Shown piece by piece: positions 1 through 34,513 of a stretch of 34,513 nucleotides of DNA (positions are counted from its first letter, which is position 1; the number at the start of each line of letters is the position of its first letter). Both the position numbers and the translations under genes were made by a program. The notes under the pieces were generated by a model. That model was not told the origin of the DNA and ran no database searches. It was given only the letters and a program-made list of their open reading frames with translations. The stretch lies in the IMG/VR virus record IMGVR_UViG_3300005512_000154, positions 1-34,513 of that record. One strand, 5' to 3'. This stretch comes from a virus. Lineage: Duplodnaviria; Caudoviricetes.

Positions 1-50
1 CGATCTCGCGTCGTGTTTGTGTGTGAGAACGAGTTCCAAAGGAGTGGCCC

Positions 51-284
51 GTGGGCCGTGTCGATGACCTGAGGGCCGACTACGACCGGCTCGGGCGCCT
101 ACTCGAAGCCGAGGACGACGGCGCCAAGGCGGCAGCGCTGAGCCGGGAACGCCGGCTGATCGGCGAACTGCTCGAGTCGCTCGAAGCCCCGACGGAGGTG
201 AGCGTTGTCGATCAACTGGCAGCGCGACGCAACACCGTCGCCAAAGCTCCTGGTTCTACCCCCAAGCGCCGCAAGTCTGGATGA
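51..284 (+). CDS. terS: Terminase small subunit (actinophage type)
   Basis: AAGGAG RBS before the GTG start; helical 77-aa protein with AALSRE...VDQLAARR pattern; directly upstream of and overlapping terL. Confidence 0.75.
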   Translation: MGRVDDLRADYDRLGRLLEAEDDGAKAAALSRERRLIGELLESLEAPTEVSVVDQLAARRNTVAKAPGSTPKRRKSG

Positions 285-1701
285 GGCGCACGCAGCCACA
301 GAGCTCTGGGAGCACTACTCCCGCAAGTCGCTCGACCCCACCCAGCGGTTGGCCGTCGAGGTGATGATGGCCCAGACCGAATCCGGCACCTGGGCGGCGT
401 CCACGACCGGCCGGGAGATGCCCCGCCAGAACGGCAAGGGCGACGAGGTCGAGGTCGTGGAGCTGTGGGGGCTCGTCCAGCGGAACGAAGCAATACTGCA
501 CACGATCCACGACGCCGTGCTGCTCGCCACGCAGACCCAGCAGCGGATGTTGACCGTGCTCGAACACCCGGACCTGCGCCGCAAGGTCAAGCGCAAGTGG
601 CTCGGCACCGGCCAGCAGATGATCGAGATGCGAGGCGGCGGAATCGTCTGGTACCGCACCCGCACCGGTGGCGGCGGCCGAGGCGTCGACGACATCGACC
701 GTCTGGTGGTGGACGAGGCGCAGCACGCCACTGATGAGCAGATGGCGGCGGTCACTCCGACGCTGCTGGCGAACGACAACCCGCAACTGAACGCCCTCGG
801 TACCGCCGGCCTGCCTGGCAAGTCTGAGTGGTGGTGGAAGATGCGCCGTCGAGCCTTGACTGATGACCCCGGCGCCTTCGGGTATGTCGGCCACACTGCC
901 GAAGATGTCCACATCGAAGGTGGCGAGGTCGTCCAGCCACCCATTGACGCCACCGACCGGGATTTGTGGATGGCCGCCAATCCGGCCGTATCACAGGGTC
1001 GCGGCGGCGGGATGGACTTCCTGGCCGAGCAGCTTCGCCGCCTCGGCGACGAAGAATTCGCCAGGGAGCACCTCGGGGTATGGGCGCCACCGCCGGGGGA
1101 TGCTGCTCGTCCTGTGAAACTGCCGGCCGACCGGTGGGAGCAGACGGTGGTCGACGCGCCGCCGGCCATTGCACCCGGCGAGGTCACCCTCGCTTTCAGT
1201 GTGAACCGTGACGGCTCGCACACGTCCATCGCCATCGCCCACGGCGAGGCATCCTCGCCGTATGTCGAGCTGATCGACCACCGCCCCGATGTCGGCTGGC
1301 TCCCTGACCGCCTGGTCGAGCTGGTGCGACGCTGGGAACCTACGGCAGTCGGTTGCAACGGTGCCGGCGCGTCAGCATCCCAGGTTGGCCCCGTGCTCGC
1401 AGCGTTGCGTTCCGAGGGGCTCACAGTGGAGATCGACCAACTGTCCGCCGGCCGTTACAAGGCGGCGTGCGGCGGCCTGTTCGCTGATGTGCTCGAGGGC
1501 CGGCTCCGCCGGTTGGATGGCCAGGGGCCGCTTGACATTGCTGCCGGTGACGCCACCGAACGTCCGCTGGGTGATGCTTGGGCGTGGGACATGCGCCAGG
1601 CCACGGTCCCGATATCACCCTTGGACGCCGTGACGGTGGCCAGGGCATTGCTCACCGAAGCGCCGGCCACTGATGCGCCGCGCTCACTCGTTGCCTTCTG
1701 A
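205..1701 (+). CDS. terL: Terminase large subunit
   Basis: Walker A-like MPRQNGKG, Walker B LVVDEAQ, FAREHLG, C-terminal ISPLDAVT nuclease motif; precedes portal; start codon (TTG 205) uncertain. Confidence 0.93.
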   Translation: MSINWQRDATPSPKLLVLPPSAASLDEAHAATELWEHYSRKSLDPTQRLAVEVMMAQTESGTWAASTTGREMPRQNGKGDEVEVVELWGLVQRNEAILHTIHDAVLLATQTQQRMLTVLEHPDLRRKVKRKWLGTGQQMIEMRGGGIVWYRTRTGGGGRGVDDIDRLVVDEAQHATDEQMAAVTPTLLANDNPQLNALGTAGLPGKSEWWWKMRRRALTDDPGAFGYVGHTAEDVHIEGGEVVQPPIDATDRDLWMAANPAVSQGRGGGMDFLAEQLRRLGDEEFAREHLGVWAPPPGDAARPVKLPADRWEQTVVDAPPAIAPGEVTLAFSVNRDGSHTSIAIAHGEASSPYVELIDHRPDVGWLPDRLVELVRRWEPTAVGCNGAGASASQVGPVLAALRSEGLTVEIDQLSAGRYKAACGGLFADVLEGRLRRLDGQGPLDIAAGDATERPLGDAWAWDMRQATVPISPLDAVTVARALLTEAPATDAPRSLVAF

Positions 1702-1711
1702 GGAGTTCCCA

Positions 1712-1852
1712 GTGGATCTGCCGTCTGACCTGCTCAAGTTGTTGGGCGGCCTGTCGCTGGTTGTGGCCGGTGCGATGGTCGCCCCGGTTGTCGGTGTTGC
1801 GGTGGCCGGTGTGCTGCTGCTCGTTGCCGGCTGGCTCACGGAGCGGCTCTGA
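1712..1852 (+). CDS. Small membrane protein (46 aa) between terminase and portal
   Basis: AGGAG RBS at 1701-1705, GTG at 1712, MDLPSDLLKLLGGLSLVVAGAMVAPVVGVAVAGVLLLVAGWLTERL; TGATG overlap with the portal start; below the ORF-track length cutoff. Confidence 0.75.
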   Translation: MDLPSDLLKLLGGLSLVVAGAMVAPVVGVAVAGVLLLVAGWLTERL

Positions 1853-3048
1853 TGGCGTGGTTCCGGCGGGATCGCCGCGAAGATGCCGAGCAGCGTTCGT
1901 GGGCGATGTCGCAGTTGTCCCAGCCGTGGTCAAACTACGGTGTGGCGTCCTCCGGGCGGGTTGTGACCATCGACCGTGCCCTGCATGACGACGCAGTGTG
2001 GGCGTGTGTCGACCTGATTGCCTCCAGTGTGGCCTCGTTGCCGGTCGATGCAGTCCGAAAGGACGGCGATGCACGCCTTCCGGTGACCCCCAAGCCCGCC
2101 CTGCTGGCGGCTCCGTCGACGATGGTTGACTCCGACGTGTGGCGCTACCAGGTGGCCTGGTCGATGGCGACCGACGGAAACGCCTGGGGTGTCGTCACCT
2201 CGACGAACCAGCGGGGCTATCCGGTCACCATCGAGACACTCAATCCGGCCAGCATCACCAATCGGCGCGTCGAGGATGGCGTGCCGACGGTGCGTGTGGA
2301 CGGCGAGGGCGATATGCGCCGGTACCCGGCCGGCGACCTGTGGCACGCTCCCGGCAAGATGGTCCCGGCCGGCAGCTGGTACGCCCTGTCGCCCATCGAG
2401 TACGGCGCCACCGAGATCGACGGCTCGCTGGCCGTCCAGTCGTTCGGCTCCCGGTTCTTCACCGACGGCGGGCACCCCTCGGCGGTGGTCTACACCGACC
2501 AGGACATCGACGCCGAGCAGGCGCAGGCGCTCAAGCAGGCGTGGCTCAAGGCCACATCTGGCAGTCGTGAGCCGGCAGTGTTCGGCAACGGCTGGAAGTA
2601 TGAGCCGATCCAGTCGGACCCTGAGTCGGCTGCACTCATCGAGTCGATGCGGATGGCGGCTGTGAAGGTGGCCCGCCGCTTCGGTGTTCCGCCAGCGATG
2701 ATCTTCGCTGCGATGGCGGGCGAGTCGATCACCTACCAGAACGTCGCCCAGGCCGACCTCGGCTACCTGAAGCACTCGCTCGACCGCTACCTGGTCCGCA
2801 TCGAGACAGCGCTGGGAGCCGTGATGCCGGGACCGCAGGTCGTGAAGTTCAACCGTGACGCCCTGCTCAGGGCCGACACGTCTACCCGCTACGCAGCCCA
2901 TGAGGTGGCGCTGCGAAACAAGTGGCGCACCGTCAACGAGGTTCGACGCCTCGAGGACGAGAAGCCGTTCGACGACGACCAATACGACGATCCAGGCGTG
3001 CCGGGTGGGGCACCACTGCCGGCACCGTCCGGAGGTTCCAGCACATGA
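1852..3048 (+). CDS. HK97-family portal protein
   Basis: VWACVDLIASSVASLP, GNAWG, VARRFGVPPAMI and TVNEVRRLED portal motifs; position after terL. Confidence 0.95.
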   Translation: MAWFRRDRREDAEQRSWAMSQLSQPWSNYGVASSGRVVTIDRALHDDAVWACVDLIASSVASLPVDAVRKDGDARLPVTPKPALLAAPSTMVDSDVWRYQVAWSMATDGNAWGVVTSTNQRGYPVTIETLNPASITNRRVEDGVPTVRVDGEGDMRRYPAGDLWHAPGKMVPAGSWYALSPIEYGATEIDGSLAVQSFGSRFFTDGGHPSAVVYTDQDIDAEQAQALKQAWLKATSGSREPAVFGNGWKYEPIQSDPESAALIESMRMAAVKVARRFGVPPAMIFAAMAGESITYQNVAQADLGYLKHSLDRYLVRIETALGAVMPGPQVVKFNRDALLRADTSTRYAAHEVALRNKWRTVNEVRRLEDEKPFDDDQYDDPGVPGGAPLPAPSGGSST

Positions 3049-3839
3049 CCCACCCGACAGACAACCTGGTGCGAGCCTTCCACGCCCCCGAAGCGGCGCT
3101 GCTGCGAGTGGACGGCGACGGCGGCGCGGACGGCAACACGCTGTTCGGCCACTTCGCCGTGTTCAACGAGTGGACTGAGATCAACTCGTCGTTTGAGGGC
3201 CGCTTCCTCGAGCGCATCGCCCCCGGCGCCTTCGAGGACAGCTTCACCAGTCGCAGTGACTCGGTGCGGGTGCTGTACGACCACGGGCATGACCCGATGA
3301 TCGGCAACAAGCCGCTCGGCAACCCGCGGGTGATGGCCGAGGACGAACGGGGCGCCTACTACGAGGTCGACCTGTTCGATACCAACTATGTCAGCGAACT
3401 GCGGCCCGCCCTGGAGGCTGGCCAGCTTGGTGCGTCGTTCCGGTTCCGGGTGTCCGCCGAGCGGTGGCGCTCACCCGACAAGGCAACCGCCGACAACCCC
3501 GACAAGCTCGAGGAACGCACCATTACCGGCGTTGAGCTGTACGAGTTCGGACCGGTGACATTCCCGGCCTACTCGGCGGCCACGGCCGGTCTGCGGTCTC
3601 GCACCGACGAGTTCCACGAAATGCTTCTCGACCCCACCTTCGCCGTCCGGTTCGCCGAACGGGTCGGCCCCAAGGTGGTCGAGCACCTGATCGCCAAGCT
3701 GCCGGACGGCGTCCGCAGCGACAGCACACCGACAGAACAGCCCGCCGGCGGCGGCTCGGAAGTCGAAACCCCCAAACAGACGAAGGCGGCACGCCCCGTG
3801 GCGGCTGCCATTACTGATCTTCGAAAGAGGAAGCAATGA
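3045..3839 (+). CDS. HK97-family prohead maturation protease
   Basis: GGAGG RBS, ATGA overlap with portal; FAVFN, ERIAPGAF, LYDH, ASFRF and LYEFGPVTFPAY motifs. Confidence 0.93.
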   Translation: MTHPTDNLVRAFHAPEAALLRVDGDGGADGNTLFGHFAVFNEWTEINSSFEGRFLERIAPGAFEDSFTSRSDSVRVLYDHGHDPMIGNKPLGNPRVMAEDERGAYYEVDLFDTNYVSELRPALEAGQLGASFRFRVSAERWRSPDKATADNPDKLEERTITGVELYEFGPVTFPAYSAATAGLRSRTDEFHEMLLDPTFAVRFAERVGPKVVEHLIAKLPDGVRSDSTPTEQPAGGGSEVETPKQTKAARPVAAAITDLRKRKQ

Positions 3840-5281
3840 AGTACCTGAACGTTCTGCGGGAACAGCTCGCAGCACTGACCGAACAGCGTTCCGCCGCCAT
3901 CGCCGAGATGGAGGCCGTGACCGACGCAGCCGTGGCCGAGGAGCGTTCCGCCCTCACCGCTGAGGAAGATGCGGCGTTCATCGAGGCCCGCGAGAAGGTC
4001 GACAGCCTGGATGCGGAGATTGAAGCCGTGATCCAGCGTGTCGGCGAGCTCGAGGGGCTTGAGGCCCGTCGTGCCGTGGCCGCCACCAAGCCGGTGGAGA
4101 CCTTCCACCACCAGCACCGCACCCCTGACGCCGATTCCGTCGACGTGGCCCGCATGTCTCCCCAAGAGGCCCGCGACGCCGCACTGGCGACCATCGAACG
4201 CAAGGACGAGGTCGGGCTCCGTTCCGATCAGCTCGACCATGTCGAGCGTCTCGTGCGTGCCAACCGTGCGGACTGCCGTGGTGACCTGATCTCGAAGCGG
4301 CTGCTTCTCACCGAGAACGAGGCGTACCGCTCCGCATGGCAGAAGGCCGTCACCCAGCCGGTGCCGTCCTTCACCCCGGACGAGGCCCGCGCCCTCGAAG
4401 AGTTCCGTGCCGCCAGCATCGGCACCGACACCTCGGGCGGATTCGGTGTGCCGGTTCTGATCGACCCGTCAATCATTTTGACCGGTCAGATGTCCGCGAA
4501 CCCGTTCCGGTCGATTTCGAACGTGATCTCGATCACGAACGACGAGTGGAAGGGCGTCAGCTCTGCTGGCGTGTCGTGGAGCTTCGACACTGAGGCTGCG
4601 GAGGTCAGCGATGACACCGCAACCCTGGCGCAGCCCACCATCCCGGCCCACATGGCCCGTGGGTTCATCCCCTACAGCATCGAGGTCGGAGCCGATTACC
4701 CCGGCTTCGCCACCGAGATGTCCCGCCTGCTGGCGGAAGGTGCAGACGAGTTGGAGGCGGAGATGTTCGCCACCGGCACCGGCACCAACCAGCCGACGGG
4801 AATCATCACGGCACTCGACGCCAACACCAACGCAGAGGTTTCGGTCACCACGGCCGGCACCCTCGGTGTTGTCGACATCCGCGCACTGTGGTCGGCGCTG
4901 CCCGCCAGGGCTCGCGGCAACGCCACATGGGTGATGTCCGAGGACATCAACGACGACATCTCGGCGTTCGGGTCCACCTACGGTGCGGACAGCACCGTAG
5001 ACCTGACCGCAGAGGTCGAGGCGCTCAAGTCCCGCCCCGTGGTCATCTCGTCGTACTTCCCCGACAGCACCACCGCAACGACCGCTGCCAACTGGCTGGC
5101 CGTCGGTGACTTCCGGAAGTTCTACATCGTGGACCGCGTCGGCATGAGCGTCGAACTTGTCCCGCACCTGTTCGGACTGACCGCAAACAGGCCCACCGGC
5201 CAGCGCGGTTGGTTCGCCTACAAGCGGGTCGGCTCGGACTCCGTGGACGACACGGCGTTCAGGCTGCTCACCAACACCTGA
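3836..5281 (+). CDS. HK97-fold major capsid protein with N-terminal delta (scaffold) domain
   Basis: Coiled-coil N-terminus, GGFGVP, GTGTNQPTGI, GDFRKFYIVDRVG and GQRGWFAYKRVGS motifs. Confidence 0.96.
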   Translation: MKYLNVLREQLAALTEQRSAAIAEMEAVTDAAVAEERSALTAEEDAAFIEAREKVDSLDAEIEAVIQRVGELEGLEARRAVAATKPVETFHHQHRTPDADSVDVARMSPQEARDAALATIERKDEVGLRSDQLDHVERLVRANRADCRGDLISKRLLLTENEAYRSAWQKAVTQPVPSFTPDEARALEEFRAASIGTDTSGGFGVPVLIDPSIILTGQMSANPFRSISNVISITNDEWKGVSSAGVSWSFDTEAAEVSDDTATLAQPTIPAHMARGFIPYSIEVGADYPGFATEMSRLLAEGADELEAEMFATGTGTNQPTGIITALDANTNAEVSVTTAGTLGVVDIRALWSALPARARGNATWVMSEDINDDISAFGSTYGADSTVDLTAEVEALKSRPVVISSYFPDSTTATTAANWLAVGDFRKFYIVDRVGMSVELVPHLFGLTANRPTGQRGWFAYKRVGSDSVDDTAFRLLTNT

Positions 5282-5287
5282 TGATCC

Positions 5288-5320
5288 GGGCCGGTCGTCC
5301 TTCGGGGCGGCCGGCCCTTG
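5288..5320 (+). terminator. Stable hairpin after the capsid gene (terminator, attenuator or mRNA stabiliser)
   Basis: 13-bp stem GGGCCGGTCGTCC / GGGCGGCCGGCCC (two G-U pairs) closed by a cUUCGg tetraloop; only a short U tail (TTG). Confidence 0.7.
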
Positions 5321-5346
5321 GTCACCCCACACGGGAGGAAATGCTA

Positions 5347-5544
5347 ATGGGCACAACAGAAGTGAAGTACGCAAGGGCGACTGTCTCTGCGGTGTTCGAC
5401 GGCCAGAAGGTCGCCGTGCATCGTGGCGAGGTCTGGCACGCATCCGATCCGTTCGTGAAGTCTCGACCGGACCTGTTCACCGAGGATCCCGTGGTGGTCC
5501 GTGGTGTGCCGGCTGCTGCTCCCCGCAAACGCAATGCCAAGTAA
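5347..5544 (+). CDS. Small post-capsid protein, likely virion-associated
   Basis: GGGAGG RBS; GEVWHASDPFVKSRPDLF resembles small genes that follow actinophage capsid genes; basic C-terminus; alternative ATG at 5341. Confidence 0.7.
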   Translation: MGTTEVKYARATVSAVFDGQKVAVHRGEVWHASDPFVKSRPDLFTEDPVVVRGVPAAAPRKRNAK

Positions 5545-6379
5545 CGACGTGGCGGTGGCATACCTCCACCGCAACCAGGTCGGCCACAACTTCATGCAGT
5601 CCCTGCTCGGGGCATACATGCACGACGTGGGCAGCGGCGCCAGCCGCCTCAACAGCTACATGGCGATGCGGGCCAACTCGTCCGGTCCCACCGACGCCCG
5701 CAACGAGGTCGCAACCGAGTTCCTCGCCAGCGACGACGAGTGGCTCTGGTGGCTGGACGACGACATGGGGTTTCCGGCCGACGCCCTACACAAGCTGCTC
5801 AAGGCGGCCGATCCCACCGAACGTCCCATTGTGGGAGCGCTCTGCTTCGCATGGAAGGAACTGGCGCTCGATGGGATGGGCGGCTACCACTGCGCTGTTC
5901 GCCCCACCATCTACGACTGGGTCGAACACCCCGACGGTCACAAGCGGTTCACCGGCAAGGTGGACTACCCGTCGAACGAGTTGATCCAGGTGGCCGGCAC
6001 CGGTTCGGCGTGCATCGTGATTCACCGTTCGGTGTTCGAGGGCATTGCCGCCCAGTACGAGGAAGATCCTCGCCGGGGCCAGCCGTATGACCGCATCCGT
6101 GGCAGCGACGGCCTGCCGCTCGGTGAGGACATCTCGTTCTGTGTCCGGGCTGCCGGGCTGGGACATCCGATCTACGTCCACACCGGCGTTCAGACCAACC
6201 ATCTCAAGGAACTGTGGGTGTCCGAGGCCACCTACCAGCAGGAGAAGATCCTGTCGGTGGCGCTCGAGCAGATGGGTGTCGAGCAGGACGCACCGGACCA
6301 ACCCACCGACATGCCGGGCACGGTCGAGCTTGACCTGCCGAAACCCAACCGGGCGGCACGTCGGGCCAACAAGAAATGA
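5534..6379 (+). CDS. Glycosyltransferase, GT-A fold (GT2-like)
   Basis: ARNEV, WLWWLDDDM (DxD), GTGSACIVIHRSVFE, GEDISFC and IYVHTGVQTNHLK motifs. Confidence 0.88.
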   Translation: MPSNDVAVAYLHRNQVGHNFMQSLLGAYMHDVGSGASRLNSYMAMRANSSGPTDARNEVATEFLASDDEWLWWLDDDMGFPADALHKLLKAADPTERPIVGALCFAWKELALDGMGGYHCAVRPTIYDWVEHPDGHKRFTGKVDYPSNELIQVAGTGSACIVIHRSVFEGIAAQYEEDPRRGQPYDRIRGSDGLPLGEDISFCVRAAGLGHPIYVHTGVQTNHLKELWVSEATYQQEKILSVALEQMGVEQDAPDQPTDMPGTVELDLPKPNRAARRANKK

Positions 6380-7194
6380 AGCTCGGCCCCGACGCCAGCC
6401 GCTACATCCTCGCCGGCCGGGGTGAACCCGTCGCCCGACCGTTCAACCTGCGATGGCTGCTGCCGGCCATCTGCGGCGACAACGGTCAGCTCTGGTCTTA
6501 CGCCTGGCTCCTGTCGTGGCCCACAGCCGCCGTGGGCGCCTTCTGGTGGGCCTGGGGCATGGGTGCCACCTGGCAGGTCGCGGCGGCAACAGCGGCGCTC
6601 CTGATAGCCCTGCCGGGCGTCCTGGGGCCTGCTGTGGTCCGACCGGTGGGCGTCGACCTGCCAGCGATGGCGGTCACCCTGGTCGCCGCCGGATTCTGGG
6701 CCAACGGCTATCCGATCATTGCCATCGTGGTCGCCATATGGGCGGCCTGCGTCAAGGAAACCCAGCCGGTGTGGCTCGCCCTGTGGGTGTGGTCACCCTG
6801 GCCGCTGGTGGCACTGGTGGCGCCCGCCATCGCTGCCATCGTGCGACGGCCGGCCATCGACCCGGTGACCGCGAACCCGTCGCTGCGGCGGGTGCATGAC
6901 CATCCGATCCGCTCGGCGTTCGAGCATCGTGCCGGCCGCTGGCGCGACGGGTGGCTGATGGTCGCCCCGTGGGGGCTGACCCTACTGGCGCTCGTCGAGC
7001 CGACACCCCAGGTGATCGCCGCCCTGGTGGTCGCCCACCTGCAACTGCTGGTCGCCACCGACACGGTGCGACTCGTCCAGACCGCTGCCGGCCCCGTCAT
7101 GGCGCTGGCGGCCGCCATGTTCATACCCGCACCGTGGCTCCTGCTTGCGGTGATCGTTGCTGCCTTCTGGTGGCGCACACCAGAGCTGGTGTGA
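6376..7194 (+). CDS. Polytopic membrane protein, GT-C-like glycosyltransferase candidate
   Basis: Many hydrophobic Trp-rich helices; N-terminal PDASRY...PFNLRWLLP, loop VD and KET motifs reminiscent of GT-C enzymes; ATGA-coupled to the GT2 gene. Confidence 0.55.
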   Translation: MKLGPDASRYILAGRGEPVARPFNLRWLLPAICGDNGQLWSYAWLLSWPTAAVGAFWWAWGMGATWQVAAATAALLIALPGVLGPAVVRPVGVDLPAMAVTLVAAGFWANGYPIIAIVVAIWAACVKETQPVWLALWVWSPWPLVALVAPAIAAIVRRPAIDPVTANPSLRRVHDHPIRSAFEHRAGRWRDGWLMVAPWGLTLLALVEPTPQVIAALVVAHLQLLVATDTVRLVQTAAGPVMALAAAMFIPAPWLLLAVIVAAFWWRTPELV

Positions 7195-7207
7195 TGGAGG
7201 TTCCGAC

Positions 7208-8044
7208 GTGAGAGTCCAGAAGGGAACCGCCGTCACGGTCCGCACGGACCTGTTCGACGACACACCCTCGTCGGTGACCGTCGCAGCCGTCCGGGCATCC
7301 GATGGCACCACGATCAGTCCGGCACCGTCTGGCACCGTCGTCGGCAAGGCCGTCGACGTGTCGCTGACGGCCGGCGACCATCTTGACCAGATAGACAGTC
7401 TCACCGTCACAGTGTCAGCCACGGTCAGTTCGTTGGCCACCATCCAGGTGTTCACCGTCGACGTGGTCGGCAGCCACTACGTCACCCTCGGGTCGCTCCG
7501 CACCGAACCGCAACTCAGCGACGCCGCCCGGTATCCGGACGCCCTGGTGCAGTCGTTCCGCGACGAGATCGAGGAGCACGTCGAGACGGCCTGCAACGTG
7601 GCGTTCGTGCCGTCGTTCGGCACCGAGTCCCGCATCGGCGACGGCACCTCCACCATCGTGATGCGAACCAACAAGGTCCGCAGCCTCACCGCCCTGACCA
7701 TCGACGGTGTGTCCCAGACGCTCTCCAACTTCGAGCTGCTGGACGGCAACATCCTCCACCACAAGTCGGGCACTTTCGACCACGGCGAACCCATCGTTGT
7801 CACCTTTGAGCACGGCTACGACCGGCCGCCGGCCAAACTGGTCCGCGAGGTCCGCCAGGCCATCCGCTCCGAAATGTTGTCCCGAGGGTCGCAGGCACCC
7901 AACAACAGACTGTGGGAACAGACCGCAGACGGCCTCACCGTCCGCTACTCGACCGCCGACTGGGATGCCCGCCGCTTCACCGGTTCGACTGACTTCGACG
8001 CCGCACTCAACGCCTACCGCTGGCCCGACATTGGGTTTGCCTGA
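7208..8044 (+). CDS. Head-tail adaptor/connector with beta-rich N-terminal extension
   Basis: GGAGG RBS, GTG start; YVTLGSLR...EEHVETACNVAF and VTFEHGYDRPP connector-like motifs; position in the neck module. Confidence 0.7.
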   Translation: MRVQKGTAVTVRTDLFDDTPSSVTVAAVRASDGTTISPAPSGTVVGKAVDVSLTAGDHLDQIDSLTVTVSATVSSLATIQVFTVDVVGSHYVTLGSLRTEPQLSDAARYPDALVQSFRDEIEEHVETACNVAFVPSFGTESRIGDGTSTIVMRTNKVRSLTALTIDGVSQTLSNFELLDGNILHHKSGTFDHGEPIVVTFEHGYDRPPAKLVREVRQAIRSEMLSRGSQAPNNRLWEQTADGLTVRYSTADWDARRFTGSTDFDAALNAYRWPDIGFA

Positions 8045-8502
8045 TGGCGGCGGTCACGAAGCTGCAACGGGTGGCTGCTGCCAACCGGTTGCGCGACTTG
8101 CTCGACACCCGAGGCGGCACCACGGTCATCAAGGGCGCCCCACGCAACGAACAGCAGGGCGAGCTGATAATCGTCGGCGACATCGAGGGTGAACTGTCGG
8201 TCCCGCACATGCAGTCGGGTCGCAAGCAGTACGACGACCGGTTCAGCATCGAGGTGCTTTGCATCGGCTGGGATCCCGGCGCCGAGGACTTCGACTACGT
8301 CGATGAAGCAGTCGAGGGCATGGGCGAACACGTTCACGACGTGGTTGCCGACGCCCCGCAGCTCGAGAGTGGCGGCACGCCGCTCGACGGTGTCGTGTCC
8401 GCCGTGGTCGGCGAGTTCGACGGTCCGAATCGCTGGTGGAATCCAGAAGGTGTCGGCGCTGCGATGCGAATCAAGGTCGACGTACACGTCCGCATGTCCT
8501 GA
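8044..8502 (+). CDS. Putative tail terminator/neck protein
   Basis: TGATG-coupled, 152 aa, alpha/beta pattern, just upstream of the tail tube. Confidence 0.55.
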   Translation: MAAVTKLQRVAAANRLRDLLDTRGGTTVIKGAPRNEQQGELIIVGDIEGELSVPHMQSGRKQYDDRFSIEVLCIGWDPGAEDFDYVDEAVEGMGEHVHDVVADAPQLESGGTPLDGVVSAVVGEFDGPNRWWNPEGVGAAMRIKVDVHVRMS

Positions 8503-8515
8503 CCCAGGAGATCAA

Positions 8516-8728
8516 GTGCAGAAGCTCAAGTACACCGGCCCACATTCGGCCGTGGAAATCGAGGTCGCCCCCCGCAAGTGGGTGACAGTCGAACGAGACG
8601 GCACCATCGAGGCGCCCAAGGCGCTCGCCGACAGCCTGCTCGAGCAGGCCGACAACTGGCAGCAGGTTGGCAAGCCAGCCGAGAAGAAGTCCACCGACAC
8701 CGACGGCCCCGAAGCCGAGGAGAAGTAA
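8516..8728 (+). CDS. Small hypothetical protein upstream of the tail tube
   Basis: AGGAG RBS, GTG at 8516, MQKLKYTGPHSAVEI...; fills the gap before the tube gene. Confidence 0.7.
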   Translation: MQKLKYTGPHSAVEIEVAPRKWVTVERDGTIEAPKALADSLLEQADNWQQVGKPAEKKSTDTDGPEAEEK

Positions 8729-8731
8729 GTC

Positions 8732-9715
8732 ATGCCACTGGAAACACAACTCGGCCACAAGACCGAGACGACATACGGCACCGCCGTCACGGTGGACCGC
8801 TTCGAGCCTTACCTGTCGGAGAACATCCAGCCCGAGACGTTCCGCACCCGTGTCCCCTCGATGCGGTCCGGCAAGCAGGCGGCCGGCTCGACCGAGTACG
8901 CCGCCGGAATCCTCGGCTACGCCGGGTCCCTCGAGATCCCGGTGCTGTCCAAGGGCTTCGGCGTCTGGATGGAGTACGCCCTTGGCGCAGTGTCCACCAC
9001 CGGTCCCACCGGCGGCGCCTACCAGCACGTTGCGACCATCGACCCGGACGCCTGCCCGCCGTCGTTCACAGCACAGGTCAACAGGTCGCTCGCTCCGTGC
9101 GGCTCAACCGACCAGGCGATGACCTTCGAGGGCTGCCAGATCAACTCGTGGTCGCTCACCTGCTCCGTGGACGAAATCCTGAAGTTCTCGTGCGAGATCG
9201 TCGCCGAGGACGGCACCACCGGCACGGCACTGGCAACGGCCAGCTACGCCGCCAGCACCGAACCGCTGACGTGGGCGGGCGCCTCGCTCACCATCGGCGG
9301 CACCTCGGTGCCGGTCACGTCGTTCACCCTGTCGGGCAACAACAACCTCAAGACCGATCGCCACTACCAGCGGGCTGAGACACGCCGCGACCAGGCACCC
9401 CGCTCGGACTACCCCGAGATAACGGTGGAGTTCGAGGCCGACTGGGACAGCCTGACCCAGTACAACCGGTTCGTGGCCGAGACGGCAGCCGGCACCCAGG
9501 CCGCCGTGGTCTACACCTGCGAGGCCCCGACGGCCATCACGACCGGCGTGTACCCCGGCGTCGTGGTCACCCTCGCAGCGGTTGACTTCACCAACGTGGC
9601 GGCGAACGTGTCCGGACCCGACATGCTGATGCAGTCCATCAGCGGCCTCGTGCTCGACAACTTCTCCGACGAACCCATCGACGTCACCTACACCTCGGAG
9701 GACTCGGCCGCCTGA
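8732..9715 (+). CDS. Major tail tube protein
   Basis: QLGHKTETTYGTAVTVDRF N-terminus, FEGCQINSWSL, Thr/Ser/Gly-rich 327 aa; synteny. Confidence 0.85.
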   Translation: MPLETQLGHKTETTYGTAVTVDRFEPYLSENIQPETFRTRVPSMRSGKQAAGSTEYAAGILGYAGSLEIPVLSKGFGVWMEYALGAVSTTGPTGGAYQHVATIDPDACPPSFTAQVNRSLAPCGSTDQAMTFEGCQINSWSLTCSVDEILKFSCEIVAEDGTTGTALATASYAASTEPLTWAGASLTIGGTSVPVTSFTLSGNNNLKTDRHYQRAETRRDQAPRSDYPEITVEFEADWDSLTQYNRFVAETAAGTQAAVVYTCEAPTAITTGVYPGVVVTLAAVDFTNVAANVSGPDMLMQSISGLVLDNFSDEPIDVTYTSEDSAA

Positions 9716-10152
9716 TGGTCGACTCCTACGTCCGTGTCGAGGGCATCCGTGAGCTGCGTTCGGCGTTGCGTCGGATGGGCACCACGGGTGCCAACAAGGC
9801 ACTGAGGGGCGCTCACAAGAGCGTCGCCAAGATGGTCGAGGGCGAGTCCCGCGGTCAGGGCACCGCGCAGCAGGTGAAGGCGTCCAGGGCCATTCTCGGC
9901 AAGGGTGACACCGACGCTGCGCTCATCGCCATCCGCAACCTGGCGTCGGTGCCGTTCGGCCTTGGCGCCTTCATGGGTGCGTTGCAGTACAAGCAGTTCC
10001 CCGAGTGGGTCGGCAACCAGTGGGACCTGGAAGCCGGCGAGGGACCGTATGTCATCGCCCCGATCATCGCATCGAGGCGCCCCGACATCATCGAGGAGTT
10101 CGAGCGCCAGATGCGCTCAGCGGCCGAGTCACTGGGACTCGACTGGGACTAG
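9715..10152 (+). CDS. HK97 gp10-like tail completion protein
   Basis: VRVEGIRELRSALRR N-terminus typical of this family; TGATG coupling. Confidence 0.65.
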   Translation: MVDSYVRVEGIRELRSALRRMGTTGANKALRGAHKSVAKMVEGESRGQGTAQQVKASRAILGKGDTDAALIAIRNLASVPFGLGAFMGALQYKQFPEWVGNQWDLEAGEGPYVIAPIIASRRPDIIEEFERQMRSAAESLGLDWD

Positions 10153-10170
10153 GCAATACCGGGAGGAAAC

Positions 10171-10533
10171 ATGCCACCACGCGACCTGCGCCGGTCGGGT
10201 GCCACCGACATCGTGATGACCATCACAGTGGACGGAGTGCCCTACCGGTTCGACCTGTCGAACATCACCGCCAAGATGGAGCTGGACCTTTACCAGCAGT
10301 CCGGAGGGCTACGGCTCACCAAGGTGATGGAAGAGCTACAGGACGGCGCCACCGGCTTCCACATCGCAGCGATGGTCTACCTGGCCCGCCGCTCCGAGGG
10401 TGACGACATCACCTTCGACGAGGTCGCCGAACACATGGGCATCGCATCCGAAGTCGACGTGCACGTCGAGGGTGAAGATGACGACGACGACACCCCCGAG
10501 GCCGACCGCCCGGAAGCAATCGCCGCCAACTGA
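10171..10533 (+). CDS. Tail assembly chaperone (gpG-like)
   Basis: GGGAGG RBS, acidic C-terminus, upstream of tape measure, slippery CCCGGAA near the 3' end. Confidence 0.75.
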   Translation: MPPRDLRRSGATDIVMTITVDGVPYRFDLSNITAKMELDLYQQSGGLRLTKVMEELQDGATGFHIAAMVYLARRSEGDDITFDEVAEHMGIASEVDVHVEGEDDDDDTPEADRPEAIAAN

Positions 10534-10682
10534 GGCGGCACCTTCCAGAGCTGTCGCACTGGTTCGGCATCCAGCCGGCCGACGTGGATGACATGACCCG
10601 CGGCGAACTGCTCGAGTACACCAACCGTCTGGCGAAACTGCCGCCTATCGGGTCGACGTTCCTCGTTCAGCCCAAGGAGTAG
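10509..10682 (+). CDS. -1 frameshift extension of the tail assembly chaperone (gpGT-like)
   Basis: -1 frame open from C CCG GAA (10509-10515) to TAG 10680-10682, reading ...LRRHLPELSHWFGIQPADVDDMTRGELLEY...; no convincing start of its own. Confidence 0.65.
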   Translation, partial: PGSNRRQLRRHLPELSHWFGIQPADVDDMTRGELLEYTNRLAKLPPIGSTFLVQPKE

Positions 10683-10685
10683 CAA

Positions 10686-12755
10686 GTGGCAAAGAACGAG
10701 GTCCGGATACACATAACGGGCGACGCCACCGCCCTCGGCGGTGCGCTCAATGCGGCCGAAGGCAAGCTGGCTGCCTTTTCCAACAAGATGAGGGCCGTCG
10801 GCACCAAACTCCGCAGCGTCGGCCAGTCGATGACCCTCGGGCTCACCCTGCCCATCGTGGGCGCCCTTGGCCTCGGTGTGAAGTGGGCCGGCGAGCTCGA
10901 GGACGCCCAGGCGGCCTCCGAGCAGGTGTTTGGGTCCATGTCCAAACAGATGGACAAGTGGGCCGACAACGCCGCCAAGAACTTCGGACTGTCCAAGGGT
11001 GAGGCCCAGGAGTGGGCCAACCAGGTCGGCATCCGCCTGCGCTCCATCGGCAACATGACCGAGCAGGAGGCGGCCAACTGGTCACAGACCCTTGTTCAGC
11101 TCGGCGGTGACTTTGCATCGTTCTTCGGTGGCACCACCGCCGAAGCGGTGCAGGCGATCAACTCGGCGCTCACTGGTGAGTTCGAGCCACTGAAGCGTTA
11201 CGGCGTCATAATTAACGACCAGACCCTCAAGGCCAAGATATTCAAGGACACCGGCGAGGAGGTCACCGGGACGCTGACGGCGCAGCAGAAACAGTTGGCC
11301 ACGCTCGGCATCATCATGGAGGAAACCGGGCTGGTGCAGGGCGACTACGCCCGCAACGCCGAGGGCGCCACCAACGCCCAGCGGACCATGACGGCCAGCC
11401 TCAAGGACGCCGCCACCGAACTGGGCAACGTGCTGCTGCCGTATGTGACCCAAGCCGTCCAGTGGATCACGAATCTGGTCGACAAGTTCAAGGAACTTGA
11501 TCCGAACATGCAGCGGATCATCGTGATCGCTGCCGTGGTGGTCGCAGCCCTGGGGCCGCTGATCTACATCCTGGGCGTGCTCGCCACCGCCATCAGCTTC
11601 ATTGCCTCGCCGGTCGGGCTCGTGATCGCCGCCCTTGTCGCGCTCGGCGCAGCCATCTGGTGGCTCTACAACAACAACGACGGGTTCCGCCGGTGGGTCG
11701 ATGATGTTATCGACTGGTTCCAGGAGAAGATCCCGCAAGCCATCGATTACTTCACCGACACCATATGGCCAAAGCTGGTCGACGCGTGGGAATGGATTCG
11801 TGACGAAGCATGGCCGATGCTCAAGGACGCGGCCGGCAAGATCCGCACCGCTTGGGACTGGATCTGGGATAAGGTCGCCGCCTTCATCGGATGGTGGAAA
11901 GAGAACGTCTGGCCGATCACCGAAGAAGTGATTGGGCTCATCGTGGCCGGCCACCGGTTCATGGTGAACGAGGTTCTGCCCAAGTGGGCGATCATCCAGA
12001 GCAAGATCGAGAACGTCCTCAACTTTCTACGCCCGTTCATTGACGCATTCTTGCGGGGCACTCTCGCCATCTGGAGTGTCATCTGGTCGAGCACTGTCGC
12101 TGTTGTCTCCTTTGCATGGAACCTGATTCGCGGCAAGGTCGAGACTGGACTTGCCTTCATTCGCGCATTGTTCAACGTCGCCGGCGCACTGCTCAGCGGC
12201 GCATGGCGCAACGTCTGGAACCTGGTCTACGGCGTCACGGCCGGCAAGATCGGGGAGATCGTCGGCTATGTCCGACGGCTACCAGGCATGATCCTCGGCG
12301 CCCTCGGCAATATTGGCGGCATTCTTGTCAACGCCGGCCGGTCGATTATGAACGGACTGCTTAGCGGCCTGAGATCTGCTTGGGCGGCGGTCAAGTCATT
12401 TGTGTCCGGCATCGCCGGCACCATTGCCAGTATCAAGGGGCCGCTTGACTACGACGCCAAACTGCTCGTCCCAGCGGGCAACGCCATTATGGACGGGCTT
12501 GGCGTCGGACTTGCCCAAGGGATGCGGGACATCGAGTCGATGATGTCGAACGTCGCCCCGTCGCTGTCGGCCACAGTGGCCACCACCACACCCGCCGCAC
12601 CCGCCGCAACCGCCACCCGCCCCACGACCGTCGGCAACACCTACAACGTCACCGTGAACGCCGGCATGGGCACCGACGGCGCAGAGGTCGGCCGAGAGGT
12701 CGTCGACGCCATCCGCTCCTATGAGCGGTTCAACGGGGCCGGCTGGCGGAACTGA
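10686..12755 (+). CDS. Tape measure protein
   Basis: AAGGAG RBS; 689 aa, Ala/Gly-rich helical with Trp periodicity; GEFEPLKRYGV motif; hydrophobic central segment. Confidence 0.95.
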   Translation: MAKNEVRIHITGDATALGGALNAAEGKLAAFSNKMRAVGTKLRSVGQSMTLGLTLPIVGALGLGVKWAGELEDAQAASEQVFGSMSKQMDKWADNAAKNFGLSKGEAQEWANQVGIRLRSIGNMTEQEAANWSQTLVQLGGDFASFFGGTTAEAVQAINSALTGEFEPLKRYGVIINDQTLKAKIFKDTGEEVTGTLTAQQKQLATLGIIMEETGLVQGDYARNAEGATNAQRTMTASLKDAATELGNVLLPYVTQAVQWITNLVDKFKELDPNMQRIIVIAAVVVAALGPLIYILGVLATAISFIASPVGLVIAALVALGAAIWWLYNNNDGFRRWVDDVIDWFQEKIPQAIDYFTDTIWPKLVDAWEWIRDEAWPMLKDAAGKIRTAWDWIWDKVAAFIGWWKENVWPITEEVIGLIVAGHRFMVNEVLPKWAIIQSKIENVLNFLRPFIDAFLRGTLAIWSVIWSSTVAVVSFAWNLIRGKVETGLAFIRALFNVAGALLSGAWRNVWNLVYGVTAGKIGEIVGYVRRLPGMILGALGNIGGILVNAGRSIMNGLLSGLRSAWAAVKSFVSGIAGTIASIKGPLDYDAKLLVPAGNAIMDGLGVGLAQGMRDIESMMSNVAPSLSATVATTTPAAPAATATRPTTVGNTYNVTVNAGMGTDGAEVGREVVDAIRSYERFNGAGWRN

Positions 12756-14026
12756 TGGCCGCCACCCTGCCAACCGTCAAGGTCGAGATCGGCACATCGG
12801 TTGGCACCACCAACTTCGTGCTGGACGACGCCACGCTCGGCAAACTCGACACCGGCGGCACCCTCGGTGACGTGCTCGGCTACGAACTGTCCGACATCAC
12901 CGACTCGGTGCGACTGCAAAGTGGCATCGTCATCAACCGTGGCGGCACCCGGAACCGGGGACCGTACTTCCGTGCCGAGACGGGCATGTGCTCGTTCGCG
13001 CTCGACAACCGTGACGGCGACTTCGACCCACTCAACCTGTCTGGCACCTGGGTTTCGGCAGGAGTGTCGCAACTGCGGCCGGGGCTGGTCGTGGTCGTCT
13101 CGGCCGTGCTCGGGGGTGCTTCCATCACCTTGTTCGTTGGCAAGGTCGAGTCGTGGAAGGTCACCTATCCAGGGCGGGCCATTGACTCCGTGGCCGAGGT
13201 CACCGTCGTCGACGCCATCGCCGAGTTCGCTGCCGCGAACAAGTTGGCCTCCCCGGTGCAGGGCGACAACGACAACGCTGGCGAACGCATTGACCGGGTG
13301 CTCGACAACATCGGCTGGCCCTCCCAGTGGCGCAACCTCGACACCGACGGCGCTGAGGAGTTCATCTCCACCGAACTGGCGCAACCGGCATGGACAGAGA
13401 TGCTTCTTGCCGCCGACAGTGCGAACGGCTACCTGTTCGTCAACCGTGATGGCTGGGTTACCTATGCGACCAAGTCCAGATTCCCTCGCACCGCCGGAAT
13501 GTGGTTCGCGGACGGCGGGGTGCCCGTCGATTCGCTCGAGGTGTCCACCGACGCCGACCAGGTATACAACACAGTCAAGCTGGGACGGGCCGGAGGCACC
13601 GTCCAGGGTGTCACCGATGAGACTTCCGCCGCCCTCTACGGCACCCGCACCTACAGCCGCACTGACCTGATCGTGGACACCGACTACCTGGTGGCCGAGT
13701 CGGCCGGCCACATCCTCAGCCAGTATCGCAACCTGCAACGCCGTGTGGAAAACATCCACGTCACCTGCGCGCAAGACACCGAACAGGCTGACTGGTCGGA
13801 TCTGTTGGAACTTGACATGCTGCGTCGGGTGTCATCCACGTTTGAGACGACAGACGGTCGGTCGGTGACCATCGACGGGCTGGTGCGCGGCCTGCGGATG
13901 GACATCAGACCCTTTACCTGGCGCTGGTCTATTTCCACGACCCAGGCGCCCGATGCGTTCGGCACATTCACGCTCGATGACATCGCACTCGGTGTACTCG
14001 ATACCGGCACACTCGCAGCCTTCTAA
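12755..14026 (+). CDS. Minor tail protein (tail tip/hub)
   Basis: Follows tape measure by TGATG; LDNRDGDFDP, GYLFVNRDG and SAALYG motifs typical of actinophage minor tail proteins. Confidence 0.8.
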   Translation: MAATLPTVKVEIGTSVGTTNFVLDDATLGKLDTGGTLGDVLGYELSDITDSVRLQSGIVINRGGTRNRGPYFRAETGMCSFALDNRDGDFDPLNLSGTWVSAGVSQLRPGLVVVVSAVLGGASITLFVGKVESWKVTYPGRAIDSVAEVTVVDAIAEFAAANKLASPVQGDNDNAGERIDRVLDNIGWPSQWRNLDTDGAEEFISTELAQPAWTEMLLAADSANGYLFVNRDGWVTYATKSRFPRTAGMWFADGGVPVDSLEVSTDADQVYNTVKLGRAGGTVQGVTDETSAALYGTRTYSRTDLIVDTDYLVAESAGHILSQYRNLQRRVENIHVTCAQDTEQADWSDLLELDMLRRVSSTFETTDGRSVTIDGLVRGLRMDIRPFTWRWSISTTQAPDAFGTFTLDDIALGVLDTGTLAAF

Positions 14027-14037
14027 GGGAGTTTCCA

Positions 14038-14661
14038 ATGGCAGCACAGTTCCAGACCTTCGTTGCGGGCAACGTCCTCACGGCGTCAGAGGTCAATGAT
14101 TACTTGATGAAGCAGGCTGTGATCGCCTGCGACTCGAGCAGCGACTATCCCGGCTCGCCAGTGGAGGGGATGGTTGTGTATGACAAAGCACTAGACGCCC
14201 TTCTTTCGTACACAACGGCCACAACAACGTGGAACCCTCCGTGGAATCTGCCGTGGGGTTACGTGGCGCAGACAAAGGAAACGTCAGACCGTTCATCATT
14301 CACCACTGGAACCAACCAGATGACGACCGTGGATGCGACGCTGGTCGATAATCGCCGCTACAGGGTGTCTGCGACGTGGTACAGGTTCGACTCCACTGTT
14401 GCTGACGACACGGCATATCTGTCGCTGAATGACAGCACTACCGTATTTGCCCAGATGTATACGTTTGTGGCGGGCAATAATCCGGGGACCGGTGGCACAT
14501 TCTTCGGCACCTATGATGCTACGGCCGATGGAACGGTAACGTTCCAGCTGACGGCTGCCCGTTCTGGTTCGTCCACCGGAACCTGGACTATGGGCGCCGC
14601 AGCGACAACACCGTTGACCATTCTCGTGGAAGATATCGGTCCGGCGGCGGCGCCTGCCTGA
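14038..14661 (+). CDS. Minor tail/receptor-binding protein candidate
   Basis: FVAGNVLTASEVNDYL N-terminus, C-terminal ILVEDIG, Thr-rich beta pattern. Confidence 0.7.
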   Translation: MAAQFQTFVAGNVLTASEVNDYLMKQAVIACDSSSDYPGSPVEGMVVYDKALDALLSYTTATTTWNPPWNLPWGYVAQTKETSDRSSFTTGTNQMTTVDATLVDNRRYRVSATWYRFDSTVADDTAYLSLNDSTTVFAQMYTFVAGNNPGTGGTFFGTYDATADGTVTFQLTAARSGSSTGTWTMGAAATTPLTILVEDIGPAAAPA

Positions 14662-15329
14662 TGGTCGCTCACCGCGGTCGCAACTGGCAACTCGCCCCAT
14701 CACTGATCGCACTGGAGGCCGAGGTCAACCGGATGGCTCCGGGCCGCTCGAAGCGCAGCGACGGCTCCATCGGCGACGCCAGTCACAGCGCCAGAACCTC
14801 TGACCACAATCCCGACAATGGCTATGTCGACGCCATCGACATCACACACGATCCGGCCCAGGGGATGGACATACACGCCCTGTTGCGTCAACTCGCCGCC
14901 CGTGGTGACCGGCGGGTCAAGTACCTCATCAGCAACGGCCAGATACACAACCCGTCGCGTGGCGATCCGCCGGGGCGGTGGCGCCGGTACACGGGCAGCA
15001 ACAAGCACACCCGCCACGGCCACATCTCGATACTGAACAGCGGCAGGCATGACACGTCGCCGTGGTTCACACCAGCACCAACACCGCCAGCACCGACGGT
15101 GCCGGTCGACGATGAGGAGGAAGAAGTGACAAAGCTGATCCGCAACGACCCGGCACAGGGAGGCGACGGCGGCGTGATCGCCGTGAACGGCTTCCTGCGC
15201 CAGAACGTGCCGTCCGAGGAGCTGCCCACATGGGTGTTCATCACGGGTGGCCTCGCCAACGTCGCCAACGTGTCGCCGGATGGCTTCGCCTTCTTCGTCC
15301 GCAACACCAGAGAGGTGGACGAGCTGTGA
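14661..15329 (+). CDS. Endolysin, zinc-peptidase (M15-like) catalytic domain
   Basis: SDGSIGDASH, SDHNP...DAID, YTGSNKHTRHGHISI metal-ligand pattern; Pro-rich linker; next to holin. Confidence 0.8.
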   Translation: MVAHRGRNWQLAPSLIALEAEVNRMAPGRSKRSDGSIGDASHSARTSDHNPDNGYVDAIDITHDPAQGMDIHALLRQLAARGDRRVKYLISNGQIHNPSRGDPPGRWRRYTGSNKHTRHGHISILNSGRHDTSPWFTPAPTPPAPTVPVDDEEEEVTKLIRNDPAQGGDGGVIAVNGFLRQNVPSEELPTWVFITGGLANVANVSPDGFAFFVRNTREVDEL

Positions 15330-15565
15330 CCAGCTACTCGACTTCCGACGGCGGCCCGACCCTGTGGGGCCGTGAGCCGGCGCTCATCCTCGCGGTCGTG
15401 CAGGCCGCCATCGCCCTCGCCGTCGGCTTCGGGCTCGACCTGACCGCCGAGCAGGTGTCGCTCATCACCGCACTGGTCGCCGCCATCATCGGTGTGCTGA
15501 TCCGCCGCCAGGTGTGGTCGCCCGCTTCGGTGCAGGAAATCGCCGACGATCCCTGGCACCCGTGA
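15326..15565 (+). CDS. Holin
   Basis: GTGA overlap with lysin; REPALI...GLDLTAEQ...RRQV two-helix membrane pattern. Confidence 0.8.
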   Translation: MTSYSTSDGGPTLWGREPALILAVVQAAIALAVGFGLDLTAEQVSLITALVAAIIGVLIRRQVWSPASVQEIADDPWHP

Positions 15566-15807
15566 GCCTGTTCGATCCCGAAACCGGCAAGGTGGTCGAC
15601 CGGGCGGCCCTCAAATCGGTTCACTTCAACGGTCAGGGCATGACGGTGCCGCGGTCGTGGGTGAACGACGACGATACCAAGACAACTGAAGTGCTCGACG
15701 ACAACACGGGGCGCCGGATGGCGCACACCACTGAGCATGCTTCCGGTCGGGTGGATGCGAACGTGTTCCCCGAACCCGTCAAGGCTGGCGCACATCTGCG
15801 TCAGTGA
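15562..15807 (+). CDS. Hypothetical protein
   Basis: GTGA overlap with holin; 81 aa. Confidence 0.6.
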   Translation: MSLFDPETGKVVDRAALKSVHFNGQGMTVPRSWVNDDDTKTTEVLDDNTGRRMAHTTEHASGRVDANVFPEPVKAGAHLRQ

Positions 15808-15840
15808 ACAGTCCACCACCAACACAGGAGTAAGTAGCAA

Positions 15841-16338
15841 ATGGCATGGTTCGATCCGGGTGGCGGCGCCACCTCATACGTCAACGGACAGTTCCTCGAG
15901 GACGCGCTCAACAACTCGGTTGCGTTCGACCTGGTGCAGGCGTCCACTACCACAATGAAGGTCGCACTGTTCAAGGAGAACATCACCGGCCAGGATCCGG
16001 ATGCGTCGGAAACCTACGGGTCTGGCGCCTACGCATCGACCTACGAGGTTGGTGCCACTGGCACCTATTCGGTCGGCGGTTCCGCCCTCACGGGTACCAC
16101 CCTCACGTCGGGTTCCGGTGTGCTCACCTTCGACGAGTCCGACTCGACAATGGAGTGGACAGGTGCGACGTGGGCGGATGGTTCCGCCCCGATCGGTTGC
16201 GGCATCTACGACGACAACCTGACCGACCGGCTGATCTGCGCGATCCGGTTCGGTGCGAACGACATCCCGGTCACGTCGGGGACGTTCACCATCACCTGGA
16301 GTGGCAGCGGAATCTGGTACGCCACTTACTACAGCTGA
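15841..16338 (+). CDS. Virion structural protein (fibre base/adaptor-like)
   Basis: AGGAG RBS; MKVALF...YSVGG...FD...LICAIRFG...GTFTITW pattern seen in phage structural proteins upstream of fibre genes. Confidence 0.7.
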   Translation: MAWFDPGGGATSYVNGQFLEDALNNSVAFDLVQASTTTMKVALFKENITGQDPDASETYGSGAYASTYEVGATGTYSVGGSALTGTTLTSGSGVLTFDESDSTMEWTGATWADGSAPIGCGIYDDNLTDRLICAIRFGANDIPVTSGTFTITWSGSGIWYATYYS

Positions 16339-16352
16339 CCGGAGTGGCTGAA

Positions 16353-16424
16353 ATGGCCGTCGTGGTTCGAGGTGCGAACGCCTCCACGGCGGCCGTTTCG
16401 CGCGCCCGCGTGACTGGAGCGTAG
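16353..16424 (+). other. 23-codon mini-ORF in frame with, and abutting, the fibre gene
   Basis: GGAG at 16341, ATG 16353, MAVVVRGANASTAAVSRARVTGA, TAG immediately followed by ATG 16425. Confidence 0.35.
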
Positions 16425-19400
16425 ATGGCTGTCGACTCGTTTGAATGTGTGGACGCCGCTTCATGTCGACGGAACGACCTCAACTACGAAACAGGCACTT
16501 ACGTCCGCTACAACGAACACGTTGATGCCGCCCGGATCGTTCCAGGGTTCCGGTTTCTGGTCGACAGTGACATCGACTCGGCAAACATTACCGACGTTTC
16601 GTTGGATCTCACGGTTGCACTGTGGGGGGAGTGGAGTTTCAACGGTACGGCGAAGGTGGAGGACACGGAAGCAACGGCTGCATGGGCGAACAACTCCACG
16701 AACCGCCCATATGTCCGGTTTGACAACGCCACCGGGGCTACCGCCACCGACATCTCCGGCACCTGGCCGGCCACGAACAGTTCCATATCAATCACGCTTG
16801 AAGCCCAAGATGTCGTCGACGTTATCGACGGCAACGGTGACCATTCGACCACTGGCACCTACATCGGAGTCATTCTCGAACCTGATGTTGCGGCCTACAA
16901 CGAGATTCGGATTCATTCGGATACCGCGTCGACGGCCGCCTATCGTCCGCAGCTCACGGTAACAACGTCAACATCACTGAATGGGAGTGCGTCACCGTCG
17001 CCGGCGACAGTTACCACGGCGACACCAGATCCGAACACGTCGCCGGTCACGGTGTTTCCCGATGCGGCGTCGGTTGATCTGGATGTTCCGTATTCGGGTC
17101 CGCCGACGATGGCGACCCCGGATGCTGCCACGGCTTCGGTTTCCGTTCCCCGCCCGTCGATTTCGACCACGGGTGGGTTCTCTGCCATGTCGGGTGTGGC
17201 CGGTGCTAGTTACACCGCCTACTGGCCGACCGCCGAACACGCCGTGGTGGACATGCCCGTGGCCCATTGGGTGCATGGCGGTTCGTTCACATCCGGTACC
17301 CGTGCCCTGTCGGATGGCAACGAGAACGCAACCCCTGAGTCGTGGACAGCACACCTGCGATCCGAAGGGTTTCTGGTCGTCACATCCGACTACCAGGAGT
17401 CGACTGTCACCCTGAACGGCTTCGATTATCTGTGCAACGGGCCGACACATCCGGTGGCGATCAAGACGGTCAAGACGCACATCCTCGAGGTGCAGTCCGA
17501 CCTCGGCGTCACACCCAACTTCTACTTCCTTGCCGCTCATTCGGCGGGCACACAGATCGCCCTGATGGCGGCGTTGACCATCGGCGACACCGACGACTAC
17601 GTCGGCTACCAGAATAACAACTTCTACAGTCTCGCCGGCACCACCGAAGGCCGTGACGGCTGGTACGGCGGGGCGTTCTCCGCCTACGCCCAAACATACG
17701 ACTACAACTACCTGACCTGGAATGACGGCGTTGGGACCAGTCCTGACAAGGCGTTGACGACGGGCGACGACGCAAACCCCGTCCGTGGCGTGTTCTGCTA
17801 TGCGCCGGTCTGGAACCTATCGGACGCTCAGGATGAGGGTGCCGATCAGCGTCGGGTGTTGCGGAACTACTTCGGGCAGACGGTCACGGCACCGGGTGAG
17901 GGCCAGGCAGCCGTCGTTGCCCTCAACTTCGAGGGTGACCCGGACGACTATGTCGCTCCGGTGTCCGGATCGGTGCACCACGACGTTCGTGGCACCACCA
18001 AACGGCTGCCGACAACTGTCGGCTATGGCGGATTCGCGCTGGCATTCGCCGCCGCCTACTCGAGTTCGGATACAACCATCCCGCCCGACTACGGCGTCAC
18101 CGGAATGGTCAGCCGGTTCAACACCGAAGGCATCGGCGTTGATGCTTCGGTCAACACGATGTCATCCGCCGGCGAAGCCGTGCTGGATGCGGCCGACGTG
18201 ACACTTTCGGGATTGACCCGCATCGAGTTGCCGTCCGGTACGGCGCACGAAGATGTCACGTTCGATTCGGCACCCGAGGATTTCGTCACTTGGGCCAACG
18301 AGATCGGTCCGCTCAACGCCGAGATCGATTATCCCGGCGAAACTCTGGCCGTACTGACGGTTCCGACGCCGACGATCAGCATTTCGGCGAACGTGACACC
18401 GGATGCGGTCACAGTGGATGTGGTCGCCCCGTCCGACACGTTGGGTGGCCTGTCTGGTGACGCCACCCCGGACGCCGCGACGGTCACGTTCACGGTCGGT
18501 GATTCGGGTGGCTCCGCTTCGGCGGAGCTTGCAGAACCAGACGCGGTCCCGGTCACGTTCACTGTACCGGCCGCTGGCGCCAGCGCCGATGGTGCAGTCA
18601 CCGTTGATGTCATCGCTGCGGATGTGACCGTTCCGGCCCTGACGGTCACCGTTGACTCGAACGTTACTGCTGATGCGGCGTCGGTTGATCTGGTCATGCC
18701 TTCGGTGTCCACTGCCGTCGGTGTTGCGCCTGACCCGGTGACGGTCACCGTTGCGGTCCCTGATGCTACGGCCGGCGTATCGGACGCTGCCGACGGCGAG
18801 GCGGGGACGGTCACCGTCACGGTCCCGGATGCCACGGCGGTTGGCACGTTCGGCGCGCAACCGGATGCGGCGACGGTTTCCACGACCGTTCCGACGGCGA
18901 CAGCTTCACCCGGCGGTGGTGCTGTTCCAGACTCGGCGACGTTCACTGTCACAGTTCCGGCCGTCACGGTCACCGACCAGCACAACGTCACACCTGACGC
19001 GGTTGCGGTCACGGTCACCGCATCGGATGCCACCGTCACTCACACCGGTAGTGTCAGCCCAAACGCTGTCACGCTGGCGGCAACGGTGCCGACACCCGAC
19101 ATCGGTATCGGTGCGAGTGTTACTGCTGGCGTCGAGGTTGTCGTGTTCGTATCGCCGGCGGTCACCGCCCAGGCGACCGGTTCGGCGCCCGGTGAAGCGG
19201 CAACGGTGTCGCTTGGTGTGCCGGCTCCGACGGTCAGTGTCGGCGAAACGGTCACACCGGATGCGGCGACGGTCACGGTCACCGCCCCGGCGGCCGCAGG
19301 TGATGGTGGCGCTGGTGTTTCGGTGTCACCGGCCACGGTCACGGTTACCGCTCCGGATGCGGCGGCGTTGCGGGTCGATGCGGACGGTGAAGCTGCCACG

Positions 19401-19607
19401 TTGGCGCTCGAGGTGCCGGCTCCGTCGATCAGCACCACAGCCGAGGTCATCGTTGCTGCGATCGTTTGGTCGGTGTTGGCGGGTTCACCGACTGTGTCGA
19501 CGGGTGCCACCACCCTGCGGGTTCGTGGGTCTCGGCGCCGGTCGGATTTCTCGGTGGCCCATCGACGGCCAGATTTCACGCAAGGTAACAGGAGACAGTC
19601 GACATGA
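16425..19607 (+). CDS. Large fibre-like protein: N-terminal beta domain, ~22-aa repeats, embedded alpha/beta-hydrolase
   Basis: N-domain ending YRPQLTVT (DNRLRE/CBM96-like); HGGSF and AHSAG hydrolase motifs; about 20 PDAATVTVTVP-type repeats. Confidence 0.8.
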   Translation: MAVDSFECVDAASCRRNDLNYETGTYVRYNEHVDAARIVPGFRFLVDSDIDSANITDVSLDLTVALWGEWSFNGTAKVEDTEATAAWANNSTNRPYVRFDNATGATATDISGTWPATNSSISITLEAQDVVDVIDGNGDHSTTGTYIGVILEPDVAAYNEIRIHSDTASTAAYRPQLTVTTSTSLNGSASPSPATVTTATPDPNTSPVTVFPDAASVDLDVPYSGPPTMATPDAATASVSVPRPSISTTGGFSAMSGVAGASYTAYWPTAEHAVVDMPVAHWVHGGSFTSGTRALSDGNENATPESWTAHLRSEGFLVVTSDYQESTVTLNGFDYLCNGPTHPVAIKTVKTHILEVQSDLGVTPNFYFLAAHSAGTQIALMAALTIGDTDDYVGYQNNNFYSLAGTTEGRDGWYGGAFSAYAQTYDYNYLTWNDGVGTSPDKALTTGDDANPVRGVFCYAPVWNLSDAQDEGADQRRVLRNYFGQTVTAPGEGQAAVVALNFEGDPDDYVAPVSGSVHHDVRGTTKRLPTTVGYGGFALAFAAAYSSSDTTIPPDYGVTGMVSRFNTEGIGVDASVNTMSSAGEAVLDAADVTLSGLTRIELPSGTAHEDVTFDSAPEDFVTWANEIGPLNAEIDYPGETLAVLTVPTPTISISANVTPDAVTVDVVAPSDTLGGLSGDATPDAATVTFTVGDSGGSASAELAEPDAVPVTFTVPAAGASADGAVTVDVIAADVTVPALTVTVDSNVTADAASVDLVMPSVSTAVGVAPDPVTVTVAVPDATAGVSDAADGEAGTVTVTVPDATAVGTFGAQPDAATVSTTVPTATASPGGGAVPDSATFTVTVPAVTVTDQHNVTPDAVAVTVTASDATVTHTGSVSPNAVTLAATVPTPDIGIGASVTAGVEVVVFVSPAVTAQATGSAPGEAATVSLGVPAPTVSVGETVTPDAATVTVTAPAAAGDGGAGVSVSPATVTVTAPDAAALRVDADGEAATLALEVPAPSISTTAEVIVAAIVWSVLAGSPTVSTGATTLRVRGSRRRSDFSVAHRRPDFTQGNRRQST
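17061..18693 (+). repeat. Identical 22-nt direct repeat pair flanking the hydrolase domain
   Basis: GATGCGGCGTCGGTTGATCTGG at 17061-17082 and 18672-18693, 1611 nt (537 codons) apart. Confidence 0.85.
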
Positions 19608-19927
19608 ATCGGATTACTCTCATGGCCGGCGAAATCCCCGAACCGATCGAGCACACCTTTCTTGACGCCGACGGTGACGCCATCGACTTGTCGGGCTACT
19701 CGGCGTCGGCCACATGGGAACATCGCGGGACGGGTGGTACCGGTTCGTTGACCTGCACCAGTGGTGACTCGTCGGGCACGATCGCAGCAACCGTTACGGC
19801 CGCTGCGGTTGCGACCGCCGGAGTTGTGGATGTGGTGGTGTGGGCGGGCAACGGTGTCAACCGCTTTGCTTCGCCGATTTGGCGGCTGCTGATCGCTGAC
19901 CCACCGTCGACGGCACCGGCGATCTGA
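19604..19927 (+). CDS. Small beta-sandwich (BppU N-terminal-like) structural protein
   Basis: AGGAG RBS, ATGA overlap; FLDADGDAIDLSGYSA motif. Confidence 0.6.
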   Translation: MNRITLMAGEIPEPIEHTFLDADGDAIDLSGYSASATWEHRGTGGTGSLTCTSGDSSGTIAATVTAAAVATAGVVDVVVWAGNGVNRFASPIWRLLIADPPSTAPAI

Positions 19928-19934
19928 TTATCCG

Positions 19935-20264
19935 ATGTACGCCGCTGCGGTCGTCGACTTCGAGATCGGGCTGTGGTGGGTGGCGATCACCTCGACGGCT
20001 GCCGCCGTTGCGGCCACCATCGGCGGACTCTACGGGATGCGAGCGCACCGCTGGCCCCGCATCTTCCTTGCCGGCGCCACCTGGTTCATCGCCTTTTCGT
20101 ACTGGACCGACATCTTCGCCGGCCCCGGCGTCGGCGCAGAGATGCGTCGCGGTGGCGGGTTCCTGCTGTGGCCGTCGCTGTTCGCCACGGCGATGACCGG
20201 CGTGCTCTACGCCCGCAAGACTGTGAGGGCGCAACAGGCCGCCGACGACATCGAGCGCGGCTGA
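19935..20264 (+). CDS. Membrane protein (about 3 TM helices)
   Basis: Hydrophobic segments; TGATG coupling to the next gene. Confidence 0.65.
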   Translation: MYAAAVVDFEIGLWWVAITSTAAAVAATIGGLYGMRAHRWPRIFLAGATWFIAFSYWTDIFAGPGVGAEMRRGGGFLLWPSLFATAMTGVLYARKTVRAQQAADDIERG

Positions 20265-20521
20265 TGGACTCGATCCCGCCGGCAGCGTGGGCGGCGGTCG
20301 CTGCCCTGGTGTCGGGCGTGGTGGGTGTCCTGTCGGGCCGTGGAACGAACAAGGCCGACGCCGCGTCGCAGTTGACCGGCGCCGCCGTGCAGATCATCAA
20401 CGAGTTGCAGGAGGAGTTGGCGCAGGTGCGGTTACGGCTCGAGGCCATCGAGGCCGAGGTCGTCGACTGTGAGCGCCGCTACGACGAACTCAAGGCACAG
20501 TTCGACAGTCGGGAGGATTGA
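20264..20521 (+). CDS. Membrane-anchored coiled-coil protein (lysis accessory-like)
   Basis: N-terminal TM helix followed by a heptad coiled coil; TGATG at both ends. Confidence 0.7.
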   Translation: MDSIPPAAWAAVAALVSGVVGVLSGRGTNKADAASQLTGAAVQIINELQEELAQVRLRLEAIEAEVVDCERRYDELKAQFDSRED

Positions 20522-20775
20522 TGGACCCGTTCGAGGCGCTGGAAGTGACCCAGCCGAACCAGAAGCTCGACAAGCTCACCAAGGCGCTCGCCTCGATGGG
20601 TGATGTCGAGGCACAGGAGTGGCTGGACATCGTCGACGGCAAGATCGTGGACGCCGCCGGCAACCCGTACTCGGCGAACCACATCGAGCGGGCACTCAAG
20701 CACTGCGGCTACGACGTGTCGGTGTCGTCGATCAAGAACCGCCGCAACAGTGTCCGGGGCGGCGAAACCCGCTGA
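20521..20775 (+). CDS. Small HTH-like protein upstream of the metallophosphoesterase
   Basis: GGAGG RBS; SANHIERALKHCGYDVSVSSIKNRR helix-turn-helix-like segment. Confidence 0.65.
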   Translation: MDPFEALEVTQPNQKLDKLTKALASMGDVEAQEWLDIVDGKIVDAAGNPYSANHIERALKHCGYDVSVSSIKNRRNSVRGGETR

Positions 20776-21968
20776 TGGACCCCCGCCACGACCTCGAAGC
20801 ACTCGGGGCGCTGGCAGCCACCGAGACACCGCAGACGCCCGCCAGGGGCACGCCGGCGACCACCGGGGCATGGCAACCCGGCTACACGCTGGAAGGTGAC
20901 ACGGGCGAACTGACTACGACTGGTGAGCCCGGCGACGGGACGCCCGACTGGGACCACATCTTCGCCCAATGGAACCTAGACCCGAACGACTGGATGGTGA
21001 TCGACGGAACACTCCGGGTGAATGCCTGGGAGGGTCCGAGCCAGGATGGCCCGCGGGTATTCCGCCAATACAAGGCGGCGATCAAGCGACGTGTGGCTGC
21101 CCACGGTGTGCCGATAGACCAGACACTAGAGAGGCTCTGCGTCGACTGGCCGGCACCCAGCGAACCCGTCGACGGGTCGGGCGCATTCGTGGTGTGCGCC
21201 GCTGACTGGCAGGTTGGTGGCCACGGCGGAGCAGAAGCGTTCGTCGACCGGTTCCACGACTCACTTGCAGCTGTCGAGGCTCGAGCTCGTTGGGCGGTCG
21301 AGCAGGGCTGGGTGCACCAGCTTGTTGTCTGTTTCATGGGTGATCAGGTCGAAGGTGTCTCCGGCCAGTACGACAGCCAACGGTTCGAGGTGTGCCTTGA
21401 CCTACGCGAACAGATCCGGCTGGTGCGTCACGCCGAGGCGAAACTCCTCAGCACCCTCGCACCCCTGTTCGTGGAGACTCGGGCGGTTGCGATACCGGGT
21501 AATCACGGCAGACGTACACGCAAGGTCGAAACCTCTTTCGAGGACAACTCAGACCTGGCGGCCTTCGAGGTGGTCGCCGAACTGCTGACGGCCAGCGGTG
21601 AAGCCGAACGGCATTCCATCGAGTTCGTGATGCCAGACGAGAAGCTGGTGGCATTGGTGGACGCCGCCGGCACCTTGATCCTGTTCGCCCACGGCGACCA
21701 GGCCCGCAACCCGAACGCCCTCGAGGAGTGGTGGCGCAAGTGCGGGTTCACGAAATGGGGCGACAGCGACTGTGCGCACATTGCGGCGTTCGGACACTTC
21801 CACCACTTGCGGGTAGAGGAAGTGGCGAAGGACCGGACACTGATGGTTGCGCCTACGCTCGGCGGTGACTCCCGCTGGTTTCACGAACTCGGTGGCGGCA
21901 CCTCGAACCCCGGAACGTTGACATTCGTTACGGCCGATGGCCGCTGGGATCACCTGAAGGTGTGCTGA
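20775..21968 (+). CDS. Calcineurin-like metallophosphoesterase (Mre11-like)
   Basis: ADWQVG, GDQVEG, GNHG, AHGD and GHFHH metal-binding motifs. Confidence 0.9.
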   Translation: MDPRHDLEALGALAATETPQTPARGTPATTGAWQPGYTLEGDTGELTTTGEPGDGTPDWDHIFAQWNLDPNDWMVIDGTLRVNAWEGPSQDGPRVFRQYKAAIKRRVAAHGVPIDQTLERLCVDWPAPSEPVDGSGAFVVCAADWQVGGHGGAEAFVDRFHDSLAAVEARARWAVEQGWVHQLVVCFMGDQVEGVSGQYDSQRFEVCLDLREQIRLVRHAEAKLLSTLAPLFVETRAVAIPGNHGRRTRKVETSFEDNSDLAAFEVVAELLTASGEAERHSIEFVMPDEKLVALVDAAGTLILFAHGDQARNPNALEEWWRKCGFTKWGDSDCAHIAAFGHFHHLRVEEVAKDRTLMVAPTLGGDSRWFHELGGGTSNPGTLTFVTADGRWDHLKVC

Positions 21969-21971
21969 GAC

Positions 21972-22382
21972 GTGACCGACTGGCGAGGGCTGGAACGGAT
22001 CGCAGACAGAGCCGCCCGGCGATTCCCGTCGCTCTGGCGCGATGACATCCGCCAGGAGGCACTGCTCGCAGCGTGGCAGCACGAGGACAACCTGGCGCTC
22101 GCCGCGGTGGCCGCGAGGCGACGGGCGATTGACCACGCCCGCCACTTGGGTGGCCGTCACCTTGGCCGACAACGGCGGGTGCTCGTCGAGTTCGACGCCG
22201 CCAGACACAGTGCGACAGTCGCCGAGTACGAACCGCTTGAGCTGCCGTGGGTGGACGAGCGTCACCGTTACATCGGTCGCCGGCTGGCGGTCGGTGACCA
22301 CAAGGACGAGATTGCAGCCGATCTGGGTGTGAGCCCGAGTCGGGTATCGCAACTGATAGCGGAGATGCGGGAGGCGTGCTGA
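21972..22382 (+). CDS. Minimal sigma70-like factor (region 2 plus region 4 HTH)
   Basis: DDIRQEALLAAW...RRRAIDHAR (region 2-like) and EIAADLGVSPSRVSQL (region 4 HTH). Confidence 0.72.
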   Translation: MTDWRGLERIADRAARRFPSLWRDDIRQEALLAAWQHEDNLALAAVAARRRAIDHARHLGGRHLGRQRRVLVEFDAARHSATVAEYEPLELPWVDERHRYIGRRLAVGDHKDEIAADLGVSPSRVSQLIAEMREAC

Positions 22383-22591
22383 TGGTGTTCATTATTGCCT
22401 GGACCGTCATCCTGCTGGCCGTGCTGGCCCTGGAGCTGTACGGCGTGTTTCGGCCGGGCAAGAACGACACGATCACCGAAACCTTCCGCTACTGGCGGGA
22501 CCGGATGCCGACGCCGGTGCGTTACGTGTTCATGTTTCTGGTCACGGGCCTGCTGATGTGGACGATCCTGCACTTCTTCGATCTCGTGTGA
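22376..22591 (+). CDS. Small two-TM membrane protein
   Basis: GGAG/GGAGG RBS; two hydrophobic helices with a DTITE loop. Confidence 0.7.
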   Translation: MLMVFIIAWTVILLAVLALELYGVFRPGKNDTITETFRYWRDRMPTPVRYVFMFLVTGLLMWTILHFFDLV

Positions 22592-22782
22592 TGGGGGACG
22601 TGTTGCGGTCACGGATGATGGACCACGCCGTCCGGTCGATCCGCTCCCGGCTCAGCTCCGGCTCCAAGCCCCACGTTCACGAGTTCGTCGAGGACGCCGA
22701 CTGCCCGTGCGGCCGCTCCTTCGACTGGGTGCTCGAGCATCGACCCGTCGACCCGTTCGTACTGGAGTTGATACCCGAATGA
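22591..22782 (+). CDS. Hypothetical protein (HxH...CxCG motif)
   Basis: TGATG and ATGA overlaps on both sides. Confidence 0.55.
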   Translation: MGDVLRSRMMDHAVRSIRSRLSSGSKPHVHEFVEDADCPCGRSFDWVLEHRPVDPFVLELIPE

Positions 22783-23603
22783 GTTTCGCTGAACACACAC
22801 TGTGGCAATACCTGTTCCCACCGGCCCGAGACAGCTACCGGCTGCCGGAATCCGACCTACCCGCCGACCGGTATCTGGAACGTCCGATGCCTCGCGAGTT
22901 GCGGGACGGCCAGTGGGTCGACCATCCAATCGCCGAGGATGTGATCGCCCTGCCTCGCATGATGAACCGGCGGGCATCGGAAGCGGCCGGCCGACCGGCT
23001 CAGATCGGGCATCCGACCCGGCGGATCACCTGGACGATCACTCCCAGCTACGGCCCGTCGTACACGGTGTCGGCCCCGGCTCCGGCACAAGGTACCTACT
23101 GGGTCGAACGGGCACCACGTCCACTGTTCGCCAAGGTCCGCTACGACAACCATGTGATTGTCACCGACCCGAACGGCGGCTGGTGGGAGCTAATCGGTGT
23201 GTCGAACTGGGGTGCGTGGCGGGCATCCGGTCTTGCCCAGTACGATCGGCACGGTGAACTTGTCAGGGGCCGGCCGGTGATCGCTGCGAAACGGTCGCTG
23301 TTGCCGATGCTGTGGAACCGCCACGACCTGCCGCACCTGTGCACTGTGTCGGTGCGTGGCACCGACCATGACGCCAACTTCCGTCAGTATCTCGGCAAGT
23401 GGCTGGTGCTCGACGCCGGCCGAGTGCCACGGCCCGACACCGATGACGGTGGGCGGCTGTGGGATGCACTGACAACCTTCGGAGCCATCTACGGCGACCA
23501 CGGCGGCCGAACGAACCTGTCGTCGGTGAGTGGCAGCCAGTGGGGTGGTGTCGACTGGGGTGGCCTCGAGTTCCGGCTTTCCGACTTCCTCGAGGCGTCC
23601 TGA
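22779..23603 (+). CDS. Hypothetical protein, Trp/Gly-rich, possibly enzymatic
   Basis: GGAG RBS, ATGA overlap; DNHVIVTD...WEL and ALTTFGAIYGDHGG conserved-looking motifs. Confidence 0.7.
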   Translation: MSFAEHTLWQYLFPPARDSYRLPESDLPADRYLERPMPRELRDGQWVDHPIAEDVIALPRMMNRRASEAAGRPAQIGHPTRRITWTITPSYGPSYTVSAPAPAQGTYWVERAPRPLFAKVRYDNHVIVTDPNGGWWELIGVSNWGAWRASGLAQYDRHGELVRGRPVIAAKRSLLPMLWNRHDLPHLCTVSVRGTDHDANFRQYLGKWLVLDAGRVPRPDTDDGGRLWDALTTFGAIYGDHGGRTNLSSVSGSQWGGVDWGGLEFRLSDFLEAS

Positions 23604-23640
23604 CAACTGACCAAGCTCGCGCCGCCTCCTCCCCGGCGCT

Positions 23641-23692
23641 GACCCCCGCTCCCGACGGCACCGCCCGGCCGTCGGTGGAGCGGGGGTCTTTC
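23641..23692. terminator. Intrinsic terminator between the convergent late and lysogeny operons
   Basis: GACCCCCGCTCC / GGAGCGGGGGTC outer stem plus CCGACGGC / GCCGTCGG inner stem, followed by TTTC. Confidence 0.8.
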
Positions 23693-23700
23693 GCGTCTGG

Positions 23701-23856
23701 TCAGAAGTTGGCCGTGCCGGCTGAATCCAGCGCAGCACCGTAGAACACGGCCGCAGCGATCACGACGGCAGCGATCACCCATAGCGTTGCCCGGATCGAG
23801 CGAAGCAGGGCCACAACCTCGGCGTGCTGGCTTTGCTCTTGTGTTGTTGACTCCAT
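23701..23856 (-). CDS. Small single-TM protein downstream of the integrase
   Basis: AAGGGG RBS; MESTTQEQSQHAEVVALLRSIRATLWVIAAVVIAAAVFYGAALDSAGTANF. Confidence 0.65.
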   Translation of the reverse strand: MESTTQEQSQHAEVVALLRSIRATLWVIAAVVIAAAVFYGAALDSAGTANF

Positions 23857-23867
23857 GTTTGTCCCCT

Positions 23868-24623
23868 TCAGGCCGCGTCGAACTGACTGCGGACGTACAA
23901 AGTAGTGGTCGCCAGGTTCGAGTGGCGCAGCAGTCGCATCGTGTCCACCGCCGAGGCGCCGCCGGCCATCAGCCGGGTGCCGAACGTGCGGCGCAGGGAG
24001 TGGCAGCCGTGGCCGTGGATGCCGGCGTGGCGCATGGCCGTCTTGACCCGCATGGCGAGGGCGTCCGGTGACCACGGGGCCAGCCGTCCCGATTCGGGCA
24101 TCAGTGCCGCAACCGAGCCAGCGACGGGCACCCGGTCTACGGCGCCACCCTTGCCGTGGACGACCATCCAACCGGCTGACACATCCTCGGCGCGTGCCCG
24201 TGACACCTCGGCGCGTCGCAGGCCCATGTCAAGCATCAGCAGCACGGGCAGCTCCAGCTCCACGCCTGCGACCTGGGAGCGCAGCCGCTGCTCCTCGTCG
24301 ATGGTGAGCACCTTCGGGACGTGGCGCGGCACGCTGGGCCGTCGCACCTGCTCGAGCACGTTCGTGGCCTCGTAGCCCATCGCCCGGCACCAGGACAGGA
24401 ACCCGCCGACGGCGACGTGATAGGAGCGCCGGGTTGCGGGTGACAGCCCCTCGGTGCAGGCCCACCACCCCAGCACGTCGCGTGGCGTGATGTCCTGCGG
24501 CGCCCGGTCGCCGACCGACTCCACGAATAGCCCCAGGATGCAGCGCCGCTGCTTGGCCGACGTGGGAGCATAGCTGCGCGCCGTGATCCAGAGTTCCACC
24601 AGTTCCGTGATCGTTCCCGCCAT
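23868..24623 (-). CDS. int: Tyrosine integrase lacking an arm-binding N-terminal domain, with C-terminal AA tag
   Basis: GLRRAEV (R), GKGG (K), HSLRR (HxxR), LRHSNLATTTLY (H, Y); about 251 aa from ATG 24623; ends QFDAA. Confidence 0.92.
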   Translation of the reverse strand: MAGTITELVELWITARSYAPTSAKQRRCILGLFVESVGDRAPQDITPRDVLGWWACTEGLSPATRRSYHVAVGGFLSWCRAMGYEATNVLEQVRRPSVPRHVPKVLTIDEEQRLRSQVAGVELELPVLLMLDMGLRRAEVSRARAEDVSAGWMVVHGKGGAVDRVPVAGSVAALMPESGRLAPWSPDALAMRVKTAMRHAGIHGHGCHSLRRTFGTRLMAGGASAVDTMRLLRHSNLATTTLYVRSQFDAA

Positions 24624-24642
24624 GCGGTTGAGGGTAAGAACG

Positions 24643-24924
24643 TCACGCGGCGGGAACATTGGGAAAACCTCCCAACATCGGTAACCCAACGGTAACCGAG
24701 TCGTCCAGCCCCTCGATAAACCAGACGAGCGGGAAGCCTGTAGCGGTCGCCCAGTGGATCACCTGGCTCACGGTCGGCTCGGTTTCGCCCTTCTCCCACG
24801 AGGACACGGTGCGGCGCGTCGCGCCCACCTTCTTGCCCATCGCAGTCTGTGACATGCCCCGGAACCGGCGGGATTGAGACAGCCTGCCCCCGAGGGTCTG
24901 GTCGGCGGTGAGGATCAACTCCAT
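24643..24924 (-). CDS. Immunity repressor, XRE/CI-type HTH, with C-terminal AA tag
   Basis: RLSQSRRFRGMSQTAMGKKVGATRRTVSSWEKGETEP HTH_3 pattern; AAGGGGGG RBS; ends NVPAA; upstream of int and divergent from the early operon. Confidence 0.88.
   Translation of the reverse strand: MELILTADQTLGGRLSQSRRFRGMSQTAMGKKVGATRRTVSSWEKGETEPTVSQVIHWATATGFPLVWFIEGLDDSVTVGLPMLGGFPNVPAA
24678..24699. other. Candidate attP core inside the repressor 3' end
   Basis: TCGGTAAC-CCAACG-GTAACCGA: 8-bp inverted arms (7/8 match) around a 6-bp asymmetric spacer, which is tyrosine-recombinase core geometry. Confidence 0.55.
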
Positions 24925-24942
24925 GCGATCCAGTGTCCCCCC

Positions 24943-25030
24943 TTGCAACACATGATGCAAGGCGAGGGACGCAACCTGAGAAAAAAACCTTGCATCAAAG
25001 GTTGCAATCCGAATGCACCTCATGTTGAAT
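24943..25030. promoter_or_regulatory. Three 18-bp palindromic operators in the divergent rep/cro region
   Basis: TTGCAACACATGATGCAA (24943-24960), TTGCATCAAAGGTTGCAA (24990-25007), ATGCACCTCATGTTGAAT (25013-25030); AT-rich island in a GC-rich genome. Confidence 0.75.
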
Positions 25031-25041
25031 GAGCGTGCGAT

Positions 25042-25215
25042 ATGGGAAACGAACTGACCACAGTACCGAGCATCGCTGCCCGACTTGGCCTCGACCGCTC
25101 CACAGTCCATCGCCGGATTACGGCCGCCGGCATCGAGCCGAAGCTAGTCGCCGGGCGCACGCGCCTGTTTGACAGGAGCGATGTCGAGGCGCTGTTCACG
25201 GAGGACGACCAGTGA
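25042..25215 (+). CDS. Cro/excisionase-like winged-HTH protein (57 aa)
   Basis: MGNELTTVPSIAARLGLDRSTVHRRITAAGIEPKLVAGRTRLFDRSDVEALFTEDDQ; GTGA overlap with the next gene; below the ORF-track length cutoff. Confidence 0.82.
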   Translation: MGNELTTVPSIAARLGLDRSTVHRRITAAGIEPKLVAGRTRLFDRSDVEALFTEDDQ

Positions 25216-25634
25216 GCCTGCGCCCCTTCTGGTTCATGTACGGCCTTCTCCTCGGGATGCTGCTGTTCATCGCCCTGAGCTGCACACCGAACGAGGTCGC
25301 AGCGTTCGGCACACTGTCACCGGCCGACCAGCAGCGGGTGCTTGATGCGCTCGCCGCCGAACAGCGGCCAACGGACTGCTACGGGGCGCTGCACCACTTC
25401 CCCGGTGACAGGGCGACGGCACGCCGGATCATCCACCGCGAGAGCCGCAACCAGCCGGCCGCCGCGAACCCTTCCTCGAGCGCCAGGGGCTGCTGGCAGC
25501 TCATCCACTCGCTGCACTCCTGGCGCTACAGCGCCGTCGGATGTTCGCCCTCCCAGTGGGCCGACCCGGTGTGCTCGACCAAAGCCGCTGCCCACCTGTA
25601 CCGACAGGCGGGCTGGACACCTTGGGGGTACTGA
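25212..25634 (+). CDS. Secreted or lipoprotein lysozyme-like (SLT/Rpf-like) transglycosylase
   Basis: Signal helix ending IALSC; IIHRES (catalytic Glu), ANPSSSARGCWQ and AAHLYRQAGWTPW motifs; GGAGG RBS. Confidence 0.8.
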   Translation: MSLRPFWFMYGLLLGMLLFIALSCTPNEVAAFGTLSPADQQRVLDALAAEQRPTDCYGALHHFPGDRATARRIIHRESRNQPAAANPSSSARGCWQLIHSLHSWRYSAVGCSPSQWADPVCSTKAAAHLYRQAGWTPWGY

Positions 25635-25636
25635 CA

Positions 25637-25921
25637 ATGGCAACACTGATAGCAGTCACACTGGCGCTCGGCGTCGGGGCCGCAGTCGGCTTCGGCTTCG
25701 GCACCGTGCTCCGTGACGAGCGGGCATACCGTGCCGGCTGGCACGACTGCCTCGACCGGCTCTGCCATCCAGCGGAGCGGCGCCGCCGGCCGCTGCCGCC
25801 ACGGCCGCTGCCCGATGCACGCCGTCGCAGCGACCGTGCGCTCGGCACCCTCGACGCCGCACTGCTGGGAATCATGCTGGCGTCACTCATCATCGGCGCC
25901 TCGATCCTGTTCGGTGGCTGA
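25637..25921 (+). CDS. Two-TM membrane protein
   Basis: Hydrophobic N- and C-terminal helices with an Arg/Pro-rich loop. Confidence 0.6.
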   Translation: MATLIAVTLALGVGAAVGFGFGTVLRDERAYRAGWHDCLDRLCHPAERRRRPLPPRPLPDARRRSDRALGTLDAALLGIMLASLIIGASILFGG

Positions 25922-25923
25922 CC

Positions 25924-26208
25924 GTGATCCCCACCGAAGCCTGCCCGAGGTGCGGTGAGCCGACGCTGCCGCACGACATGCACGACGAACGCATCTGCGG
26001 CGACTGCTGCCGGGTATGCCACGACGACCAGCTGCCGGCACCCGACCCCGCCGAGTACCTGCCACGGGTGCTGGTCGGCCTGGCGCTCAACGGCATAGCG
26101 GACGACATCCTCCACTGGGCCAACGACGTGCTGCTGGAGCTGCCCGACCGTGACCGACTCGAGGAGCTGCTCGACAAAATGAGGAAAGCGGCGGAACTCG
26201 ATGGCTGA
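25924..26208 (+). CDS. Hypothetical protein with Cys-rich zinc-ribbon-like N-terminus
   Basis: CPRCG...CGDCCRVCH. Confidence 0.6.
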   Translation: MIPTEACPRCGEPTLPHDMHDERICGDCCRVCHDDQLPAPDPAEYLPRVLVGLALNGIADDILHWANDVLLELPDRDRLEELLDKMRKAAELDG

Positions 26209-26413
26209 CCACACCTGGCAGATCATCCTCGGCGGACTGTCGAACCCGGCGCTGAACGGGCTCACCGGCTGGGAGATCATCAACCTGGAGCTGGACGACC
26301 CGGCGTTGTGGGTGACGCTCACCCCCGGGGAGCAGGGTGTGATCCGACACGCTGCCCAGGTCGCCAGCGACGAACGCGCCCGGGACGTGATGCGGGAGTT
26401 CGGCGATGGGTGA
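26201..26413 (+). CDS. Hypothetical protein
   Basis: Overlaps both neighbours in operon fashion. Confidence 0.55.
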   Translation: MADHTWQIILGGLSNPALNGLTGWEIINLELDDPALWVTLTPGEQGVIRHAAQVASDERARDVMREFGDG

Positions 26414-26930
26414 TGTCATCGCACTCAACCCCACCATGACGGTGCTCGGCTTCGACGTGTCGCTGCGCCGAACCGGCTGGGCCACGCTCGACTACGACAA
26501 CGGCAAGCTGCTCGACTGCGGCACGATCGAACCGTCGCCACGGTTGACCACCGTTGAGTCCATAGCGTCGATCAGCACGCAGGTGACCGGCGTCATATCG
26601 CAATGTGAGAACCGTGGTGGCGTCGATGTCGCCATCGAGGAGGGCATCGCCTACCGCTCGGGGCGCACCACACGAGTGCTCGCAATGGCATGGGCCGCAG
26701 TCGCCCTGTCCACCTGGGACCGACTCGGCATCGAGCCCTATGAGGTCAACACCTCGGAGGTGAAGAAGGCCGCAACGGGCGAGGGCAACGCCTCCAAGGG
26801 CCGGGTGACGAACGCAGCCGTGGGGAAGTGGGATGTGCGGGCCGATGACCCCGACATCGCGGATGCCTGCTGGGTTGCCGAGGTGTGCCGACTGCACATG
26901 CACGCAAGGTTTCCAGAGGGTGCGGCATGA
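26406..26930 (+). CDS. ruvC: RuvC-like Holliday junction resolvase
   Basis: VLGFDVSLRRTGWA, VAIEE, EVKKAATGEGNASK and DIADA catalytic motifs. Confidence 0.9.
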   Translation: MGDVIALNPTMTVLGFDVSLRRTGWATLDYDNGKLLDCGTIEPSPRLTTVESIASISTQVTGVISQCENRGGVDVAIEEGIAYRSGRTTRVLAMAWAAVALSTWDRLGIEPYEVNTSEVKKAATGEGNASKGRVTNAAVGKWDVRADDPDIADACWVAEVCRLHMHARFPEGAA

Positions 26931-27535
26931 GATCCCACGGCACCCGCGCCTGCTACGTCTACGGCCCCGAACCCGGCCAGGACTGGACCAAGGGCTGCCG
27001 CTGCGCCGACTGCTCCATTGCCGCAGGCGACTACGAGGTCGCCCGACGGCGGGCGCGGGAAGCGGGCGTCCAGCCGTTCGTTGATAACAGCGAGGCCCGC
27101 GAGCACCTGTTGTGGCTCCAGTCCCAGGGCGTCGGACTGCGCTCCGTGCAGCAACGCTCAGGCGTGGGGCGCACGGCCCTGTCGATGATCCGCTCAGGTG
27201 AGCGCACCCGATCACGGCCCGAGACAGTGGAGGCCATCCTCGCTGTGCATCTCGGCAACGCTGCCCCCGGCGCACACGTTGACGCAAGCCGCACACACCG
27301 TGAGGTGGCAGACCTGCTCGACCTCGGATGGTCGAAGGCGGCCATCGCCCGTGCGGTCGTGTCCCCGACGGCGCGTGCGCTCCAGTTCAGGGGCCCCAGG
27401 GTGCTGCGGTCAACGGCGGACAAGGTCCACGCCCTGTGGGAACGGGAGATGACCCCGACCCTCGAGGAGCGCCGCCGGAACGCCGAACGACGGGCCCACT
27501 ACCGGGCGCTCGAACGCGAGAGGCAGGCGTCGTGA
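26927..27535 (+). CDS. DNA-binding protein (HGT..Y/GCRC..C zinc motif plus two HTH-like segments)
   Basis: HGTRACY...GCRCADC; GVGLRSVQQRSGVGRTALSMI; GWSKAAIARA; ATGA overlap. Confidence 0.72.
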   Translation: MRSHGTRACYVYGPEPGQDWTKGCRCADCSIAAGDYEVARRRAREAGVQPFVDNSEAREHLLWLQSQGVGLRSVQQRSGVGRTALSMIRSGERTRSRPETVEAILAVHLGNAAPGAHVDASRTHREVADLLDLGWSKAAIARAVVSPTARALQFRGPRVLRSTADKVHALWEREMTPTLEERRRNAERRAHYRALERERQAS

Positions 27536-27912
27536 CCCGTGGCACCGGAGCCGACATGCACTGGGCGGTACACGCCGCGTGCCGTGGCATGGACACCGCA
27601 CTGTTCTACTCGTGGGGCACCACGTCCCGGCGTGGCCGGCCGGCCAGCAGACGTGGCGACCGCTACGTGGACCCACGGCTCAAGCAGGCGTGTGCCCGCT
27701 GCCCGGTGCGGGTCGAGTGCCTGGAGCACGCCCTCGAGCACTGGGAGCACGGCTGGTGGGGTGGCACCTCGGAGGACGACCGACGGGAGATGCGGCCGCT
27801 CGGCGTCAGGGCCAGGCGGCTCGAATCCGGCATGGCCGAGTGGGAGTTCCCCGGCAAACGACACGAACAACGGCTGGCGCAACGGCGCTGGCGGGAGGAG
27901 CGGGACGGATGA
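27532..27912 (+). CDS. whiB: WhiB-family transcription regulator
   Basis: AACRG...LFY...CARCPVRVEC...GWWGG: four Cys plus a G[VW]WGG turn. Confidence 0.92.
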   Translation: MTRGTGADMHWAVHAACRGMDTALFYSWGTTSRRGRPASRRGDRYVDPRLKQACARCPVRVECLEHALEHWEHGWWGGTSEDDRREMRPLGVRARRLESGMAEWEFPGKRHEQRLAQRRWREERDG

Positions 27913-29597
27913 TCCGCAGGGCAAGTGACCCCGAACGATTCAGGACCACCTACTACGGCGCACGGCGCTACATCGACCCGCTGCCCGCCGATGGCACCTG
28001 GGAACCGACGGGCGACAAGGAGCGGCTGGTCAACTGCACCAGCATCGCCAAGGAGGTCGGCTCGCAGTCGTTCTTCAAGAAGGTGGGCGACGCCCGTGTG
28101 CCGCTGGATGCGTTGCGGGTGGCCGACTACGCCATCGACGCCTGGGACCGGCTGACGGAGATGCCGGCCGATGAGCGACGGCTGGCCCTCGCCCAGTCCG
28201 CAAGCCGGGACCTCAACCGTGCCGCCGACCGGGGCACCGCCGTCCACGCACTGATCGAGGCACTGCTACGGGGTGAGCAGCCGATGCTGCTCGAGGCGGA
28301 AGCCGAACAGTACGGCGACGTTGCCGAGCAGGTCGCCAAGGAGTTTGCCGACAGCTTCACCCACCAGGAGGTCGTCGCCTTCGCCCGTGACTTCGACTAC
28401 CACGAGGGCTACGGCGGCACGTTCGACGCCTGGCACGCCGACGGTGCCGTACTGGCCGACTGGAAAACCCGAGGCCCCGACTCGCAGCATGGCTGCTACG
28501 AGAAGGAGGTCGCACAGCTCGGCCTTGCCCAGCTTTGCGACTACTGGATCGCACCCACCGACGACGGCGGCGTGGTGCGGCGGCCGGTGCCGACCTTCGA
28601 GCGGATGCAGGTCGTGTCGATCCGCCCGGACGGCTTCGAGGTGTTCGACGTGGACCCCGGGCTCGCCGTCGAGGTCGCCCGCGAGGCGCTGAGCATCTAC
28701 AAGGCACGCCGGGTCGGGGCATCCAAGGCCCGCAGTGCCACCAGCACACCCCGCCATTCCGTGGCGGCGGGTCACAACAACCACCAAGCAGATGGGACTG
28801 TGGAAGGTCAACCATCCGCCGACCCGTCGCCCGGTTCGTCGCCCGAGGCCCCCTCCTTCGCCACCTCGGGCGACTCGCCGGCCCAGTCGAGCGCCCTACA
28901 CGGCGGCGCTCCTGGGCCGGCACCCTCACCCGAACAACTCGACTGGTTCGCCGGTCGTTACGCCACGATCAGCGAACACCTCGACAAGGCCGACATCATC
29001 AGGGCGTGGGCGGCCGCCGGCCTGGAGATCGGCCCGAAGAATGTCGCCGACATGAACGCCGAGCAGTTCGCCGCTGCGGTGAAGGTGCTCGACGCCCTCG
29101 AGGCCGACGCCGGCATCCCCTTCGGTGAACCCGACCCGGCGCAACCGAAACGCAAGCCACGCCACGCCCCGATCGAGGACACCCCGAAGGTGGAGCCGTT
29201 GCCGATCCCCGGCGGCGACGGCGAGCCGGTGGAGGCCGGCGACGTGACCGCACTGCGGGACGCCCTCGGCCGACTGGATGACATGCACCGCGGCAACGTG
29301 CAGCGGTGGATGCGGGAGGGCCAGCGGGCGAAGCGGCCGTGGTGGACACCTGGCGCCGACGTGGTGCCGACCCGTCACTTCGAGGTCGCACGGGCCGCCA
29401 TCGGCATGGCCGGCCAGGAACGCATCGACGACGACGAGATCGCACGGGCATGGCTCGCACTCGTCATCGGCGAGGAGCAGTGCCAGCGGCACCCACCCGG
29501 CGCCCTGCTCGGGACGCTCACCATCGACGAGGCCCGCAAGGTCGCCGACCTGGCACACCTCGACAACTTCGCAGCGGCTCTCGCCGCTACGGCATAG
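27909..29597 (+). CDS. PD-(D/E)XK (RecB/Cas4-like) exonuclease with long C-terminal extension
   Basis: AADRGTAVHALIE, YGGTFD, LADWKT and QL motifs; Pro/Ser linker followed by helical domains. Confidence 0.8.
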   Translation: MIRRASDPERFRTTYYGARRYIDPLPADGTWEPTGDKERLVNCTSIAKEVGSQSFFKKVGDARVPLDALRVADYAIDAWDRLTEMPADERRLALAQSASRDLNRAADRGTAVHALIEALLRGEQPMLLEAEAEQYGDVAEQVAKEFADSFTHQEVVAFARDFDYHEGYGGTFDAWHADGAVLADWKTRGPDSQHGCYEKEVAQLGLAQLCDYWIAPTDDGGVVRRPVPTFERMQVVSIRPDGFEVFDVDPGLAVEVAREALSIYKARRVGASKARSATSTPRHSVAAGHNNHQADGTVEGQPSADPSPGSSPEAPSFATSGDSPAQSSALHGGAPGPAPSPEQLDWFAGRYATISEHLDKADIIRAWAAAGLEIGPKNVADMNAEQFAAAVKVLDALEADAGIPFGEPDPAQPKRKPRHAPIEDTPKVEPLPIPGGDGEPVEAGDVTALRDALGRLDDMHRGNVQRWMREGQRAKRPWWTPGADVVPTRHFEVARAAIGMAGQERIDDDEIARAWLALVIGEEQCQRHPPGALLGTLTIDEARKVADLAHLDNFAAALAATA

Positions 29598-29627
29598 CAA
29601 CAGAAACAGAAACCAGGAGGACATGAA

Positions 29628-30005
29628 ATGAGCAAGTACGACGACCTCGACTTCGAGGAAGTGGAAGTGACCGGTGGCGGGTGGTTCAAGTTCGCCAACG
29701 TCGGCGATGCCGTGACAGGCACCGTCGTCCAGCTCGACACCGGTTCGGGCACCACCTTCGACGGCGACCCCTGCCCCGAGCTGCTGCTGCAGACCGAGGA
29801 CGGCGAGCTGGTGCGGGTGACCCAGGACAAGGGCGCCCTGCGGGACGCCATCACCGCCGCCCGCCTGTCGGTCGACGACGTGGTCAAGGTGCAGCGCCAG
29901 AGCGACAAGACCTCTGCCGCCGGCCGGGACTACCAGACGTTCAAGACCTACGTCGCCCGCGGTGCCGGCAAGCCGGTGCTGAAGGCCGACGAGGAGGCGT
30001 TCTGA
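29628..30005 (+). CDS. Single-stranded DNA-binding protein-like (OB-fold)
   Basis: AGGAGG RBS; FKFANVGDAVTGTVV start; acidic-aromatic tail DEEAF. Confidence 0.65.
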   Translation: MSKYDDLDFEEVEVTGGGWFKFANVGDAVTGTVVQLDTGSGTTFDGDPCPELLLQTEDGELVRVTQDKGALRDAITAARLSVDDVVKVQRQSDKTSAAGRDYQTFKTYVARGAGKPVLKADEEAF

Positions 30006-30949
30006 TGGGAACCAACGGAAGCAACGACTACAACCACCAGCCCTTCGAGGAGGTGTTCAAGCGCATGGGCGTCCACTTCAAGTTGGTGCCCGAGTTCAAG
30101 CTCGACGATCTCGTCGACGTGCCCGAGTCGCAGGTGCGGCACCGCAGCCACAAGGCTCCCAAGCCGAACGTGGACGCATACGCAGAGCAGATGGGTCACG
30201 GGGCGCAGTTCCCGCCACTGGTTGCCGTCGACGCGACCCAAGGTGCCGTGCTGTGCGACGGCAACACACGCGCCGCGGCTGCCCGCAAGATCGGTCGGGC
30301 CACATTCCCGGTGTACCTACTGCGAAACCTCACGATGGATGAAGCGTTCATCGTGTCGGGCGTGCTCAACCAGATCGGTGGGCAGCGACTCGACACCGTG
30401 GAGGGCAAGGAACTGGCCCTGCGGATGATGGAGCAGGACTACAGCGACGCCGAGGTGGCCGAACTCTCCGGTCAGCGACCCGACACCGTGCGGCGCTGGC
30501 GTCGGGAGAAGCGGTTCGAGCGCAACATCGCGGACTGCGGCATCGACATGACCGGCGTCAGCATCCCGCAGGCAGCCAAGGCTGCGTTCTCCGAGGTGCG
30601 CGAGATGGAGCCGTTGCGGGAAGTCATCGAGTCGGCCCGCAATGTCCAGTGGACCGTCAAGAGTGCCAAGGAGGCCGCCAAGGCCGTGGCCGAAGGCCGC
30701 AGCGATGCGGAGAAGGTGGCGGCCATCAAGGCGGTGTCAGACAAACTGGACCACCCCGGACCTCGGCCGGTGAAGCCCCGCAAGGAAACGGCCTTCGAGA
30801 AGCTGACCCGCGACGCCGCCAAGTTGGCCGACCGTATCGGCAAGGTCGATCCACCGAAGGTGCTGGACGCTGGCGACGCCTACGAACTGCATAAGGTGTG
30901 GTCGTCGCTGGCCGATGCGGCACTCAACGTCGCTGGGGCCTACGAGTGA
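30005..30949 (+). CDS. ParB/Srx-like N-terminal domain protein with HTH
   Basis: VDAYAEQM...FPPLV...LCDGNTRAAA ParB-N motif; SDAEVAELSGQRPDTVRRW HTH. Confidence 0.75.
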   Translation: MGTNGSNDYNHQPFEEVFKRMGVHFKLVPEFKLDDLVDVPESQVRHRSHKAPKPNVDAYAEQMGHGAQFPPLVAVDATQGAVLCDGNTRAAAARKIGRATFPVYLLRNLTMDEAFIVSGVLNQIGGQRLDTVEGKELALRMMEQDYSDAEVAELSGQRPDTVRRWRREKRFERNIADCGIDMTGVSIPQAAKAAFSEVREMEPLREVIESARNVQWTVKSAKEAAKAVAEGRSDAEKVAAIKAVSDKLDHPGPRPVKPRKETAFEKLTRDAAKLADRIGKVDPPKVLDAGDAYELHKVWSSLADAALNVAGAYE

Positions 30950-31605
30950 CCGAGGACCATATGCGGTCAAACAGGCCGAAGCGTGGTTCCCATGTGGACG
31001 ACCACGGCCGCAACCTGATCGGCGCTTACTACCGGGCGGGCGGGGACATCGACGTTCCCGCCCGCCAGGAGCAGGTGCTCAAGGAACTCGAGGCGTGGTA
31101 CGACTCGCACGGCGCCCAGCTCGGCGACCTCCATCGCAAGATGGCGGGACGCATGGAGTCCACCCGACTGCATCAAGACGGCATCGTGATGCAGCACATG
31201 CGGCAGTCGTTCGGGAACCTTCGCCGCTCCGGCACGGTCACCGGAGGCAGAGCCAGCGACACCGAGGTGACCTACCACCGCGCCGTGACATTCAAGGATC
31301 TCCACAGCGGCGAGGTTCACCGACTCACCCGTGACTGGTTCAATCAGAACGCCGCCCCACCACCCGAACGCAAGGTGCAGAGGGCCGTGCAAGCGGTCCT
31401 GCGCGACGACATGGACCACCGTGCGGTCGCCATCTACCTACTCGGTGGCACTGCGCCGGGGATGGCCGACCGGGGATTAGCCCACAAGGGCTCGGTGCGC
31501 AGCCTCCGCAGCCTGTTCGGGGCCGACACCACGACCAACGCCACCAGGCAGGAAGTGATGCGCCAGCTCGTCGAGAAAATCTGGCCCGACGAGTACCCCG
31601 AGTGA
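30946..31605 (+). CDS. Hypothetical protein
   Basis: GTGA overlaps on both sides; alternative ATG at 30961 with a GAGGA RBS. Confidence 0.65.
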   Translation: MTEDHMRSNRPKRGSHVDDHGRNLIGAYYRAGGDIDVPARQEQVLKELEAWYDSHGAQLGDLHRKMAGRMESTRLHQDGIVMQHMRQSFGNLRRSGTVTGGRASDTEVTYHRAVTFKDLHSGEVHRLTRDWFNQNAAPPPERKVQRAVQAVLRDDMDHRAVAIYLLGGTAPGMADRGLAHKGSVRSLRSLFGADTTTNATRQEVMRQLVEKIWPDEYPE

Positions 31606-31949
31606 CCCAACCCCAAGCCGTGGCCGTGCTCCTCGATGCAGTCATCTGGCACGGCTACCGCCTGAACGACGACGCCCTGACCCTGCTCGAGCACGACGCC
31701 ACCGCCCACTCGGCCGCAGTAGCCGCGCTCAGCGTCTACGAGGGCGACACATGGGAAGGCGCCCAACGCCGACTCAAGGCCGTTCAGGACGCCACACAAG
31801 ACGATATCCGACCCCTGTTCGACCTCTGGTGCGATGACACACAGACGATGGAAACCGCCACCACAAACGCGCTCACGGTCCTATGGCGGGCCGCTGAACG
31901 CCGACGCCTGGCAACCGAACTTCAACGACTCGACACGGCCACACCATGA
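31602..31949 (+). CDS. Hypothetical protein, weak DnaB N-terminal-domain resemblance
   Basis: Helical 115 aa ending ALTVLWRAAERRRLATEL; ATGA-coupled to the helicase. Confidence 0.55.
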   Translation: MTQPQAVAVLLDAVIWHGYRLNDDALTLLEHDATAHSAAVAALSVYEGDTWEGAQRRLKAVQDATQDDIRPLFDLWCDDTQTMETATTNALTVLWRAAERRRLATELQRLDTATP

Positions 31950-32956
31950 ACGGATTCGACCACCTGCCCCGCGATCCCGGCATCTACATGCACGAGCCGC
32001 CATGGGAAGAACTCGCCGAGGTCACCGACACCGCCGGCGCCCACCCGCTGGAGCGGTTCCTGATCGACTGGCCGGCCTTCTGGACCGACGAGGACCAGCA
32101 GCACGACTGGCTCCTCGAGCCGCTGTTCGCCGCCGGCAGGGGTCACGCCATCTACGCCCAGGCCAAGACAGGCAAGTCATGGGTGGTCCTCGCAGCGTGT
32201 GCGGCACTCGCCACCGGCCGGCCCTTCCTCGGCCATCCCGGCGGCACGCCCACCGACGTGCTCTACGTCGACTACGAGATGACAGCCGCCGACGTGCGGG
32301 ACCGGCTCTATGACTTCGACTACGGCCCCGAGGTCGACCTGTCGCACTTCCACTACGCCCTGCTGCCGTCCATCGGGCCACTCGACTCGGACATCGGCGG
32401 CATGGACCTTGCCGAATCAGCCCTGGCACTGGGCGTGTCGCTGGTGGTCATCGACACCACCGGACGTGCCGTAGCGGGTGACGAGAACGACGCCGACACG
32501 TTCCGCAACTTCTACCGCCACACCGGCGCACGGCTCAAGCAGGCCGGCATCGCATTCGTGCGGATCGACCACGCAGGCAAGCAGGCGGACAAGGGCCAAC
32601 GTGGCAGCTCGGCGAAGAACGATGACGTGGATGTCGTGGTGCGGCTGACGAACCTGGACGACGGCAAGCGGTGGACCGCCACCCACCGCCGGATGTCCTG
32701 GTATCCCGAGCAGACCGACATCGAGGTCAAGTCGGGCCAGCGCGGGTACAGCTTCGCCACCGAGCAGCGTGGCTACAAGGAAGGCACCAGCGAATGCGTT
32801 GCCGACCTGGAGTCGCTCGGTGTGCCACTGGACGCCACGCTCGCTGCCGCACAGGCGGCGCTCAAGGGCGCAGACAAGGGCCGTCGCAGGCAGGTGGTCG
32901 CCGATGCACTCAGGTTCCGCAGGGAGTCTGCAACCGACCCGCTGGAGGACTTCTGA
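31946..32956 (+). CDS. RecA-fold AAA_25 (RepA/DnaB-like) helicase
   Basis: WLLEPL, Walker A AQAKTGKS, YVDYE, Walker B VVIDT, DEND, HAGK and RGSSA motifs. Confidence 0.9.
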   Translation: MNGFDHLPRDPGIYMHEPPWEELAEVTDTAGAHPLERFLIDWPAFWTDEDQQHDWLLEPLFAAGRGHAIYAQAKTGKSWVVLAACAALATGRPFLGHPGGTPTDVLYVDYEMTAADVRDRLYDFDYGPEVDLSHFHYALLPSIGPLDSDIGGMDLAESALALGVSLVVIDTTGRAVAGDENDADTFRNFYRHTGARLKQAGIAFVRIDHAGKQADKGQRGSSAKNDDVDVVVRLTNLDDGKRWTATHRRMSWYPEQTDIEVKSGQRGYSFATEQRGYKEGTSECVADLESLGVPLDATLAAAQAALKGADKGRRRQVVADALRFRRESATDPLEDF

Positions 32957-32976
32957 TGTTCCGAATGGCGTTCAAC

Positions 32977-33164
32977 GGTTCCGGGAACCGCTGGGAACCG
33001 CGTTATCCACAGGGCGGAACCGCCCAAAAGTTGTTCGGGAACCCCCAAGGGAATACTGGGGAACCGCGGCGGGAACCGCTGGGAACCGCATCTGGCCCGT
33101 ATCGGGAACCGAGCGGGAGCCTGAAAGGCTCCGCCGGTGACCGGGCTGGCGGAACTCGGGAACC
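32977..33164 (+). repeat. Iteron-like GGGAACC array with a DnaA box; candidate replication origin
   Basis: Eight GGGAACC copies (32983, 32993, 33037, 33059, 33071, 33081, 33104, 33158) plus degenerate and inverted copies; perfect TTATCCACA at 33003-33011. Confidence 0.75.
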
Positions 33165-33170
33165 AACCAC

Positions 33171-33365
33171 ATGACGACCAAGAGCCAGCATCTCAACCAG
33201 GCAAGCCTTCAACTGCACATCGCAGCCTCGGCGCTCGTACACGCCCGACGGCACCTCGCCCACGCCGGCTACGGCCAGGACTCCGCATACCTGACTGAGC
33301 TGGCCTCCTCGCTGTTCGACACCGGACATGACCTTCAACACCACACCATCCACCCGGAGGACTGA
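33171..33365 (+). CDS. Hypothetical protein
   Basis: 64-aa helical ORF, TGATG-coupled to the next gene. Confidence 0.55.
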   Translation: MTTKSQHLNQASLQLHIAASALVHARRHLAHAGYGQDSAYLTELASSLFDTGHDLQHHTIHPED

Positions 33366-33844
33366 TGCCCCGAACACCACGCCCATCCGAACGTGACCGC
33401 ATCCTCCAGGGTGCCGTCGACTACGCCTGCCGCATCGGTCGCGACTACCTGATGGTCACCGCCCGATTGAGGGACTGGTCCGCCGGCCTCGGCAGCGGCA
33501 GCGGCCCCACACCGAAGGGCACCATCTCGGACCCGACCGGGGAAGCTGCGATGTCGGTCGACGAGTTCGGCCGTGCCCGCTCACGGCTCGATGCCCTGGT
33601 GGACTCCATGTGCCGCGACATGTCGGCCATCGAGCAGATCCGGCGGGAGGTGATGGCGCCGCCACCCTCACTCGAGGAGGTGGAACGCCAGCGCAGCAAC
33701 CAGATGGCCGGCACGGTGCAACCGTGCGCCAACCCCCACGGCTGCCCGGATGAGGGGCTGGCTGCCAAGGCCGGCCGCTGTGAGGCGTGTTACAAGTACC
33801 GTCAGCGCAACGGGCGGGACCGACGGGTGAGCGGGAAGTCATGA
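33365..33844 (+). CDS. Putative late transcription regulator with C-terminal Cys4 zinc finger
   Basis: GGAGG RBS; SDPTGEAA motif; CANPHGC...GRCEACYKYRQRNG. Confidence 0.55.
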   Translation: MPRTPRPSERDRILQGAVDYACRIGRDYLMVTARLRDWSAGLGSGSGPTPKGTISDPTGEAAMSVDEFGRARSRLDALVDSMCRDMSAIEQIRREVMAPPPSLEEVERQRSNQMAGTVQPCANPHGCPDEGLAAKAGRCEACYKYRQRNGRDRRVSGKS

Positions 33845-34008
33845 CCCTGGCAAAGAGGCCAGCCGCATGGCTCACCACATCCACCATCACTCAGACATGC
33901 TTCGCCTGTGGCACCGGGATCCCACCGGGGTGGCCGGTGTACGCCAGGATGCGGCGCGGCATGGCGGCCCCGTACTGCTCGAGTGGATGTCGCGACGACA
34001 GCCGGTGA
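33841..34008 (+). CDS. Small zinc-binding protein
   Basis: ATGA overlap; CFACG...YCSSGC. Confidence 0.55.
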   Translation: MTLAKRPAAWLTTSTITQTCFACGTGIPPGWPVYARMRRGMAAPYCSSGCRDDSR

Positions 34009-34017
34009 CGCCGATGC

Positions 34018-34046
34018 TTGACTAGCGTCGGGACATGTGGGAGACT
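34018..34046 (+). promoter_or_regulatory. Candidate sigma70-type (late) promoter
   Basis: TTGACT, 17-nt spacer, GAGACT, intergenic and upstream of the HNH/terminase operon. Confidence 0.4.
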
Positions 34047-34109
34047 TCCGGTAGTTAGGCGTCGTGTGCATTGGCACCGGCGCCTTTGTCGTTGCCGGGG
34101 GTGGCGCCG

Positions 34110-34406
34110 ATGGCACCACGCAAGCCAGCTCACCGCCGGGGCGGATACCAACGGCAAGCAGCCAGGGTGAGGGCGACGGCATACGCCGACCCGACAACGG
34201 CGTGCTGGCGGTGCGGGCTGACACTGGCCCAGCATCCACGGCACAAGTCGGGGCGTGCTCCGTTCTGGACAGCGGGCCACGTCAACGACGGACAGGCCGG
34301 GGGGCCATTGCTTCCCGAGGTGTCGACCTGCAACATTGCAGCCGGTGCCCAGCTTGGCAGTGACCGGGCCCGCCGCCGTCGGCTGCCGACGAGCCGCAGA
34401 TGGTGA
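34110..34406 (+). CDS. HNH-like endonuclease (packaging-associated)
   Basis: CWRCG...WTAGHV...PEVSTCN, TSRRW C-terminus; last gene before the genome end and terS. Confidence 0.75.
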   Translation: MAPRKPAHRRGGYQRQAARVRATAYADPTTACWRCGLTLAQHPRHKSGRAPFWTAGHVNDGQAGGPLLPEVSTCNIAAGAQLGSDRARRRRLPTSRRW

Positions 34407-34513
34407 TCCGGGGGTTCCCCGTGGGGGGTGAGTTGACCCCCCGGTCACCTCCGGTGGTGCCCCCCCTTCCGCTCGGCCCCGATGTTTTTACGGTGACCAC
34501 CCCCCGTGCAGAC

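Follow-up and report, generated by a model that had tools for sequence, protein, structure and literature searches.

An actinobacterial phage carries a cro–rep–int immunity switch with a predicted attP resembling a putative operator of host acyl-CoA genes

The cro–rep–int cassette of the phage record analyzed here is an integration-dependent immunity switch, a known type; it exemplifies that switch, with good support, in an integrase lineage that is new and has a core of its own. Its attP likely lies inside the rep gene, at an imperfect palindrome that resembles a motif, GTTACC-N4-GGTAAC, of actinobacterial genomes. What may be new is the operator identity of the att cores: the one found here, like those published for non-tRNA sites of Mycobacterium abscessus prophages, is a putative operator of a host lipid regulon.

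The window, that is, the whole 34.5-kb stretch of DNA that was analyzed, is a linear virus record, and its genes for portal, capsid, tail tube, RuvC, and WhiB identify it as an actinobacterial tailed phage. The cassette occupies approximately 2 kb with rep and int in the same direction and cro divergent, contains neither xis nor cII, and its mid-genome position fits the non-integrated form. The following features were assigned:

23868..24623, minus strand: arm-less tyrosine integrase (Int), 251 aa, ending in FDAA (Pfam, PDB matches)
24643..24924, minus strand: immunity repressor (Rep), Xre/HTH_3, 93 aa, virion form ending in VPAA (Pfam, sequence)
24643..24684, minus strand: Rep residues 81–93 and stop codon (LPMLGGFPNVPAA), a tail with an ssrA-like AA end, predicted to be lost upon integration
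24659..24675, no strand: second inverted repeat (6-5-6) within the rep tail (read directly)
24678..24699, minus strand: predicted core of attP, an inverted repeat containing a single mismatch (sequence, relatives, published precedent)
24925..25041, no strand: rep–cro control region, 117 bp, with TTGCA/TGCAA inverted repeats (sequence)
25042..25215, plus strand: Cro-like HTH_17 gene, 57 aa, divergent from rep (ORF and domain match)

The anatomy on which the original prediction had been built was confirmed in all points. The repressor ends in ...GGFPNVPAA and the integrase in ...SQFDAA, as had been read, and the rep stop codon is separated from the int ATG by 19 bp, leaving no intergenic room for an attP. 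The integrase, described as having no arm-binding domain, gave a sole Pfam match (PF00589 at residues 113–248), and its PDB matches span residues 5–245; since these alignments begin at residue 5, there is no space for such a domain. The best PDB match was 5VFZ Gp33 (E 3.5e-16), the length of which equals that of Brujita Int (318 aa). The open int frame has two more possible starts upstream, an ATG at 24659 and a TTG at 24689 within the palindrome; such a TTG or GTG in the palindrome center opens the frame in the window, L147, and L171, while the frame is closed in L148 and L155. In the control region, a perfect 7-8-7 repeat (24941–24962) and a 7-4-7 repeat (24990–25007) of the TTGCA/TGCAA type can be regarded as candidate Rep/Cro operators, and the 6-5-6 repeat in the rep tail may serve Int as an accessory site or belong to an int promoter. 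TTGCA/TGCAA repeat clusters were seen in the rep–cro control regions of both the window (24925–25041) and prophiGD57-1 (L236, 290–400). The early lytic operon begins, directly after cro, with a gene for an SLT transglycosylase whose N-terminus is hydrophobic (25212–25634).

The inverted repeat at 24678–24699 reads TCGGTAAC-CCAACG-GTAACCGA with a single mismatch at 24683, and its symmetric form, as had been pointed out, yields GGG TAA behind Gly80, with the loss of 13 residues. Since the 34.5-kb window contains 28 inverted repeats of the 8-6-8 type in which no more than one base is mismatched, the bare palindrome is no more than could be expected by chance, and outside support is needed. However, its 16-bp core (24681–24696) differs at one base from the host motif GTTACC-N4-GGTAAC, the window has no other site within two mismatches of this motif, and a site with at most one mismatch appeared in 1 of 40 shuffles. 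The match to a conserved motif therefore raises the palindrome above chance. The attP is likely located at the palindrome within rep, with a predicted 6-bp overlap at 24686–24691; the Brujita integrase is said to leave a 6-base overlap. As had been claimed, no tRNA sequence is visible: the window contains no tRNA or tmRNA gene, there is no Rfam tRNA match in 24450–25100, and neither a tRNA 3′-end of the BPs/Brujita style nor any tRNA-like or other att candidate besides the palindrome was found in the window. A long core common to the window and five Acidimicrobiia genomes was likewise not found.

Relatives of the integrase clade were collected by pattern scans, which gave clade integrases in 4/4 and 4/6 viral loci (two contigs being common to both sets) and in 10 of 44 metagenome loci, one of which was the window's own DNA and two of which duplicated other loci; locus L002 came from a separate search. 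Twelve non-self loci were available for the upstream core, and after two with less than 200 bp of upstream DNA had been left out, a GTTACC-N4-GGTAAC core with one to three mismatches was found 190–320 bp 5′ of Int in 10/10 relatives. For eight of the ten this match was reached by at most 1 in 200 shuffles, for L148 by 3.5% and for L002 by 7% of them. The presence of the core upstream of Int across the clade supports its role as attP. In addition, every rep-bearing locus (the window, L147/L149, L148, L155, L161, L171, and L002) carries the site in the same frame, xxx ACC NNN NGG Tnn, and in all seven rep-embedded copies the palindrome is broken exactly at TAA, where TTA, TCA, or TAT is found instead. 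As the repressors of L148 and L002 are dissimilar to that of the window, this frame was not merely inherited together with one rep gene. Att words in the same frame also occur in homologs available only as proteins, namely P0279 (VTVGY...RRPVAA), P0269 (VTRGS...IAAA), and P0057 (FTAGL), and in P0271, the most identical of the rep homologs (60%), the shared GLDDS is directly followed by GSNPRPMDY, an attP word of the tRNA type, which suggests that att modules are swapped at this spot of the rep tail. An AA end was present in 12 of the 16 rep homologs listed, and in only two of the seven site-bearing repressors (window and L002); many integrases of the clade have no AA end.

In four relatives (L146, L159, L167, and L169) the site is present and the DNA upstream lacks a rep; in these, conserved non-coding blocks flank the palindrome on both sides, 200–500 bp 5′ of int, and possibly represent a structured RNA or another type of switch. 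In L002, a complete 23.7-kb virus record, two sites occur at 3690–3900 with a small gene between them: the imperfect copy is in the rep tail, ahead of PVAA, while the other, a perfect 6-4-6 palindrome, stands 111 bp 5′ of int. In P0057 (397 aa) an Xre repressor is fused in frame to an integrase of the clade and FTAGL occupies the att position, so that integration would cut one polypeptide into a repressor and an integrase part; the fusion could also be an assembly or frameshift artefact. A MAG belonging to the same family as an Acidimicrobiia genome, L229 (G461), contains a cro–rep(LPLAA)–int cassette that has a homologous repressor but a different att-like tail; the SGW...ELPLAA tail is common to several reps. 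Distant MAG integrases were set aside because they had no motif within two mismatches near the int start. Single-protein locus searches of viral contigs gave no match, and an overly loose pattern applied to genome contigs found clade integrases in 0 of 120 loci.

In Acidimicrobiia, 66 sites of the symmetric motif were found in 41 of 151 genomes, compared with 12 sites of the reversed control, with up to five copies per genome and varied centers. Among 30 fetched sites, 23 were within about 90 bp of the start of an acyl-CoA metabolism or TetR gene; the nearby starts belonged to acyl-CoA dehydrogenases (15), FasR-like TetR regulators (4, the assignment being below the family cut-off), ccr (2), and hbd (2), and further sites in one family had the same gene context in 6/6 cases. 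The predicted attB was found as an exact sequence ahead of acyl-CoA dehydrogenase genes in three genomes (G097, G1079, and G1209), where the spacer matches carry no weight. In Actinomycetes the motif occurred in 23 of 101 genomes (28 sites vs. 3 controls, a tally counting two sites of the unpublished genome G1223, which was excluded from the context analysis), preceding acyl-CoA dehydrogenases, thiolases, and ccr among others, while it was present in 3 of 51 genomes from the class of a Solirubrobacterales MAG. Acidimicrobiia had first been favored as the host, the motif being found in 1 of 5 other actinobacteria, and this assignment was weakened by the 23 Actinomycetes genomes. In L203 and L204, from two Acidimicrobiia genomes, the motif also stands 5′ of an Rpf-like (resuscitation-promoting factor) gene.

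The motif is thus enriched, intergenic, multi-copy, variable in its spacer, and placed before functionally linked genes as well as the putative regulator's own gene; judged from these properties it is a probable regulon operator of the TetR-family type. Readings of it as a tRNA D-loop, a dif site, or a LexA box were dropped, as its host contexts are acyl-CoA genes. For the same reason the original comparison of the palindrome to loxP or dif proved wrong, since a motif with many copies and a variable spacer 5′ of acyl-CoA metabolism genes is operator-like, unlike a single dif-type site. The operator of BkaR, GTTA(N)T(N4)A(N)TAAC, as given in PMC3920632, is similarly a TetR-type 16-bp palindrome of GTTA-N8-TAAC geometry before acyl-CoA genes, although it differs from the host motif in the inner bases.

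A comparable picture emerged in mycobacteria, where the extended Mab core, CTTACT-N4-AGTAAG, is present in 60 of 61 Mycobacterium genomes in 1–4 copies each, with 0 control sites. It sits between fadA2 and fabG4 and also before dehydrogenases, in some cases the ortholog (62–72% identity) of an Acidimicrobiia gene carrying the other motif. The fadA2 and fabG4 genes at this motif are presumably FdmR targets, and the FdmR regulon is reportedly of the TetR type. The cores of attB-13 and attB-14 (PMC8092301, Table S1) are among the genus-wide matches of the mycobacterial motif. The literature search, confined largely to papers that need no subscription, returned no report of the motif or of an att–operator link; neither did a term search of PMC10654092, and passages of PMC13520905, PMC10501769, PMC4482099, and PMC7382501 contain no motif matching these cores.

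Starting from the observed anatomy, conservation, frame, and host motif, we infer recombination, degradation, the identity of attB, and the regulator as follows, and consider this course of events probable. In the virion state the tagged Rep and Int would be unstable and be degraded via their AA tags (ClpXP-type). Once sufficient Int survived, crossover would occur in the 6-bp center of the palindrome with an attB of matching center, which would be one of the host GTTACC-N4-GGTAAC sites, that is, a probable TetR-family operator before acyl-CoA genes. At attL the right arm of the host site would convert GGG TTA into GGG TAA, leaving a stable 80-aa repressor, by which immunity would be established. 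If the orientation is that of L205, the one host site checked, the host dehydrogenase would lie downstream of the truncated rep at attL, as at attB-13, and int would be placed under a host promoter at attR, an arrangement that has been published for attB-12 as well as attB-13.

The proposal of an attP at the palindrome with an in-frame TAA supplied by the host gained support from the frame kept in relatives and from an exact published precedent, but no junction was found. Searches with the Int profile over overlapping genome sets (401 from a class, 401 from a family, 401 from an order, and a further 33 from a family, with only six candidates per genome scored in the large runs) and with the rep profile over 301 genomes revealed neither attL nor attR. 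The screening of actinobacterial genomes and MAGs suggested by the original prediction yielded the symmetric sites and no prophages split at the palindrome. Int or Rep was found near the host motif in 0 of 88 loci, a rep ending at the perfect site in 0 of 54 viral contigs carrying that site, and a shortened Rep in none of 22 homologs or their listed cluster members. The reads of sequencing run X1 (0.09 share) do not cover the palindrome and are neutral on integration.

It is unlikely, though it deserves weighing, that the palindrome is simply a captured host operator driving an int promoter within rep, with attP located elsewhere or with no integration at this site. The site lies 57 bp 5′ of the int ATG and near-perfect copies precede int in the rep-less relatives, both of which would suit a promoter element. 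Three near-identical phages (L307, L324, and L352) have the perfect motif at 1201–1216, between a divergent gene and a separate, perfect tRNA T-arm attP that lies 90 bp from the motif and ahead of a different integrase; in these phages the motif is therefore not attP and is probably regulatory, showing that it can have a purely regulatory role in phages. Perfect copies in apparently intergenic viral control regions (L311, L315, L320, L331, and L338), in L315 accompanied by additional partial copies in tandem, point the same way, and phages may capture the host operator and so tie gene expression to host lipid status. Against a solely regulatory palindrome, a perfect operator would fit into two other rep frames without a stop codon, whereas 7/7 copies take the frame broken at TAA; the window offers no tRNA-like or other att candidate, and the same geometry constitutes the mapped attP in MabC, MabN, and MabO. 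Moreover, the operator and attP roles of the palindrome can coexist.

We regard it as less likely still that attP is here while its likeness to the host motif is incidental, the half-sites of this Int family reading TTAC/GTTAC and the attB lying at a different, imperfect site such as one in a tRNA. The CTTACAAG sequence in the attP of the tRNA-using phages Jojo24 and Eyre, as well as GTTACC words downstream in Jojo24 and Rem711, would agree with this, and no junction reveals the actual attB; on the other hand, the published attB-13 and attB-14 cores themselves match a genus-wide mycobacterial motif, five Acidimicrobiia genomes share no long core with the window, and the TAA-forming frame requires a host right arm of GGTAA. 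That the palindrome is a loxP/dif-like resolution site of a plasmid-like prophage or a chance repeat, with the AA ends unrelated, appears improbable: the abundance of such repeats in the window (28) and the symmetric copies in rep-less relatives could be so explained, but shuffled sequences come nowhere near the conservation, frame, and motif match observed, and a resolution site has no need of a fixed frame within rep.

Provided that integration at a host operator is correct, a further and rather doubtful step would be that two distant integrase lineages independently chose a fatty-acyl-CoA-sensing TetR operator for their attB. Since the switch makes its decision by integrating, a host repressor bound to attB would gate lysogeny, and with int under the host promoter at attR excision would respond as well. 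The phage would then read the lipid status of its host because a single 16-bp site is contested by a transcription factor and an integrase. So far, proteases were considered the route by which these switches sense the host; should attB be an operator that is occupied and responds to a ligand, the choice between lysis and lysogeny would have a second, direct input from host metabolism. Such a use of operators would explain the three different non-tRNA sites with one core in the MabC, MabN, and MabO prophages, and it predicts that more attB sites could be found from regulon maps.

The arrangement that the original prediction had put forward as a new variant, a non-tRNA attB with a stop codon supplied by the host, is already in print. 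According to PMC8092301 (Dedrick 2021), M. abscessus prophages show integration-dependent immunity at four non-tRNA sites, and in MabC, MabN, and MabO the first bacterial base at attL completes the stop codon, CTT ACT CAC GAG TAT of the virion becoming CTT ACT CAC GAG TAA in the prophage (Fig S1); a stop codon from bacterial DNA is described as a general feature of such switches in PMC9934374. The underlying circuit was reported by Broussard and Hatfull 2013 (PMC3694055), and PMC6109161 extends the switch type to Bifidobacterium and terms the integrases armless.

With BPs, Brujita, and Charlie (PMC3694055) the window shares leftward int–rep, rightward cro, tagged Rep and Int, an arm-less Int, and, likely and by prediction, an attP in rep; however, the attP sites of BPs and Brujita are tRNA 3′-ends (GFEP/GESNP words), whereas the window has none. 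The closest named integrases (29–33% identity), those of the Gordonia phages Jojo24 and Eyre and of mycobacteriophage Rem711, stand in the same cassette as that of the window but, unlike there, with tRNA-type attP in the rep tails. The rep frame of phiT45-1 is the same as in the window. A close parallel in mechanism is that of MabC, MabN, and MabO (attB-12, -13, and -14), where attP lies within rep, with a TAC-N6-GTAA core in the same frame and a host-completed TAA at attL, and the attB sites are non-tRNA, at gene 5′-ends or intergenic. The window shows this TAC-N6-GTA core with the right arm reading GTT (one mismatch), and its extended core is GTTACC-N4-GGTAAC instead of CTTACT-N4-AGTAAG; Rep and Int carry AA tags in the window and not in MabC/N/O, the attP of which is known from mapped junctions, while that of the window is predicted from sequence. 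The window's switch would work like that of MabC/N/O, yet its integrase is outside their clade: it shows 21–23% identity to the MabC and phiT45-1 integrases, is closer to the tRNA-using Gordonia and Mycobacterium integrases (29–33%), and in the integrase tree its clade stands apart from the MabC/phiT45-1 clade.
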